Positions 1-64,000 of a stretch of 64,000 nt of DNA are shown in pieces. Source of the DNA: an uncultured Pelagibacteraceae bacterium (lineage in GTDB: Bacteria > Pseudomonadota > Alphaproteobacteria > Pelagibacterales > Pelagibacteraceae); the NCBI GenBank assembly GCA_902582605.1, contig CACHSP010000003.1, positions 6,876 through 70,875 of the forward strand, in the 5' to 3' direction. Numbering within the stretch: position 1 is the stretch's first letter; every line of letters begins with the position of its first letter. Made by a program: the position numbers and the translations under genes. The notes beneath the pieces were generated by a model. The model saw only the letters and a program-made list of their open reading frames with translations. It was not told the DNA's origin and searched no databases.

Positions 1-2
1 GC

Positions 3-1862
3 AGAGGTTCTTTTAAAATTAGAGGTGAAATTTCTATAGAAAGTTTAAAAAATGGAAGAGAAAGATTGGTTATCACATCAATTCCTTATCAAGTTAATAA
101 ATCTGTTTTGAATGAGAGAATTGCTCAACTTGTTAGAGAAAAAAAAATTGAGGGTATAAGAGATATAAGAGATGAGTCTAATCGAGAAGGAATCAGAGTT
201 TCAATAGATTTGAGAGGTGGGGTAGAACCCGAAACAGTAAAAAGACAACTTTACAAGAACACACAAATTGAAAGTTCATTTGGATTTAATACACTTGCAA
301 TAGTTGATGGCAAACCTGAAACTTGTAACTTAAAAGATTTCTTATCAAATTTTTTATCCTTTAGAGAGGACGTTGTAGTCAAAAAAACAAAATTCGATTT
401 ACAAAAAGCAGAAGAGCGAGCACATATCTTAATAGGTTTATCAGTATCAGTTGAAAATTTAGACAAAGTTATCAAAATAATCAGATCATCAAAAAATCCA
501 GAAGATGCAAAGAAATCTCTTTTACAAACCAAATGGAAAATTAATAAGTCAAAAAAATTAATTTCACTTGTAGAAAGTTCAAAATCAAAAACTTTATACT
601 CCTTATCAACTTTACAAGTGAATGCTATTTTAGAATTAAGATTACAAAAACTGACAGCATTAGGAATAAATGAAATTGAAATAGAAATTAAGAAGTTAGC
701 TGAATTAATTACGAAATATAAAAAAATAATTTCGTCTAAAAAAGAATTGTTAAAAGTTATTAGCGAAGAGTTAAAGAATATTAAAGATAAATATTCATTA
801 CCTCGAAGAACTAAAATAATTGATGCTGTATTAAATTACGATATAGAAGAAACCATTCAAAAACAATCTGTATTGATTACAGTTACATTACAGGGTTACA
901 TCAAACGTGGATCTTTGAATAGTGTTAAGACACAAAAAAGAGGAGGTAAAGGAAAAACTGGCATGACTACTAGAAACGAAGACTCTGTAGTCCAAACTCT
1001 ATCAGTCAATACACATACCTCAGTTTTGTTTTTCTCTACAGAAGGTTTAGTTTATAGAATAAAAGCCTGGAAAATACCTGAGGGATCTTCAGTTTCTAAG
1101 GGAAAATCGTTGTTTAATATTCTTCCACTAAAAAACCATCAGTCAATAAGTTCTATTATGCCTTTTCCCGATAATGAATCTGAAATGAAAAATTATCAAA
1201 TTGTGTTTGCTACTGCTCAAGGGAAAATCAGAAAAAATAGTTTAGAGGATTTTTCTTCAATTAATACATCTGGAAAAATTGCAATGAAATTAGACAATAA
1301 TGATAAAATTGTAGGAGTTAAAATTTGCAAGGATGATCAAGATATAATTTTAAGTACCAAATTAGGAAAATGCATACGTTTTGAGTCTAAAAAATTGAGA
1401 GTTTTTAAGGGCAGATCCTCTAAAGGGATTAAAGGTATTGTTTTGTCTCCAAACGATCAAATTGTCTCTCTTTCGATTATAGATAATGATAAATCAAAAA
1501 AAAATGGGAAGAAATCAAAAGATGAGCAATCAGAATTAAAAGCTAAAGAAAAGTTCATATTATCAATAACAGAAAATGGTTTTGGTAAAAAAACTAGTCA
1601 TACGGAATATAGAGTAACTAATAGAGGTGGGAAGGGAATTATCGGAATTATAAATTCACCAAGAAATGGAAATATCTCATCCTCTTTCCCTGTATATGAT
1701 GGTGATGAAATACTTATATCCACTAACAAAGGAAGAGTAATACGTGTAGCGGTAAAAGAAATTAGAACTGCGGGTAGAAATACTCAGGGTGTTAGGATTA
1801 TTAAATTAACTGGAGAAGAAAAAGTTGTTTCAGCTGATAAAATAGATGATAACTTAGTTTAA
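3..1862 (+). CDS. gyrA: DNA gyrase subunit A (5'-truncated by the window edge)
   Basis: Frame is open from base 3; GyrA-box QKRGGKG, ILELRLQKLT and C-terminal beta-pinwheel repeats (GRNTQGVR). Confidence 0.96.
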   Translation, partial: RGSFKIRGEISIESLKNGRERLVITSIPYQVNKSVLNERIAQLVREKKIEGIRDIRDESNREGIRVSIDLRGGVEPETVKRQLYKNTQIESSFGFNTLAIVDGKPETCNLKDFLSNFLSFREDVVVKKTKFDLQKAEERAHILIGLSVSVENLDKVIKIIRSSKNPEDAKKSLLQTKWKINKSKKLISLVESSKSKTLYSLSTLQVNAILELRLQKLTALGINEIEIEIKKLAELITKYKKIISSKKELLKVISEELKNIKDKYSLPRRTKIIDAVLNYDIEETIQKQSVLITVTLQGYIKRGSLNSVKTQKRGGKGKTGMTTRNEDSVVQTLSVNTHTSVLFFSTEGLVYRIKAWKIPEGSSVSKGKSLFNILPLKNHQSISSIMPFPDNESEMKNYQIVFATAQGKIRKNSLEDFSSINTSGKIAMKLDNNDKIVGVKICKDDQDIILSTKLGKCIRFESKKLRVFKGRSSKGIKGIVLSPNDQIVSLSIIDNDKSKKNGKKSKDEQSELKAKEKFILSITENGFGKKTSHTEYRVTNRGGKGIIGIINSPRNGNISSSFPVYDGDEILISTNKGRVIRVAVKEIRTAGRNTQGVRIIKLTGEEKVVSADKIDDNLV

Positions 1863-2356
1863 TGAATAAAGTTGCAATCTATCCTGGAACATTTGATCCA
1901 ATTACGTTTGGCCATATTGATGTTATTAAAAAAGGTTTAAAACTTTTTGATAAGATTGTTGTTGCAGTATCTAACGTTGAAAATAAGGATTATTTATTCG
2001 ATTCTGATGAACGAATTGAAATTGTAAAAAAAGCTTTGTTTTATGATTTGAAACTGAACAAAAAAAAAGTTGTCGTAATTTCTTTTAGCTCTTTAACCAC
2101 TGAATTATGCAAAAAATATAAATCAAATATTATTTTAAGAGGATTAAGAGCAGTTTCAGATTTTGAATATGAATTTCAACTAGCAGGGATGAATAGAAAA
2201 TTAAATAAAAATATTGAAACTCTTTTTTTAATGTCTGATGTTGAAAATCAGATTATTTCATCAAGATTTGTTAAAGAAATAGTAAATTTAAAAGGTGATA
2301 TCAAAAAATTTACTACCAAAAGTACAATTAAATTACTAAAAAGAAAATATGAATAA
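1862..2356 (+). CDS. coaD: Phosphopantetheine adenylyltransferase
   Basis: YPGTFDPITFGH, RGLRAVSDFEYE, ISSRFVKE. Confidence 0.97.
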   Translation: MNKVAIYPGTFDPITFGHIDVIKKGLKLFDKIVVAVSNVENKDYLFDSDERIEIVKKALFYDLKLNKKKVVVISFSSLTTELCKKYKSNIILRGLRAVSDFEYEFQLAGMNRKLNKNIETLFLMSDVENQIISSRFVKEIVNLKGDIKKFTTKSTIKLLKRKYE

Positions 2357-2909
2357 AATTTTAATAAATATATTTATTTTCTTTTTTTTAACCATAAACC
2401 AAGTAATGTCAGAGGAGAATATTATGATTTTGAAACTTAAAGATGGAGATGTTAAAATTGAATTATTTGAAGATGTAGCACCTAATCATGTTAAAAGAAT
2501 TAAAGATTTAGCCAATAGCGGTAAATATGATAATGTTGTTTTTCACAGAGTTATTGATGGTTTCATGGCACAAACTGGTGATGTAAAATTTGGAAATTCA
2601 TCATCAAGTGATTTTAATTTAAGAATGGCAGGAATGGGAGGATCAGATTTACCAGACTTAAAACAAGAATTTAATAATTTACCTCATGACAGAGGAACTT
2701 TATCTATGGCTAGATCACAAGATCCAAATAGTGCAAATAGCCAATTTTTCATTTGTTTTAAACCTGCTCCTTTTCTAGATAACCAATATACAGTTTTTGG
2801 AAAAGTGATCGAAGGAATGGAATTTGTTGATAAAATTAAACGTGGTGATGAAAACAATAATGGTGCCGTCACAGACCCAGATAAAATAATTAGTTTTAAA
2901 TCATTATAA
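2349..2909 (+). CDS. Cyclophilin-type peptidyl-prolyl isomerase with signal peptide
   Basis: FHRVIDGFMAQTGD, GTLSMAR, SANSQFFI, YTVFG. Confidence 0.95.
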   Translation: MNKILINIFIFFFLTINQVMSEENIMILKLKDGDVKIELFEDVAPNHVKRIKDLANSGKYDNVVFHRVIDGFMAQTGDVKFGNSSSSDFNLRMAGMGGSDLPDLKQEFNNLPHDRGTLSMARSQDPNSANSQFFICFKPAPFLDNQYTVFGKVIEGMEFVDKIKRGDENNNGAVTDPDKIISFKSL

Positions 2910-2915
2910 TATTTA

Positions 2916-4028
2916 ATGGCATTAAAAGAATTTGCCTTTAAATTATTGAACAAAGATGGCTATGCAAGAGAAGGAATTATAGAAACGCATAGAGGTATTA
3001 TTAGAACACCTGCTTTTATGCCAGTTGGAACTCAGGCAACTGTAAAAGCTTGTACGATTGACGATATTAAAAAAACTGGCTCAGATATAATTTTAGCTAA
3101 TACATATCATTTAATGATCCGTCCAGGAGTTGAACGAATTCAAAAAGCTGGCGGATTACATTCCTTTATGAATTGTGATTTACCAATACTTACTGACTCG
3201 GGTGGTTTTCAAGTAATGTCTCTTTCAAAATTAAATAAAATAGATCGAGAAAAAGGTGCAATTTTTAACTCTCATGTTGACGGAAAAAAATTTTATTTGA
3301 GCCCTGAAGAAAGTATAAAAATTCAACTTGGCTTGAACTCAGATATTGTAATGATCATGGATGAATGTCCAAAGAAAACGGATGACTATGAACTGATTAA
3401 AAAATCAATGGAACTATCATTATATTGGGCTGATAGATCCAAAAAAGCCTTTGGAAAAAATCCTCATAAAGCTCTTTTTGGCATAGTCCAAGGAGGCCTT
3501 TTTAAAGATTTGAGACTTTTGTCTCTAAAAGGTTTGTTAAATCTAAATTTTGATGGATATGCCATTGGTGGTCTTGCAGTTGGTGAAACACAAGAGGAAA
3601 TGTTTAAAGTTTTGGATGACATTAAGGAAAATCTTCCAGAAAATAAACCACATTATTTAATGGGTGTAGGCACACCTTCTGATATTTTAGGAGCAGTTAA
3701 AAGAGGAATAGACATGTTTGATTGTGTAATGCCGACTAGATCAGGGAGAACAGGTCTGGCCTTTACATGGAATGGAAGAATAAATATTAAAAATAATAAA
3801 TATCAAAACGATAATTCACCACTTGATGAAAAGTGTAAAAATTTAAATTTAAACAAATATTCAAAAAATTATTTGAATCATTTATTTAATACTAATGAAA
3901 TTTTAGGATCAATGCTATTAACGTTAAATAATATCAACTTTTATCAAGAATTAATGAGCGAAATAAGAAAAAATATTCAAAAAGGCACTTTTAATGAATT
4001 TCATGATAAATACATAGATAAGTTGTGA
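2916..4028 (+). CDS. tgt: tRNA-guanine transglycosylase
   Basis: TPAFMPVGT, LANTYHL, TDSGGFQ, GGLAVGE, DMFDCVMPTR. Confidence 0.97.
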   Translation: MALKEFAFKLLNKDGYAREGIIETHRGIIRTPAFMPVGTQATVKACTIDDIKKTGSDIILANTYHLMIRPGVERIQKAGGLHSFMNCDLPILTDSGGFQVMSLSKLNKIDREKGAIFNSHVDGKKFYLSPEESIKIQLGLNSDIVMIMDECPKKTDDYELIKKSMELSLYWADRSKKAFGKNPHKALFGIVQGGLFKDLRLLSLKGLLNLNFDGYAIGGLAVGETQEEMFKVLDDIKENLPENKPHYLMGVGTPSDILGAVKRGIDMFDCVMPTRSGRTGLAFTWNGRINIKNNKYQNDNSPLDEKCKNLNLNKYSKNYLNHLFNTNEILGSMLLTLNNINFYQELMSEIRKNIQKGTFNEFHDKYIDKL

Positions 4029-4099
4029 TAAAGAAACTATATGTCTCATCAATTCCTATTTGAAATATTATAATAAATATGTATATACGAAGTAATTTT

Positions 4100-4175
<76 letters not shown>

Positions 4176-4186
4176 TTAATTAATAC

Positions 4187-5008
4187 TTATATTTTAATTG
4201 GTGGGTAATCTAAAATTATACTATTAGTCCACTCGTTTATTTTTTTTATTCTATTTTCTGGTAAGGGATGTGTACTCAGAAATTCAGATTGTTTTTTACC
4301 CTTATTAAATTTTTTCATCCTTTCCCAAATTTTAGGTGTTTCTCTTATATCGTAACCAGATAAAGAGGCAAAAATCATACCCAAGTAGTCAGCTTCAGTT
4401 TCTTGCTTTCTGTTAAAAGGATTCATTATTCCTAGTTGAGAAACCATACCAATAGTATTCATTCCGGTTGTTCTATTAACTTGAGATAATTTTCCACCAG
4501 ACAATACATCAACGATATTTGTGCCAACGTTTATAGCAACACTTCTACTTGCTCGTTCTACGGAGTGTTTAGCCACAGCATGGGCAATTTCATGACCCAT
4601 GACAGCAGCCAATCCATCAGTATTTTTGGTGACTTCAAATATGCCTGAAAAAACTGCAATTTTACCTCCTGGCATACAAAATGCATTTCTCATATTTTTT
4701 TTATCAATTAATATATATTCCCAATCAAAACCAACTGTTGGGTCATCAAGTTTAGATTGATAAAAATATTCTCCTATGGAATTTTCCATTCTTTTACCAA
4801 TTTCTTTTATTTGAATAAGTTTTGGTCCTGTTATAAGTTTTTCTTTTTCTTTAATTTTTTCAAAAATTTGAGCTGCCCGAGCATTTAATTTAGTCTCAGA
4901 GATTAGTTTTAATTGTTTTCGATCAGTGATTGGTGCTGTAGCACATGAATTCAGAGCTAAACTACAACAGGTACAACCAACATAAGTTAAGAATTTTCTT
5001 CTATCCAT
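4187..5008 (-). CDS. M48 family Zn metallopeptidase (LoiP/Oma1-like), predicted lipoprotein
   Basis: NAFCMPGG, HEIAH, QETEAD, FLSTHP; N-terminal RRKFL and LNSC. Confidence 0.9.
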   Translation of the reverse strand: MDRRKFLTYVGCTCCSLALNSCATAPITDRKQLKLISETKLNARAAQIFEKIKEKEKLITGPKLIQIKEIGKRMENSIGEYFYQSKLDDPTVGFDWEYILIDKKNMRNAFCMPGGKIAVFSGIFEVTKNTDGLAAVMGHEIAHAVAKHSVERASRSVAINVGTNIVDVLSGGKLSQVNRTTGMNTIGMVSQLGIMNPFNRKQETEADYLGMIFASLSGYDIRETPKIWERMKKFNKGKKQSEFLSTHPLPENRIKKINEWTNSIILDYPPIKI

Positions 5009-5121
5009 TTGTAATTATCATTGATAATATATTTTAAAATGAATCTAAATAATAAAATATTAGTATTTTTATTTATTATCGCGATTTCTTTTGTAGTTTA
5101 CTCGAGTTTTAAATAAATTTT

Positions 5122-5742
5122 ATGAAAAAGGATAAAAAAAAACGATCAATTACTCTTATTCTTAGAAATTATTTTATAACGGGTGTAGTGGTATTAATTC
5201 CTATTGGTTTTACTTTATATTTAAGTAAAATTTTAATTGGAATTTCTTCTAGAATAATTCCAGAAAATATAAATCCTAATAACTACTTACCTTTTGCAAT
5301 ACCTGGAATAGAAATAATTATTTCTGTTGTTTTTATAACTGTTGTTGGAGGCTTATCATTATCCTTTTTAGGTAAACGAATTCTAAAACTTATTGACGAT
5401 CTATTTAAAAGAATTCCTGTTTTAAGAACTATTTATTCGGCAATAGTACAAATGACCGAAACATTTTCTAATAAAGATGACAATGATAAAAAAAGTGTTG
5501 TTTTAGTGGAATATCCAAGAAAAGGTGTTTGGGCTGTTGGATTTGCAACAAAAGAAAATAAAGGTGAAATGGCTGAAAAAACAAATAAAAAATTAATAAA
5601 CGTATTTGTTCCAACTACACCAAATCCTACAAGTGGTTTTTTACTAATGTTTCCTATAGATGAAGTTATTTATCTGAATATGACATTTGAAGAGGCATCT
5701 AAATTTATTGTTTCTGCAGGAACATCCACAGGTAAGAATTAA
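5122..5742 (+). CDS. DUF502 family membrane protein
   Basis: VLVEYPRKG, FVPTTPNPTSGF. Confidence 0.9.
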   Translation: MKKDKKKRSITLILRNYFITGVVVLIPIGFTLYLSKILIGISSRIIPENINPNNYLPFAIPGIEIIISVVFITVVGGLSLSFLGKRILKLIDDLFKRIPVLRTIYSAIVQMTETFSNKDDNDKKSVVLVEYPRKGVWAVGFATKENKGEMAEKTNKKLINVFVPTTPNPTSGFLLMFPIDEVIYLNMTFEEASKFIVSAGTSTGKN

Positions 5743-7790
5743 GCTATATCGTTAATAATATCTGCACGATCATATAGTTTAATTAATGGTTTAAATCTCC
5801 CTATATCCTCTTTTTCATTTTCAATTCTTTTAATTTCTTTTTCAGCTAAAATAAAAAGATTATGATTATGTATTGGATCTGCCAATTTAAAGTTTTTTAT
5901 TCCACTTTGTTTAAAACCTAGAATATCTCCAAAACCTCTTAATTTCATATCCTCTTCAGATATTTTAAATCCATCATTAGAGTTTTTTAATATATTAATT
6001 CTTTTTTTAGCATTTTCACTTAGATTTGACTTAAACATTAATATACATGAAGACTCTTTGTTGCCTCTTCCAACTCTACCTCTAAGTTGATGTAATTGAG
6101 ACAAACCAAACTTATTTGCATTTTCTATTATAATTACATTTGCATTAGGAAAATCTATACCAACTTCAATGATAGTAGTTGAAACTAATATCTTAAATTC
6201 ATTTCTTAAAAATTTGTTTAAGATTTTCTCTTTTTCCTCGATGGTTATTTTTCCATGGAGTAAATAAACCTCATTTGGAAAAATTTTTTTTAGATATTCA
6301 GACTTTTTAATCGCTGAAGAATGATCAATTTTTTTTGACACTTCTATAAGAGGGCATACCCAAAAAATTTGATTTCCAAGTCGTATTTCTTTCTTAATAA
6401 ATTTAATAACATCCTCAATCTTACTTTCAATTTTACTATAAGTTTTAACAGGTTTTCGGTTATTCGGTTTTTCTTGTATAATTGAAAGATCCATATCTCC
6501 GTAAATAGTCATTGTTAAAGTACGTGGAATTGGTGTTGCTGTCATTAAAAGAACATCACAATCTTTCCCAGCTTTATCAGATAATTTTTTTCTCTGACTA
6601 ACTCCAAATTTGTGTTGTTCATCAATTATTATTAAACCTAGTTTTTTGAATTCTACTTTTTTTTGAAATAAGGCATGCGTCCCAAAAATAATATCTATTT
6701 CTTTTTTAATAAGTTTATTTAAAATTTTTTTCTTATCTTTGTATGATGATTTTCCAGAAAGTAATTCTATCTTAATATTTTTTGGATATATTTTTTTTGC
6801 TAATAAAAAATGCTGTCTTGCTAATATTTCAGTAGGAGCCATTACTGCTACTTGAAAATCAGAACTGATGGTATTGAATGCAGATAATAATGCCACAATT
6901 GTTTTACCACTACCAACATCACCCTGAAGTAATCTGAACATCTTGTTATCTGAGCACAAATCTTTGTTAATCTCATTTAATGTTTTAGTTTGATCATTGG
7001 TTAAGGAAAAATCTAATTTTGATATTATTTCAGCTTGTTTTTTAATATCGAATTTTTTCTTTGTTTTTTTTATTTTTTTGATCTTTTTTCTAATTTCTGA
7101 ATTAACTAAAAAAGTTGAAAAAATTTCATCAAAAGCAAGTCTTTGATAGAAATTTTCCTTGAATTTACCAATGTTTTCTGGATCGTGTAATTTTTTGATT
7201 GAGTCATTCCAACCAATATTACCAAAATTTTTTAATATATCTTTTGAGTGCCACTCATCAATCTTAGGTAAATTTTTAATAATTTGAAATATTATTTTAT
7301 TATAAACCTTTTCACTAATTCCCTCAGTTAATGAATAGGTATTATGCTTTTGTTTTATTATAGATGAGTCTTCTGAAATATATTTAGGATTTGTTAATTG
7401 ATATTTATTTCGAAAGTATTTAATTCTACCACTAATTGTTACTTCTTTTCCAATAGGTAATATTTTTCTAATATATCCTTCGTAACTATTAAAAAAAACA
7501 CAATCTATTTCACCAGTTTCATCTTTGCATAAAACTCGATTTGGTAAGTTTCTTACTCTTGGAAATGAATATTTTTGAGGAATTATAGTTATAGTTTGTA
7601 TCTCATCTATTTTTAAATCTTTAATTTTCGAAGATAAACTTCGATCTGTATAAGATTTTGGTAATTTCCATAACAGATCAAAAATACTATTAATTTTTTT
7701 TCTTTTTAATAATTTTGATGTTTTTAAACCAACACCTTTTATAGATTTAAGGTCAGATAATAAATATTCATAATTTCTTTTAATATCCAT
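5739..7790 (-). CDS. recG: ATP-dependent DNA helicase RecG
   Basis: RLLQGDVGSGKT, DEQHKFG, MTATPIPRTL, QLHQLRGRVGRG. Confidence 0.97.
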   Translation of the reverse strand: MDIKRNYEYLLSDLKSIKGVGLKTSKLLKRKKINSIFDLLWKLPKSYTDRSLSSKIKDLKIDEIQTITIIPQKYSFPRVRNLPNRVLCKDETGEIDCVFFNSYEGYIRKILPIGKEVTISGRIKYFRNKYQLTNPKYISEDSSIIKQKHNTYSLTEGISEKVYNKIIFQIIKNLPKIDEWHSKDILKNFGNIGWNDSIKKLHDPENIGKFKENFYQRLAFDEIFSTFLVNSEIRKKIKKIKKTKKKFDIKKQAEIISKLDFSLTNDQTKTLNEINKDLCSDNKMFRLLQGDVGSGKTIVALLSAFNTISSDFQVAVMAPTEILARQHFLLAKKIYPKNIKIELLSGKSSYKDKKKILNKLIKKEIDIIFGTHALFQKKVEFKKLGLIIIDEQHKFGVSQRKKLSDKAGKDCDVLLMTATPIPRTLTMTIYGDMDLSIIQEKPNNRKPVKTYSKIESKIEDVIKFIKKEIRLGNQIFWVCPLIEVSKKIDHSSAIKKSEYLKKIFPNEVYLLHGKITIEEKEKILNKFLRNEFKILVSTTIIEVGIDFPNANVIIIENANKFGLSQLHQLRGRVGRGNKESSCILMFKSNLSENAKKRINILKNSNDGFKISEEDMKLRGFGDILGFKQSGIKNFKLADPIHNHNLFILAEKEIKRIENEKEDIGRFKPLIKLYDRADIINDIA

Positions 7791-7812
7791 AAACTAATAT
7801 TATATTCCTAAT

Positions 7813-8070
7813 ATGACCGCTGATATAGAACAAATAAAAAAAAAAATTATATACAGATCAAATTATCGCGGTACGAAAGAAATGGATAAACTTTTAGGAG
7901 CATTCACTAATAAATACATAGATCAATTAAATGTTGAAGATTTAAATGAATTAATAAAATTCTTAGAAATAGATGATAATAATCTTTACAATTTTTATAA
8001 TGGTTTAAAAACCAACATTGAATTTGAAGATAACAAAATTAATAATTTATTTAAAAATTTTAAATATTAA
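7813..8070 (+). CDS. sdhE: Succinate dehydrogenase assembly factor SdhE/Sdh5
   Basis: YRSNYRGTKEMD (RGxxE motif), 85 aa, divergent from recG as in many alphaproteobacteria. Confidence 0.9.
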   Translation: MTADIEQIKKKIIYRSNYRGTKEMDKLLGAFTNKYIDQLNVEDLNELIKFLEIDDNNLYNFYNGLKTNIEFEDNKINNLFKNFKY

Positions 8071-8078
8071 CAATTATA

Positions 8079-8168
8079 TGGCGGAGAGACTGGGATTCGA
8101 ACCCAGGAAAGAGTTGCCCCTTTGCCGGTTTTCAAGACCGGTGCTTTCAACCGCTCAGCCATCTCTCC
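8079..8168 (-). tRNA. tRNA-Ser(TGA)
   Basis: Reverse complement GGAGAGATGG...CCGGT-CTTGAAA-ACCGG, long variable arm, TTCGAATC, CCA. Confidence 0.97.
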
Positions 8169-8252
8169 GTGTAAAAGCTTTTATAATTAAAAATATTTAA
8201 TTCAACAATAAAATAGTCTAATTACTCATGATATTTTATTCATTTAATTAGT

Positions 8253-9131
8253 ATGAAAAATGATTTTAACAAAGGTTTAATATTAACTTCTTTAGGTTCT
8301 TTTTGGTGGGGATTTATTGGAGTTATATATTTTGAGTCAGTTTCTTTTATTGGTCATAATGAATTAGTTGTTCACAGATGTTTGTGGACAGCAATAATGT
8401 TAATTTTTACCACAACATTTCTGTCTAAATGGAAAATTTTTTTAAAAGAAGTAAAAGATAAAAAAAAATTAATTGCATTATTTTTGTCTGGTTTTTTAAT
8501 TTTTGTTAATTGGTCTATATGGATATATGCTGTTGCATCAGAAAGGATTATTGATGCTAGTTTTGGTTATTTTATAATGCCAATAATTAGTGTTCTTTTG
8601 GGGTATATTTTTTTTAAAGAGGAACTAAACAAAAAAAGGATTTTTTCAATTATTCTAGTTTTTGTCTCAATATTAATTTTAATTTTTTTTAATCTTAAAT
8701 CATTACCATGGGTTGGTCTCATTGTAGCTTTTAGTTGGGCTTTTTATAATTTAGTTCGAAAAAAAATCGAAATTGATACCGATATTGGGTTGCTAATTGA
8801 AAGTTTATATATTTTCCCTTTTGCTTTAGTTGCATTTTATATAATTGCAAATAATGGTCTAAACGACTTTAACTTAAGTAATCCAGGATTAAGTCTATAT
8901 TTACTTTTAGCTGGTCCAATGACTGTGATTCCTTTGTTTCTATATGTAAGAGGGGTTGAGTTAATTGGATTAGGCCCTACCGGAATGATATTTTATATAA
9001 CGCCAACATTACAGTTCATTTTAGGTTATTTTTATTATGGAGAAGATTTTTCATTAGTTAAATTTCTAAGTTTTATTATTATTTGGATTGCTGTAATTAT
9101 ATATTTAAATGACTTATATGAAAAAAATTAA
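8253..9131 (+). CDS. rarD: RarD-type EamA/DMT transporter
   Basis: About 10 TM helices; NWSIWIYAV, ASFGYFIMP, YITPTLQF. Confidence 0.85.
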   Translation: MKNDFNKGLILTSLGSFWWGFIGVIYFESVSFIGHNELVVHRCLWTAIMLIFTTTFLSKWKIFLKEVKDKKKLIALFLSGFLIFVNWSIWIYAVASERIIDASFGYFIMPIISVLLGYIFFKEELNKKRIFSIILVFVSILILIFFNLKSLPWVGLIVAFSWAFYNLVRKKIEIDTDIGLLIESLYIFPFALVAFYIIANNGLNDFNLSNPGLSLYLLLAGPMTVIPLFLYVRGVELIGLGPTGMIFYITPTLQFILGYFYYGEDFSLVKFLSFIIIWIAVIIYLNDLYEKN

Positions 9132-10119
9132 AATTTTTTTTTTAATTCTATTTTTTTTAAATTCCAACTTATTTGCAAATGAGAATACAGATTTTGAAAA
9201 GTGGAAAAAAGATTTCAAACAAAGAGCTTTAGCAAATAATATTTCTGAGAAAACTTTTGATCTGGTAATGACAGATACTAAGTTCTTAGCAAATGTTATA
9301 AAATATGACAGATACCAGCCTGAATTTTATGAAGACACCAAAACTTATATATCAAAGAGATCTTCTACAAAAAAATTAAATAAAGGTATCGACTTCTATT
9401 TAAATAATAAAGATTTGATTAATATTGTTGAAAATAAGTTTAAAATTGAGAAGGAACTTCTATTGTCATTGATGGGCATTGAAACAAATTATGGAACTTA
9501 TGTTGGAAAAATGGATATCCTTTCTTCACTAGCAACTTTAAGTTATGATGAAAGAAGATCTGAATTTTTTACTAAAGAGCTTTTAATCTTATTGAAATTA
9601 ATTGATGAAAATCAGATAGATTATAAATCATTATATGGTTCATGGGCAGGTGCATTTGGTTTTTTTCAATTCATGCCCTCAACCATAAAAAATCACGCAA
9701 TTGATTTTAATACTGATAATTATATTGATTTAAAAAATTCTCATGATGCTTATGCTTCAGCAGCTAATTATCTTAAAAAAATTGGTTGGAAAAAAGACTC
9801 ACCTTGTTTTTATAGAATAGATCTTAAAGAAGATATTCCAAAAAAATATTTGAATGTTTCTGCAAAAAAACTCCAAAATAAAAAAAAATTAGGATTTTTT
9901 AAAAAATATATTGATAATTATGATGATTTAAGCTTTCTAAAATCAAATTATAATGTTGCAATAATAACTCCAGACAAAGATATTATTCCTGGTGCAGATA
10001 CTTTAAATCCTGCATATATTGTATTTGATAACTACGAAATAATTCTCCAATGGAATAGATCTCTAAGATTTGCTTTAGCTGTTTGTACCTTAAAAGATAA
10101 ATTTAAAAATGAATTATAA
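9118..10119 (+). CDS. Lytic murein transglycosylase (MltB/SltB family)
   Basis: QPEF, GIETNYG, GSWAGAFGFFQFMPS, ASAANYL; start placed at MKK signal peptide (ORF is open from 9109). Confidence 0.92.
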   Translation: MKKIKIFFLILFFLNSNLFANENTDFEKWKKDFKQRALANNISEKTFDLVMTDTKFLANVIKYDRYQPEFYEDTKTYISKRSSTKKLNKGIDFYLNNKDLINIVENKFKIEKELLLSLMGIETNYGTYVGKMDILSSLATLSYDERRSEFFTKELLILLKLIDENQIDYKSLYGSWAGAFGFFQFMPSTIKNHAIDFNTDNYIDLKNSHDAYASAANYLKKIGWKKDSPCFYRIDLKEDIPKKYLNVSAKKLQNKKKLGFFKKYIDNYDDLSFLKSNYNVAIITPDKDIIPGADTLNPAYIVFDNYEIILQWNRSLRFALAVCTLKDKFKNEL

Positions 10120-10858
10120 AATTTTATTAATATTTCTGTTATCAATATTTTTAATAGGTTGTGAACAAGTAGCAATTAAGACAGATAAAATTGAAACAAA
10201 AATAGAGAAAAAATATAGTAATAGTGGCTTTGCTTTAATTTTCGACGAAAATGTAAAAAAAATTAAAAGATTAGATGATAGATCATTAATGATTCATCAT
10301 AAATTACTTAAAAGAAAATCTGCTGTTAAGATTACAAATCCAAAAAATGGAAAGTCTTTAATTGCAGAAGTAAAATCCAATAACCAAAAATTTTCAGATT
10401 TTTACAATTCTGTTATATCTAGAAGAATTGCTGAAGATTTAGATCTTGATTTAAATGAACCCTTAATAGAAATAGTGTTAATATCTAGAAATTCTACTTT
10501 TATTGCAAAAAAAAGTAAAACTTTCGATGAGGAAAAAAACGTTGCAGAAAAGGCGCCAATTGATGGTATTCAAATTAATGATTTAAGCAAAACTAAGAAA
10601 AAAGAAAAAAAAACAACTAAAGAAAAATTTTCTTACTCAATAAAGATTGCTGATTTTTACTATAAATCTACTGCCAAAATGATGATTTCTAGAATCAAAG
10701 ATGAAACTTCTATAAAAAACTCTAAGATAAAAAAATTATCTCAAACTAAATTTAGAGTATTAATAGGTCCTTTTAATGATATAAAAAGTTTGAAAGAGTC
10801 ATTTGAGAAGTTAAAATCTCTTAATTTCGAAAACTTAGAAGTGCTAAAAAATGTTTAA
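10109..10858 (+). CDS. RlpA-like lipoprotein with C-terminal SPOR domain (divergent)
   Basis: Lipobox LIGC, VKITNPKNGKS, C-terminal FRVLIGPF; sits between mltB and dacA. Confidence 0.7.
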   Translation: MNYKILLIFLLSIFLIGCEQVAIKTDKIETKIEKKYSNSGFALIFDENVKKIKRLDDRSLMIHHKLLKRKSAVKITNPKNGKSLIAEVKSNNQKFSDFYNSVISRRIAEDLDLDLNEPLIEIVLISRNSTFIAKKSKTFDEEKNVAEKAPIDGIQINDLSKTKKKEKKTTKEKFSYSIKIADFYYKSTAKMMISRIKDETSIKNSKIKKLSQTKFRVLIGPFNDIKSLKESFEKLKSLNFENLEVLKNV

Positions 10859-12002
10859 AAATTTTCTAATTACAATTCTTATAACTTTTTTTATTTCCAA
10901 TAGTGCAAATTCTAATATTGAGATAAAAGCAAGAACAGCAATTTTACAAGATTTTTTGTCGGGTGAAATTTTATACGAAAAAGAACCAGACAGATCAATT
11001 TATCCTGCTTCAATGACAAAAATAATGACCTCCATAATAGCTTTTGATTTAATTAAATCAGGCGATTTAACTTTAGATGAAAAATTTATTATTTCAGAGA
11101 AAGCTTGGCGGCTATCAACTTCTGGATATTCTTCAATGTTTGTTATGGTTAATGATGAGGTGAGTGTAGAAAATTTACTTAGAGGTATTATTGTTGCCTC
11201 AGGAAACGACGCTTGTGTTGCATTAGCTGAAGGGATAGCAGGCACAGAAGAGGAATTTGCTATTATGATGACTTCCAAAGCACAAGAAATTGGTATGAGC
11301 AATACAAATTTTGCTAACTCATCTGGAATTAATGATCCTGACAATTATTCAACAGTAAAAGATATAATGATAATGTCTCATTATTTAATTAAAAACTATC
11401 CAGAATATTATGAATGGTTCAGTGAAAAAGAATTTACATGGGATAGAACTGGTGGTGATCCAATTACTCAAGGAAATAGAAATCCACTTCTATATAAAAA
11501 TATTGGTGCAGATGGAATTAAAACTGGATATCTAGCAGTGGAAAAATATTCTTTAGCATCATCATTAGAAAGAAAAGGCAGAAGGCTAATTGCAGTAGCT
11601 AGTGGTTTCGAAACTAAAAATTCTAGATCTAGAGAGAGCTCAAAACTATTGACATATGGTTTAACGAATTTTGATTTAGTAGAAATAAATAAATCGGGAG
11701 AAGATTTTGATAGCATTGATGTTTGGTTAGGAAAAAAGGATTTTGTTAAAGTTTATACTAAAGAAGATATCTATAAAATTATTAAAAAAGGTAAAAAAAA
11801 ATTGTTAAAAGTTAAAATGTTATATGAAGGACCTGTGGAAGCTCCAATTAGTAAAGATCAAGTTTTAGCAAAATTAAGGATTATTTATGATGATGAATTA
11901 ATTGATGAATATGATCTTTTGGCAAAAGAGCAAGTGAACAAAGTAAATATTTTTTCAAGGTTAATGAAATCCTTAAATTATTTGATTTGGGGTGATGTCT
12001 AA
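10851..12002 (+). CDS. dacA: D-alanyl-D-alanine carboxypeptidase (PBP5/6)
   Basis: PASMTK (SxxK), SGN, KTG motifs. Confidence 0.94.
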   Translation: MFKNFLITILITFFISNSANSNIEIKARTAILQDFLSGEILYEKEPDRSIYPASMTKIMTSIIAFDLIKSGDLTLDEKFIISEKAWRLSTSGYSSMFVMVNDEVSVENLLRGIIVASGNDACVALAEGIAGTEEEFAIMMTSKAQEIGMSNTNFANSSGINDPDNYSTVKDIMIMSHYLIKNYPEYYEWFSEKEFTWDRTGGDPITQGNRNPLLYKNIGADGIKTGYLAVEKYSLASSLERKGRRLIAVASGFETKNSRSRESSKLLTYGLTNFDLVEINKSGEDFDSIDVWLGKKDFVKVYTKEDIYKIIKKGKKKLLKVKMLYEGPVEAPISKDQVLAKLRIIYDDELIDEYDLLAKEQVNKVNIFSRLMKSLNYLIWGDV

Positions 12003-12606
12003 AAAAATTGTTATAGCCTTTGAGGGTATTGAAGGTAGTGGAAAAACTTTTCATATTGATAATGTTTCTAAATATTTAAAAAGAAAAAAAATACCTCATA
12101 TAAAGTTAAGAGAGCCTGGAGGAAATAAGAACTCTGAAAAAATAAGAAAATTAATTTTAGATAAGAAATCCAATTTTAAAAAAAAAACCGATTTATTACT
12201 TTATTTAGCGGCCAGAAGCGAAAATATGGACAATTTGAAAAAAAATTTTAGAAAAAAGATAATTTTACTTGATAGGTTTACCGACTCTACCATTGCCTAT
12301 CAACATTTTGGAATGGGTGTAAATTTAGATATTATTAAAAAGATTAATAATCATATTTTAAAATCATTTAAAGTAGATTTTACATTTTTAAGTATTGTTA
12401 ATATAAACAATATGCAAAAAAGATTGAAACAACGAAAAAAACTTAATCGTTACGATACATTCAAAGAAAAATTTTATAAAAAAGTACAAAATGGTTTTTT
12501 AAGAATATCAAAAAATAAAAAAAGATATAAAATAATCAATTCAAACCTTCCAATAGAATTAAACAAAAAAATCATAATTGATAAAATTGAAAAATTATTA
12601 AAATGA
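11995..12606 (+). CDS. tmk: Thymidylate kinase
   Basis: FEGIEGSGKT, REPGG, DRFTDSTIAYQ. Confidence 0.95.
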   Translation: MSKKIVIAFEGIEGSGKTFHIDNVSKYLKRKKIPHIKLREPGGNKNSEKIRKLILDKKSNFKKKTDLLLYLAARSENMDNLKKNFRKKIILLDRFTDSTIAYQHFGMGVNLDIIKKINNHILKSFKVDFTFLSIVNINNMQKRLKQRKKLNRYDTFKEKFYKKVQNGFLRISKNKKRYKIINSNLPIELNKKIIIDKIEKLLK

Positions 12607-13523
12607 ATTTATATCCTAACAGCCAAACAAATCTTTATGGATTACAGGATAACTTTTTATTTTTTGCTAAATTATTTGATCAAAAAAGATTACCATCAAA
12701 GATTTTATTAACTGGTCAAAAAGGTATTGGCAAGTGTACTCTCGCTTATCATTTAATTAATTTTGTTTTATCAAAAGATGAAAAAATGCCTTATGATTTA
12801 GTTGAATTTAAAATAAATTTTGATAATCGCTCATTTAAGTTAATTCAAAATGGTTCTTGTCCAAATTTCAATTTAATAGACATTAATCTTGATAAAAAAA
12901 ACATAGATATAGAACAAATTAGAGAATTAATAATTCAACTCAATAAGTCTTCATTCAATAATAAGCCAAGATTTGTTTTAATTGATAATATTGAATATTT
13001 GAATTTAAATTCAGTAAATGCGCTGTTAAAAACGTTAGAGGAACCTAATGAGAATATATTTTTTATTTTAATAAATAGTAATAAGAAAATAATTCCAACA
13101 CTTCTATCTCGTTGTATTAATTTCAATATATCCTTAGAAAAAGATAAGGTTAATGAAATATGTTCACTTCTTTTTGATAATGATATCGATAATCTCATAA
13201 ATAAAGATTTATTAAATTATTATTCTACTCCTGGAGAAATTTATAATCTTTTAAAATTTTCTGAAGAAAAAAAAATTGATTTAAAAGACATAAATTTAAA
13301 AGATTTTTTATTAAAATTGATAAGTGAAAATATTTATAAGGATGATAAGCAATCTAAAACATTTGTTTACAATGTTCTTGAAATATTCCTGATAAAAGAT
13401 ATTTCATTTTCAAATTCAGATATTTACAATTATTTTTTGAAAAGAATAAATGATTTTAAGAAATTCAATTTAGATGATGAATCTTTATTTTTAGAAATAA
13501 ATTCAAAGCTTTTAAATGAATAA
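12603..13523 (+). CDS. holB: DNA polymerase III delta' subunit
   Basis: GQKGIGK, NALLKTLEEP, TLLSRC; tmk-holB-metG-tatD synteny. Confidence 0.9.
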   Translation: MNLYPNSQTNLYGLQDNFLFFAKLFDQKRLPSKILLTGQKGIGKCTLAYHLINFVLSKDEKMPYDLVEFKINFDNRSFKLIQNGSCPNFNLIDINLDKKNIDIEQIRELIIQLNKSSFNNKPRFVLIDNIEYLNLNSVNALLKTLEEPNENIFFILINSNKKIIPTLLSRCINFNISLEKDKVNEICSLLFDNDIDNLINKDLLNYYSTPGEIYNLLKFSEEKKIDLKDINLKDFLLKLISENIYKDDKQSKTFVYNVLEIFLIKDISFSNSDIYNYFLKRINDFKKFNLDDESLFLEINSKLLNE

Positions 13524-15057
13524 AAATTATTATATTACAACACCCATTTATTATCCCTCAGCCAAACCACATATGGGACATGCTTATTCGAGTATTATTG
13601 CTGATTTTTTTGCCAGGTTTAAAAGAATAGATGGATATAAAGTTTATTTTCTGACTGGAACTGATGAGCACGGTTTAAAAATTCAAAGAGCTGCTGAAAA
13701 AAAAGGAGTTGAACCTCTAGCGTTCTGCGATGAAATTAGCAAAACATTCAAGAATTTATCAAAAACTCTTAATTTAACAAATGATGATTTTATAAGAACT
13801 ACTGAGTCTCGACACAAAAAATCTGTCCAATATTTGTGGGAAGAATTAAAAAAAAATGATGACATTTATTTATCAAAATATTCTGGTTGGTATTCAGTAT
13901 CGGATGAGGCGTTCTACAATGAGGATGAGATTGAAGATCTTGATAATAAAAAAGTGGCCATATCATCTAAATCTCCTGTTGAATGGGTTGATGAGGAATC
14001 TTATTTTTTTAGATTGTCTAAGTGGGAAAAGCCGTTATTAGAATTTTATGAAAAAAATCCTGATTTTATTTCTCCAGCGTCTAGAAAAAATGAAGTCATA
14101 AGTTTTGTTAAAAGTGGATTAAAAGATTTATCAGTGAGTAGAAAAAGTTTTTCTTGGGGTATTAAAGTTCCGAATGATAATGAACACGTAATATATGTGT
14201 GGTTAGATGCTCTCACTAATTATATTAGTGCTTTAAATTATCCCAATAAAGATGATGAATTATATAAAAAATTTTGGCCAGCATCTGTTCACTTGATTGG
14301 AAAAGATATATTAAGATTTCATGCAATATATTGGCCTGCGTTCCTATTGGCTGCAAAAATTACTCCTCCAAAAAAAGTTTATGGACATGGATGGATATTA
14401 TCTAATGAGGAAAAAATGTCTAAATCAAAAGGAAATATATTGGATCCATTAGAAATTATAAAACAATATGGACTGGATCCTTTGAGATATTATTTAATAA
14501 AAGAAGTTTCATTTGGAAATGATGGTAATATTTCTCAAGAAAGATTAGAAGATTGTATTAATAGTGATTTAGCCAATAATTTTGGTAATTTATGTCAACG
14601 TGTATCTGCATTTGTTATTAAAAATTGTGATAGCAAGGTGCCAGAAAAAATTAAATTTGAGAATGATGATATAAAAATTTTAGATGAATATAGTCAGAAT
14701 TTGGATAAGTTGAGATCGGAAATAGACAATCAAAATATTAACTATTATATTGATTATATTGTAAATCGATTATTTGAAGCCAATAAATATTTTAATGACC
14801 AGGAGCCGTGGAAAAAAAAAGATGATAAAATTAGGTTAAATACAATAGTTTATACAACTCTTGAAATTGTTAGAAAAGTAACTTTTTTATTATATCCAAT
14901 TATTCCGCAATCATCTATTAAAGCACTAAAAATTTTCAATCTTGAAGAAAAAGATGTAATTTTTCAGTCAATTGGAAATAATGAATTTTTAAAAAAAGGA
15001 AGTGCTATTAATAAAATTGATATATTATTTAACAAAATAGAAAAAGAAAATGATTGA
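13516..15057 (+). CDS. metG: Methionine-tRNA ligase (short form)
   Basis: YITTPIYY, HMGH, TGTDEHG, YVWLDAL, KMSKS. Confidence 0.97.
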   Translation: MNKNYYITTPIYYPSAKPHMGHAYSSIIADFFARFKRIDGYKVYFLTGTDEHGLKIQRAAEKKGVEPLAFCDEISKTFKNLSKTLNLTNDDFIRTTESRHKKSVQYLWEELKKNDDIYLSKYSGWYSVSDEAFYNEDEIEDLDNKKVAISSKSPVEWVDEESYFFRLSKWEKPLLEFYEKNPDFISPASRKNEVISFVKSGLKDLSVSRKSFSWGIKVPNDNEHVIYVWLDALTNYISALNYPNKDDELYKKFWPASVHLIGKDILRFHAIYWPAFLLAAKITPPKKVYGHGWILSNEEKMSKSKGNILDPLEIIKQYGLDPLRYYLIKEVSFGNDGNISQERLEDCINSDLANNFGNLCQRVSAFVIKNCDSKVPEKIKFENDDIKILDEYSQNLDKLRSEIDNQNINYYIDYIVNRLFEANKYFNDQEPWKKKDDKIRLNTIVYTTLEIVRKVTFLLYPIIPQSSIKALKIFNLEEKDVIFQSIGNNEFLKKGSAINKIDILFNKIEKEND

Positions 15058-15811
15058 TTCACATTGTCATCTAGATCATGAGCCGTTATTTAGTGATTTA
15101 AATAATGTTATACAGCGATCAAAAGAAATTGGTGTAAAAAAATTATTAACAATTTCAACATCTATTGAAAGCTTTTCCAGAGTTAAAGACATTGTAAATA
15201 AAGATGAAATTATATTTGGTACAATTGGAATTCACCCGCATGAAACAGACAAAAATAATGTTAACTCAGAATTTTTTACAAAAAATTTAAATGAAAATAA
15301 AAAAATTATTGGTGTAGGGGAAACTGGTCTTGATTTTTATTATGATAATTCAGATAGAGATAAACAAATAAAAAGTTTTAAAATACACATTAAAGCTGCA
15401 TTAGAAGCAAATATACCATTAATTATTCATTCAAGAAATGCCGAAGAAAAAACTTACGAAGTATTAAATGAATATAAAGATGAAAAGTTAAAAATTTTGA
15501 TGCATTGTTTCACAGGATCTCAAAAATTTGCAGAAAAGCTTTTAAAATTTAATTCTTATTTTTCTGCAAGTGGTATTATCACTTTCAAAAATTCTGTTGA
15601 TCTTCAAAATACATTTAAGTCTCTTCCATTAGATAGAATTCTCATTGAAACAGATAGTCCTTTTTTAGCTCCAGTGCCAAATAGAGGAAAAAAAAATGAA
15701 CCATCATTTATAGATTTTACTGCAGCCAAACTTGCAGAAATAAAGGGCATTGAAAAATCTGAACTTATCAAAATTACCACTAATAATTTTAATAATCTTT
15801 TTTTTAATTAA
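15050..15811 (+). CDS. tatD: TatD family hydrolase
   Basis: DSHCH, GIHPH, GETGLD, HCFTG, ETDSPFLAP. Confidence 0.95.
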   Translation: MIDSHCHLDHEPLFSDLNNVIQRSKEIGVKKLLTISTSIESFSRVKDIVNKDEIIFGTIGIHPHETDKNNVNSEFFTKNLNENKKIIGVGETGLDFYYDNSDRDKQIKSFKIHIKAALEANIPLIIHSRNAEEKTYEVLNEYKDEKLKILMHCFTGSQKFAEKLLKFNSYFSASGIITFKNSVDLQNTFKSLPLDRILIETDSPFLAPVPNRGKKNEPSFIDFTAAKLAEIKGIEKSELIKITTNNFNNLFFN

Positions 15812-15817
15812 AATTAT

Positions 15818-16588
15818 ATGAAGTTTATAATACTTGGTTGTGGTAGTTCAATGGGTGTACCAAGACCAGATGGCTTTTTTGGTAATTGTGATCCTAAAAT
15901 CAAGAAGAATTATAGAACACGATGTTCTGCACTATTAAAAACCTCTAATCAAAATATATTGATTGATACTTCACCTGATTTACGTCAACAATTATTAAGA
16001 CATAAGATTAAAAAAATAGATAAAGTGCTTTTTTCACACATGCATGGTGATCAAACACATGGAATAAATGATTTAAGATCATTTTATATAAGTAGCAAAA
16101 ATCAAATCGATGTATATGCTGATCCATTTACTTCTAAATATTTAAAAAATAGTTTTTCATATATATTCAAAAGTTACTCTAGAGAGTATCCTGCTACTTT
16201 AAAATTGCATAAATTACCTAAAACCTTTTTTACATCTAATAATAAGAAAAAAATTTATGTTAAATCAATTGAAGTTGAACACGGAAAAGTTAAATCTAAT
16301 TGCTTTATTATTGACAAGAAATTGGCTTACATTAGCGATGTAAGTAAAATTTACACTAAAGATTTTAGATATTTCAATAATTTAAAGTTTTTAGTCATTG
16401 ATTGCCTTTGGTATAATTACCATCCATCACATTTTAACTTAGATACCTCTCTTTCTATGATAAAAAAGTTCAAACCTAAAAAAGCTATTTTAACAAATCT
16501 ATCCCCAGTATTAGATTACAAAGTCCTGAGAAAAATTTTACCAAAAAATATAATACCTGCTTTCGATGGGCTTACTCTAAATTTATAA
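15818..16588 (+). CDS. MBL-fold metallo-hydrolase (PhnP/YycJ-like)
   Basis: LGCGSSMGVP, IDTSPDLRQQ, SHMHGDQTHG. Confidence 0.9.
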   Translation: MKFIILGCGSSMGVPRPDGFFGNCDPKIKKNYRTRCSALLKTSNQNILIDTSPDLRQQLLRHKIKKIDKVLFSHMHGDQTHGINDLRSFYISSKNQIDVYADPFTSKYLKNSFSYIFKSYSREYPATLKLHKLPKTFFTSNNKKKIYVKSIEVEHGKVKSNCFIIDKKLAYISDVSKIYTKDFRYFNNLKFLVIDCLWYNYHPSHFNLDTSLSMIKKFKPKKAILTNLSPVLDYKVLRKILPKNIIPAFDGLTLNL

Positions 16589-17128
16589 AATACTCTCTAT
16601 TTTATTAATTATTTTATTTGATAATGGTTTAGTGAAAGAGGAAAATGTATCCTCGATTTTTCCTTCTTTGTTTATCAAAATCTTATGAAAATTCCACTTT
16701 GGTACTGCTGAGCTACCATGATTAGTTTTAGCCCATTTAAATAACTCATGTGCATTATTTCCTTTTACCTCAGTAATAGCTGAAAGTGGAAAGGTGATAT
16801 TAAAATTTACTTCACAAAATTCTTTAACTTCTGAGTTTTTATTTTTTTCTTGATTAAATGAATTTGACGGTACAGCAAGAACAACTAAACCCTTACTTTT
16901 ATATTTATCCCAAAGAATTTGAAGTTCTTCATATTGATTTGTAAATCCACAATAACTTGCCGTATTTACAACTAATACTGCATTATTTTTAAAATCACTA
17001 AAATTTATTATATCGCCCGATATGCTCTCAATATTTAGATCAAAAAAAGTTTTTTCATAATTTGCGATAGCTGAACTTTTAAAAAAAAACATAATTATTG
17101 TAAAACCTAATATAAATTTTTTTGTCAT
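16583..17128 (-). CDS. Cys-type glutathione peroxidase with signal peptide
   Basis: VNTASYCGFTNQY, PSNSFNQE, KWNFHK. Confidence 0.93.
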   Translation of the reverse strand: MTKKFILGFTIIMFFFKSSAIANYEKTFFDLNIESISGDIINFSDFKNNAVLVVNTASYCGFTNQYEELQILWDKYKSKGLVVLAVPSNSFNQEKNKNSEVKEFCEVNFNITFPLSAITEVKGNNAHELFKWAKTNHGSSAVPKWNFHKILINKEGKIEDTFSSFTKPLSNKIINKIESIL

Positions 17129-18297
17129 TTATTAGGTGTAAGTAGTATTAAGAAGTAACCAAATAAAGTGGATAAAAGTGACCCAGTTAGTACTCCTATT
17201 TTTACACCATCCATATATTGCATATTCTCAATAAATGCTAAATTTCCAACAAAAAGACTCATTGTGAAACCAATACCAGTTAGAACACCCACGCCATAAA
17301 AGTTATACCAATTTGAATTATTAGGCATTTGAGCAATTTTTGTTTTAATTGCTACATATGAAAATACAAAGACACCTAATTGTTTACCTACAAATAATCC
17401 TAATAAAATTCCGAGTGGCACTTTGTCTAATAAAGAATTAAAAGATAAGCCTTCCAGAGATACTCCTGCATTGGCAAAAGCAAATAAAGGCATAATACCA
17501 AAAGCTACGTAGGGACTTATTGCATGTTCAACTTTGATTAATAAAGAAAAATCTTTTTCTTTCTTTCGATGAGGTATGGTTATAGCTAATAAAACTCCTG
17601 CAATAGTAGCATGAATACCTGAATTATGGGTAAAGTCCCAAAGAAATATACCCACTATTAAATAAGGTAAAAATTTTTTAATATTAAATTTATTTATTAC
17701 TAACAATATAATAAAAGCTAAGAGCATAAGCGTTAAATATTTAATACTCAAATCACCTGAATAAAATAAAGCAATGATAACAATCGCACCTAAGTCATCA
17801 ATAATTGCTAAAGCGGTTAAAAAAACTTTTAGAGATAATGGCACTCTCTTTCCTAATAAAGATAATACACCAAGTGAGAAAGCAATGTCGGTAGCAGAGG
17901 GAATGGCCCATCCATTCATAGTTTCGCTGTCGCCAAAGTTTATAAATACATAAAATAATGCAGGAACCAACATGCCACCTACAGCAGCAATTATTGGAAG
18001 TAATGCTTGTTTTATATTTGAAAGTTCACCTTGTAAAAATTCTCTTTTAATTTCCAAAGTAACAAAGAAAAAAAATATTGCCATTAAGGCATCATTAATC
18101 CAATGTAAAACAGATAATTTTAATCCAAAATTGTTTATACCAATAAACAAGTATTTATTTAATGTTGAAAAATAAAAATCAGATAAATTAGAGTTACTGA
18201 TTATCAACGCAATTATAGCTGCAAATAATAAAACTAGACCACTAGCTGCTTCAAGTTTGAAAAACCATTTAAAAGGTTTAGATAAGTAATTAATCAT
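17125..18297 (-). CDS. nhaA: Na+/H+ antiporter NhaA
   Basis: WINDALM, LEIKRE, ATDIAF, IIDDLG, GIGFTMSLF. Confidence 0.97.
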   Translation of the reverse strand: MINYLSKPFKWFFKLEAASGLVLLFAAIIALIISNSNLSDFYFSTLNKYLFIGINNFGLKLSVLHWINDALMAIFFFFVTLEIKREFLQGELSNIKQALLPIIAAVGGMLVPALFYVFINFGDSETMNGWAIPSATDIAFSLGVLSLLGKRVPLSLKVFLTALAIIDDLGAIVIIALFYSGDLSIKYLTLMLLAFIILLVINKFNIKKFLPYLIVGIFLWDFTHNSGIHATIAGVLLAITIPHRKKEKDFSLLIKVEHAISPYVAFGIMPLFAFANAGVSLEGLSFNSLLDKVPLGILLGLFVGKQLGVFVFSYVAIKTKIAQMPNNSNWYNFYGVGVLTGIGFTMSLFVGNLAFIENMQYMDGVKIGVLTGSLLSTLFGYFLILLTPNK

Positions 18298-18299
18298 GA

Positions 18300-18764
18300 T
18301 TAAATTAGGTCTTTAATAAATAATTCTATATCTTTCAATGTTTCAAAAAGGTTAAACATAATAAGTTCAAGACCTGGGAAGAATTGATATAAAAATGAGT
18401 TAAAAGTATCTATTATTATCAGTAGTGCTACAAAAGAGATCAATAACACTATCAAATATGAGAGAAATTTTATAAAAGATAGGCTCTTTTTTGGATTATA
18501 TTCTGTAATTTCATAATTTTTTTTATCTTTTAATTTAGAGTAATCTTTTTCTTCAAAAACTTTTTGTTTGTTTTCTTCAATAAATGTTTTTTTTAAGTTA
18601 TCAATTTTAGTATCTTGATTTTTTTCTTTTTTAAAATTGGAAATTATAGGGTTATAAAACCAAACATGATTGCATGAGCCACATTGAATGTTTCTTCCAT
18701 TTTCAGGGATAAGTTCTGAATTTACCTCAAAAACTTTACTACAATTAATACACTCTATAATCAT
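18300..18764 (-). CDS. Zinc-ribbon (MJ0042-type) membrane protein
   Basis: CINC...CGSCNHVW and one C-terminal TM helix. Confidence 0.8.
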   Translation of the reverse strand: MIIECINCSKVFEVNSELIPENGRNIQCGSCNHVWFYNPIISNFKKEKNQDTKIDNLKKTFIEENKQKVFEEKDYSKLKDKKNYEITEYNPKKSLSFIKFLSYLIVLLISFVALLIIIDTFNSFLYQFFPGLELIMFNLFETLKDIELFIKDLI

Positions 18765-18877
18765 TATCTTTTATATCACATATGAATAAACGTTGTCGCT
18801 ATTAGATATAATATTAAAATATAGAAGTTATAATCAATTATTTCTAATTTTCCTTATTATTAATCTTTTTCTTTTTA

Positions 18878-18905
18878 TTGAAAACATAAGTAAAAACGCT
18901 ATAAC
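18878..18905 (+). promoter_or_regulatory. Putative sigma70 promoter for tRNA-Pro and downstream genes
   Basis: TTGAAA-16 nt-TATAAC (GCTATAAC), 9 nt before the tRNA. Confidence 0.55.
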
Positions 18906-18914
18906 CAACACTCT

Positions 18915-18991
<77 letters not shown>

Positions 18992-18996
18992 TTGAT

Positions 18997-19278
18997 ATGA
19001 AAAAAGCAAAAATTTACATACCTAATAAAAGTGCAATGCAATCTGGTTTAGGAAAACTTGATAAATGGATACTTGAATTTGAAACTAATGATCCAATAAA
19101 AAATCCTTTAATGGGATGGGAAAGTTCTAATGATACGTATACTGAGCTAAAATTAGAATTTTCAACCAAAGAATTAGCAATAAATTATGCAAAGAAGAAA
19201 AAAATTGATTATGAACTAATTGAGCCAAAAAAAAGAAAAATAGTAAAAAAATCCTACGCAGATAATTTTTTAAAATAG
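18997..19278 (+). CDS. ETC complex I accessory subunit (NDUFS4-like)
   Basis: AMQSG, NPLMGWESS, SYADNF. Confidence 0.92.
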   Translation: MKKAKIYIPNKSAMQSGLGKLDKWILEFETNDPIKNPLMGWESSNDTYTELKLEFSTKELAINYAKKKKIDYELIEPKKRKIVKKSYADNFLK

Positions 19279-19285
19279 ATAAATA

Positions 19286-20278
19286 ATGTTTAAATTTTTT
19301 ACAGATAGAAGATGGTATTTATGGAGTATAGGTGGAACGGTACTGATTTTAATGGCTACTTGGTATCAGGTTCAACTTGATGTGAGAATTAATGAATGGT
19401 TTGGTGAATTTTACGATACTTTACAAAAAGCGCTCACTAATCCTAACTCTGTATCTGAAAAAGAATTTATCGCATATCTTTTTACATTTGCTAAAATTGC
19501 AGCGGTATACATTTTAGTAGTTATTTTTAGTGATTATTTTACCAGCCACTGGACATTTAGATGGAGAACTGCAATGGCTGATTTTTATCACGACAAATGG
19601 AATGATGCCTCTTCTATAGAAGGAGCATCTCAAAGAGTTCAAGAGGACACTCTTAAATTTGCTAGAATAATGGAAGGACTAGGGGCTGAATTACTGAGAA
19701 GTGTAATGACGTTGATTGCTTTTACTCCAATTTTGTGGGGTTTATCAAAAAGTATTACAGTGTTACCATGGATTGGCGAAGTTGAACATGCTTTAGTTTG
19801 GGTCGCGATTATATCAGCACTGGGTGGAACAATATTATTAGCTAGTGTTGGGATTAAACTTCCTGGCATTGAATATGATATTCAAAAAGAAGAGGCTGCT
19901 TATAGGAAAGAATTAGTTTTAGGAGAGGATTTTAAAGAAAGTGCACAACCTGCAAAAATTACAGATCTTTATGGTGGTGTTAGAAAAATTCATTATAAGA
20001 TGTATTTTCACTACCTTTACTTTAATGCGGTAAAATGGAGTTACTTACAAGGTATGGTAATTGTTCCATATTTAGCATTAGCACCAACGATTGTAACTGG
20101 TGCAATAACACTTGGTTTTGTTCAACAAATTATAAGAGCTTTTGGTCGAGTTGAAACATCACTGCAATATTTAGTTAGGAGCTGGCCGATTATTGTTGAA
20201 CTAATTTCAGTTTGGAAAAGATTGAGAGAATTTGAATCAAAATTAGAGAAAAATATATCTCTTGAAACTGCAAAATAA
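19286..20278 (+). CDS. SbmA/BacA-like peptide transporter
   Basis: INEWFGEFYD, FRWRTAM, IEGASQRVQEDT, EAAYRKELV. Confidence 0.88.
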   Translation: MFKFFTDRRWYLWSIGGTVLILMATWYQVQLDVRINEWFGEFYDTLQKALTNPNSVSEKEFIAYLFTFAKIAAVYILVVIFSDYFTSHWTFRWRTAMADFYHDKWNDASSIEGASQRVQEDTLKFARIMEGLGAELLRSVMTLIAFTPILWGLSKSITVLPWIGEVEHALVWVAIISALGGTILLASVGIKLPGIEYDIQKEEAAYRKELVLGEDFKESAQPAKITDLYGGVRKIHYKMYFHYLYFNAVKWSYLQGMVIVPYLALAPTIVTGAITLGFVQQIIRAFGRVETSLQYLVRSWPIIVELISVWKRLREFESKLEKNISLETAK

Positions 20279-21225
20279 TGTCATTAGACAAAAAATTTGA
20301 AGACTTATTTTTAGATGTTTCAATCAAAGCAGCCTTATCATCTTACCATTTTGTTGGAAAAAAAGATAAAATAGCAGCAGATAAATCGGCTGTAGATGCA
20401 ATGAGAAATAAACTTAATGAAATAGAAATGAGAGGGAAGGTAGTTATAGGAGAGGGAGAACTGGATGAAGCTCCTATGCTCTATATCGGGGAAACTTTAG
20501 GTACCATGAGTGGTCCTGAGTTAGATATTGCTGTGGATCCTTTAGAGGGAACTAATTTTGCAGCAAATAATCAGCCAGGAGCATTATCTGTTATTGCAGT
20601 TGCAGAAAAGTCAAATTTATTAAGTGCACCAGAGACTTATATGAACAAAATTTCTGCAAATGTACCCTCTGAGGGTATTATTGATTTGGATTATTCAGTT
20701 AAAAAAAATATTTCTAATCTTGCAGATTATAAGAATAAACAACCCAATGAACTTTCTGTATGTATTTTAGATCGACCAAGGCATAAAAAGATTATTGAAG
20801 AACTAAGGAATTTGAAGGTGAATTTAAAACTTATTTCTGATGGAGATGTATCAGGAGCTTTATTAGTTTCTGATAAGAAATATAATATAGATATTTTTAT
20901 GGGTATTGGTGGCGGACCCGAGGGTGTGCTTGCAGCTTCTGCTTTGGATACTTTTGATTGTTTTTTTCAAGGTAGATTCATTTTCGATAATGAAAATGAT
21001 GTAAATAGGGCAAAAAAAATGGGTATAGATGATTTAAATAAAAAGTATTTGTTAAATGAAATAATTACAGGTGACTCAATTTTTTGTGCAACAGGCATTA
21101 CAAACGGGGACATTGTTTCTGGAATAAAAATAGAGGAAAATAATTATATATCAGAAACGCTCATTACGCATAAATCTACAAATTTGAAAAAAATAATAAA
21201 ATTAAAAAATGAAATAGATGAATAG
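20278..21225 (+). CDS. glpX: Fructose-1,6-bisphosphatase class II
   Basis: VIGEGELDEAPMLYIGE, DPLEGT, DRPRH, DGDV, GGGPEGV. Confidence 0.96.
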   Translation: MSLDKKFEDLFLDVSIKAALSSYHFVGKKDKIAADKSAVDAMRNKLNEIEMRGKVVIGEGELDEAPMLYIGETLGTMSGPELDIAVDPLEGTNFAANNQPGALSVIAVAEKSNLLSAPETYMNKISANVPSEGIIDLDYSVKKNISNLADYKNKQPNELSVCILDRPRHKKIIEELRNLKVNLKLISDGDVSGALLVSDKKYNIDIFMGIGGGPEGVLAASALDTFDCFFQGRFIFDNENDVNRAKKMGIDDLNKKYLLNEIITGDSIFCATGITNGDIVSGIKIEENNYISETLITHKSTNLKKIIKLKNEIDE

Positions 21226-21589
21226 AGAAGATAATTCTTACAAAACTATAAGCGAAGTTGTTAAAATATTGAATTTAAAATCAAAAAAAGGAGACTCTTT
21301 ACCCACTCACACTCTTCGTTTCTGGGAAAAAGAATTTAAACAAATTAAACCTAAAATACTTACTGGAAATAGAAGATATTATGACAAAAAAAACATTGAA
21401 TTATTAAAAAAAATTCATTTTTTATTAAAAGATCAAGGCATGACTATCAAAGGTGTAAAGAAAATACTAAATAATAAAGAACCTTTAAAGCTTGACGAAA
21501 TGGCAGATAATTCTATAAAAGCAAATAATTTAAAAAATAAGTTAAATAAGATTTCAAATATTGTAAAAAGTTTAAAAAAATTTAAATAA
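21218..21589 (+). CDS. MerR-family HTH protein (type usually found after ihfA)
   Basis: KTISEV, HTLRFWEKEF, RRYY, QGMTIKGV. Confidence 0.9.
   Translation: MNREDNSYKTISEVVKILNLKSKKGDSLPTHTLRFWEKEFKQIKPKILTGNRRYYDKKNIELLKKIHFLLKDQGMTIKGVKKILNNKEPLKLDEMADNSIKANNLKNKLNKISNIVKSLKKFK
21492..21519 (+). promoter_or_regulatory. Putative internal sigma70 promoter for rpmG inside the MerR CDS
   Basis: TTGACG-16 nt-TATAAA about 70 nt upstream of rpmG. Confidence 0.4.
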
Positions 21590-21590
21590 A

Positions 21591-21782
21591 ATGGCAAAAA
21601 AAACTCATATAAAAGTTCGTTTAGTCCCTGAAGAAAAACCAGATAGTCCTTTTTTTTATTATGTAAAAAAACCTGCTGGTGGAGAAAAAGCCAAAGTAAA
21701 ATTAAAAGCTAGAAAATATAATCCTTCAACTAGAAAACATGAAATTTTTGTTGAAAAAAAATTACCACCACATAGTAAATAA
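21591..21782 (+). CDS. rpmG: 50S ribosomal protein L33 (Cys-free)
   Basis: IKVRLV...FFYYVKK...RKYNPSTRKHEIFVEKK. Confidence 0.92.
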   Translation: MAKKTHIKVRLVPEEKPDSPFFYYVKKPAGGEKAKVKLKARKYNPSTRKHEIFVEKKLPPHSK

Positions 21783-22073
21783 TCATTTTTTTTTAAAATT
21801 TCTTCTTTCGTAATCTATATAAGACCAGATCATATTTTTCCATATTCTATTAGTAATACGTGGATCAATTTTATTCTTTAAAGATTTTTTTCTTATATTA
21901 CTAAGTATGGATCTAATTCTTTTTTGATCAACTATTTGATTTTTTCTATCTTTAAGTTCTAAAACTTTTTTTACAAGAAATGTTCTCTTTTTTATAATTT
22001 TTATAAGTGAATTATCTATTTTATCTAGTTCTGATCTAATTTTGCTTAGTTTTTTTCGTTTTTGCGGCGACAT
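21783..22073 (-). CDS. Chorismate mutase (AroQ type)
   Basis: IRSELDKIDNSLIKIIKKR, IVDQKR. Confidence 0.85.
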   Translation of the reverse strand: MSPQKRKKLSKIRSELDKIDNSLIKIIKKRTFLVKKVLELKDRKNQIVDQKRIRSILSNIRKKSLKNKIDPRITNRIWKNMIWSYIDYERRNFKKK

Positions 22074-22116
22074 TTATATATTTGGATAATTAAAAAATTA
22101 TTATATTTATGCGCAT

Positions 22117-23133
22117 ATGTACACAGCAAATCATAAGATTAATTATCAATTATCTCTCTGGTTAATTTCAATGTTTTGGATTGTGTCCATTATGATTGTT
22201 GTTGGTGGTTTAACAAGATTAACGGACTCTGGTCTTTCAATTACTAAATGGCAACTTTTCTCAGGATTTTTACCACCTTTAAATCAAGAAGACTGGATTT
22301 CATATTTTAATCTTTATAAGCAAATACCGGAATTCAAATTACAAAATTACAATATGAATATGCAAGAATTCAAAATTATTTTTTGGTGGGAATGGGCACA
22401 TCGTTTTTTAGGAAGATTAATTGGTATCGGATTTTTAATACCATTAATTTATTTTTCTTTTAAAATTAGTATTTCAAAATTGTATAGTTTGTATTTTATT
22501 TTTTTTCTAATATGTTTTCAAGGCTTTATTGGTTGGTATATGGTCAGTAGTGGTCTTGTAGATAGAGTTGATGTAAGTCATTTTAGATTATCTATTCATT
22601 TATTGATTGCTTTTATTATTTTATCATTAATATTCTGGAATTATCTCAAGCTAAATTTGAGTTATAATACAACAAACAAAATAAATCCTTTAATACCACT
22701 CGTTTTTTTAACATTGGTTTTTACACAAATTGTTATAGGAGCTTTTGTATCTGGTATGGATGCTGGAAAAATTTATAATTCCTGGCCAAATATGGGTACA
22801 GCATATTTTCCTGACGACAATGAATTTGTTAATTTATTTAAACTATCTGCTTTTAGCGATCCATCTTTGGTTCAATTTATTCATAGAAATTTAGCTTATA
22901 TAATCGGATTTTATTATTTATTTATGTTTTACAAAATTTATAAGGACAAAATTTTTGATTTATACAAGTCTATAAATGTATTGGGTTTCTTTATTTTATT
23001 ACAAATTCTTTTAGGAATAATAACAGTCTTATATGGTGCACAAATCTATATAGCATCTATGCACCAAATAAGTTCAATCTTTTTGGTAAGTTCTTGTATC
23101 TATTTTTTATTTCTTAATACAAGATTTAACTAA
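22117..23133 (+). CDS. ctaA: Heme A synthase (COX15/CtaA)
   Basis: VGGLTRLTDSGLSITKW, WEWAHR, QGFIGWYMV, QFIHR. Confidence 0.95.
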   Translation: MYTANHKINYQLSLWLISMFWIVSIMIVVGGLTRLTDSGLSITKWQLFSGFLPPLNQEDWISYFNLYKQIPEFKLQNYNMNMQEFKIIFWWEWAHRFLGRLIGIGFLIPLIYFSFKISISKLYSLYFIFFLICFQGFIGWYMVSSGLVDRVDVSHFRLSIHLLIAFIILSLIFWNYLKLNLSYNTTNKINPLIPLVFLTLVFTQIVIGAFVSGMDAGKIYNSWPNMGTAYFPDDNEFVNLFKLSAFSDPSLVQFIHRNLAYIIGFYYLFMFYKIYKDKIFDLYKSINVLGFFILLQILLGIITVLYGAQIYIASMHQISSIFLVSSCIYFLFLNTRFN

Positions 23134-24454
23134 CTGCCCTTAATTTACCTTTAGAAGATTTGTTTAAAGCTTGGTTTAAATCCTCAATGATATCATCTAC
23201 ATGCTCAATACCAATACAAAGTCTTACATAGCTCTGTGTAACTCCAGATGCTGCAAGTTCTTTTTCATTTAATTGGCTATGAGTTGTGCTAGCAGGATGT
23301 ATTGCTAAACTTCTTACATCACCAATATTTGCAACATGATAAAACATTTTTAAAGACTCGATAAATGTTTTTCCAGCCTCAATACCACCTTTTAATTCAA
23401 TACCAACCATTGGCCCATAACCACCCTTTAGGTATTTTTTTGCTCTATCAGCGATTGGTTTATTATGTTCAGTAGAATAGATTACTTTTGTAACCTCTTT
23501 GTGTTTTTTTAAAAAATTAACAACTTTCTCAGCATTCTCACAATGTTGTTTCATACGTAAGGCTACAGTCTCTAAACCCTGAATTATAGCAAAAGCATTA
23601 TCAGGTGCTAATGCTGAACCAAGATCTCTTAGTAAACATACTCTGGCTCTCACTGCAAAAGGAACATTTGCTCCTGTAAGCTCTGGCACTGCTTTACCCC
23701 ATATTACACCACCATAACTAGCATCAGGTTCATTAAATAAAGGTTGTCTTTTTGGATCAGCAGTCCAATCAAAATTACCACTATCAACAATGCTCCCTGC
23801 TACTGCAGTACCATGTCCACCAATATATTTAGTAAGTGAATGAATTACTATGGCCGCACCATGTTCGATAGGTTTGCAAATAACAGGTGATGCAGTGTTG
23901 TCCATGATTAATGGAATATTATATTTTCTGCCAATATCAGAAACTTCTTTAATAGGAAAAACTCTAAGATAAGGATTCGGTAAAGTTTCTCCATAAAAAG
24001 CTCTTGTTTTATCATCTACCATTTTTTCAAAATTTTTTGGATCACTTGGGTCCGCATATCTAATTTCTATTCCTAATTTACTTAATGTATGAGTAAATAA
24101 AGATACAGTTCCACCATATAGATCTGTTGAACTTACAATGTTGTCACCCGCTTGTGCTACATTTAATATTGCAAAAGATGAAGCTGTTTGACCCGAAGAC
24201 ACTGTTACACAAGATAATCCTCCCTCTAAAGCAGCAACTCTTTTTTCTAAAACATCATTGGTTGGATTCATAATTCTCGTGTAGATGTTTCCAAATTCTT
24301 TTAATGCAAAAAGATTGGCAGCATGTTCAGTATTATTAAATTGATACGATGTTGTTCTATAGATAGGTACAGCTACAGCATTTGTGGCTGGATCACTTTT
24401 ATAGTCACCACCATGAATGGCTATAGTTTCTGGATTATTTCTTTTTGTACTCAT
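23126..24454 (-). CDS. metY: O-acetylhomoserine aminocarboxypropyltransferase
   Basis: GNIYTRIMNPT, HSLTKYIGGHG (PLP Lys), ANIGDVRSLAIHPASTTHSQL. Confidence 0.95.
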   Translation of the reverse strand: MSTKRNNPETIAIHGGDYKSDPATNAVAVPIYRTTSYQFNNTEHAANLFALKEFGNIYTRIMNPTNDVLEKRVAALEGGLSCVTVSSGQTASSFAILNVAQAGDNIVSSTDLYGGTVSLFTHTLSKLGIEIRYADPSDPKNFEKMVDDKTRAFYGETLPNPYLRVFPIKEVSDIGRKYNIPLIMDNTASPVICKPIEHGAAIVIHSLTKYIGGHGTAVAGSIVDSGNFDWTADPKRQPLFNEPDASYGGVIWGKAVPELTGANVPFAVRARVCLLRDLGSALAPDNAFAIIQGLETVALRMKQHCENAEKVVNFLKKHKEVTKVIYSTEHNKPIADRAKKYLKGGYGPMVGIELKGGIEAGKTFIESLKMFYHVANIGDVRSLAIHPASTTHSQLNEKELAASGVTQSYVRLCIGIEHVDDIIEDLNQALNKSSKGKLRAVS

Positions 24455-24459
24455 TTTTA

Positions 24460-24517
24460 CTCCTTTTTTAGTGCTTTTGCTTTATGCAAGGCGCACAATA
24501 CAGTTCAAATGCCTACC
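24460..24517 (-). ncRNA. SAM-V riboswitch
   Basis: Minus strand GGUAGGCAUUUGAACUGUAUUGUGCGCCUUGCAUAAAGCAAAAGCACUAAAAAAGGAG; H-type pseudoknot ending at the metY SD. Confidence 0.92.
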
Positions 24518-24533
24518 GATTTTATGAGAATTT

Positions 24534-24573
24534 CCTTTTTAGCAGTTTATGCCCGCAATAGGATCAAATCGGC
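24534..24573 (-). ncRNA. SAM-II-like aptamer in tandem upstream of SAM-V
   Basis: Minus strand GCCGAUUUGAUCCUAUUGCGGGCAUAAACUGCUAAAAAGG; GAUUU...UUGC...GCUAAA core. Confidence 0.75.
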
Positions 24574-24658
24574 AAACTCTTTTTAACAGAATAGAGTTAT
24601 TTTACAAGGTAAATATAAAATTGACTTTAAACCTAATAATAGTATTAATCCACGCGTA

Positions 24659-25117
24659 ATGACAAAATTTGTTAAAAAAAGTGAGCTTAACTCATCTTGG
24701 TTTGAAATTGATGCAAAAAATGCTGTTGTAGGAAGACTCGCAACAATTGTATCTAAAATCATTAGAGGAAAAAATAAAGCAACATACACTCCTCATATGG
24801 ATACAGGAGATTTTGTAGTAGTCAAAAATATAGAGCATGCAAAATTTACAGGAAAAAAATTTCAAAATAAGAAATATTACAGACACACTGGCCATCCTGG
24901 AGGTATTAAAGAAACAACTCCAGAAAAATTACATGAAAAAAAACCAGGTGAGGCATTAAAATTAGCAGTTAAAAGAATGTTACCAGGTGGTGTTCTAGGA
25001 AGAAAACAACTTTCAAAACTTAAAATATATGCTGGTGACAGTCATCCTCACTCAGCTCAAAATCCTAAAGTAATTGAATTAGATAAGTTGAATAGCAAGA
25101 ATATAGCAAGAAATTAA
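24659..25117 (+). CDS. rplM: 50S ribosomal protein L13
   Basis: VGRLAT, YTPHMDTGD, YYRHTGHPGG, VKRMLP. Confidence 0.98.
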   Translation: MTKFVKKSELNSSWFEIDAKNAVVGRLATIVSKIIRGKNKATYTPHMDTGDFVVVKNIEHAKFTGKKFQNKKYYRHTGHPGGIKETTPEKLHEKKPGEALKLAVKRMLPGGVLGRKQLSKLKIYAGDSHPHSAQNPKVIELDKLNSKNIARN

Positions 25118-25118
25118 T

Positions 25119-25556
25119 ATGGAAAACGCTCAAACTTCATCAAAAACAACAAAATTAAAACTTGATTTTAAGGATAGCAAATATGCAACTGGAAGAAGGA
25201 AAACATCTATTGCAAGAGTTTGGCTTAAAAAGGGTTCAGGAAAAATTTATGTTAATGGTAAATTATACAATGAGTATTTTGCTAGTGAGAATCACAAAAT
25301 GCAAATTACAAGACCTTTTGAATTAATTAATCAAGCAACAGATTATGATGTGAGATGTAATGTTAAAGGCGGTGGTCCAACAGGACAAGCGGGGGCAATG
25401 GTACATGGAATTTCAAAAGCTTTAGTATTATTTGATGAAAGCTTTAAATCTAATCTTAGAACTGAGAAATTAACCACGAGAGACTCCAGGGCAGTTGAAA
25501 GAAAAAAACCTGGAAGAAGAAAAGCCAGAAGAAGCTTTCAGTTTTCTAAAAGATAA
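25119..25556 (+). CDS. rpsI: 30S ribosomal protein S9
   Basis: ATGRRK, GGGPTGQAGA, VERKKPG, QFSKR. Confidence 0.98.
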   Translation: MENAQTSSKTTKLKLDFKDSKYATGRRKTSIARVWLKKGSGKIYVNGKLYNEYFASENHKMQITRPFELINQATDYDVRCNVKGGGPTGQAGAMVHGISKALVLFDESFKSNLRTEKLTTRDSRAVERKKPGRRKARRSFQFSKR

Positions 25557-25589
25557 TTTTTTTTTAATTTTTAACTGTTATAATAAGAA

Positions 25590-26612
25590 ATGCCTAAGCT
25601 TAATGTATTAGTCGCTGGATCAACTGGTTATATTGGTATCCAATTGATAAAATTGTTAAACAAACATAAATATGTAAATATAAAATATTTATGTGGAAAC
25701 ACATCAGTAGGAAAAAAAATTTCTTATTACGATAAAACAATTGGATTAAAAAGATTACCCAAAATTGTAAAATTCAATAAAAAATTTTTGAATGAAATTG
25801 ATGTTGTATTTACAGCGCTTCCCAATGGAGAAGCGCAAGTAATTTCAAAATATTTGAATGAACAGAATGTTTTAATTGATCTTGCCGCTGATTTTAGGCT
25901 TCAAAAAGCTTTAGATTACAAAAAATGGTATAAAAAAGATCATAAAGCAAAATATAATATTAAGCATAGCATTTATTCATTACCTGAAATTACAGGTAAA
26001 AAAGTTCAAGACTATAAAATTATTTCTTGTCCTGGATGTTATCCGACTTCTATTTTATTACCTTTAATACCTTTATTAAAAAATAGATTAATAAAAAATC
26101 ATAATATTATAATTGATTCAAAATCAGGATATTCTGGTGCTGGAAGAGGTGTACACAAAAAATATAAAGATAAAAATTTGTATCAATCTTTAAGTGCTTA
26201 TGGTGTTGCATCACACAGACATAATTCTGAAATTGATGAAATGATAAAAAGATGTGTTAAAGGAAATATTCAATTTGATTTTACTCCTCATTTATCACCT
26301 ATGTTTAGAGGCATTTTAAGTACAATTTACGTTGAGCTTAATCAGACTTCTTCAGTATCAAAAATATTAAACACGTTGAAAAAATATTATAAAAAATCAA
26401 ATTTTATAAAAATATTAAATAAAGACAAATTAATAAGCACAAATGATGTAATTAATACAAATAATTGCAATATATCTGTTTGTAAATCAAAAAATAAGAA
26501 TAAGATAATTATACTTTCTGCTATTGATAATCTTATTAAAGGGGGAGCGGGTCAAGCAATACAAAATATGAATATGAAATTTAATTTTCCAAAAGATGCT
26601 GGTTTTAAATGA
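25590..26612 (+). CDS. argC: N-acetyl-gamma-glutamyl-phosphate reductase
   Basis: GSTGYIG, DLAADFRL, PGCYPTS, SGYSGAGR, DNLIKGGAGQA. Confidence 0.96.
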   Translation: MPKLNVLVAGSTGYIGIQLIKLLNKHKYVNIKYLCGNTSVGKKISYYDKTIGLKRLPKIVKFNKKFLNEIDVVFTALPNGEAQVISKYLNEQNVLIDLAADFRLQKALDYKKWYKKDHKAKYNIKHSIYSLPEITGKKVQDYKIISCPGCYPTSILLPLIPLLKNRLIKNHNIIIDSKSGYSGAGRGVHKKYKDKNLYQSLSAYGVASHRHNSEIDEMIKRCVKGNIQFDFTPHLSPMFRGILSTIYVELNQTSSVSKILNTLKKYYKKSNFIKILNKDKLISTNDVINTNNCNISVCKSKNKNKIIILSAIDNLIKGGAGQAIQNMNMKFNFPKDAGFK

Positions 26613-26830
26613 ATAGATTATTATTTATAGTTCTCTTCATATTTCTAAATGCATGTTCATTTAATATTGACTCTAAATATTGGAATGAGAAAAGTGATAA
26701 AAAAAATGATAATAACAAACTGAGCAAAATAATAAAAAAATCAAATGATATTAGATTAATGACAATTGAGGAGTATGAAATTTATATTAATAATTATATC
26801 AAAAAGAGTAAATTTCCGGATATTAACTAA
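26609..26830 (+). CDS. Small hypothetical lipoprotein
   Basis: Hydrophobic N-terminus with lipobox LNAC; overlaps argC stop and hom start. Confidence 0.65.
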   Translation: MNRLLFIVLFIFLNACSFNIDSKYWNEKSDKKNDNNKLSKIIKKSNDIRLMTIEEYEIYINNYIKKSKFPDIN

Positions 26831-28122
26831 TGAATAAAAATATAAATATTGCACTAGTTGGATTGGGTCAGGTCGGAATATTTTTATATAATGAATTGAT
26901 TTCAAAAAAAAGGGAAATCGAGACAAAAACTGGAAAAAGAATAAATATTGTAGCTATATCTGCTAAAAATAAAAATAAAAAAAGACGATTTAACATAGAT
27001 AAAAAAATTTTTTATTCAAATCCTTTAAAAATTTTTAAAGAAAAACAAATAGATATTTTATTTGAATGTATTGGTTTATCTGATGGTATTTCCAAAAAAA
27101 TAGTAGAATACGCTTTGAAAAATAAAGTAAATGTAATAACGCCGAATAAAGCATTAATTGCTAAACATGGGGATTATTTAGCGAAACTAGCTGAAATGAA
27201 TAAAGTAAATCTAGAGTTCGAAGCCTCTGTAGCTGGAGGAATTCCAATTCTTCGAACTATTAAAGAAGGTTTAGCAACCAATAAAATTAAAAAAGTTTAT
27301 GGAATTCTAAATGGGACAACTAATTATATCTTATCAGAGATGGAAAATAGTAACGAAAGTTTTGAAAAAGTTTTAAAAAAAGCTCAGGCACTTGGTTATG
27401 CTGAACCAGGTAATCCTAAATTAGATCTTAATGGTTTCGATGCTTTTGCTAAAATTAGAATTTTATCAGCGCTTTCATTTAATATCAAAATATCAAAAAG
27501 TAAGTGTATAATGGAAGGAATTGAAAACATTAAACTAGAAGATATTAAAATAGCAAATCAATTGGGCTTGAGGATAAAATTACTTGGGATTTCTGAAATT
27601 ATTAATAATCAATTATTCGAAACAGTACATCCATGTTTAGTAAGTAAAAACTCATATATCGGAAATGTGAATGGTGTAATGAATGCGGTTATTACAGAAG
27701 GCAAACCAGTAGGTCAAAGTATTTTACAAGGAGAGGGGGCAGGTCCTGGACCAACTTCATCATCCTTATTATCAGATTTACTATCAATTTTGAGAGGAAA
27801 TATAAAACCCTCTTTTGGAATTTCTTATAATAAAAGAAAATCTATAAAACCCTTTAACAATCAAAATTATTCTAATTCATTATATCTTAGATTTGAGGTC
27901 AAGGATAAACAGGGCGTCTTATCTTTAATAACAAATCGATTATCTAAATTTAAGATCTCAGTAAAAAGAATTATCCAAACTCCTGATAAGAAAAATAAGA
28001 AGGCTACAATTGTTGTTATAAGCCATAAAACTACTGAAAAAAATATAAAAAATTGTCTATCAATTTTTAAAAAAAATAAAAATATTCTCAAATTTCCAAC
28101 TTTAATTAGACTTTATAATTAA
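26830..28122 (+). CDS. hom: Homoserine dehydrogenase with ACT domain
   Basis: GLGQVG, FEASVAGGIP, GILNGTTNYIL, GAGPGPT. Confidence 0.96.
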   Translation: MNKNINIALVGLGQVGIFLYNELISKKREIETKTGKRINIVAISAKNKNKKRRFNIDKKIFYSNPLKIFKEKQIDILFECIGLSDGISKKIVEYALKNKVNVITPNKALIAKHGDYLAKLAEMNKVNLEFEASVAGGIPILRTIKEGLATNKIKKVYGILNGTTNYILSEMENSNESFEKVLKKAQALGYAEPGNPKLDLNGFDAFAKIRILSALSFNIKISKSKCIMEGIENIKLEDIKIANQLGLRIKLLGISEIINNQLFETVHPCLVSKNSYIGNVNGVMNAVITEGKPVGQSILQGEGAGPGPTSSSLLSDLLSILRGNIKPSFGISYNKRKSIKPFNNQNYSNSLYLRFEVKDKQGVLSLITNRLSKFKISVKRIIQTPDKKNKKATIVVISHKTTEKNIKNCLSIFKKNKNILKFPTLIRLYN

Positions 28123-29024
28123 TGGATATTTATATAAAACTTTTTGAAGTTTTGTTTCCAGTATTCTTTGTTGTGGGTATTGGATATTATCTTGGTAAAA
28201 AAAATCCTAAAATTGATACTACATTTATCACTAATTTTGCTGCAAATGTTGGTACACCAGCAATGATTATTTATGCATTAAATCCGGTAAATATATCGTT
28301 TACTATTTTCATCAACTATTTTTGGTACTATGCAATCGCAATTGTTGGGTTCATTATTGTTGGAATAATAATATTATTTCTTTTAAATACTAAAGATATA
28401 ATAAGAGAACTTCCGCCTTTAACAATGCCTAATACTGGTAACATGGGTCTACCAATATGTTTATTCGCTTATGGTTCTCAAGGTCTTGGTGTTTCAGCCG
28501 CTATTTCTGCCTTAATCATTTTGTGTCACTTTACATTAGGTGTTTTTTTAGCAGATAGAAAATTTAGTTTACAAGTCATTCTAAAAAGCCCACCTTTTTA
28601 TGCAATCATTATTGCAGTTTTTTTACTTTATTATGATTATGAACTTCCAGGATTTATAGAAAATACTACTTTTTTATTAATGTATGCCACAATATTTTTA
28701 ATTTTGATGTCATTAGGAATAGCACTAACAAGACTTAAAGTTTTTTCACTTAACAAGGCAATATTTTCTTCTTTAGGACGAGTGATTGTTGGACCTATTA
28801 TTGGTTATTTATTAATATTATATTTTGGTCTAGAAGGGTTCGCAGCTGGTGTATTACTGATTCAATGTTCAATGCCTAGCGCAGTTCTTAATTATCTTGT
28901 TGCATCAATTTATTCACCTAAAAAAATTGTTGATAGTGTTGCTAGTACTATTGTTGTGTCAACACTCATGTCTTTTATAACAATTCCAATTGTTGTATTC
29001 TTTGCTTTAAAATACTTTAATTAA
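28122..29024 (+). CDS. AEC (auxin efflux carrier) family transporter
   Basis: PNTGNMGLP, MPSAV, about 10 TM helices. Confidence 0.88.
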   Translation: MDIYIKLFEVLFPVFFVVGIGYYLGKKNPKIDTTFITNFAANVGTPAMIIYALNPVNISFTIFINYFWYYAIAIVGFIIVGIIILFLLNTKDIIRELPPLTMPNTGNMGLPICLFAYGSQGLGVSAAISALIILCHFTLGVFLADRKFSLQVILKSPPFYAIIIAVFLLYYDYELPGFIENTTFLLMYATIFLILMSLGIALTRLKVFSLNKAIFSSLGRVIVGPIIGYLLILYFGLEGFAAGVLLIQCSMPSAVLNYLVASIYSPKKIVDSVASTIVVSTLMSFITIPIVVFFALKYFN

Positions 29025-29040
29025 TCTATATCCTTCTTAT

Positions 29041-29892
29041 ATGAAGGCTATTACATTTAATCTTTTAGCGTGGGTAATGCTTCCAATTATGGATGGTTTT
29101 GCTAAATATTTAAGTGCAGAACTACCTGTACTACAAATCACTTGGGCAAGATATTTTTTTACTGTGGCGTTCACTTTACCAATTATGTTTTTCTTTTTTC
29201 GAGAAAATCTCGTTTGGACAGACAAACCGAAGCTACAATTTATAAGAGGCTTAATACTATTAACAGCAAATATTTGTTTCTTTTATGCCATTTCAGTAAT
29301 CTCTTTAGCAAAAGCATTAACTTTGGCATTCGTTGCACCTTTGATTGTTACAGCTTTTTCTCCAATTTTTTTAGGTGAGAAGGTTGGATTCAGAAGATGG
29401 TCAGTTGTAATTATAGGATTTATAGGATCCTTGGTTGTTATAAGACCAGGTTTTGTAGAAATTAATTTAGCAAGTATTGCTGCGCTTGGAACAGGAATAA
29501 TGTATGGATTTTATTTAATTATTACTCGTAAGTTAAGTACTTCAGACAACCCTTTATTAACTTTATTGTTAACTGGTGTAGTGGGGGCTGTTATTATTTC
29601 ATGTGTAATGCCTTTTGTTTGGATCAAACCAACAACTAGTCAGTGGTCAATGATGGCTGCTATTGGTGTATTTGCCTGCGTAGGTCATTTATTTCTAATA
29701 TTATCTCTAAAATACGCTGATGCTTCAAAATTAGCTCCATTTAGTTACTTTGAGATCATTACAAACATAATTATAGGTTATTATTTCTTTAGTGATTTCC
29801 CTGATAATTGGACTTTCTTAGGTTTGTTTATTATTGTATTAAGTGGTATCTACATCTCAAGAAGAGAGAACTTAGTGAAAAAAGTAAAATAA
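29041..29892 (+). CDS. DMT/EamA family transporter
   Basis: LGEKVGFRRW, VVIRPG, LAPFSY. Confidence 0.88.
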   Translation: MKAITFNLLAWVMLPIMDGFAKYLSAELPVLQITWARYFFTVAFTLPIMFFFFRENLVWTDKPKLQFIRGLILLTANICFFYAISVISLAKALTLAFVAPLIVTAFSPIFLGEKVGFRRWSVVIIGFIGSLVVIRPGFVEINLASIAALGTGIMYGFYLIITRKLSTSDNPLLTLLLTGVVGAVIISCVMPFVWIKPTTSQWSMMAAIGVFACVGHLFLILSLKYADASKLAPFSYFEIITNIIIGYYFFSDFPDNWTFLGLFIIVLSGIYISRRENLVKKVK

Positions 29893-30352
29893 TAGGTAAT
29901 ATTTATTTACTATTATCTAAAGTATTACATTAAGTATTTAATATAAACTATTGTATTTATTGTATTTTATAAAAATTATAAATAATATAGATTTAGAATA
30001 TTTTGAATTATTTAATGTTAAAATCGCATTAATATGCTCTATAAGAGTAGTGATTAATTACAAATTATGAAAAACATCAAATAACCTTTTAAAATAGGGA
30101 CTTTTTCAGATTGTGGTTATAAAAATTCCAAAAAAATAGGGCAGTTCAAAAGCATTGATATAGTTGAATAGTAGAGCGATGCACTAATTGAATATAGCAT
30201 TTAAACGCCCATAGAGGGGTCTATTTTTAGTATAGGCTGATACATGGTACAACTAAAGGGTGAATTATGTTATTTAAAAAGTAATCTCACAAAAAGGTAA
30301 AAAAGCGTTGATTTTACTCACTTTTTTAACTTAAAAAAGGTTTAAAATAGCT

Positions 30353-30628
30353 CTAAATAGCTACTTTTTCAGATCTTAGTAATTTGAGCTTTTGTTTGAT
30401 TCCACCTCTACCAGAGTAGCCTCCAGGAGCTCCATCAGATCTAATTACTCTATGACAAGGTATTTTTGGGGCATATGGGTTTTTAGCACAAGCGTTAGCG
30501 ACTGCTCTGGCTGATTTAGGGCTGTTTATGGCAGCAGCAACTTGTTTATATGTTCTTATTTTACCTTTTGGTATAGTTTTGAGGTATTTCCAGACTTTTA
30601 ATTGAAATTTAGTGCCTTTAAGATGCAT
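30353..30628 (-). CDS. ogt: Minimal O6-methylguanine-DNA methyltransferase (MGMT domain)
   Basis: FQLKVW, ARAVANA, active-site PCHRV, GYSG; start at MHLKGT with AGGA just upstream (ORF-track extension to 30691 rejected). Confidence 0.9.
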   Translation of the reverse strand: MHLKGTKFQLKVWKYLKTIPKGKIRTYKQVAAAINSPKSARAVANACAKNPYAPKIPCHRVIRSDGAPGGYSGRGGIKQKLKLLRSEKVAI

Positions 30629-30643
30629 TTTTCCTGAGAAAAC

Positions 30644-30820
30644 TCTGTTTCCTTGCACTTTTAAGGGTGCAAAGAACAGATGTTTTGGCACGTCGTTGAT
30701 GCGCTACCGCCATGCCTCCCGTTCTGCATGTTCAGCGATGCTTTGCAGAACTTTCTGCCCCTTGGATTTGTACCTCTCGGCTTTTGCCCAATTGGCCAGT
30801 TAAGGGTTGCCCCTTAATTC
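30644..30820 (-). ncRNA. GC-rich structured RNA of unassigned class upstream of ogt
   Basis: About half GC in an AT-rich genome; at least five stems; GCAA and GAGA tetraloops on the minus strand; terminal hairpin followed by GUUUU. Confidence 0.75.
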
Positions 30821-30912
30821 ATTTAAATACTAACAGATATGATTTAAAAGCTGTATCACCTTTTAATTGATTTTTAAAATTTACAGCAATTCATGTGAAT
30901 ATTGGGGATAAA

Positions 30913-31125
30913 TCAAGCTTTGAAAACTAAGATAAAATAGCTGATTAAAAATAAGATTGCCAAGATAGATAAAAAAATAGTTTCAATGCTTTTGCCATGA
31001 TTTTTATATTGAATTGAACTTAAAATAATAAATCCCACAGAGGTAATTAAAAACCATACAGCAGGAATTTCTCCATCAATTGAACCCATAATTTTTATAT
31101 TTAAACTATTGACATCAAAAATCAC
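30913..31125 (-). CDS. Small hypothetical membrane protein (2 TM); start may be the ATG at 31089
   Basis: Two hydrophobic segments; divergent from the recombinase gene. Confidence 0.55.
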   Translation of the reverse strand: MIFDVNSLNIKIMGSIDGEIPAVWFLITSVGFIILSSIQYKNHGKSIETIFLSILAILFLISYFILVFKA

Positions 31126-31132
31126 TTGATAT

Positions 31133-31167
31133 ATTACTAATGATAATTAATTGTTATCAATAGTAAT
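31133..31167. repeat. 14-7-14 bp inverted repeat, candidate tyrosine-recombinase core site
   Basis: ATTACTAATGATAA-TTAATTG-TTATCAATAGTAAT; arms 13/14 complementary; ends 3 nt before the recombinase ATG. Confidence 0.8.
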
Positions 31168-31170
31168 TGT

Positions 31171-32124
31171 ATGAATGAACTGACAACAGACCTAAAATCG
31201 CTTCATGAGGCAACTTTAAACAACCTCAAAAGCTCAAAAGCAAATAATACTTTAAGAGCATACAAATCAGATTTTAAAGATTTTGGAGCTTTTTGTGCTA
31301 AGCGTGGTTTGAATTCTTTACCATCAGAGCCAAAAATAGTTTCATTATACCTTACACACCTCTCTAAAAATTCAAAAATTAGCACTTTAAGAAGACGTTT
31401 GGTGTCAATTAGCATGGTTCATAAACTAAAAGGGCATTATCTAGACACTAAACATCCAATCATTGTTGAAAACTTAATGGGAATAAAAAGGGTGAAAGGA
31501 AGCATTCAAAAAGGTAAAAAACCTATATTAATCAGTCATTTAAAATCTATAATTAATGTAATAGATCAACAAAAAATTGAGGATATTAAGAAGTTAAGAG
31601 ACAAGTCAATAATCTTAACTGGCTTTGGAGGTGGATTTAGACGAACTGAGCTTATTTCAATTGATTATGAAGATTTAGAATTTGTACCTGAGGGTCTTAA
31701 AATCACCATTAAAAGATCAAAAACCGATCAATTTGGTGAAGGAATGATTAAAGGACTACCCTACTTTACTAATGAAAATTATTGCCCTGTAGTTAATCTT
31801 AAGAAGTGGCTAGAAATTTCTAAAATTAAATCTGGACCTATTTTTAGAAGATTTTCTAAAGGTTTATCTTTGACAGAAAAAAGATTAACCGACCAATCAG
31901 TAGTTTTATTAATTAAAGAATATCTTAATTTAGCTGGTATTGAGAATAAAAATTTTGCAGGTCATAGTTTAAGATCAGGTTTCGCAACAGTAGCTGCTGA
32001 ATCTGGTGCTGACGAACGTAGTATTATGGCAATGACTGGACATAAAACAACGCAAATGGTCAGAAGATATATTAGAGAAGCAAATATATTTAAAAATAAT
32101 GCATTAAACAAGATTAAGATTTAA
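31171..32124 (+). CDS. Tyrosine recombinase, Cre/TnpS-like
   Basis: N-terminal NTLRAYKSD...STLRRRL; catalytic set FRRTEL, RSKTDQ, GHSLRSG, TGH, RRY. Confidence 0.93.
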   Translation: MNELTTDLKSLHEATLNNLKSSKANNTLRAYKSDFKDFGAFCAKRGLNSLPSEPKIVSLYLTHLSKNSKISTLRRRLVSISMVHKLKGHYLDTKHPIIVENLMGIKRVKGSIQKGKKPILISHLKSIINVIDQQKIEDIKKLRDKSIILTGFGGGFRRTELISIDYEDLEFVPEGLKITIKRSKTDQFGEGMIKGLPYFTNENYCPVVNLKKWLEISKIKSGPIFRRFSKGLSLTEKRLTDQSVVLLIKEYLNLAGIENKNFAGHSLRSGFATVAAESGADERSIMAMTGHKTTQMVRRYIREANIFKNNALNKIKI

Positions 32125-32129
32125 ACTTG

Positions 32130-34229
32130 CTATATCAAAGAAGCTTTTTTTCCGACAGATTTATCAATTATATATTTTGAAATTTTTACTTCATTAAACA
32201 ATTTAAAATATCTTTCCTGACCTTTTTTAGCGATTCTAATTCTTGATTTATCATTTTTTTTATAAAATTTGATTTTTTCAGCAAGATCATCGATGTGATC
32301 ATAAGAAACTATTTCATTTGAATTGAAAAAATTGTTCATTTTTACTTTTTTATCAATAAAAACTAATAATCCGTTTCCCATAAGTGAAGCGATTCTGTTA
32401 CTTGAGTAATGTTTGGTAGGTTCGCCCCTACTGAGATTTAAGGCCATTTTTGAATTAAGTAACGATTTATAAAATTCATTTCCCCAAACAGGTTCTTGTT
32501 TTCCGATTCCATAAAAATCATATTTTATTCCATCCATTTTTTTTATAAGTTTTTCTAAAAAAATGACTCTGTTATCTGTTTTTCCTTCCTTCAACGTTGC
32601 TCTATTAACACCATGACTCATTGCATAAAAAACATCATTTTCTGGTTTTAATTTATAGACATCGAAACATTCAATATTTTTGTCAACAGGTGTCATAAAA
32701 AAGTGGATATTTTGGGTGAATTTTTTTGATGATTTTAAAACAGAAGGATTAGTTGTAATAAATGAATGATCTACCATTGGAAAAAATTTTTTTAATTTAT
32801 TCACGTTTTCCGAGGTATCTGATAAATTTTTCATTAATGGATCTTCATTCCACTGGGAGATAATTATTTTTTTATTAATTGACCTAAAATCAGATAGGAT
32901 TTCATGATTTATGTTATCTGAGTGACCAAAAATAATTAAATCTGGATTATAATTTTTAAAAGTTTCGATTAAATAGTTATGAAATTTATTTTTAAAACTT
33001 AGTAGATTGATACCTTTATTTTGTCTCACATAATCTCTATCACTAATTTCAATTACATCATGACCATTTCGTATAAAACCATTGGTAAATTTTTTACCTA
33101 ACGAAAGATTGTAAATTCTATGATTAAGTTTTTGCGCTAAATTATAAATATTTATAATCCTTAATTTATTGCCATTAATATTAATTTTATTAAAAGGGAA
33201 CAACGAGTTTCTCATCAAATCAATTTTTTGAGAATTTATCTTTAATTTGTGTTTTACAAAATTTTTACTTTTAATTTGAATACGCTTTCTCAATTTATCA
33301 TTTCTAATAAGTTTTATGATTTCATTTTCAATATTTTTTGTATCCAACTTTTTAAGTTTAATTGCATAATCAGTTGTTTCAGGAAGACCCCCGGTATTAG
33401 AAATTATTGTGGCACAGCCACGTGAGGAAGCCTCTAAAGCGGTTCTACCAAATGGCTCTTCCCATCTTGAAGGAATAACAGCAATTTCAGATTTGCTTAA
33501 ATAATCTAAAACTTTATTATGCGGAATTTGACCAAGATCAAACTGTCTTTTATGAGTAGGAAAATTTTGAAATCTTCTTTCCTCACCAATTGAAATAGCA
33601 CGCCATTCATTGTATTGATCTAAGATTTTGAACATTGATTTGCAATACAGATCATATCCTTTAGATTCATTTAATTTTCCTACAAAAATTATTTGTTTAT
33701 TTTTTTTGGTATTTTTTCTTATTGGATCAATACTATGATAAATAATTTGAGTTTTGTTATCTGATAAATTTGGTAAATTTTCAAAAAACTTTTTTTTTAC
33801 CCATTTTGAGATAAAAATAATTTTATCAACATTTTTTAATAGATGGACTCTCTCACTAACTGATTTAGCACCTTTCATCGTAGTTGGGTCATTATGAAAA
33901 TATAAAATAATTTTTGAATTTAATTTTTCAACAAATTCTTTAACCATAATTGGTCTATTATGTAATTCTAAAACATCAAAATTTAAATTTTTGATTTTAT
34001 TAATAATTTTATTTGAATACTCTTTTGTTGTACTATTAAGTTTCGAATTGATATTATCAATATTTATATAATTTTTTGTTAAATAATTTTTATTTTTTGT
34101 ACTACCTATAATGTAAGTATTTTTCTTATATTTAGAATCCCTTACAAAATCACTGATCCATAGAGCAACTGCTCCAGCTCCTTTTAGTGTATAGTTTTCT
34201 TTATATGGTAATATTGATGCAATTTTCAT
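32130..34229 (-). CDS. Two-module glycosyltransferase (GT4 plus CgeB/YkvP-like GT-B domain)
   Basis: FVGKLNESKG, PSRWEEPFGRTALEA; C-terminal SKMALNLSRG, YSSNR. Confidence 0.85.
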   Translation of the reverse strand: MKIASILPYKENYTLKGAGAVALWISDFVRDSKYKKNTYIIGSTKNKNYLTKNYINIDNINSKLNSTTKEYSNKIINKIKNLNFDVLELHNRPIMVKEFVEKLNSKIILYFHNDPTTMKGAKSVSERVHLLKNVDKIIFISKWVKKKFFENLPNLSDNKTQIIYHSIDPIRKNTKKNKQIIFVGKLNESKGYDLYCKSMFKILDQYNEWRAISIGEERRFQNFPTHKRQFDLGQIPHNKVLDYLSKSEIAVIPSRWEEPFGRTALEASSRGCATIISNTGGLPETTDYAIKLKKLDTKNIENEIIKLIRNDKLRKRIQIKSKNFVKHKLKINSQKIDLMRNSLFPFNKININGNKLRIINIYNLAQKLNHRIYNLSLGKKFTNGFIRNGHDVIEISDRDYVRQNKGINLLSFKNKFHNYLIETFKNYNPDLIIFGHSDNINHEILSDFRSINKKIIISQWNEDPLMKNLSDTSENVNKLKKFFPMVDHSFITTNPSVLKSSKKFTQNIHFFMTPVDKNIECFDVYKLKPENDVFYAMSHGVNRATLKEGKTDNRVIFLEKLIKKMDGIKYDFYGIGKQEPVWGNEFYKSLLNSKMALNLSRGEPTKHYSSNRIASLMGNGLLVFIDKKVKMNNFFNSNEIVSYDHIDDLAEKIKFYKKNDKSRIRIAKKGQERYFKLFNEVKISKYIIDKSVGKKASLI

Positions 34230-34230
34230 A

Positions 34231-34479
34231 TTAACCTATACTTAGTAAGTGTTTCCTTTTTTTTTTGTCTTTTTTTAATTTATATTCAAATGACATGGCT
34301 AATCTTTTATCATAAAATCTTTTTTTAAAGATAATTTTCCATTTAAAACCTCGTGTCGACTTTGCTCCTTTGCCAGTATTATGTTTTTTAAGTCTTAAAT
34401 TGAGGTTATTTGTATATCCAACATAAGTTTTGATAATTTTATTATTTACGCTTTTAAGCATATAAACATAAAACATCAT
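34231..34479 (-). CDS. Small GIY-YIG nuclease (YhbQ/Slx1-like)
   Basis: YVYML, TYVGYT, RLKKHNTGKGAKSTR, E..LK. Confidence 0.9.
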   Translation of the reverse strand: MMFYVYMLKSVNNKIIKTYVGYTNNLNLRLKKHNTGKGAKSTRGFKWKIIFKKRFYDKRLAMSFEYKLKKDKKKRKHLLSIG

Positions 34480-34484
34480 AAATG

Positions 34485-34559
34485 TGGCGGTCCCTAGGGG
34501 AATCGAACCCCTCTTTCGAGGATGAAAACCACGTGTCCTAACCGATAGACGAAGGGACC
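34485..34559 (-). tRNA. tRNA-Glu(TTC)
   Basis: Reverse complement GGTCCCT...CGTGG-TTTTCAT-CCTCG...GGTTCGATTCC...CCA. Confidence 0.96.
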
Positions 34560-34604
34560 AAATTCCAGTTTTCTATTGTAAAATCTTATTTTTATCAAGT
34601 GTTA

Positions 34605-34910
34605 TTAAGTTGCATTCTTTTTATTATAATTTAGCAATTCCTTAAATTCTTTTGATGGTTTGAACAAAACAACATCTCTCCCAGAAATTTCTTTTAATTC
34701 TCTTGTTTTTGGATTTCTGCCTACTCTTGATTTTTTTGATCTTATCAAAAAAGTTCCAAATTTAGAAATTTTTACTGTTCTATTTATGCATAAGTTTGAA
34801 ACTATTATGGCAAAAAATTCTTCTATTAAATTTTCTGTAATTTGTTTAGAAAATCCAATTTGCATATATATTGCGTTTACAATATCCTTTTTAGTTAAAT
34901 TAATTCTCAT
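34605..34910 (-). CDS. ihfA: Integration host factor alpha
   Basis: LTKKDIV, VKISKFGTF, RVGRNPKT, FKPS; follows plsX. Confidence 0.88.
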   Translation of the reverse strand: MRINLTKKDIVNAIYMQIGFSKQITENLIEEFFAIIVSNLCINRTVKISKFGTFLIRSKKSRVGRNPKTRELKEISGRDVVLFKPSKEFKELLNYNKKNAT

Positions 34911-34913
34911 TAA

Positions 34914-35915
34914 TCAAATATTTTCTCTGATTTTGTTGATTAAATCACCTTTTACAATTTTACTACATACATCTAATGAATTTGAGAAACCAATAAAATC
35001 TGTTCCGCCGTGACTTTTTACAACGGGAGAGTCTAGGCCAATAAAAATAGCGCCGTTATAAAGCCTTGGATCTAGCCTTTTTTTGAAATTATTCAAATTT
35101 GAGAAATTTAATATTGCCGATAATTTACCTAAAACTGAGTCTTTAAAAACTTTTTTAAGTTCATCTGTAATAAAGTTTGCTGTTCCCTCGGCTGTTTTAA
35201 GTGCAACATTACCCGTAAAACCATCTGAAACAATTACATTAACTCTTCCATCCATAAGCTCATTACCTTCTATATAACCTGAAAAAATAAAATTATTAGA
35301 TTTTTTTTCATTAAGAATTTGAAAAGTTTCTTTAATAACTTCATTACCTTTTAATTCTTCCGAACCAATATTTAATAAGGCTGCATTAGGTGTTTCATTT
35401 GGATAAAGAGACTTATACAAAGATGATCCCATAATTGAAAAATCAACCAAATTTTTTGAGCTACATTCAATATTAGCACCTAAATCTAATACAACACTCA
35501 TGCCTTTTTTGTTTGGCCATAATGCAGATAACGCGGGTTTATCAATATTTTCAATCATTTTAAGATTTAATTTAGCGATAACAAGTAATGCACCAGTATT
35601 TCCTGCAGATATGACAATATCAGTCTCTTTTTTTTTTACACTTTCAATAGCAAGCCACATACTTGTATTTTTGCCTCTTTTGGCAGCTTCAAGTGGACTA
35701 TCTGTACTTTTAACAACATTATCGGTATGTATTACCTCGAAGAAATCACTACTTAATTTACCTTTAATAAGTGACTCAATCTGAATTTTATTACCAAAGA
35801 TCTTAAAATAATTATTTTTATTTGATTTATTATTATGAATAATGCCATCAATGATTTTCTTAGGTGATCCATCACCTCCCATTGCATCGACTGCAATTTT
35901 AGTTAAATTTGACAT
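34914..35915 (-). CDS. plsX: Phosphate acyltransferase PlsX
   Basis: IAVDAMGGD, SAGNTGAL, DLGAN, DGFTGNVALK, VKSHG. Confidence 0.97.
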   Translation of the reverse strand: MSNLTKIAVDAMGGDGSPKKIIDGIIHNNKSNKNNYFKIFGNKIQIESLIKGKLSSDFFEVIHTDNVVKSTDSPLEAAKRGKNTSMWLAIESVKKKETDIVISAGNTGALLVIAKLNLKMIENIDKPALSALWPNKKGMSVVLDLGANIECSSKNLVDFSIMGSSLYKSLYPNETPNAALLNIGSEELKGNEVIKETFQILNEKKSNNFIFSGYIEGNELMDGRVNVIVSDGFTGNVALKTAEGTANFITDELKKVFKDSVLGKLSAILNFSNLNNFKKRLDPRLYNGAIFIGLDSPVVKSHGGTDFIGFSNSLDVCSKIVKGDLINKIRENI

Positions 35916-35926
35916 TTAAATAATAA

Positions 35927-36109
35927 TTATTCTTTTGGGTCTAAAACTTGACGACCTTTGTACATTCCAGTTTTTAAATCTAAATGATGAGATAATCTAT
36001 ATTCACCAGATTTTTTGTCTTCAATCACATTCTTTGATGAGAATTTCATATTCTGCGATCTTCTCTTATTAGTTCTTGACGGCGTTTGTTTTCGTTTGGG
36101 TACAGCCAT
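35927..36109 (-). CDS. rpmF: 50S ribosomal protein L32
   Basis: MAVPKRK...GMYKGRQV. Confidence 0.96.
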
Positions 36110-36111
36110 AA

Positions 36112-36579
36112 TTATGGACTACTTACACTTTTTAAAAAAAAATTCAAAGTTTTTTTCCTCAAATTCAGGGAAAAATCATCAAAATAATCAACTAAATTAT
36201 CTATTTCCTTAAAATCTTCTAAAAAAGAAGATAGTTTTTTTGATTTTTCATTTTTATTAAGTTTATCCCAAAAGTGAATTTCTGAAACAATAGCATGAAA
36301 TAAATTTAGATAAATTTTCATTTTCTTATTAATTGATTGGTCTCCATATCCTATCTCTCGAATACTTAATTCTAATTGTCTAAAGTTAAAGTCATAAATT
36401 CTTTGTAAAATATCTTTATTTTCTTTATTTTTAAAGGTTTTTAAAAAGAAAGCAAAATGTATAAGAAAAAATGTTAACCGATCTGAGAAAATATCTTCTC
36501 GATCAAGAGATTTATATAAGACTTTATTTCTAGAGTAATTGATTAAATTGTTATAAACATTTATATAATTTTCAGACAT
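36112..36579 (-). CDS. Ubiquinol-cytochrome c chaperone (Cbp3-like)
   Basis: [17 protein letters not shown]; start placed at MSENY; divergent from bamE as in alphaproteobacteria. Confidence 0.82.
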
Positions 36580-37063
36580 GTTTAAAATATTATATATATT
36601 TTTTTTTGCATTAGTAGTATCAAATTGTTCTTTTAAAAAAGTTGTCAAACATCATGGTGTTCCTTTTCTTGAAAAAAAACAAAAACAATTAATAATAGAT
36701 GAGTCTACTAGTAATGATATAAGAAGGATTCTTGGAACTCCGTCAACTCGAAGTAAATTTGATAATGATGTGTGGATATATATCGAGAGAAAACAAACTC
36801 AATCTAGATTAAGAAATTTAGGTAGAATGAAAATTTTTAAGAATGATGTCCTTGTTCTTGAAATCGATAATTACGGCCTTCTCAAAAAAAAAGAATTTTA
36901 TAATATGGAAGATATGAATAAAATTAAAGTTGTAGAGGATACAACACAGGCTAGTTTTGCCAGAAACTCTTTTATTTACGATTTCATGTCTAGTATGCGA
37001 CTAAAAATTAATGACCCTCTTGGTGTGAGGGCCAAAAAAAGAAAAGAAATTAGCCAGCGATAA
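36578..37063 (+). CDS. bamE: Outer membrane protein assembly factor BamE
   Basis: Lipobox VSNC, HHG, ILGTPS, WIYI. Confidence 0.87.
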
Positions 37064-39155
37064 CTGCTAATAAAAGTAAAGCAACAATATTCGTTATTTT
37101 AATCATTGGATTTACTGCTGGACCTGCGGTATCTTTGTATGGGTCACCCACTGTATCACCTGTCACTGCCGCTTTATGAGCTTCTGACCCTTTTCCACCA
37201 TGATTTCCATCTTCTATATATTTTTTAGCATTATCCCAAGCACCACCACCTGCAGTCATAGAAACTGCAACAAATAGTCCAGTAATAATAACACCCAACA
37301 ACATTGCTCCAACAGATGCTAATGCAGCAACTTGTCCACCAATTGCAAATATAATCAAATATAGAACGATTGGTGACAAGACAGGTAATAATGATGGAAT
37401 AATCATTTCTTTTATTGCTGCGACAGTTAATAGATCAACTAATTTAGCATAGTCAGGTTTTTGTTTTCTTTTCATAATACCCGGATATTTTCTAAATTGT
37501 CTTCTAACTTCTATTACAACAGCACCACCTGCTCTTCCAACAGCTTGCATACCCATAGATCCAAATAAATAAGGTAACATTCCACCAATTAATAAACCAA
37601 CAACAACATATGGGTTTGATAAATCAAAAGTTACAACTATTCCCTCTAATTTTGATCCAACTTCTTTTGAAAAATGTTTGATATCTTCTGTGTATGCCGC
37701 AAATAGAACTAGAGCACCTAATCCCGCAGAACCAATAGCGTATCCTTTTGTTACTGCTTTTGTTGTATTACCAACAGCATCTAATGCATCAGTTGTTTTT
37801 CTTACATTATTTGGCAATTTAGACATTTCAGCAATACCACCTGCATTATCTGTTACAGGTCCATAAGCATCTAGTGCTACAACCATTCCTGCTAATGCTA
37901 ACATAGTTGTTACGGCGATTGCTATACCATATAAACCAGCGATATGATTAGTCAGCAAAATACCAGCAACAATTATTAAAGCTGGTATAGCTGTAGCCTC
38001 TAATGATATTGCTAAGCCTTGGATTACGTTAGTCCCATGTCCCGTTGTAGAAGAACTTGCAACACTTTTTACAGGTCTATAATTAGTTCCTGTATAATAT
38101 TCAGTTACCCAAATTAGCAATCCTGTAATAACCAATCCTATCACTCCACAATAATATAAGCTCATTCCTGAAAATGATTTGTTATTTAAATCATAAGAAT
38201 TTTCTAAACCTAAAACGTAATCAGTGACTGGATATAAAATAACTAAGGAAGCTAAAGCTGATACAACAAACCCTTTGTACAAGGCTCCCATAACATTTTT
38301 GCTTCTACCAAGTTTAACGAAAAAAGTTCCAATAATTGAGGTTAAAATACATGCTCCACCAATTGTTAGTGGATAAATCATCATTGATAAATCTCCTGGA
38401 AAAAATATTGAGGATAATACCATTGTTGCAACAATGGTTACTGCATAAGTTTCAAATAAATCTGCAGCCATTCCAGCGCAATCACCCACGTTATCTCCAA
38501 CATTGTCAGCTATTACTGCTGGATTTCTTGGGTCATCTTCAGGTATTCCAGCTTCAACTTTACCAACTAAATCAGCTCCAACATCAGCACCCTTAGTGAA
38601 AATACCTCCACCAAGTCTTGCAAAAATAGAAATTAATGATGCACCAAACCCAAGAGCAACTAATGCATTAACAATTTCTCTTTCATCAACATTAAATTTT
38701 AATAACAAATAATAATAAACAGCAATTGATAACAAGGCTAAACCAGCAACTAACATTCCAGTAACAGCTCCAGATTTAAAAGCTACAGACAAACCACTAG
38801 CCAATCCTTTTCTAGATGCTTCAGCCGTCCTAACATTTGCTTGCACTGAAACTAACATCCCAACATATCCAGCTATACCTGATAAAGTTGCACCAATAAG
38901 GTAGCCCAAACCAACAAGCATACTAAAAGCGAAACTTACAACAACTAAAACAACAACACCAACAATAGCAATTGTTTTGTATTGTCTGGCGAGATATGCT
39001 TTTGCACCGATTTGGATTGCTGATGCAATATCTTGCATCTTAGGATTTCCAGCACTTGAATTTAAAATATTTTTTCCAGTTAAATATCCATAAACTATAG
39101 ATAATAATCCAGCACCAATAGTATATAAAAGAATAGTCTCGATGGTTGAAGTCAT
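37050..39155 (-). CDS. hppA: Membrane H+-translocating pyrophosphatase, K+-independent signature
   Basis: [41 protein letters not shown]. Confidence 0.96.
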
Positions 39156-39237
39156 ATAAGCCTTAATTATGTTGTTGGTTGTTAGTTATTAAAAATCGGA
39201 CAATACAAAAAAAGCTATAAAAGGCAATAAATAACTT

Positions 39238-40197
39238 TTAAAAATTGTGAAAATGACCTTTATTTTTAATGGCAATTTTATTCCCTTTTTCATCAATAAT
39301 TTGTGATTTTTGAGCACCCGAAGAAATATTTCCAATTTTTGAAATCTTAATGCCTAAAGATTTAAACGTTCTTTTGATGATTCTGGACTTTTTTTTCGAG
39401 GCAGTAAATAATATTTGATAATCATCTCCTTTAGATATGAAGTTAATCTTTTTTAATTTCTTTGAAAGTATTATTTTTTTCAGATTTTCAGAAATTGGAA
39501 TATTAGATATATTAACTTTATAAGATAATTTTTGTTTATTAATTAATTTATCTAAATCAGCAAAAAGACCATCAGAAATATCTATTGAGGTATTCGCAAA
39601 ATTAAATAATTTTTTTGTTAAATTAATATGTAATTCTGGAAGATAATATTTATTAAGAAAATATTTATTGAGATCTTTTTTAAAAGAGAACTTTTTTTTT
39701 AATATTTCTAAGCCCATGCTGCTATCACCTAAGTTACCCGTTACATAAATGTCGTCATTAAATTTTGCTTTGTTTCTAAATATTATATTTGAGGAAAAAC
39801 CAACAGAAATTATTGTAAAGCTCAATTTGTTTGAAAAGACAGTGTCCCCCCCTGAAATATGAATTCCAAATTTTTTTTGTTCTTGTTTTAGTGATTGAGA
39901 AATTTTACTTAAATTAAATTTTGTAAATGTTTTTTTATTTCCAGATCCTGAAATAAAATAGTATTTTGGTTTAACACCTTTGCATATCAAATCAGAAATA
40001 GAGGATCTTAGAATTTTTTTAATAACTAAATCAGGATTTTTAAAATCAAAAAAATGCGATTTATCTATATAAGTATCTACAGAAATAACTAATTTTTTTG
40101 ATTTATCGAAAAAAACATCATCATTTAATTTGAGTGAATTTTTATTATTTAAAGAGAGTTTTGAAAAATATTTTTTGATTATTTCAAATTCATGCAT
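39238..40197 (-). CDS. thiL: Thiamine-phosphate kinase
   Basis: EFEII, SDL, GGDT, VTGNLG, DISDGL, GDDYQILFT. Confidence 0.92.
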   Translation of the reverse strand: MHEFEIIKKYFSKLSLNNKNSLKLNDDVFFDKSKKLVISVDTYIDKSHFFDFKNPDLVIKKILRSSISDLICKGVKPKYYFISGSGNKKTFTKFNLSKISQSLKQEQKKFGIHISGGDTVFSNKLSFTIISVGFSSNIIFRNKAKFNDDIYVTGNLGDSSMGLEILKKKFSFKKDLNKYFLNKYYLPELHINLTKKLFNFANTSIDISDGLFADLDKLINKQKLSYKVNISNIPISENLKKIILSKKLKKINFISKGDDYQILFTASKKKSRIIKRTFKSLGIKISKIGNISSGAQKSQIIDEKGNKIAIKNKGHFHNF

Positions 40198-40594
40198 TTG
40201 TTGATCTTAATTTTTTTGCAGCATTATCTAATAATGCATTTAGATATTTTGTTTGAGAGTCATTCAAAAAGAGATTAGATGCGTCTAGATATTCTTTAAT
40301 GATTATCCTTATTGATACATTAGGTTTATATAAAATTTCATATGTTGCAGATTTTAAGATAACTTGAAATATCTTATCTAATTTAAATAAATTGAAATTA
40401 TCTCCTAAATTTTTATCTAATTCATCTACTATTATCTCATTTCGTTCAATTGTGCCTAAAACAATATCCTTAATAAATTTTTTAAACCTATGTTTTGGAA
40501 ATTCTATTTTGTCATCGTTATTAAACAAAACACCATATAATTTTTGAATAATAATAACTCTAGGGTTATTTTTTGGGCTATACTTTGGTTTCAT
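40190..40594 (-). CDS. nusB: Transcription antitermination factor NusB (divergent)
   Basis: ILKSATYE, IIKEY, YLNALLD; ribH-nusB-thiL synteny. Confidence 0.85.
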   Translation of the reverse strand: MKPKYSPKNNPRVIIIQKLYGVLFNNDDKIEFPKHRFKKFIKDIVLGTIERNEIIVDELDKNLGDNFNLFKLDKIFQVILKSATYEILYKPNVSIRIIIKEYLDASNLFLNDSQTKYLNALLDNAAKKLRSTNA

Positions 40595-40980
40595 TTTTGA
40601 GATAAAACTGAAACAACAGCTTTCGCTGCCTCAGCACCCTTTTTTTTTCTGTCCTTTGCTTGTTTTAAATTTAAACAAGTTAGAATTCCATTTCCTATGG
40701 GTTTTTTTGAATTAATAGCTAAATCCATAATAGCGTTAGTTGAGGATTGAGATATGAAATCAAAATGTGGAGTCTGACCTTTAATAACACATCCAAGTGC
40801 AATAAAAGCATCAAATTTTTTTAAATGTTTTGAGATGGTTACAGGTATTTCAAATACCCCAGGAACTTTAATTATCTTTATATTAAAATTTCTTGGAAGG
40901 TTTTTTTTTGCACTATTTAACAAACCCAAAGAAATATCTTTATAATAATTTGCTGAGACTATTAAAATTTTTTTCATCAA
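40591..40980 (-). CDS. ribH: Lumazine synthase
   Basis: VPGVFEIP, ALGCVIKGQTPHFD, GNGILT. Confidence 0.96.
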   Translation of the reverse strand: MMKKILIVSANYYKDISLGLLNSAKKNLPRNFNIKIIKVPGVFEIPVTISKHLKKFDAFIALGCVIKGQTPHFDFISQSSTNAIMDLAINSKKPIGNGILTCLNLKQAKDRKKKGAEAAKAVVSVLSQK

Positions 40981-42077
40981 ATCAATTCTTGTTTGGTTAT
41001 CTTAATGTTATAACCTTCTAATCCAATAACTTTTTTTGGTGTTCTAGTAATTAATATCATCTTTTTGATTTTTAAATCTTTAATAATTTGAGCACCTATA
41101 CCATAATTTCTTATAAGATTATCTTTACCTTTCTTTTTAATATTTTTATTTTTAAAACTTTTAAGCGTTTGAGTTACTGAATTTAGGTTAGAGTCTTTTA
41201 TAAAGATTAGTACACAATTATTGTATTTTCTAAAATAGTTCATTGTTTTATCAAATGAATTGGGAAGCTTCTGACTTATAAGATAGTTATAAACTACATT
41301 TGATGAAATAACTCTAACACGTGGTACGATTGATCTTTTTAAAGATCCCTTAATCAGAGCAAAGTGTTCTGATCCATCTAAAAGATTTTCATATATTTTG
41401 ATCTTATATTTTTGATTTTTTACTTTAATATCTGAAGACTTTTTTAATTTTACTAATTTTTCTTTTTTTAATCGATAAGAAATTAAATCTTCAATTTTAC
41501 CAATTTTAAGTTTATGTTTTTGTGCAAAATTTAACAGTGCTTGACCCTTAGCCATTGTTCCATCTTCATTCATTATTTCACAAATTACCGCTGAATTATT
41601 CTTTTTAGCTAACTTTGAAATATCTACAGAAGCTTCTGTGTGACCAGCTCTTACAAGAACACCCCCATCCTTTGCAATGATTGGAAACACATGGCCAGGG
41701 GATACTATATCTTTTTTACTCACATTTTTCTTAGAGGCTATTTTGATAGTTCTTGCTCTATCTTTTGCTGATATTCCAGTAGTGATACCTTTCTTAGCCT
41801 CTATTGAAATTGTAAATGCTGTTTGATTTCTTGATTGATTTACAGGTGACATTAAAGATAAATTTAATCTTTTAGCTTGAAGACTATCTAAGGCTAAACA
41901 AATAAGGCCTCTTCCATATTTAGCCATAAAGTTAATATTCTTTGCATTTGTATCCGAGGTTGACATAACTAAATCACCTTCATTTTCTCTTTTTTCATCA
42001 TCAACTAAAATGTACATACCGCCTTTTTTTGCAATATTTATTATAGTTTCTATTGATGAATAATTATTTTTTTTCAT
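40977..42077 (-). CDS. ribB: DHBP synthase fused to a degenerate GTP cyclohydrolase II domain (RibBX type)
   Basis: DDEKRENEGD, AFTISIE, RAGHTEA, CEIMNEDG; C-terminal YGIGAQI without Zn cysteines. Confidence 0.92.
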   Translation of the reverse strand: MKKNNYSSIETIINIAKKGGMYILVDDEKRENEGDLVMSTSDTNAKNINFMAKYGRGLICLALDSLQAKRLNLSLMSPVNQSRNQTAFTISIEAKKGITTGISAKDRARTIKIASKKNVSKKDIVSPGHVFPIIAKDGGVLVRAGHTEASVDISKLAKKNNSAVICEIMNEDGTMAKGQALLNFAQKHKLKIGKIEDLISYRLKKEKLVKLKKSSDIKVKNQKYKIKIYENLLDGSEHFALIKGSLKRSIVPRVRVISSNVVYNYLISQKLPNSFDKTMNYFRKYNNCVLIFIKDSNLNSVTQTLKSFKNKNIKKKGKDNLIRNYGIGAQIIKDLKIKKMILITRTPKKVIGLEGYNIKITKQELI

Positions 42078-42657
42078 AAAAATAGTTTCTAACGTATTTT
42101 GAAAGAATATCTATTTCTACGTTAACTAAATTACCTTTTTTAAGAGATGATAGATTTGTTAATTTATAAGTATGAGGAATTATCCAGATTTGAAAACCTT
42201 TTTTAGTCACTTTAGAAATTGTTAATGATATGCCATTTATACTAATTGAGGCTTTTTCGATTATATTTTTTCTCTCTTTTTTATTAATTTCAAAATCAAA
42301 TAAATAAGATTTATCAATTTTGTTCACTGATAATATTTTCCCAACAGTGTCTACATGTCCTTGGCAAATATGACCTGAAATTTTTTGACCATATTTAAGC
42401 GGGAGCTCTATATTAATTTTATCATTTAACTTTATGTACTTAAATTTCGATCTTTTTATAGTTTCATTAGATAAATAAAATTCCATAATCTTTTTTTTTA
42501 TTGAAATGAGAGTAAGACAAACCCCATCGCAAGCTACAGAAATACCTATATCTTTTAAACCTAATTTTAGATTAGATTTTACAAAAATATTAATTCCTTT
42601 AGGTCTTTTAATTATTTTTGTTATAAAACCTTTGTTAAAAATAATTCCATTAAACAT
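42064..42657 (-). CDS. ribE: Riboflavin synthase
   Basis: MFNGII, DGVCLT, GHICQGHVD, NGISLT, NVEID. Confidence 0.95.
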   Translation of the reverse strand: MFNGIIFNKGFITKIIKRPKGINIFVKSNLKLGLKDIGISVACDGVCLTLISIKKKIMEFYLSNETIKRSKFKYIKLNDKINIELPLKYGQKISGHICQGHVDTVGKILSVNKIDKSYLFDFEINKKERKNIIEKASISINGISLTISKVTKKGFQIWIIPHTYKLTNLSSLKKGNLVNVEIDILSKYVRNYFYEKK

Positions 42658-42658
42658 T

Positions 42659-43762
42659 TCAATTTTTGTAAATAGTTAATTTATCGCTAGCTAATTTAGA
42701 GTTTATCTTAAGATTATTATATTTGGTATTCAAAATGTTGAAAGAAGTAAAATTAACATGTTTAATGTTTTTAGATAAATTTTTTGAACTTCTAAACATA
42801 TAAAATTCATTAAATAATTTTTTTTGAAGGAAATTTTTTGTTAATATATCTCCGCCCTCTACTAATAGATTTCTTATTTCCATTTTATATAAATCCTTCA
42901 GAATTTTTTTTAGATCTAAATTTTTGTATTTATCTGTAGATTGTTTAATTAGAATAGCACCTCTCCTTTTTAAAAGTTTTATTTTTGAATTATCGTTAGA
43001 ATTATGGAAAATAATAGTATTTTCATTTTTTATCGATTTAGCTATATAACTTTTCAAATTTATTTCTAAATTTCTGTCTAAAATAATTCTTTTTGGGGAA
43101 AATTGATTAAAACCTTCCAACCTACAATTTAGTTTTGGATTATCTATATTTAGTGTTTTGCTAGAAATCATTATACCATCACTTTTTAATCTTAAATAAT
43201 GAGTCAATTTATCAGATGTTTTATCAGTAATTCTCTTTGATATTTTGCTGTAAATAATCTTATTCTTTGATACTGCAATTTTTCCAATTACATAGGGTAG
43301 TTTTTTTTTTCTATTAAAGAAATAAGATTTGTATAAATTTTCTGCATCTTTTCTTAAAAGCCCCTTTTTAACTTTAATTTTGTTTTTTCTTAATATTGAA
43401 TAACTCTTGCCCTTTACTTTTAAATCAATGTCATCCATTGAATAATAAACTTCTCCAATTTTATTCTTTATAATATTTTTGGTGCAGGGCGGAGTTTTCC
43501 CATAATGATTACATGGCTCTAGAGTAACATACATTTTTGAGTCCTCTAAATTTTCTGAACAATTTAAAATAGCATTATGTTCTGCATGAGGTCTGCCATT
43601 ATAGCCTGTTTGTCCTATAGATATTATTCTATCATTCTTTACAATTACACATCCAACCGAAGGATTGTTTCCTGTCAAACCTCTTCGCGCATTAGCTAAA
43701 TTTAAGGCTAATTTCATGAAATTTTTATCTTGAGCTGAGAATTTATCTTTTTTTGTAGACAT
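42659..43762 (-). CDS. ribD: Pyrimidine deaminase/reductase RibD
   Basis: NPSVGCV, HAE, TLEPCNHYGKTPPC, LLVEGG. Confidence 0.95.
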   Translation of the reverse strand: MSTKKDKFSAQDKNFMKLALNLANARRGLTGNNPSVGCVIVKNDRIISIGQTGYNGRPHAEHNAILNCSENLEDSKMYVTLEPCNHYGKTPPCTKNIIKNKIGEVYYSMDDIDLKVKGKSYSILRKNKIKVKKGLLRKDAENLYKSYFFNRKKKLPYVIGKIAVSKNKIIYSKISKRITDKTSDKLTHYLRLKSDGIMISSKTLNIDNPKLNCRLEGFNQFSPKRIILDRNLEINLKSYIAKSIKNENTIIFHNSNDNSKIKLLKRRGAILIKQSTDKYKNLDLKKILKDLYKMEIRNLLVEGGDILTKNFLQKKLFNEFYMFRSSKNLSKNIKHVNFTSFNILNTKYNNLKINSKLASDKLTIYKN

Positions 43763-44201
43763 CTAGCTTGTCCACAAATTGTACGAAATCTTGTTCTTCT
43801 CTAAAATTTCTGTATACAGATGCAAATCTAACATAAGCTACTGGATCAAGTTCCTTTAAACCTTCCATGACCATTGTTCCGATTGTATTACTTGCAATTT
43901 CATTCTGACCTAGTTCTTCTAAAGATCTTGTAATTCGACTAATAAATTTTTCGACAGTTTCCGTATCTAAAGGTCTCTTTTTTAATGCAATGTAAATTGA
44001 CTTAGCTAATTTGTCTCGATCAAAAGAAGATTTCCTTCCATTTTTTTTTACAACCATTACCTCACGATGCTGAATTCTCTCAAATGTAGTAAATCTTGCA
44101 CCACAACTACATAGTCTTCTTCTACGAATTGCAGTTCCATCTTCTGTAGGTCTGGAATCAACTACAGAAGTTTCCCCTTTTTTCTCACAAGGACAGATCA
44201 T
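43743..44201 (-). CDS. nrdR: Transcriptional repressor NrdR
   Basis: [26 protein letters not shown]. Confidence 0.96.
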
Positions 44202-45511
44202 TTATTCAAATTTTTATAAATTGGAAAATTAGAACATAAACTTATAACTTCTTGTTTCACTTCATTTTCCACTTTACTATTATCCTCTGGATTTTCAGAT
44301 AATCCTTTTATTACTCTAGTTATTAATTCGCCTACTTTTTCAAATTCTTTTAAACCAAATCCTCTTGTTGTAGCAGCTTGTGAACCTAGTCTTATACCAG
44401 AAGTTATCATTGGTTTTTCTGTATCAAAAGGGATACCATTTTTATTACAAGTAATATTGGCTCTACATAAACTCTCAGAAGCTATATTTCCTTTTACACC
44501 AAAAGGTCTCAAGTCAACTAACATTAAATGTGTGTCTGTGCCACCTGAGTAAATTTTAAAACCATTATTTTTTAAAGTCTCCGCTAACATTTTAGCGTTT
44601 GCTAAAACATTCTTTATGTAAGTTTGGAACTCTGGTTTTAATGCTTCAAAAAAACCTGCAGCTTTGGCAGCAATGATATGCATTAAGGGACCACCTTGAT
44701 AACCAGGAAAAACAGCTGTATCAAATTTTTTTCCAAGATCTAAATCATTTGATAAAATAATTCCACCACGTGCGCTTCTGAATACTTTATGGGTTGTAGA
44801 TGTTACAACATGTGCATAGTCACAAGGATTTGGATATCCTTTGCCGGCTACTAAACCAGAAAAATGAGCCATGTCTACCATAAGATATGCACCAACTTTA
44901 TCAGCAATTTCTCTAAATCTTTTAAAATCAATTACTCTTGAATACGCACTACCACCAGCAATAATTAATTTTGGTTTATGTTCTAGAGCAAGTTTCTCAA
45001 CATTGTCATAATCAATTAATTCAGATTTTTTATCTACGTCATAACTTATTGCATTAAACCATTTACCAGACATTGAAATTTTCAATCCGTGAGTTATGTG
45101 GCCTCCTGAATTTAAGCTCATACCCATAAAAGTGTCGTTTGGTTTTAACAAAGCCAAAAATACAGCACCATTTGCTTGAGCACCTGAATGAGGTTGAACA
45201 TTAGCATACTTACAATTGAAAAGTTTTTTTATTCTTTCAAGGGCCAGTTGTTCTGCTACATCAACATGTTCACATCCATTGTAATATCTTTTGCCAGGAT
45301 ATCCTTCTGCATATTTATTTGTTAGAACCGATCCTTGAGCTTCTAATACAGCTTGCGAAACTATATTTTCAGAAGCTATTAACTCAATGTGATTTTGTTG
45401 TCTAATTAACTCATCATTTATCGCCTTAAATAAATCTGGATCAGATTTTGAAAGACTTTTTTCAAAAAAATCTTGGTAAGAAGAATTTATATATTTTGTT
45501 TCACTTGACAT
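44198..45511 (-). CDS. glyA: Serine hydroxymethyltransferase
   Basis: [28 protein letters not shown]. Confidence 0.98.
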
Positions 45512-45519
45512 TTTTTTCC

Positions 45520-45945
45520 TTATATTTTTTTTACTCTTTTTTTATGTCTACCACCTTCAAATTTAGTATTAATAAAAGCTTCAATACATTTAAAGGCAGT
45601 ATTTTTTTTTGTCAATCTAGATCCTAATGTTATAATATTCGCGTTGTTATGCAATCTAGATAATTTTGTGTTTTTTATTGAATAACACATCGCAGCTCGA
45701 ATTTTTTTGTGTTTATTTGCAGCCATTGACATTCCCATACCTGAACCACAAACTAAAATACCCATATTTTTTGAGTTAACGCTGACCTTTTTACATAATT
45801 TATGAGCATAGTCCGGGTAATTTACTGAGATTTTTGAATTATCAGTCCCAAGATCATGGAAATTGTATTTTTTTAGAAACTTTTTTTTAATTTGTTCTTT
45901 CAAATTATACCCAGCGTGATCTGAAGAAATAAATATTTTTTTCAA
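45520..45945 (-). CDS. rpiB: Ribose-5-phosphate isomerase B
   Basis: [32 protein letters not shown]; likely TTG start at 45945. Confidence 0.93.
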
Positions 45946-45946
45946 A

Positions 45947-46537
45947 TTAGTTAAATTTGTAATCCAAGACACATGCAACTAAATGGATTCTATTTTCCTC
46001 TCCCCCATTGAATGCATTATGATATTTAGTATTATTAGTAATCCAAACAGATCCATCTGCAGGCATATGTTTTGCAACATTATCAATAACCATTATAGAG
46101 CCCGGATTAGTAATTATTGGAATATGTAGTCTTGGCTCCGGATCTCTGTGCCAACTTAAAGTTGATCTTGGCTCCTTTAATAAAATTCTTACACGTCCTA
46201 ATTTATACTTTGAGGAAAGCACATCAAACACCTCTTTAAAATAAGTATGTTTGTAATCTTCAATAAATTCAGAATAAGCAGATTCATCAATCATTTCATC
46301 TCTCATAGCTTCTTTTCCTGAAGAATCTGGTTTAGTCCAGAACACACCTCTTGCTTTATTACCTTTAATAGAGTCTGGATCACCTGGTATTTGTGTTAAT
46401 GAAATGGCACCAAAATTTGAAACACCATCAACTCCTGAAAAACCCTTGATGGTTAATAATTCTTTATAAGCATTTTGAAGTTTGTTTACATCAAACTTAA
46501 TATCTTGTTTTTGAAAATCGTTAAAATTTAAATTCAT
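45947..46537 (-). CDS. 2OG-Fe(II) oxygenase, Asp/Asn beta-hydroxylase-like domain
   Basis: WHRD...RLHIP...HNAFN...RIHL (HxD...H triad plus Arg). Confidence 0.78.
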   Translation of the reverse strand: MNLNFNDFQKQDIKFDVNKLQNAYKELLTIKGFSGVDGVSNFGAISLTQIPGDPDSIKGNKARGVFWTKPDSSGKEAMRDEMIDESAYSEFIEDYKHTYFKEVFDVLSSKYKLGRVRILLKEPRSTLSWHRDPEPRLHIPIITNPGSIMVIDNVAKHMPADGSVWITNNTKYHNAFNGGEENRIHLVACVLDYKFN

Positions 46538-46628
46538 TTGTAATATATTGTCTCCTGATGTTGTTTAATATCTTTTTTAAGATATATTTGTATATAACAT
46601 TTGTCGCATATTTTAAATAGATTTAAAC

Positions 46629-47618
46629 ATGATTACAGGAAAATTCCCAGCATTGAGACTTAGACGCAATAGAAAAACTGATTGGTCAAGAAGGTTAATT
46701 GAAGAAAATAATCTTACACCTAATGATTTTATTTTACCCATTTTTCTAATTGATGGAAAAAATAAAAAACAATCTATTAAATCAATGCCTGGTGTTTACA
46801 GGTACACAATCGATAAATTAAATAATTTAGTAGACAGAGCTATTAAAAAAGGCATACCTATGATTGCCTTGTTTCCATACACTGAAAAAAAAAAAAAAAA
46901 CGACGTAGGTACCGAGGCTCTTAACGAAAATAATCTGGTTTGTAGGGCACTACAAAGAATAAAGAATAAATATAAAAATGAGATTGGAATAATGTGTGAT
47001 GTTGCATTAGATCCATATACTTCACATGGTCATGATGGACTTTTACAAAACAAATATGTGTTAAATGACGAAACCATAAAAATTTTATTAGATCAATCTT
47101 TATTGCAAGCACAAATGGGTTGTGATGTTTTAGCACCATCTGACATGATGGATGGTCGAATTGGTGAAATTAGAAAGTACCTAGACAAACATAATTTTAA
47201 AATGACACAAATACTTTCTTATGCTGTTAAATATGCTTCAAGTTTTTATGGCCCTTTTAGAGATGCAGTTGGTTCAAAAAACTTATTAAAAGGAAATAAA
47301 AAGAATTATCAAATGGATTATAGAAATAGTGATGAAGCCTTAAGAGAGGTTGCTTTGGATATAAAAGAAGGAGCTGATATGGTTATGGTTAAACCTGGAC
47401 TACCATATCTTGATATAATTAAAAAAGTTAAAGAAAACTTTAAGATTCCAGTTATGGCATATCAAGTCTCAGGTGAATATTCTTTATTAGAACATGGAAT
47501 TAAAAATGATCTAACTGATCGAAACATTATTTTAGAAAGTCTTATTTCTTTTAAAAGAGCTGGAGCTAATGCTATTGTTAGTTATTACGCTGATAGATTA
47601 GACCAAATTATTAAATAA
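46629..47618 (+). CDS. hemB: Porphobilinogen synthase (non-Zn type)
   Basis: DVALDPYTSHGHDG, PSDMMDGR, FYGPFRDA, MVKPG, YQVSGEY. Confidence 0.97.
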   Translation: MITGKFPALRLRRNRKTDWSRRLIEENNLTPNDFILPIFLIDGKNKKQSIKSMPGVYRYTIDKLNNLVDRAIKKGIPMIALFPYTEKKKKNDVGTEALNENNLVCRALQRIKNKYKNEIGIMCDVALDPYTSHGHDGLLQNKYVLNDETIKILLDQSLLQAQMGCDVLAPSDMMDGRIGEIRKYLDKHNFKMTQILSYAVKYASSFYGPFRDAVGSKNLLKGNKKNYQMDYRNSDEALREVALDIKEGADMVMVKPGLPYLDIIKKVKENFKIPVMAYQVSGEYSLLEHGIKNDLTDRNIILESLISFKRAGANAIVSYYADRLDQIIK

Positions 47619-48299
47619 TTATTTTAAAGTATTAATAAATTGTAATCTGCTGATTGGTTGGTTTAGGTTATTTGGCTTTAAAATTGACTTTTCAAGATAA
47701 TCACTCAACAATTTAAGACCTGTTAGTAAAGATCCTATATCTTCAGTTGAGTTATTTTTATCTATTAAAAAATTAGGTATAATTCTTTTATCTGTTGATG
47801 ACTTCGATATATATTGTTTTTGATCACCAATAATTTTTTCATTAACTAAATTCTCAAAATTTAAGTCATAGCCTAGAGATTTAAATAATTCCAACTCCCA
47901 AAAGATATAATTTTTTATCCAGTCTTTAGAGTTCAATAAAACATAAAATTCTTCTAACAAAGAAAATATCTTTGCATTTTTTTGTGACTCAGCTGTAAGC
48001 AATTTAACCAGATTCATAGCTGAGGAAATACAAGTTAATTTTTGATGATTATCAAAATATAATGGAGATAAAGCCTCTTGAATCTCCACTTTAAAATAAC
48101 CCATGCTATTTTCATTTTTAGAATTATAATTTACATATAGTTTATTTCCTATTTGAAGATAGTTCTTAATTTTTTTTGAGGTGCCGCCGAAAATAATGCC
48201 ACTTATTTTACCAAAATTTTTAGTGTAAATTTCGGATATTAATGAATTTTCATTATATCTATTTTTATTTAATAAAAATCCAATGTCGTCCCAAATCAT
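47619..48299 (-). CDS. recO: DNA repair protein RecO
   Basis: MIWDDIGFLL OB-fold start, WELELFKSLGY; downstream of rnc. Confidence 0.85.
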   Translation of the reverse strand: MIWDDIGFLLNKNRYNENSLISEIYTKNFGKISGIIFGGTSKKIKNYLQIGNKLYVNYNSKNENSMGYFKVEIQEALSPLYFDNHQKLTCISSAMNLVKLLTAESQKNAKIFSLLEEFYVLLNSKDWIKNYIFWELELFKSLGYDLNFENLVNEKIIGDQKQYISKSSTDKRIIPNFLIDKNNSTEDIGSLLTGLKLLSDYLEKSILKPNNLNQPISRLQFINTLK

Positions 48300-48964
48300 A
48301 ATTTACTCTGACTTTGTAAACATTTTATAGCAGCATTCTGTTCGGCATCTTTTTTTGAACTACCTTCTGCTAAAAAAAACTTAGTATCAATTAATTTTAC
48401 ACCAACCTTAAAAAGAGGTTTATGTCTTGGTCCAGTATTTGAAATAAGTTTATAAATAGGTAATTTCTTAAATCTTTTTAAAGAGAATTCTTGTAATTTT
48501 GTTTTTGCATCTATTTGAGTAATAACACTATCTTTAATATTTTCTGACCATAGTTCTAAAATAAATTTTTCTACAGAATTAAAACCTTTATCCAGATAGA
48601 TAGATCCTATTAATGCTTCACAACAATCAGAAACAACTTTATCCTCTACTATATTTTTCTTTTTCTTAATATCTAAAGTTAAAATATATTTATCAAGGTT
48701 TATTTTTTTTGCGATTTGTAAACAGGTTTTCTTATTTACTAACGATGCAAACTTTTTGTCTAATATACCTTCTTTTTCATTGGGGTAAATTTCCAAAAGT
48801 TTTTTTGCAATTACTAATCCTAAGACACGATCTCCTAAAAATTCTAATTTTTCATTATTAATTTCTTTGTTATAGCTTTTATGAGTTAATGATCTAACTA
48901 ACAAATCTTTGTCTTTAAAATTGATCTTAATTTTTTTTTCTAAAGTTTGATAATTAATTTTCAT
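48296..48964 (-). CDS. rnc: Ribonuclease III
   Basis: NEKLEFLGD, EALIGSIYLD, dsRBD KTKLQE...SKKDAEQ. Confidence 0.97.
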   Translation of the reverse strand: MKINYQTLEKKIKINFKDKDLLVRSLTHKSYNKEINNEKLEFLGDRVLGLVIAKKLLEIYPNEKEGILDKKFASLVNKKTCLQIAKKINLDKYILTLDIKKKKNIVEDKVVSDCCEALIGSIYLDKGFNSVEKFILELWSENIKDSVITQIDAKTKLQEFSLKRFKKLPIYKLISNTGPRHKPLFKVGVKLIDTKFFLAEGSSKKDAEQNAAIKCLQSQSKL

Positions 48965-49698
48965 TATTTGATCTTTTGAAAGAATCTATCAAATCTGATT
49001 GATTTGTTCCATTTCCAAAATGAAAAAATACTTCCAATAGATCTATCTGAGGAGAAGAAAATAAATTGAGCCTTTCCTACTAAATTATCTTTATGTACAT
49101 ATCCTACGCTTGATAAATATCTACTATCCTTGGAACAATCTCTATTGTCTCCTAAATAGAAGTAGTGATCCTTTGGAACTATAAATTTATCAGAATTTTT
49201 AAAAGCATAATCTTTTAAGTAAACAGTTTTATGTTTTTTTCCATTAGGTAAAATTTCCTCAAACGTAAATACATCAATGGTTCTATTTCCACAGAATATT
49301 CTATCATTTTCTGAGATTCTTGATTTCAAAACTTCTGCATTGTTTATATACAAATTTGAATTAATAAATTGTACTTGATCTCCGGGTAAACCAATTAATC
49401 TTTTTATATAATCAGTTCTATTATCTGCAGGAGTTTTGAATACTACAACATCTCCTCTTTTTGGCTCACTGAACATTACCCTTCCAGTAAAAATAGGTGG
49501 ACTAAACGGAAATGAATGTTTGCTATAACCATATGAATATTTAGTTACAAATAATCTGTCTCCAACTAACAGATTAGGCTCCATCGATGAAGATGGTATG
49601 TAAAATGGTTGAAGAAATATCGATCGAATAAAAATAGCAATAATTAATGCATAAAATAAGGTTTTTATGTTTTCTTTAAAGAAATTTTTATCTAACAT
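48964..49698 (-). CDS. lepB: Signal peptidase I
   Basis: IPSSSMEP, YIKRLIGLPGD, GDNRDCSKDSR. Confidence 0.97.
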   Translation of the reverse strand: MLDKNFFKENIKTLFYALIIAIFIRSIFLQPFYIPSSSMEPNLLVGDRLFVTKYSYGYSKHSFPFSPPIFTGRVMFSEPKRGDVVVFKTPADNRTDYIKRLIGLPGDQVQFINSNLYINNAEVLKSRISENDRIFCGNRTIDVFTFEEILPNGKKHKTVYLKDYAFKNSDKFIVPKDHYFYLGDNRDCSKDSRYLSSVGYVHKDNLVGKAQFIFFSSDRSIGSIFSFWKWNKSIRFDRFFQKIK

Positions 49699-50084
49699 TA
49701 TCTTTTAACCAAAATTGTAAATGCTATTGAATGATCTTTTTCATCAGATAGTGAAAGAAACAAGTCATATTTCTTAATTTTGAACTTTTTTTTTATAATT
49801 TTATCAATTTTTTTTGATTTATAGAAAAAAGGTTTACCCATTTTATCATTTAAAATTTCAATATCTTTAAAACTCAAATTATCTCTTATGCCGGTGCCAA
49901 ATGATTTTGATAAAGCTTCTTTTGCTGCAAACCTTTTTGCAAAAAAGTTTGTTCTATTAATTTTATTTTTAGAAAATTTAAGTTCATTAGGTCCAAAAGT
50001 TCTTTTTATAAAGTTTTGGTTTTTAATTAAAGGCTGAATTCGTCTATTATTTACTACGTCAACTCCAATTCCTAATATTTTCAT
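49698..50084 (-). CDS. acpS: Holo-ACP synthase
   Basis: GIGVD, AKRFAAKEA, GKP, SLSD. Confidence 0.95.
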   Translation of the reverse strand: MKILGIGVDVVNNRRIQPLIKNQNFIKRTFGPNELKFSKNKINRTNFFAKRFAAKEALSKSFGTGIRDNLSFKDIEILNDKMGKPFFYKSKKIDKIIKKKFKIKKYDLFLSLSDEKDHSIAFTILVKR

Positions 50085-50089
50085 TTCTG

Positions 50090-50806
50090 TTATTTAATAA
50101 TTTTTTTAAACTTTTTTATTACTTTGGATAAACCAAAAAATACAGACTCACCGATTAAATAATGTCCTATATTAAATTCTTCTATTTCTTTAAATCTAGA
50201 TAATAGTTCGGTTGTTTTATAATCAAGTCCATGACCAGCATGAACTTCTAAACCAATTTTCTTTGCAATAATTGAACATTTTTTTATTCTGTTAAGCTCT
50301 TTGGAATAATTCTTCTTCAATTTTACTAATCTAGAAAGTCTACCTGTATGAATTTCAACACAATCAGATCCTAATTTATACGAGGTTTTGATATCATTAA
50401 TTGATGGATTTATAAATAAACTAGTTCTAATTTTTTTCTTTTTAAATTTCAAAATTATATTTTTAATTTTATTTTTATTTTTATCTAGGTCTAAACCTCC
50501 CTCTGTAGTAACTTCTTTTCGATTTTCTGGCACTAAACAAATATAATTTGGTTTTATTTTTAATGCTTTATTTGTCATTTTTGGGTTAGTTGAGATTTCC
50601 AAATTGACTAAAATCTTTTTTAAAGAACAAATTTTTTTTGCATCATTATCTTTTATATGTCTTCTATCTTCTCGAAGATGAATTGTTATTGAGTCAGCAC
50701 CTGCTTTCTTAACAAATTTAGCCGCAAATATTGGATCTGGGTGTAACTCACCCCGAGCATTTCTCAGGGTTGCTATATGATCAATATTTACTCCAAGACG
50801 TCTCAC
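50090..50806 (-). CDS. pdxJ: Pyridoxine 5'-phosphate synthase
   Basis: LGVNIDHIATLR, HLREDRRHI, TTEGG, HAGHGL, NIGH. Confidence 0.97.
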   Translation of the reverse strand: MRRLGVNIDHIATLRNARGELHPDPIFAAKFVKKAGADSITIHLREDRRHIKDNDAKKICSLKKILVNLEISTNPKMTNKALKIKPNYICLVPENRKEVTTEGGLDLDKNKNKIKNIILKFKKKKIRTSLFINPSINDIKTSYKLGSDCVEIHTGRLSRLVKLKKNYSKELNRIKKCSIIAKKIGLEVHAGHGLDYKTTELLSRFKEIEEFNIGHYLIGESVFFGLSKVIKKFKKIIK

Positions 50807-51390
50807 TTCGTGTATCTACTTCCTGGCGTTGAAATTGGAATTAATTTCAACTCGTTTGGAATGTTGTTCTTTTTATAAGTTGGAACAGAAATTTTGAGGT
50901 GTGAAACTATATTTTTTTTTATCTTTAAATTATTTTTTGATGATCTATCAATAATTGTTGCAAAACCAATTAGTTTTGCTTTTGAATTTTTAATCAATTT
51001 TACACATTCCATGCTTGATTTGCCTGTGGTTATAACATCTTCAATAATTAATACTTTTGATCCTTTTTTAATTTGAAAACCTCTTCTTAATTGAAATTTC
51101 CCTTTTACTCTTTCACAGAAAATAGTTTCTTTTTTAAGCAGTCTACCAATTTCATAACCGATTATTATACCACCCATTGCTGGTGATAAAATTAAGTCGA
51201 AGTTTTTAAATTTTTTCTTAATTTTTCCGGCTAAAGATTTACAAATTTTCTCTGCCTTATGCGGAAAACTTAATAGTTTTGCGCATTGAATATATTTTGA
51301 AGAGTGTAATCCAGAAGATAAAACAAAATGTCCCTCTAATAATGCATTAGTTTTTCTTAAAATATCTAAGGATTTTTTGTGTGAAAGCAT
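50803..51390 (-). CDS. pyrE: Orotate phosphoribosyltransferase
   Basis: GHFVLSSGLHS, IEDVITTGKS, PGSR. Confidence 0.95.
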   Translation of the reverse strand: MLSHKKSLDILRKTNALLEGHFVLSSGLHSSKYIQCAKLLSFPHKAEKICKSLAGKIKKKFKNFDLILSPAMGGIIIGYEIGRLLKKETIFCERVKGKFQLRRGFQIKKGSKVLIIEDVITTGKSSMECVKLIKNSKAKLIGFATIIDRSSKNNLKIKKNIVSHLKISVPTYKKNNIPNELKLIPISTPGSRYTK

Positions 51391-53092
51391 TTCTTTTATC
51401 TTCGTGTCTGATTATCTTAAATTTTATACCTTTTTGTTTTAGCTCTGCAATAAAATTAGTGAAATTTTTTAAATCTCTTATGATTAATTGGAATTTAAAA
51501 TTTATGTAGTTAGGGTTTTTGCCTGCCATCACAAGGTTTGAAATATTCAGTTTATGCTCTCCGATTAATGAACTAACATTACCAAGCTGACCGGGTTTAT
51601 CTGGTAAAGATATCCATAAAGTAGTATTGTACTTTTTTACTCTTTCCTCTTTTCTTTCTCCCTTTTCATGCCAATAACGTCTTATAGCTGCCCTTGCTTT
51701 TCCTGTTTTTGTTATTGGGATCCAATGCAATGATGGTGAATGATTTTTAGAGGTAATAATTTTAACTCGATCTCCATTTCTTAAAATAGTTTGGAGTTCA
51801 CTTTTATTACCATTAATTTCACATCCGATTGCAGTATCTCCTATTTTAGTATGTACGGCATATGCAAAATCAATTGGAGTAGCATCTTTTGGTAATTTAA
51901 TAACCGATCCTTTTGGTGTAAAGCAAAATACATTTTCTTGGAACATTTGTAGTTTTGTATATTCATATGAATGCTCTGGATTTTCATTTTTTTCAATAAT
52001 TTCTACTAAATCTTTTAACCAGTCATATTCTTTCCAGGTTAAAGAATTAAATTTCTCAGAAGATTTATATTGCCAGTGTGAAGCAATACCTCTTTCAGCG
52101 AAATCATGCATTTCTGTTGTTCTAATTTGAATTTCTATGGGTTTTTTATTAGATCCAATAACCGCTGTATGAATTGATTTATAACCATTAATTTTAGGTG
52201 AAGAGATATAATCTTTAAATTTGCCAGGTATACAATTGTATTCTTTATGTATTATCCCTAAAGTTTTGTAACAATCATCAATATTTTCTAAAATTATTCT
52301 AAATCCAATAATATCAGTTATTTGTTCAAGAGAAACTCGTTTCTTTTGAACCTTTCTCCAAATTGAAAAAGGTGTTTTGCCTCTTCCATAAATTTTAGAT
52401 TGAATATTATTGTCATTTAACAAAGTATTTATTTCATTTGAAAGAGACTCGAAAATATCTTTTTTGTCAGATTTGATTTCATCTAATCTATTTTGAATTA
52501 GTGTTCTTGCATCATTATTCAAAACTTCAAAAGATAAATCTTCAAGTTCATCACGAATTCTATGCATTCCCATTCTATCAGCTAATGGTGCATAAATTTC
52601 CATTGTCTCTTGTGCAATTCTTTTTCTTTTATCTTCTTTGGTAATAGCTTTTATCGTTCTCATATTATGTAAACGATCTGCAATTTTAACCAACAAAACT
52701 CTTATATCTTTTGAGGTAGCTAAAATAAGTTTTCTAAAGTTTTCTGCTTTTGAGTTTGTGGTTGCGGTGTTTTCAAAAACTGAAATTTTTGTAACACCAT
52801 CAACTAAATCTGCAACCTCTTCACCAAATTCTCCTTTAATGGTCTCGTAAGTAGCGTAGGTATCTTCGATTGTATCATGTAATAAACCAGTGGTAATAGT
52901 AGCGCTATCTAATTTAAGATCTGTTAGGATATTTGCGACTTCTATTGGATGTACTGAATATGGGTCACCTGAAGCTCTCTTTTGATTACTATGAGCTTTA
53001 ACAGCAAAATCATAAGCTTTATTCAGTTTTTCAGGGTTTAAAAATTTGTTATAAATTTTTACTTTATTTATTAAATCTTCAGAATTAAGCAT
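51347..53092 (-). CDS. spoT: Bifunctional (p)ppGpp synthetase/hydrolase Rel/SpoT (compact)
   Basis: LLHDTIEDT, KIADRLHNMRT, YKSIHT, EIQIRT, TGS (FTPKG, DFAYAVHT), ACT domain. Confidence 0.95.
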   Translation of the reverse strand: MLNSEDLINKVKIYNKFLNPEKLNKAYDFAVKAHSNQKRASGDPYSVHPIEVANILTDLKLDSATITTGLLHDTIEDTYATYETIKGEFGEEVADLVDGVTKISVFENTATTNSKAENFRKLILATSKDIRVLLVKIADRLHNMRTIKAITKEDKRKRIAQETMEIYAPLADRMGMHRIRDELEDLSFEVLNNDARTLIQNRLDEIKSDKKDIFESLSNEINTLLNDNNIQSKIYGRGKTPFSIWRKVQKKRVSLEQITDIIGFRIILENIDDCYKTLGIIHKEYNCIPGKFKDYISSPKINGYKSIHTAVIGSNKKPIEIQIRTTEMHDFAERGIASHWQYKSSEKFNSLTWKEYDWLKDLVEIIEKNENPEHSYEYTKLQMFQENVFCFTPKGSVIKLPKDATPIDFAYAVHTKIGDTAIGCEINGNKSELQTILRNGDRVKIITSKNHSPSLHWIPITKTGKARAAIRRYWHEKGERKEERVKKYNTTLWISLPDKPGQLGNVSSLIGEHKLNISNLVMAGKNPNYINFKFQLIIRDLKNFTNFIAELKQKGIKFKIIRHEDKRNAFTQKILRYFKKN

Positions 53093-53112
53093 TTAAACAC
53101 TATATCACTAAA

Positions 53113-53625
53113 TTAAATTTGTTTAATAGACCTAATGTCTCTATTTTTTAATGATAATAATAGTTTTTTTATGGAATGTTTTGAAACTGGATGTTTCCAA
53201 TTTTTATCTATCTCAAATAATGGAAAAAGGACGAAATTTCTTTTATGCATTCTTGAATGAGGTAGATTTAATTCACCTTTCATTTTCCTTCTATTAAAAT
53301 CAATTATATCAATATCGCACTCTCTAGGAGCATTTCGAAGTCTTTTCTTTCGTCCTAGGCTTGTTTCAATAGTTTTACAAACACTTATTAATTCAAAAGG
53401 TGATAATTTAGTTAGAACCTTAACTACAACATTGTAAAATTTAGGATTGTTATTATCAGGCCAAGACAAACTCTCATAATAGCTTGATGATTTTACTATC
53501 ATAATATCATTAAGAATTAATTTTGATTTAGCTAATTCAATATTATTGATTTTATTTCCAAGATTAGAACCTATACCTAAATAGACAGGATTAACTTGAT
53601 TTTCTAATATATCTTGCTCTATCAC
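53113..53625 (-). CDS. folK: HPPK (folate synthesis)
   Basis: [29 protein letters not shown]. Confidence 0.95.
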
Positions 53626-54061
53626 GATTCCAGTCTCTTTGTTTTTTTACTGCTCTTTTATCAAATTGTTTCTTACCCTTGGCTACAGCTAACTCTAATT
53701 TTGCTTTTCCTTTTTTAAAATACATTTTTGAAGGCACTATTGTAAGCCCGTCTCTTTGCATTTTCCCAATTAGTTTATTAATTTCTCTCTTATTTAATAA
53801 CAATTTTCTTTCATCGGTTGGATTATGGTTTGAATAACTAGCTTGCTTATAAGATGCAATATGTGAATTTATCAAGACTATTTCACCTTTTTTTTCTATT
53901 GCGTAAGAATCTGCTATGTTAACTTTACCATTACGAATTGATTTTATTTCAGAACCTTTTAAGACAATACCTGCTTCAAACAAATCCTCAAAAAAATAAT
54001 TGTAACTAGCTTTTTTATTAAGACAAATTATTTTTAAACCACTATTGGTTTTTTTTTTCAT
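53591..54061 (-). CDS. smpB: SsrA-binding protein
   Basis: [33 protein letters not shown]. Confidence 0.97.
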
Positions 54062-54942
54062 TAAACTAGTTTTGCAGAATGAAGTGCTTTTTTAACGATA
54101 TCCTTTGTTTCAGCTGTCACTTTTACAAGAGGTAGTCTTACATTATCATCACAAAGATTTAATAATTTTGCTGCGTATTTTACTGGACTTGGATTACTTT
54201 CGACAAACATTGCATGATGTAGAGGTTGTAATATTTTATCAATTTTTTCAGCCTCTTTAATTTCATCGTTATTTTCAGATTTTGAAAATTTTTGAAAATC
54301 AGAACAAAGTTTTGGAGCAATATTTGCAGTAACACTTATAGCTCCCACTCCACCTCTTTTATTAAATTCTAAAGCATTATCGTCATTACCAGTTAATTGA
54401 ATGAATTCATTTCCCATCTTTTTTAAAGTTTGTTCAACCCTATTTAGGTCTCCAGTTGCATCCTTAACACCAATAATATTTTTCAATTCAAATAATCTAG
54501 CCATAGTATCAACTGACATATCAATAACCGATCTCCCAGGAATATTATAAATTATTATAGGTATTCCACATTTGTCATTTATTGCTTTATAATGTTGGTA
54601 TAAGCCTTCTTGTGTTGGCTTGTTATAATAAGGTGTTACAATAAGAGCGCCTGTGGCTCCAATTTTTTCTGCATGAGTTGTAAGTGAAATGGCCTCCTCT
54701 GTAGAGTTCGATCCTGTACCTGCAAAAACTGGTAATTTTCCATTACTTTCTTTTACACATAGCTCAATCACTCTTTCATGTTCATCATGACTTAAAGTTG
54801 GTGACTCACCAGTTGTTCCTGCTGGAACTAATCCATTTGTCCCATTTTGGATATGAAAATGAATTAAATTAATATATGTCTCATCATCAAGTTTATCATT
54901 TTTAAACGGGGTGACTAAAGCAACATTTGATCCTTTAAACAT
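54061..54942 (-). CDS. dapA: 4-hydroxy-tetrahydrodipicolinate synthase
   Basis: [36 protein letters not shown]. Confidence 0.97.
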
Positions 54943-54985
54943 AAATACTTATAACATACATTGTAGATTCATATAGTAAAAGATT

Positions 54986-57196
54986 ATGATTAAAAAAATC
55001 TTATTTTGGATAGTATTAATTAATTTATTCGGTCTACTCACTATAGCTCAGTCTGACATAATCCCATTAAAAAAACCTATCCAATCTGAAGAGCTAACAA
55101 AAAAAAAATTATTAATAGATGTACTAAAACCTTTACCCAAACCAATACCAAAAATATTAACAAAAGAGATAGAAAAAAAAGTTGAATCTAAGCCAGAAAA
55201 GAAGATAAGTGGACTGATACTTCCCAAAAAAAAACCTTTAATTGCTGGGACAAAAAAAACAACAGAAATAAAGATATCAAAATATTATCGTAAAAAAGAC
55301 TTCGCATTGGCCAAAAAAGCAATTGCTGAAATGAAAAGAGCTAATTGGACAGCTGCAATAAAAACTGCCAAAAGAGCTAAAGATAAATCTATATATGATT
55401 TTATTCAATGGAGACATTTACTTACAAAGGGAAATCAAGCTTCTTATTATGAGTATAAAACATTCATAGACTCAAATGAAGATTATCCTAGAATTGGAAG
55501 AATAAAATATTTAGCAGAACATAAACTTTCTACAGAAAAAATTAGTCCAAAAAAAATTATAGATTGGTTTGGTCCTGCAGAACCTTTAAGTGGTTTTGGT
55601 AAAATGATATTGGGGGAAAGTCTTATTCTTAATGGTAATAAGGAAAAGGGAATCAGATTTATTAAAGAAGGCTGGATATCAGCTGAATTGTCTAAAACAG
55701 ATTTAAGATTTTATCGTAAGAAATTTAAGAAATATCTTAATGCAGATGATTATATTAAACGAGCAGAATATCTTGCTTGGAATAACAAATACTGGGACTT
55801 AAAACGACTATTAAGATATTTACCTAAAGATTATGAACTATTATATACAGCCAGACAACTGTTGATGAGTAAATCGTATGGTGTCGATAATGCTATCTCT
55901 AAAGTTCCATCTAATCTTAAAAATGATGCTGGTTTAAATTACGATAGATTAAAATGGAGAAGAAAAAGAGGAAGAGTTGATAGTTCTGTTGAAATTCTTC
56001 TAAAGATAAAAAACACAAAAGATTACTTAGTTCGTCCGGATAAATGGTGGATAGAAAGAGAAATAATTTCCAGATCATTAATATATAAAAAAAAATATGA
56101 ATTAGCTTATAAAATTGCCAGCAACCATGGAATGAATGATGGACCTGAATTTGCTGCTGCTGAGTGGATGAGTGGTTGGATTGCATTAAGTTTTCTAGAT
56201 GATCCAGTATTAGCCAAAGAACATTTTGAAAATTTTTATAATAATGTTGGATACCCTATTAGTACAGCTAGAGGTGCATATTGGTTAGGTAAAACTTATA
56301 AAAAACTTGGTGATAAAGATCTATCTTATAAATGGTTTAAAGAAGCAACAAATTATTTGACCACTTATTACGGTCAATTGGCATTTATGGAAATTAGTCC
56401 AAATGAAAAATTTGAGCTTTCAAAAGACATGATTATTAAAAAAGAATATCGTGATTATTTTTTTAAAAAAGATTTAGTCAAATTGATATATTTACTTGAT
56501 GAATTAGATGAAGATAAATATGCTAAGCATATACTAAGACATTTGGCTAATGATGATGTTGGTAGTGGTAGTGAGGTTTTAGCAGCTGAACTTGCAACAA
56601 ATATAGAACGATTTGATTTTGCTATTCAAATTTCTAAAATAGCATCCTATGAAAAAAGATTTCACAACAAATATAATTACCCAATCATAAGCACACCCAA
56701 ATATATTAATGGAAGAAAAATTCCAGATAATGCTTTCATTCTTTCAATCATAAGACAAGAGAGTGAGTTTGATTTAAGTGCCAATAGTCATGCTGGTGCA
56801 AAAGGTTTAATGCAATTAATGCCTTACACTGCTAAACTAGTTGCTAAACAGGCAAAACTTCCTTATTCAAAATCTAGGTTAACTACTGATGCAGAATATA
56901 ATATTAACCTAGGGTCACATTATATAGCAGGATTAATTCTTGAATATGACGGTGCTTATCCATTTGCAGTGGCTGCTTACAATGCTGGACCAAAAAGAGT
57001 TCGATATTGGAAAAAAATAAACAAAAATCCTCAAAAAAATCAAATTGATTATATCGACTGGATTGAATTAATCAAATTTAAAGAAACTAGAAATTATGTC
57101 CAAAGAGTATTGGAAAACTACAATGTTTATAGATACGTGCTTGAACAACAGCCAATCGCAATGAAAGATTTCTTTAAGAATAATCCCTTGTTTTAA
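54986..57196 (+). CDS. Soluble lytic transglycosylase (Slt70-like)
   Basis: IRQESEF, GAKGLMQLMP, AAYNAGP, ETRNYVQRV. Confidence 0.93.
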   Translation: MIKKILFWIVLINLFGLLTIAQSDIIPLKKPIQSEELTKKKLLIDVLKPLPKPIPKILTKEIEKKVESKPEKKISGLILPKKKPLIAGTKKTTEIKISKYYRKKDFALAKKAIAEMKRANWTAAIKTAKRAKDKSIYDFIQWRHLLTKGNQASYYEYKTFIDSNEDYPRIGRIKYLAEHKLSTEKISPKKIIDWFGPAEPLSGFGKMILGESLILNGNKEKGIRFIKEGWISAELSKTDLRFYRKKFKKYLNADDYIKRAEYLAWNNKYWDLKRLLRYLPKDYELLYTARQLLMSKSYGVDNAISKVPSNLKNDAGLNYDRLKWRRKRGRVDSSVEILLKIKNTKDYLVRPDKWWIEREIISRSLIYKKKYELAYKIASNHGMNDGPEFAAAEWMSGWIALSFLDDPVLAKEHFENFYNNVGYPISTARGAYWLGKTYKKLGDKDLSYKWFKEATNYLTTYYGQLAFMEISPNEKFELSKDMIIKKEYRDYFFKKDLVKLIYLLDELDEDKYAKHILRHLANDDVGSGSEVLAAELATNIERFDFAIQISKIASYEKRFHNKYNYPIISTPKYINGRKIPDNAFILSIIRQESEFDLSANSHAGAKGLMQLMPYTAKLVAKQAKLPYSKSRLTTDAEYNINLGSHYIAGLILEYDGAYPFAVAAYNAGPKRVRYWKKINKNPQKNQIDYIDWIELIKFKETRNYVQRVLENYNVYRYVLEQQPIAMKDFFKNNPLF

Positions 57197-57199
57197 TAA

Positions 57200-57291
57200 T
57201 GGCGGAAGAGGAGGGATTCGAACCCTCGGTACAAGTTTCCTCGCACGGTCATTTAGCAAACGACTGGTTTAAGCCTCTCACCCACTCTTCC
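57200..57291 (-). tRNA. tRNA-Ser(GCT)
   Basis: Reverse complement GGAAGAG...GTCGT-TTGCTAA-ATGAC, long variable arm, TTCGAATC, CCA. Confidence 0.96.
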
Positions 57292-57355
57292 AAGAAATTT
57301 GTCGCCTTTGATTGTATTGAATAATCAACATTAATAAAGTAATTATTCATTAATT

Positions 57356-58609
57356 ATGAAAAATAAGTATTCAATATTTTCGCTTATTAAAAATGCTTTT
57401 TCTTATCATGAAAATTGGGAAAAAGCATGGAAAGACCCTGAGCCAAAAAAAGAATATGATGTGGTAATTATTGGTGGTGGTGGCCATGGTTTAGCAACAG
57501 CTTACTATCTCGCAAAAAAACATAATATGAAAAATATTGCTGTTGTTGAAAAAGGTTGGATTGGTGGTGGGAATACAGGAAGAAACACTACAATTATAAG
57601 ATCTAATTATTTATGGGACGCAAGTGCCGGTCTTTATGATCACGCACTAAAAATATGGGAAGGCCTTTCTCAAGAATTAAACTACAATGTAATGTTTAGT
57701 CAAAGAGGAGTAATGAATCTTGCTCATAATCTTCAAGATGTAAGAGATTTAAAAAGAAGAACCCATGCTAACAGACTTAATGGTATTGATGCGGTATATT
57801 TAAATACTGAAGAAGTTAAAAAATTTTGTCCAATAATAAATACATCTCCAGATATAAGATACCCTGTATTAGGTGGAACTTTACAAAAAAGAGCTGGAAC
57901 CGCAAGACATGATGCAGTTGCATGGGGATATGCACGTGGTGCAGATGAAATGGGTGTGGATATAATTCAGAATTGTGAGGTTAAAGGTATTAAGAGAAAT
58001 GGCGATGCAGTTGAAGGAATTGAAACTACAAAAGGATTTATTAAAACAAATAAAATTGGTGTAGTAGCTGCAGGTCACTCTAGTGTGATAGCTAATATGG
58101 CTGGATTAAGGTTGCCATTAGAGAGTAAACCGCTCCAAGCTTTAGTTTCAGAGCCTGTGAAACCAATCATAGATACAGTTGTTATGTCAAATGCTGTTCA
58201 TGCATATGTTAGTCAATCAGATAAAGGTGAATTAGTAATCGGGGCAGGAACTGATGATTACGTATCGTACTCACAAAAAGGAAGTCATGATATTGTTGAG
58301 GGGACATTAAATGCAATTTTAGAGTTATACCCTATCTTTAGTCGTATGAGAATGTTAAGACAATGGGGTGGAATTGTAGATATTTGTCCAGATGCAAGCC
58401 CAATTATAAGTAAAACATCAATCAAAGGTTTATATTTTAATTGTGGTTGGGGAACGGGAGGATTTAAAGCTACACCTGGCTCTGGAGATTTGTTTGCGCA
58501 TACAATAGCCAACGATGAACCTCACAAACTTAATGCTGCATTTAATTTGAATAGATTTGTAAGTGGTGACCTTGTGGACGAACATGGTGCAGCAGCTGTA
58601 GCACACTAA
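57356..58609 (+). CDS. soxB: Heterotetrameric sarcosine oxidase family, beta subunit
   Basis: [43 protein letters not shown]. Confidence 0.94.
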
Positions 58610-58884
58610 TGTTTTTAATTAATTGTCCTTTTTGTGGTGAACGAGAACAAAGTGAATTTAAAGCTGGTGGAGAAGCTCATATTGTTAGGCCCAAACAACC
58701 AACTGAATTAAGTGACGATCAATGGGCAGAATATTTATTTATGAGAAAAAATATTAAAGGTATTCAATTCGAAAGATGGAACCACATTCATGGTTGTAGA
58801 AAATGGTTTAACATGGTGAGAGATACATCAAACGATGAAATTAAAGCCGTTTACAAAATGGGTGAAAAACCACCAGTTAAATAA
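58609..58884 (+). CDS. soxD: Sarcosine oxidase family, delta subunit
   Basis: CPFCGER, ERWNHIHGCRKWF. Confidence 0.94.
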   Translation: MFLINCPFCGEREQSEFKAGGEAHIVRPKQPTELSDDQWAEYLFMRKNIKGIQFERWNHIHGCRKWFNMVRDTSNDEIKAVYKMGEKPPVK

Positions 58885-58887
58885 TCA

Positions 58888-61800
58888 ATGACAAAAAATT
58901 TAAGAGTTAAAAGTAGTAAATTAGTTGATGAAACATATCGAATTTCATTTAAATTTAATGGGACAACTTATTATGGATTTAAAGGTGATACACTTGCTTC
59001 TGCCCTATTGGCTAATAACATCCACCTAGTTGGTAGAAGTTTTAAATACCATAGACCTAGAGGAATTATGACAGCTGGGTCAGAGGAACCAAACGCCATT
59101 GTTCAACTTCATAATGGAACTTCAAGAACAGAACCAAATGTACGAGCTACTGAAATAGAAATATATGAGGGTCTTGTTGCTACAAGTCAAAATTGTTGGC
59201 CTAGTGTAAAGTTTGATATTGGAGGTATAAACAATTTTTTAAGTCCATTATTACCTGCAGGTTTTTACTACAAGACTTTTATGTGGCCAGCAAGTTTTTG
59301 GGAAAAATATGAATATTTTATTAGAAAATCTGCTGGTTTAGGAAAATCACCTGATGTTCCAGACCCTGACATATATGAACACAAATACATTCATTGCGAT
59401 GTATTAGTTATTGGTGCAGGTATTTCAGGACTTATCGCAGCAAAAACAGCAGCAAAAAATGGTTTTAAAACACTATTGGTTGAGGAAAAATCATATTTAG
59501 GTGGTTCTACAATTTATCAAGACTCAGAATTTTTTAAAATTAACAATCAAAATTCAGCTTCATGGTTAGAAAAGGAAATCAATGAAGTAAAAAAAATTGA
59601 AAATTTAGAAATTAAAACCAGAACAAGTGTTGCTGCTTTTCATGGTTATAATTTTTTATTAGCAAGAGAAAATCTAACTGATCACTTGCCAATTGAACAA
59701 AGAGAAAATAAAACTCGTCAAAGATTACTTAAGATACGCGCTAAAAAAGTTATTACAGCTACAGGGTCTATAGAAAGACCTTTAATTTTTGACAATAACG
59801 ATCGCCCAGGGATATTACTTTCATCTGCTATAAAAAAATATGCAGATTTATTTGGTGTAGCATGTGGAGAGAAAAATATTTTATTTACCAATAATGATAG
59901 CGTTTATGAAACTGCAATAAGTTTAATTCAAAAAGGGATTAAAGTACAAGCGATAATTGACAATAGAGAAGAAATTGATTCTAAACTTATTAAAGAAACT
60001 GAAAAAAACAATATTAAGATTTATAAAGGTTACACAATTGTAGATACATTTGGATACAAAAGAATAAATAGTGTCTCTATAATGAAATTATCTAAAGATG
60101 GTCAAAAGGTTATAGGATCAAAAGAAAATATTTCATGCGATAGTTTAGGTATTTCAGGAGGTTGGACACCAGCAGTTCATCTATTTACTCAATCGGGTGG
60201 AAAACTTAAATTTAGAGATGATGATCAAGTTTTTATTCCAAATACTTATCCATCAAATCAGATAAGTATCGGAAGTTGTAATGGTGATTTTACTTTAGAT
60301 GAAATATTAATTAATACGCCTAAATTACTCAAAGAATTTTTAAATATCAAAAAAACCGAATACGAAAATATTGAAATATATTCAGCATTTAACAAATCAA
60401 AAAGAAATATTTGGTTATTGCCTTCGAATAAAATTGTAGGGAAAACTAAATCATTTGTAGATTTTCAAAACGATGCAACAGCCAAAGATATTAAATTAGC
60501 TTTAAGAGAAGGTTTCAGGTCTATTGAACATGTAAAAAGATATACAACAACAGGGATGGGTACAGATCAAGGTAAACTTGGGAATATGCATGCCTTAGGA
60601 ATAATTTCCGAAACAGCGTCTTCTAAAATGGGTGAACTTGGTACTACAACATTTAGACCACCCTACACTCCTCTTACATTTGGTACTATCGTTGGAAGAA
60701 ATGTTGGTAAATATTTTGATATAATAAGAAAAACACCAATTCACGAATGGCATGTTGAAAACAAAGCTGAATTTGAGAATGTAGGACAATGGAAAAGAGC
60801 TTGGTATTATCCACAGAATGGTGAAAACATGCACGAAGCTGTTCAAAGAGAGAGTAAAGCTGCAAGAGATAGTGCAGGCATATTAGATGCATCCACGTTA
60901 GGTAAAATTGATATTCAAGGTACTGATGCCTCTGAATTTTTAAATAGAGTTTACACCAACGCTTGGTCAAAACTTGAGATTGGAAAATGTCGATATGGTT
61001 TAATGCTGAACGAAGATGGCATGGTCTATGACGATGGTGTTACTACCAGATTAGACGAAAATCACTATATTATGACAACGACAACTGGTGGTGCTGCTAC
61101 AGTTTTAGGTAAACTTGAAGATTATCTTCAAACAGAATGGCCTGAGCTAGATGTGTATTTGACATCTGTAACTGACCATTACGCAACTATTAGTGTTTGT
61201 GGTCCTAATAGTAAAAAGATAATTCAAAAAGTAATACCTGAAATCGATTTATCAGATAAAGATTTTCCTCATATGTCTTTTAAGAATTCAAAAATTGGTA
61301 AAGTGAAATGTCGAGTTATGAGAATAAGTTTTACTGGTGAACAAAGTTATGAAATCAATATTCAGGCCAATTACGCTAAATCAGTATGGGAAAATTGTAT
61401 GGAGGCAGGAAAGGAGTTTAATATTACTCCCTATGGGACTGAAACAATGCATTTATTAAGAGCGGAAAAAGGATTTATCATAGCCGGTCAAGACACAGAT
61501 GCAACTATGACACCAATTGATTTACAAATGGATTGGATAGTTAGTAAAAAGAAATTTGATTTTATAGGTAAAAGATCTTTATATAGATCAGATACTATAA
61601 GGGAAGATAGGAAACAATTAGTAGGTCTTATCACAGACAATCCAGAAGAAATATTAGAAGAAGGGGCACAAATTGTTGCAGATATGAACAAAACACCAAT
61701 AGAAATGTTAGGTCATGTTACTTCTAGTTATTTTAGTCCAAATTTAAAAAAATCTATTGCTCTTGGAGTGGTTAAGGGTGGAAAAAATATGATGGGTCAA

Positions 61801-61893
61801 AAATTGATAATTCCAATGGAAAAAAAACAAATCAATGTAACGGTTACAGATCCGGTATTCCTAGACAAGGAGAATAAAAGATTAAATGCTTAA
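58888..61893 (+). CDS. soxA: Sarcosine oxidase family, alpha subunit
   Basis: GDTLASAL, RSFKYHRPRG, EHVKRYTTTGMGTDQGK, GcvT-like C-terminus. Confidence 0.95.
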   Translation: MTKNLRVKSSKLVDETYRISFKFNGTTYYGFKGDTLASALLANNIHLVGRSFKYHRPRGIMTAGSEEPNAIVQLHNGTSRTEPNVRATEIEIYEGLVATSQNCWPSVKFDIGGINNFLSPLLPAGFYYKTFMWPASFWEKYEYFIRKSAGLGKSPDVPDPDIYEHKYIHCDVLVIGAGISGLIAAKTAAKNGFKTLLVEEKSYLGGSTIYQDSEFFKINNQNSASWLEKEINEVKKIENLEIKTRTSVAAFHGYNFLLARENLTDHLPIEQRENKTRQRLLKIRAKKVITATGSIERPLIFDNNDRPGILLSSAIKKYADLFGVACGEKNILFTNNDSVYETAISLIQKGIKVQAIIDNREEIDSKLIKETEKNNIKIYKGYTIVDTFGYKRINSVSIMKLSKDGQKVIGSKENISCDSLGISGGWTPAVHLFTQSGGKLKFRDDDQVFIPNTYPSNQISIGSCNGDFTLDEILINTPKLLKEFLNIKKTEYENIEIYSAFNKSKRNIWLLPSNKIVGKTKSFVDFQNDATAKDIKLALREGFRSIEHVKRYTTTGMGTDQGKLGNMHALGIISETASSKMGELGTTTFRPPYTPLTFGTIVGRNVGKYFDIIRKTPIHEWHVENKAEFENVGQWKRAWYYPQNGENMHEAVQRESKAARDSAGILDASTLGKIDIQGTDASEFLNRVYTNAWSKLEIGKCRYGLMLNEDGMVYDDGVTTRLDENHYIMTTTTGGAATVLGKLEDYLQTEWPELDVYLTSVTDHYATISVCGPNSKKIIQKVIPEIDLSDKDFPHMSFKNSKIGKVKCRVMRISFTGEQSYEINIQANYAKSVWENCMEAGKEFNITPYGTETMHLLRAEKGFIIAGQDTDATMTPIDLQMDWIVSKKKFDFIGKRSLYRSDTIREDRKQLVGLITDNPEEILEEGAQIVADMNKTPIEMLGHVTSSYFSPNLKKSIALGVVKGGKNMMGQKLIIPMEKKQINVTVTDPVFLDKENKRLNA

Positions 61894-62449
61894 TTATTCA
61901 AATGTAATTGAAAATGATAAATCTTATCCAGGTTTGCAAATGAGAGAAATAAAACCTGTCATGAAACTAATTATTAGAGGAAAAAAAAGACAGTTTTTAT
62001 CTGCAGTTGGAAAATCATTAAATCTACTTTTGCCAAATGAAGCAAATACTTCCTCAAGAAGTGATCAATTAACAGCTCTTTGGTTAAGCCCAGATGAATG
62101 GATGATTTTTTCAAACGAAATTTTAAAATCAGATGATAACAATTATAATGTAGAAAAATTACTCAATAAAAATATTTGTAAAACAAATTTGGGTGCTGTA
62201 ACTGATGTCACAGACCAATTTGTATTAATAAATCTTAAAGGTGATAAAATTTTTGATTTATTTGAAACTGGATCTCCATTTAATTTTAATGATTTTAAAT
62301 CCAAAAAAGGTCTTGTAACTCAAACAATTTTGACAAAAATTGATATAATTGTTCATAATCAGGACATTAACGATGTAAATTTATTTGTTAGAAGATCCTT
62401 TTCAGATCATTTATTTTCATGGATGAATGATAGTGCGTCAAGATTATAG
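61886..62449 (+). CDS. soxG: Sarcosine oxidase family, gamma subunit
   Basis: LWLSPDEW, VRRSFSDHL; operon position. Confidence 0.9.
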   Translation: MLNYSNVIENDKSYPGLQMREIKPVMKLIIRGKKRQFLSAVGKSLNLLLPNEANTSSRSDQLTALWLSPDEWMIFSNEILKSDDNNYNVEKLLNKNICKTNLGAVTDVTDQFVLINLKGDKIFDLFETGSPFNFNDFKSKKGLVTQTILTKIDIIVHNQDINDVNLFVRRSFSDHLFSWMNDSASRL

Positions 62450-62486
62450 ATCTCAATAATAAAAAAAATAATATAATCATCTAATT

Positions 62487-63254
62487 ATGAAAAAATTACT
62501 ATTAATAGTATTATTTACCTTTTTACCATTCTCACTTAATGCAGAATCAAATTTAGATAAAATACTATCATCAGGTGTATTAAAAGTTGGAACTACTGGA
62601 GATTGGGATCCTATGACAGTTAAGGATCCAGCTACTAATAAATATAAGGGTTTTGATATTGATGTCATGAATGAACTTGCAAAAGATATGGGTGTAAAGA
62701 TTGAATTTGTACCCGCAGAATGGAAAACTATTGTTTCAGGTATAACATCAGAAAGGTATGATATTTCAACAAGTGTAACAAAAACTCCAAAACGAGCTGA
62801 AGTAGCAGGATTTACTGATACTTATTACAAATATGCCACTGTTCCACTCGTTCTTAAAAAGAACTTAAAAAAATTCCCTACTTGGGATTCCCTAAATAAC
62901 GAAAACGTAACGATAGCAACTACTCTTGGTACTTCTCAAGAAGAGAAGGCGAAAGAATTTTTTCCAAAATCAAAATTAAACTCAATTGAAGCTCCGGCTA
63001 GAGACTTTCAAGAAGTATTAGCAGGTAGAGCTGATGGTAATATTACAAGTTCAACAGAAGCAAATAAATTGGTTATCAAATACCCTCAATTAGCAATTGT
63101 TCCAGATGGTGGAAAAAATCCAGCTTTTTTAGCAATGATGGTGCCAAAAGGTGATACTAAGTGGAACGAATATGTAAATAAATGGATTAAAGATAAAAAA
63201 TCCTCAGGGTTCTTCACTAAGTTATTAGCTAAATATAATTTAAAGAGTTTATAA
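62487..63254 (+). CDS. Polar amino-acid ABC substrate-binding protein (cyclohexadienyl dehydratase-like clade)
   Basis: Signal peptide, [21 protein letters not shown]. Confidence 0.88.
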
Positions 63255-63294
63255 AAAATTAGTAATTAGTTTTTAATTCTTTATAACTTGAAGA

Positions 63295-64000
63295 GTGAGA
63301 AATTTATTTTTTTTACTCTTAATTTTCCCATTAACTTCATGCGGTAAAAGTGAATTAAATTGGTTAATCTTGTCTCCAAACAATATTGAGGGATTAACTA
63401 ACTTAAAGTTTTTATTAAGTGGTTTAACAACCACTATCTATATAAGTATAGTCTCTATAATTATTTCAATTATCCTGGGTCTTTTAGTTGCTATTCCATC
63501 ACTAGCTAAGAGTAAATTTTTAACCTATCTGAATATTGGATATGTGGAGATTGTAAGAGCAATTCCTTTACTAGTTTTGATTTTATGGATTTATTATGGT
63601 TTACCAATTATGACAGGCATTAGTTTTAGCCCTTTTGTTTCTGGTATCATAGCTCTTTCAATTAGTGAAAGTGCTTTTCAAGCAGAAATATTTAGAGCAG
63701 GAATTAATTCAATTAAAAAATCACAATGGGAAGCCGGAAGTTCTTTGGGATTAAGTTTTTTTAGAAAATTAAGATTAGTTATCTTACCTCAAGCAATAAA
63801 GAATATTTTACCAGCTATAGGTAATCAATTTGTTTATGTTCTTAAAATGTCATCACTTGTGTCAATAATTGGTATTGGAGATTTAACAAGAAAAGCAAAC
63901 GAATTAGTTGTGACAACTTATCGGCCGCTAGAAATTTATACATTTTTAATCCTCGAATATCTTGTTTTAATTTTGGTTGTTTCTTTTTTAGTTAGAAAAT
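63295..64000 (+). CDS. Polar amino-acid ABC permease (3'-truncated; not in the ORF track)
   Basis: GTG start after an in-frame TGA; YVEIVRAIPLLV, SAFQAEIFRAGI, QWEAGSSLG, ILPQA, LKMSSL. Confidence 0.9.
   Translation, partial: MRNLFFLLLIFPLTSCGKSELNWLILSPNNIEGLTNLKFLLSGLTTTIYISIVSIIISIILGLLVAIPSLAKSKFLTYLNIGYVEIVRAIPLLVLILWIYYGLPIMTGISFSPFVSGIIALSISESAFQAEIFRAGINSIKKSQWEAGSSLGLSFFRKLRLVILPQAIKNILPAIGNQFVYVLKMSSLVSIIGIGDLTRKANELVVTTYRPLEIYTFLILEYLVLILVVSFLVRK

Follow-up and report, generated by a model that had tools for sequence, protein, structure and literature searches.

The G+C-rich structured element on the minus strand of the window (the whole 64,000-nt stretch of Pelagibacteraceae DNA that was analyzed) is a complete gene for IMES-2, a known SAR11 small RNA. 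When the whole window is scanned against Rfam, RF02035 is matched over its full length (144.8 bits, gathering score 54.7; E = 1.3e-37; all 141 model positions), and IMES-2 is the only one of the IMES families matched here. The explanation that best covers all the evidence, and in our view a very probable one, is that IMES-2 is a self-contained RNA gene with its own promoter and terminator, whose product would act in trans and from which the neighboring gene ogt would be reached by read-through (Table 1). We establish here the identity, structure, cassette boundaries, distribution and genomic context of this gene. The first-pass annotation had proposed a structured RNA whose coordinates and sequence all match the minus strand at 30644-30835; it had set aside tRNA, 5S, SRP, RNase P and tmRNA, with which the Rfam result agrees, and its tentative suggestion of an IMES-type marine RNA was correct. 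As it had also foreseen, the Rfam match takes away novelty and leaves reality untouched: the element is real but already catalogued, and it adds no RNA class.

SAR11 is the most abundant bacterial clade of the ocean, and IMES-2 is reported to be among its most abundant transcripts. The RNA was reportedly first described from marine metagenomes by Weinberg, Perreault, Meyer and Breaker in Nature in 2009; it is said to be exceptionally abundant in marine metatranscriptomes and reportedly was afterwards found in the SAR11 isolate HIMB114. We know of no function assigned to it so far. The window copy shares with the family its four helices, the GCAA and GAGA tetraloops, the GCAGAAAG junction and the GUAGCGC-type loops, is likewise marine, confined to SAR11 and single-copy, and may be highly abundant as well; nothing essential differs, and it is a member. 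Relative to the IMES-2 covariance model, what is added here is a terminator hairpin, a loop-loop pseudoknot, a promoter bearing 9-mers that resemble DnaA boxes, and genomic contexts that alternate. IMES-1, IMES-3, IMES-4 and IMES-5 resemble IMES-2 as stand-alone structured RNAs of uncultured marine bacteria, abundant in metatranscriptomes and without known function, but are different families in both sequence and structure.

Table 1. Features of the IMES-2 cassette and its nearest neighbors, in window positions.
Feature	Positions	Strand	Basis or remark
IMES-2 RNA	30685-30824	-	Rfam RF02035 match; four helices, P1-P4
P1, UUAAGGG-GCAA-CCCUUAA	30817-30800	-	Sequence
P2, long, tipped by GCC-GAGA-GGU	30799-30755	-	Sequence
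P3, GUUCUGCA/UGCAGAAC	30751-30721	-	Sequence
P4, GGCAUG.../...CGUGCC	30716-30687	-	Sequence
Putative pseudoknot arm in P3 loop, CGCUG	30733-30737	-	Covariation (helix 6)
Putative pseudoknot arm in P4 loop, UAGCG	30702-30706	-	Alignment and covariation
3' hairpin + G + UUUU, predicted intrinsic terminator	30639-30680	-	Beyond the Rfam model
Extended -10, TG-T-TAGTAT (TAGTAT at 30832-30827)	30827-30835	-	Alignments; same distance at all loci
Promoter-upstream box, ATCAATTAAAAGGTGATAC	30853-30871	-	Alignments; GTGATA core nearly invariant
Abutting DnaA-box-like 9-mers, TTATCCCCA + ATATTCACA	30894-30911	-	5' edge of the cassette
ogt, 91-aa single-domain O6-alkylguanine-DNA alkyltransferase (PCHRV)	30353-30628	-	PF01035, 111.7 bits
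Small membrane ORF, 70 aa	30913-31125	-	Upstream, co-oriented with IMES-2

The element differs from its genome in base composition (51% against 29.6% G+C), and a 206-nt stretch has a minimum free energy of -70.8 kcal/mol, against -50.2 ± 4.0 kcal/mol for dinucleotide shuffles (z = -5.1). Two GNRA tetraloops, GCAA and GAGA, cap helices of the RNA, and purine-rich junctions are conserved in the family. Counted on an alignment of 69 distinct IMES-2 copies, which represent 13 genera, the Rfam structure has standard pairs in 93.1% of the cells, and both sides change in 34 of the 44 pairs. None of 500 shuffles reaches these values, and sliding the partners by one to three columns leaves only 31-43% paired. 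The structured RNA of the first-pass annotation stands up to this comparison of homologues, which it had itself proposed.

Could the structure be a by-product of G+C content in a region that encodes a small protein, for example in the antisense ORF at 30612-30803? Three plus-strand ORFs of 45-63 aa do overlap the element. However, the substitutions in the helices are compensatory, the Rfam match has an E value of 1e-37, and a stop-free frame across the RNA, counting any frame, is present in only 8 of 72 homologues. The ORF at 30612-30803, in which a conserved coding signal had been named as grounds for abandoning the RNA, is itself unconserved, and we leave a coding reading of the region practically no probability.

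Beyond the four helices, the loops of P3 and P4 share a GUAGCGC-type motif and are complementary to each other. A five-pair helix between them is 97.4% paired, and three of the five pairs covary (CG to UA or AU, GC to AU or UA), examples from different genera being GCACU/AGUGC, GUGCU/AGCAC, GAACU/AGUUC, GUACU/AGUAC and GUUCU/AGAAC. In the subclade of the window the helix is displaced by one pair, so that CGCUG faces UAGCG with one G.U. Covariation thus supports a kissing pseudoknot joining the P3 and P4 loops, and this support may be new beyond the Rfam model. For P4, the outer GGCAUG/CGUGCC helix proposed in the first pass holds, whereas the inner hairpin GCG-GUAG-CGC is weaker than the combination of the Rfam P4 extension and the pseudoknot. 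Across the 69 homologues this inner hairpin is 87.9% paired, with 12 and 4 sequences unpaired at two of its three pairs; it competes with the loop-loop pairing for one and the same CGC, and the pseudoknot with the Rfam P4 extension reaches the 97.4% given above.

These pairings also bear on the reading of IMES-2 as a classical trans-acting sRNA that base-pairs with its targets, its seed being either the junction GCAGAAAG or the 3' part of the P4 loop, ACAACGAC. Several single-stranded stretches are indeed nearly invariant, and the gene has a promoter and a terminator of its own, as typical sRNAs do. Yet almost the entire molecule is held as helices by covariation and its best-conserved loops pair together, a behavior typical of RNAs that depend on shape and not on a seed. 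We consider a base-pairing sRNA unlikely.

Beyond the part described by the Rfam model come a 37-nt hairpin (-16.7 kcal/mol; 30680-30644) and then G and UUUU (30643-30639), so that 30680-30639 carries the G+C-rich hairpin and following U-run by which an intrinsic terminator is recognized. Wherever the flanking sequence is long enough, the locus has a strong hairpin here (about -16 to -25 kcal/mol), usually with the U-run next to it; the run is UUUU in the subclade of the window (UUU in the two closest relatives) and five to nine U in relatives. Hairpins of different genera are unrelated in sequence; in the window's genus the arms show compensatory changes. We read it as a predicted intrinsic terminator that forms part of the IMES-2 gene, an assignment that is perhaps new with respect to the covariance model. 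This hairpin and the extended -10 both fall outside the fixed rules of a simple promoter and terminator scanner, which therefore listed neither; the hairpin was omitted for its 8-nt loop and the mere four U that follow.

On the 5' side, the TAGTAT hexamer that had been noted as resembling a -10 just upstream of the RNA is present and is preceded by TG-T, which makes it an extended -10. The motif, TGnTAnnnT or TGnTTTAAT, keeps the same spacing at all loci, about 7 nt before P1, and the start of the transcript is predicted at about 30819-30821. A GTGATA box lies some 40 nt upstream of IMES-2 and, like the -10, is kept in all genera and in four different genomic surroundings. Farther upstream comes a tandem DnaA-box-like 18-mer, which all 13 aligned genera retain, again in four contexts unrelated to one another. 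With at most one mismatch, TTATCCACA (sense strand, -91 to -68) is matched at 59 of 72 loci, as opposed to 0.5% of random 75-nt segments from the same loci, and many genera have a perfect TTATCCACA at this upstream position. The TTATCCCCA and ATATTCACA of the window fit the DnaA 9-mer consensus TTATNCACA at the conserved position, a resemblance by sequence. Since the element falls within the last part of the mnmA reading frame in one genus but outside that frame in others, coding does not account for its conservation. A portable promoter equipped with DnaA-box-like 9-mers might be new.

What does the 18-mer do? Control of the IMES-2 promoter by this element, about 75-90 nt upstream, is a doubtful proposal drawn from sequence resemblance and position, under which the 18-mer would be a site for DnaA or for another regulator. 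Binding of DnaA, if it occurs, would couple the level of IMES-2 to replication or to growth state, and IMES-2 could then serve as a growth-state effector. In the 78%-complete genome of the window, the pair pattern of the 18-mer occurs once and the combination of GTGATA box and -10 is unique to the IMES-2 site; since neither is found elsewhere in this genome, no regulon can be defined. A cluster of DnaA boxes marking oriC was also sought in the draft genome in order to confirm the box type that SAR11 DnaA uses, and none was clear.

IMES-2 is a SAR11-specific, single-copy and dispensable RNA gene. A single copy is present in the genome of the window (0.97 Mb and 78% complete) and in each of the 22 IMES-2-positive genomes in a sample of 37 from the same genus. 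Across the Pelagibacteraceae it is found in 82 of 151 genomes and in 14 of the 19 genera sampled, always with one copy per genome, and in the sister family in none of the 24 genomes searched. In the window's own genus, only 1 of 20 complete genomes of high quality carries it; as many complete genomes of the genus lack it, the RNA is dispensable. Scanning all species genomes for an exact pattern yields at least 120 matching records, and all 80 record titles among the matches listed name Pelagibacteraceae, Candidatus Pelagibacter or SAR11. Viral contigs gave no match with the pattern used, and a phage origin of IMES-2, considered as a candidate, was set aside on this result.

The surroundings of the gene change from one lineage to another. 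In the genus of the window the order is a divergent tyrosine recombinase, small ORFs, IMES-2, ogt and a convergent EamA transporter, with ogt behind IMES-2 in 22 of 23 fetched loci (the 23rd ends before the gene). In ten other genera mnmA precedes IMES-2, and the convergent gene behind the RNA encodes a 376-aa protein that has no Pfam match; one genus has an SLT transglycosylase and an SNase-like nuclease upstream and a convergent SRAP peptidase downstream, and another has SelO upstream. In a further set of 120 species genomes, the arrangement with ogt is seen in 68 and that with mnmA in 49. The window's own mnmA locus lacks both IMES-2 and its usual neighbor, and tblastn did not find the convergent protein of about 376 aa in the genome of the window. 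The tyrosine recombinase (PF00589 + PF02899; 31171-32124, plus strand) lies divergently beside the cassette in all loci of the genus and in 59 of the 120 further loci, 57 of which also have ogt downstream. Between the convergent ogt and EamA genes, about 460 nt (29893-30352) are free of ORFs, and a similar gap is seen in all loci of the genus.

Two genomes of the window's genus, G024 and G013, keep ogt without IMES-2. The synteny of G024 is the same, but the entire IMES-2 cassette is absent and the stop codon of the small membrane ORF overlaps the ogt ATG (TGATG; locus L023, about 1490-1505), which suggests that the two genes are translationally coupled there. In G013, a complete genome, ogt sits after an unrelated gene. 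The cassette, consisting in order of the DnaA-box-like 18-mer, the GTGATA box, the extended -10, the four-hairpin RNA and the hairpin with its U-run, thus moves or is lost as a whole, and ogt is independent of it. As judged from gene order, ogt stands behind IMES-2 in one genus only, and the link between this DNA-repair gene and the RNA is an accident of that genus. The description of the element as an "ogt leader" has therefore to be given up, because most other genera have no co-oriented gene behind the RNA and genomes of the same genus keep ogt alone.

In the window, AGGA (30635-30632) is followed by the ogt ATG at 30628, 10 nt past the U-run (5-20 nt across the genus), too close to leave room for a promoter of its own. 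In this genus ogt is probably transcribed by read-through of a leaky IMES-2 terminator; a stand-alone sRNA with terminator read-through into ogt, one of two possibilities raised in the first pass, fits the anatomy found here. The other possibility was a ligand-sensing attenuator: a cis-acting riboswitch whose four-helix domain would sense a ligand (an alkylated base, for example) and set the read-through into ogt. The short distance without room for a promoter speaks for it in this genus, and the RNA is aptamer-like in its size and in its complexity of GNRA loops and pseudoknot. However, the next gene is convergent in at least ten other genera, so there is nothing to regulate, and G024 and G013 keep ogt in other arrangements without IMES-2. 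No antiterminator was found either: duplexes between the 5' arm of the terminator and the RNA core equal those of shuffled arms (median z -0.05 over 70 loci, with no locus below -2). The 3' arm of P3 in the window is partly complementary to the terminator 5' arm, a candidate pairing that was rejected, being without conservation in relatives and no better than shuffles. With neither a downstream gene conserved across genera nor an antiterminator pairing, the attenuator does not survive the comparison. We regard a riboswitch as highly improbable, and the ogt arrangement at 68 of 120 further loci, a point in its favor, leaves a small chance to a lineage-specific role in cis. Transcription-terminating riboswitches share with the window a structured domain followed by an intrinsic terminator before a coding gene, a likeness confined to this genus; IMES-2 differs from them in that the gene downstream is not conserved across genera, an antiterminator is absent and no ligand is known. 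A tempting but wrong reading is thus removed, as the ogt link belongs to a single genus.

Metatranscriptome contigs agree with a self-contained RNA gene. The IMES-2 stretch is present in 14 RNA runs, out of 19 runs from nine studies that contain it. For four runs from four studies, contig depths sum to 1e3-2.5e5 across 30664-30825, but to 0-18 immediately upstream of 30826 and to 10-1000 across ogt; these depths come from Logan contigs, which pool close relatives and from which strand, exact ends, true levels, expression rank and the read-through fraction are unobtainable. The RNA contigs end on the 5' side at 30817-30825, with a depth of 0-18 beyond. At the other end, depth drops 10-100 fold across the 3' hairpin (30637-30690) relative to the RNA core, and contigs of low depth (15-75) span the hairpin into ogt. 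Depth on the RNA lies orders of magnitude above that on ogt, which counts against a riboswitch as a hint only. One contig end, joined to an adapter, falls at 30686, and the mature RNA may be 3'-trimmed just after P4, near 30685, instead of being defined by the terminator. The depths hint at a discrete RNA of very high abundance, sharply bounded on its 5' side and with little read-through.

How might such an RNA work? The IMES-2 transcript, some 140-185 nt long, would start from its own extended -10, served by two conserved upstream elements, and would end at its own hairpin and U-run. It folds into four helices with two GNRA tetraloops, and the kissing pseudoknot would lock the P3 and P4 loops. 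A shape kept by covariation, the mobility of the cassette as a whole and an apparently high abundance together argue that IMES-2 acts in trans as a folded RNA, a mode suggested by its architecture. Most likely, though we hold this tentatively, it binds or scaffolds a protein or another abundant partner; roles as an antisense-type regulator or as a riboswitch are less likely. Read-through into ogt in this genus would be a local by-product and not the purpose of the RNA. The boundaries of the IMES-2 gene are now set, from promoter boxes through RNA to predicted terminator, and the details of the cassette, the putative kissing loops and the upstream elements offer handles for work in a SAR11 culture that carries IMES-2.

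6S RNA (RF00013) is the archetype of abundant RNAs that sequester a protein; IMES-2 has in common with it a single copy, apparent abundance, structural constraint, an own promoter and, if the proposed mode holds, action in trans. 6S RNA is, however, a rod with a central bubble; IMES-2 has no such rod and no Rfam match to 6S. Ten SAR11 genomes, five IMES-2-positive and five IMES-2-negative (G004, G008, G013, G061, G072, G083, G092, G101, G118 and G133; nine at least 95% complete, G008 92%), have no 6S match, while control genomes do match. Mutual replacement of 6S and IMES-2 was considered and dropped: the two show no complementary distribution, and absence from all ten genomes says nothing either way. 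In the window itself, the Rfam scan yields no 6S match; the same scan places a SAM-V riboswitch aptamer (RF01826, 86.9 bits) on the minus strand at 24457-24523.

What the first reader, a model, noticed from the sequence alone, without database searches (positions are those of the whole stretch)
31109..32124. Candidate single-recombinase chromosome dimer resolution system: Cre-like enzyme plus loxP-like site at the apparent terminus
Seen: an intact tyrosine recombinase (R-K-HxxR-H-Y) of Cre/TnpS-like form (RSKTDQ) rather than XerC/XerD form. Its ATG lies 3 nt from the near-perfect repeat ATTACTAATGATAA-N7-TTATCAATAGTAAT. There are no phage, plasmid or transposase genes and no second copy of the site was noticed. 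The locus sits where gene orientation converges. Known: symmetric arms around a 6-8 bp asymmetric spacer are the architecture of loxP and dif. Streptococcal XerS/difSL is a one-gene system with its site directly upstream of the gene at ter. Inference: this streamlined lineage may have domesticated a plasmid-type resolvase with its own site in place of XerCD/dif.
Basis: partly seen in the sequence, partly recalled or inferred. Interest (0 to 1): 0.85.

Follow-up and report, generated by a model that had tools for sequence, protein, structure and literature searches.

The report
SAR11 Cre-like chromosome dimer resolver
SAR11 ocean bacteria, once reported to lack the usual XerC/XerD-dif system for separating fused sister chromosomes, carry a single Cre-like recombinase gene next to its own palindromic target site exactly where replication ends, and this pair very probably does that job.

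Summary
Window 31171-32124(+) encodes an intact 317-aa tyrosine recombinase. The 14-7-14 palindrome at 31133-31167 ends 3 nt before its ATG and overlaps a promoter-like element.

- The gene is the only tyrosine recombinase in this assembly. It is present once in 192 of 211 near-complete genomes of the family, including every one I counted with fewer than 10 contigs.
- The 19-bp site core occurs once per genome, always beside the gene.
- Cumulative GC and AT skew switch within 0-2.1 kb of the gene in five genomes from four genera.
- Canonical XerC/XerD are not found in this family but are present in the sister family. RecA and an FtsK with a gamma domain are kept.
- By profile and by fold the enzyme is Cre-like, not Xer-like. 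It sits inside a patchy family whose members lie in mobile elements and often carry the same arms upstream.
- Pelagiphage contigs with no recombinase on them carry copies of the site.

This is a new variant of the known single-recombinase dimer-resolution systems (XerS, XerH, XerL). Earlier agents of this scan reached the same reading on other SAR11 genomes. I found no paper describing it in the library searched.

The parts
31109..31114 (+). -35-like hexamer TTGACA of the recombinase promoter
   Evidence: Read. TTGACA or TTGACT sits at the same place in all SAR11 loci and in the MarineAlpha5 and Sporomusa relatives. The consensus scan tool did not list it, because the spacer to TATATT is 15 nt.
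31127..31135 (+). Extended -10-like element TGaTATATT, overlapping the first 3 nt of the left arm
   Evidence: Read. TATATT or TATTAT is conserved in the orthologous loci. Promoter function is inferred, not shown.
31133..31146 (+). Left arm of the site, ATTACTAATGATAA (presumed recombinase binding element)
   Evidence: The outer arm changes symmetrically with the right arm between SAR11 clades (ACTAAYGATAA versus TTCCGATAA).
31147..31153 (+). Asymmetric 7-bp spacer TTAATTG (presumed crossover region)
   Evidence: It is TTAATTG or TTAATGG in 27 of 28 loci across proteins 52-100% identical, always in the same orientation relative to the gene. The exact 19-mer occurs once per genome in 181 of 211 family genomes, 0 of 13 in the sister family, and 0 for the reversed control.
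31154..31167 (+). Right arm of the site, TTATCAATAGTAAT
31171..32124 (+). Cre-family tyrosine recombinase, 317 aa, catalytic R158-K184-H265-R268-H291-Y300
   Evidence: It is the only PF00589 match in the assembly.
32080..32080 (.). Maximum of cumulative GC skew on this contig (C3:38955), the apparent replication terminus
   Evidence: The same holds in G013 (maximum at 615,774; gene 616,646-617,599) and in G044, G055 and G061.
32124..32130 (.). Point where gene orientation converges

Best explanation
This is a one-enzyme, one-site chromosome dimer resolution system of the Cre/lox type. It stands in for XerCD/dif in the SAR11 family.

Inferred mechanism. RecA-mediated crossovers between sister chromosomes make dimers that carry two copies of the terminus site. 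Two recombinase monomers bind the two arms of each site, and the two sites synapse as a tetramer. The conserved tyrosine cuts at the edges of the 7-bp spacer. Two sequential pairs of strand exchanges, through a Holliday junction, return two monomers. FtsK is retained with its gamma domain. It probably brings the two sites together at the septum and so biases the outcome towards resolution, as it does for loxP placed at dif in E. coli.

The site lies between the promoter's -10 element and the start codon. Bound recombinase therefore probably also represses its own gene.

Shown here: gene, site, their linkage, single copy, conservation, terminus position, absence of XerC/XerD, and Cre-like sequence and fold. 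Inferred: binding, catalysis, FtsK dependence and autoregulation.
For: 1. Core and single-copy.
- The gene was found in 192 of 211 family genomes at least 90% complete.
- All 19 genomes without it have 20 or more contigs.
- By my count, all ~67 genomes with fewer than 10 contigs have it.
- The SAR11 sequences form one clade with support 0.995.

2. Site.
- It lies upstream of the gene in 28 of the 29 orthologous loci scanned; the remaining locus lacks the upstream flank.
- The 19-mer core occurs exactly once per genome in 181 of 211, and 0 times for the reversed control.
- The arms co-vary symmetrically between clades.

3. Terminus.
- In the closed genome G013 the cumulative GC skew peaks at 615,774, AT skew peaks at 620,847, and the gene is at 616,646-617,599. 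The skew minimum at 1,290,841 gives two near-equal replichores.
- On the window's own contig the skew maximum falls inside the gene.
- Local GC-skew maxima lie 0, 2.1 and 1.4 kb from the gene in G044, G055 and G061, which belong to three other genera.

4. Replacement of XerCD.
- G013, G061, G054 and G047 have this one PF00589 match only.
- G004 (20 contigs) also has only this one.
- G008, G055 and G044 have one extra match of 77, 66 and 20 bits. None scores like XerC or XerD, which reach 137-154 bits in the sister family.
- The sister family has XerD-like and XerC-like proteins at 330 and 314 bits.
- The window protein scores 74 bits on the XerD model, whose cut-off is 330.

5. Need and helper. 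RecA is present in all 5 genomes tested. FtsK with a gamma domain is present in G000 and G013.

6. Enzyme type.
- The family profile hits Cre at E 1.7e-36 over its full length.
- hhalign gives 99.7% probability.
- The AlphaFold model has pLDDT 96, and its top 31 Foldseek hits are Cre or Tre at TM about 0.8.
- The catalytic hexad is invariant.

7. The arms belong to the family. Relatives 39-44% identical, in a MarineAlpha5 MAG and in a Sporomusa prophage-like region, have TTCCGATAA-N7-TTATCRGAA between promoter and gene, each with a different spacer. So do 4 of 17 other alphaproteobacterial homologues.

8. The site is kept away from the gene.
- 28 IMG/VR contigs carry the exact 19-mer with no recombinase on the contig. 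Most also match the arm bases outside the search key.
- One such contig resembles cultured HTVC010P-type pelagiphages.
- The complete genomes of phages Greip and HTVC024P have no PF00589 match, yet carry site-like palindromes next to the terminase gene.

9. Precedent. Cre/loxP placed at dif resolves E. coli chromosome dimers and needs FtsK C-terminal activity to do so (PMC2965235, read).
Against: - No binding or recombination data exist.
- No strongly polar KOPS-like 7- or 8-mer was found in G013; the best strand skew was about 0.7. FtsK guidance is therefore unsupported.
- No SAR11 genome showed a second site or an element integrated at the site, so recombination at the site has not been caught in nature.
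- The site's position over the promoter would also fit a pure operator.
- A Cre-type enzyme without external control could make dimers as well as resolve them.
- Three genomes show interrupted copies (G096, G102, G051). These may be sequencing errors, but they could also mean the gene is dispensable.
Confidence: 0.78

Rival explanations
1. The palindrome is only an operator through which the protein represses its own gene. The recombinase's real substrates lie elsewhere, for example on phage or other foreign DNA that carries copies of the site. It would act either as a host function that phages exploit or as a defence that scrambles them. Dimer resolution would be done by something else or not at all.
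For: The site lies between the -10 element and the ATG. Many recombinase-less phage contigs carry sites with the same arms. Relatives sit in a BREX island and in a prophage-like region.
Against: This does not explain why the locus sits at the skew switch in five genomes of four genera. It does not explain why XerC/XerD are missing exactly where this gene is universal. It does not explain why the asymmetric spacer is conserved across proteins as little as 52% identical. An operator role and a recombination role are also not exclusive.
Confidence: 0.12
2. It is the leftover integrase of a genomic island or prophage that became fixed next to tRNA-Glu (window 34485-34559).
For: A tRNA gene lies 2.4 kb downstream. 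The flanks of the locus vary between strains. The protein family is otherwise linked to mobile elements.
Against: The gene is present in nearly all genomes of the family as one vertically inherited clade. No phage or transfer genes lie nearby. The site is a full two-armed palindrome and is single-copy, not an att pair. The catalytic residues are invariant.
Confidence: 0.04
3. It is a DNA invertase that flips a segment to switch expression, as in fim-type or shufflon systems.
For: None beyond it being a tyrosine recombinase with a weak match to invertase models (24 bits against a cut-off of 222).
Against: Only one site per genome exists, so there is no inverted partner.
Confidence: 0.02

Closest known systems
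Cre/loxP of phage P1, including loxP engineered in place of dif in E. coli
   Same: Closest enzyme by profile (129 bits, E 1.7e-36), by hhalign (99.7%) and by fold (TM about 0.8). One recombinase acts on a two-armed inverted repeat around an asymmetric spacer. In P1 the site also lies upstream of the gene (lox at position 1, cre at 436-1467). The engineered dif::loxP plus Cre strain resolves chromosome dimers with help from FtsK (PMC2965235).
   Different: Identity to Cre is only about 20%, and Cre branches outside the family. The site is 14-7-14, or 9-7-9 in other clades, not 13-8-13. His291 stands where Cre has Trp315. This is a natural chromosomal, core, terminus-located system rather than a plasmid-prophage function. 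The site overlaps the gene's own promoter.
XerS/difSL of streptococci and lactococci
   Same: A single recombinase with its site immediately upstream of the gene, at the terminus, replacing XerCD/dif (PMC2731167 and PMC2965235).
   Different: It is a different branch of tyrosine recombinases: the window protein scores 43 bits on the XerS model, whose cut-off is 267. The difSL sequence printed in PMC2965235 shares no arms with this site.
XerH/difH of Helicobacter and Campylobacter, and XerL/dif of Legionellales
   Same: These are single-recombinase dimer-resolution systems in lineages once scored as lacking XerCD. XerL was found in a group that the same 2009 survey listed as having no dif/Xer (PMC9765430).
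   Different: The match to XerH is weak in sequence and fold (34 bits with the profile, TM 0.63). XerL could not be compared because no sequence was at hand. In those systems the site is not always next to the gene.
XerC/XerD-dif of most bacteria
   Same: Same proposed job, same position at the skew switch, and FtsK retained.
   Different: That system has two paralogous enzymes and a 28-bp site with a 6-bp centre. Here the XerD and XerC models score 74 and 60 bits against cut-offs of 330 and 335.

Membership tests
XerC/XerD (NCBIfam TIGR02224, TIGR02225) | Score above the curated equivalog cut-off | tested here: not met
   74.2 and 60.4 bits against cut-offs of 329.6 and 335.15. Proteins of the sister family score 316-330 and 314 bits.
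XerS (NCBIfam NF003462) | Score above the curated cut-off | tested here: not met
   43.2 bits against 267.
Cre-type tyrosine recombinases | Full-length homology to Cre in both domains | tested here: met
   Family profile against Cre chains: E 1.7e-36, positions 31-312 aligned to 34-329. hhalign: 99.7%, 274 columns. The protein alone gives only E about 1e-3.
Cre-type tyrosine recombinases | Cre-like fold | tested here: met
   AlphaFold model with pLDDT 96.1. Foldseek ranks 1-31 are all Cre or Tre, TM 0.72-0.83. XerH and IntI reach 0.63-0.64.
Cre-type tyrosine recombinases | Catalytic R-K-H-R-(W/H)-Y residues | tested here: met
   R158, K184, H265, R268, H291 and Y300 are invariant in 27 orthologues. 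His stands at the position of Cre Trp315.
Cre-type tyrosine recombinases | lox-type site: 13-bp inverted arms around an 8-bp asymmetric spacer, recombined by the enzyme alone | tested here: inconclusive
   The architecture is similar (14-7-14) but the spacer is 7 bp. Recombination is not testable here.
Chromosome dimer resolution site (dif criteria of PMC2731167) | Non-coding, palindromic, low G+C, about 30 bp | tested here: met
   35 bp, intergenic, 7 G or C out of 35, arms pair at 13 of 14 positions.
Chromosome dimer resolution site (dif criteria of PMC2731167) | Close to the terminus as defined by cumulative GC skew | tested here: met
   Within 0-2.1 kb of the skew maximum in G000, G013, G044, G055 and G061.
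Chromosome dimer resolution site (dif criteria of PMC2731167) | One copy per chromosome, conserved with its recombinase across the lineage | tested here: met
Chromosome dimer resolution system | Recombinase binds and recombines two directly repeated sites; loss causes a segregation defect; FtsK dependence | not testable with these tools
   Only the presence of FtsK with a gamma domain and of RecA could be shown.

The most novel reading that the evidence does not exclude
The terminus site is more than a housekeeping dif. It may be a port that integrase-less pelagiphages use in trans, including HTVC010P-type phages described as strictly lytic. Their genomes carry one or two tandem sites with the host's arms and with spacers identical or nearly identical to the host's. 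They could therefore integrate at the SAR11 terminus, or be resolved or cyclised, by the host's Cre-like enzyme, much as IMEX elements exploit XerCD.
Probability: 0.3. Interest if true: 0.85.

Novelty: new variant of a known kind. Interest (0 to 1): 0.75.

Why it matters
SAR11 is the most abundant bacterial group in the ocean and a model of genome streamlining. The 2009 survey of proteobacteria listed Pelagibacter ubique as having no dif/Xer system and took that as loss of a non-vital function (PMC2731167).

The data here say instead that the function was kept but handed to a recruited Cre-family enzyme with one site. That is a fourth independent bacterial replacement of XerCD, after XerS, XerH and XerL, and the first from the Cre branch.

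It gives three things. First, an exact marker for the SAR11 terminus in fragmentary assemblies. Second, an explanation for a core gene annotated as 'integrase' or 'XerC/XerD'. Third, a natural Cre/lox-type pair with a 7-bp spacer that could be useful as an orthogonal tool.

If phages use the site, it would also change how lysogeny in SAR11 is counted.

Tried and rejected
- Single-sequence AlphaFold gave an unusable model (pLDDT 34). It was replaced by an alignment-based model.
- The consensus promoter scan did not report the promoter, because the -35 to TATATT spacer is 15 nt. The promoter is therefore my reading, backed by conservation only.
- An RNA hairpin in the 5' leader is weak: -4.7 to -5.5 kcal/mol, z -0.2 against shuffles. 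It also cannot explain the copies in phages. I set it aside.
- A search for KOPS-like polar 7- and 8-mers in G013 found nothing convincing.
- I looked for elements integrated at the site. No genome has two sites except G051, where broken copies lie at contig ends and look like an assembly duplicate.
- Among cultured pelagiphage regions examined, Greip has a clear site, HTVC024P and HTVC204P have partial ones, and the Skadi-2 and HTVC034P fragments have none. The phage link is therefore patchy.
- Two other alphaproteobacterial genomes have a family member and no canonical XerD. In G403 there is no skew switch at the gene. In G405 the local maximum is 8-9 kb away, near a contig end. Extension beyond SAR11 is not shown.
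- Laying metatranscriptome contigs showed short pieces over the gene in four RNA libraries of three studies. Contigs cannot show a transcript start, and DNA carry-over is possible.
- A tree including XerS, XerH, XerL and TnpS was not built, because no tool gave me those sequences.
- No complex prediction was run.

Full report
WHAT IS THERE

The window is part of contig C3 of a 78%-complete, 33-contig assembly. It carries a SAM-V riboswitch and an IMES-2 RNA. The closest protein relatives are labelled Candidatus Pelagibacter. So this is SAR11.

At 31171-32124(+) lies a 317-aa ORF that matches Pfam Phage_integrase and the N-terminal SAM-like domain. Immediately upstream, in order:
- TTGACA at 31109-31114
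- 15 nt of spacer
- TGaTATATT at 31127-31135
- the palindrome: ATTACTAATGATAA (31133-31146), TTAATTG (31147-31153), TTATCAATAGTAAT (31154-31167)
- TGT, then the ATG

A palindrome of this quality is the only one in the window. A related 1.34-Mb genome has 25 of them against 3-11 in shuffles, so the case rests on conservation and position, not on the repeat alone.

CONSERVATION

With this protein as query, 192 of 211 genomes of the same family that are at least 90% complete have one strong match.
- The 19 genomes without a match all have 20 or more contigs.
- By my count of that table, all ~67 genomes with fewer than 10 contigs have the gene.
- The 13 genomes of the sister family give only weak matches (E 1e-9 to 1e-4).
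- In 28 of the 29 orthologous loci scanned, from nine genera and with proteins 52-100% identical, the site lies between a TTGAC-type hexamer and the start codon. The remaining locus lacks the upstream flank.

Two arm types occur: ACTAAYGATAA...TTATCRATAGT and TTCCGATAA...TTATCGGAA. The outer arms have changed on both sides together, as expected for a site bound by two copies of one protein. The asymmetric spacer is TTAATTG or TTAATGG in 27 of 28 loci and always points the same way relative to the gene.

The exact 19-mer YGATAATTAATKGTTATCR occurs once per genome in 181 of 211 family genomes. It occurs in none of the 13 sister-family genomes, and the reversed control never occurs. The catalytic residues R158, K184, H265, R268, H291 and Y300 are invariant in 27 orthologues.

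TERMINUS

I fetched the closed same-genus genome G013, 1,343,202 bp.
- Its cumulative GC skew peaks at 615,774 and its AT skew at 620,847.
- The gene is at 616,646-617,599 and the site core at 617,609-617,627.
- The skew minimum at 1,290,841 gives two replichores of about 0.67 Mb each.

On the window's own contig the GC-skew maximum is at C3:38,955, window 32,080, inside the 3' end of the gene.

In 120-kb stretches around the gene in three closed genomes of three other genera, the local maxima lie close by:
- G044: GC skew peaks inside the gene and AT skew 3 bp after its end.
- G055: 2.1 kb upstream of the gene.
- G061: GC skew 1.4 kb downstream and AT skew 57 bp after the gene's end.

Gene orientation in the window converges at 32124/32130.

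WHAT IT REPLACES

The gene is the only PF00589 match in the assembly and in G013, G004, G061, G054 and G047. G008, G055 and G044 have one further match of 77, 66 and 20 bits, well below the 137-154 bits of the sister family's XerC and XerD.

The sister family has two strong matches per genome. NCBIfam reads these as XerD-like (330 bits on NF001399, 316 on XerD) and XerC-like (314 bits). The window protein reaches 74 and 60 bits on those models, against cut-offs near 330.

RecA is present in all five genomes tested. An FtsK of about 700 aa with a gamma domain is present in G000 and G013. So dimers can form and the usual helper is there.

WHAT KIND OF ENZYME

A whole-library search found about 2,700 cluster representatives with E below 1e-30, most about 40% identical to the query.

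An alignment of 101 of them was searched against solved structures:

| Target | Score (bits) | Note |
|---|---|---|
| Cre | 129 | E 1.7e-36, both domains |
| XerD | 77 | |
| archaeal XerA-type | 72 | |
| XerH | 34 | |

hhalign against P1 Cre gives 99.7% probability over 274 columns at 20% identity. The alignment-based AlphaFold model has pLDDT 96, and its first 31 Foldseek hits are all Cre or its engineered derivative Tre at TM about 0.8.

In a FastTree of 133 sequences rooted on the sister family's XerC/XerD:
- The SAR11 sequences form one clade (support 0.995) nested in the larger family.
- Their nearest neighbours include a MarineAlpha5 MAG.
- Cre branches outside the family.

ORIGIN

Outside SAR11 the family is patchy. 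Eighteen of about 248 sampled alphaproteobacterial genomes have a member, some of them with in-frame stops. Relatives sit next to a BREX defence island and in a prophage-like region of Sporomusa.

Several relatives carry the same arms between promoter and gene, but with other spacers:
- MarineAlpha5: ATTACTTCCGATAA-CATACAA-TTATCGGAAGTAAT
- Sporomusa: CTAACTTCCGATAA-TAGAACA-TTATCAGAAGTTAG
- 4 of 17 other alphaproteobacterial homologues

Among the viral contigs fetched with the TTCCGATAA-N7-TTATCGGAA arm pattern, 17, mostly of high G+C, encode both the site and a family recombinase.

The gene-plus-site module is therefore an old property of a mobile family. SAR11 appears to have fixed one copy at its terminus.

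PHAGES

This lead came from earlier notes of this scan. I tested it here.
- The exact 19-mer occurs in 28 IMG/VR contigs, none of which encodes the recombinase. Most also match arm bases that were not part of the search key, and many have two sites in tandem.
- One such contig resembles the cultured HTVC010P-type pelagiphages HTVC024P, Skadi and Greip.
- Greip carries ATTACTAATGATAA-TAAAAG-TTATCACTAGTAA in the non-coding stretch beside its terminase gene. Neither Greip nor HTVC024P has any PF00589 match.
- When only the arms are specified, low-G+C viral contigs show spacers such as TTAAACG, TTAAATG, TTAATCG and TTAATTG, close to the host's TTAATKG.
- The paper that described these phages calls the integrase-less subgroup strictly lytic and does not mention such sites (PMC8477408).

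This shows the site is kept away from the recombinase promoter. That argues it is a DNA element read in trans and not just an operator or an mRNA hairpin. I found no integrated form, so what the phages do with it is open.

MECHANISM AND COMPARISON

The best model is Cre/lox-type resolution at ter with FtsK bringing the sites together.

The direct precedent is the E. coli strain in which loxP replaces dif. There, recombination itself does not need FtsK, but dimer resolution does (PMC2965235).

The layout (one enzyme, with the site just upstream of the gene, at ter) is that of XerS/difSL, but the enzyme is from another branch.

The 2009 survey listed Pelagibacter ubique as lacking dif/Xer (PMC2731167). 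Legionellales, listed the same way, were later shown to use XerL (PMC9765430). A 2026 preprint on Arctic Pelagibacterales speaks of 'XerC and XerD' from automatic annotation. I found no paper in the held library that describes the SAR11 system.

WEAK POINTS
- There is no biochemistry.
- No KOPS-like polar motif was found.
- The promoter is my reading: the scan tool did not list it, and a 15-nt spacer is short.
- Three genomes have interrupted copies that may be sequencing errors.

VERDICT

My confidence in the dimer-resolution reading is 0.78. It is a new variant of a known kind. The same reading was reached before by this scan on other SAR11 genomes.

Noticed in passing
window 30685-30824 (-) and 30353-30691 (-): An IMES-2 RNA (Rfam RF02035, 145 bits) lies directly upstream of, and overlaps by a few bases, a 112-aa ORF with the O6-methylguanine-DNA methyltransferase DNA-binding domain (PF01035, 111 bits). 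In two marine RNA libraries the contig depth over IMES-2 is about 8e4 to 1e5, against tens to hundreds over the neighbouring genes. IMES-2 lies next to the recombinase locus in 6 of the 18 SAR11 loci scanned. The RNA thus has a SAR11 host and a possible cis link to a DNA-repair gene.
   Followed up: partly
window 30822-31132: Contigs of two RNA libraries join about 30822 directly to 31129-31132, skipping some 305-309 bp that hold the small 59-70 aa ORF at 30913-31125 (-). The conserved block therefore seems to begin exactly at the left arm of the site. The upstream flank also differs between close relatives. The short flanks (29-30 nt) make this weak evidence.
   Followed up: no
IMG/VR loci L149, L156, L158, L162, L171 (positions): Pelagiphage-like contigs carry two sites in tandem. 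Typically one has ACTAACGATAA-type arms and its own spacer, and one has TTCCGATAA-type arms and the host spacer TTAATTG. This looks as if one phage caters for both host arm types, or needs two sites.
   Followed up: partly
L326 / G405:C3 about 165,900-167,000: A 1.6-Mb, 28% G+C alphaproteobacterium of another family has a family member with TTTACGATAA-CTGTAA-TTATCGTAA between TTGACT and its ATG, and no canonical XerD. The local skew maximum is 8-9 kb away, near a contig end, so a second lineage with the same solution is possible but not shown.
   Followed up: partly
G096:C1:571219-572134, G102:C1:595396-596348, G051:C1 and C3: The recombinase reading frame is split or carries stops in three otherwise near-complete genomes. 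These may be homopolymer errors of long-read assemblies or real decay.
   Followed up: no
window 24457-24523 (-): A SAM-V riboswitch lies directly upstream of the 442-aa ORF at 23126-24454 (-).
   Followed up: no
window 29893-30352: A 460-bp AT-rich stretch without an ORF of 60 aa or more lies between the last + strand gene (EamA-type transporter) and the methyltransferase-like ORF, close to the skew switch.
   Followed up: no
window 34231-34479 (-): A stand-alone 82-aa GIY-YIG nuclease-domain ORF lies next to tRNA-Glu at 34485-34559 (-).
   Followed up: no
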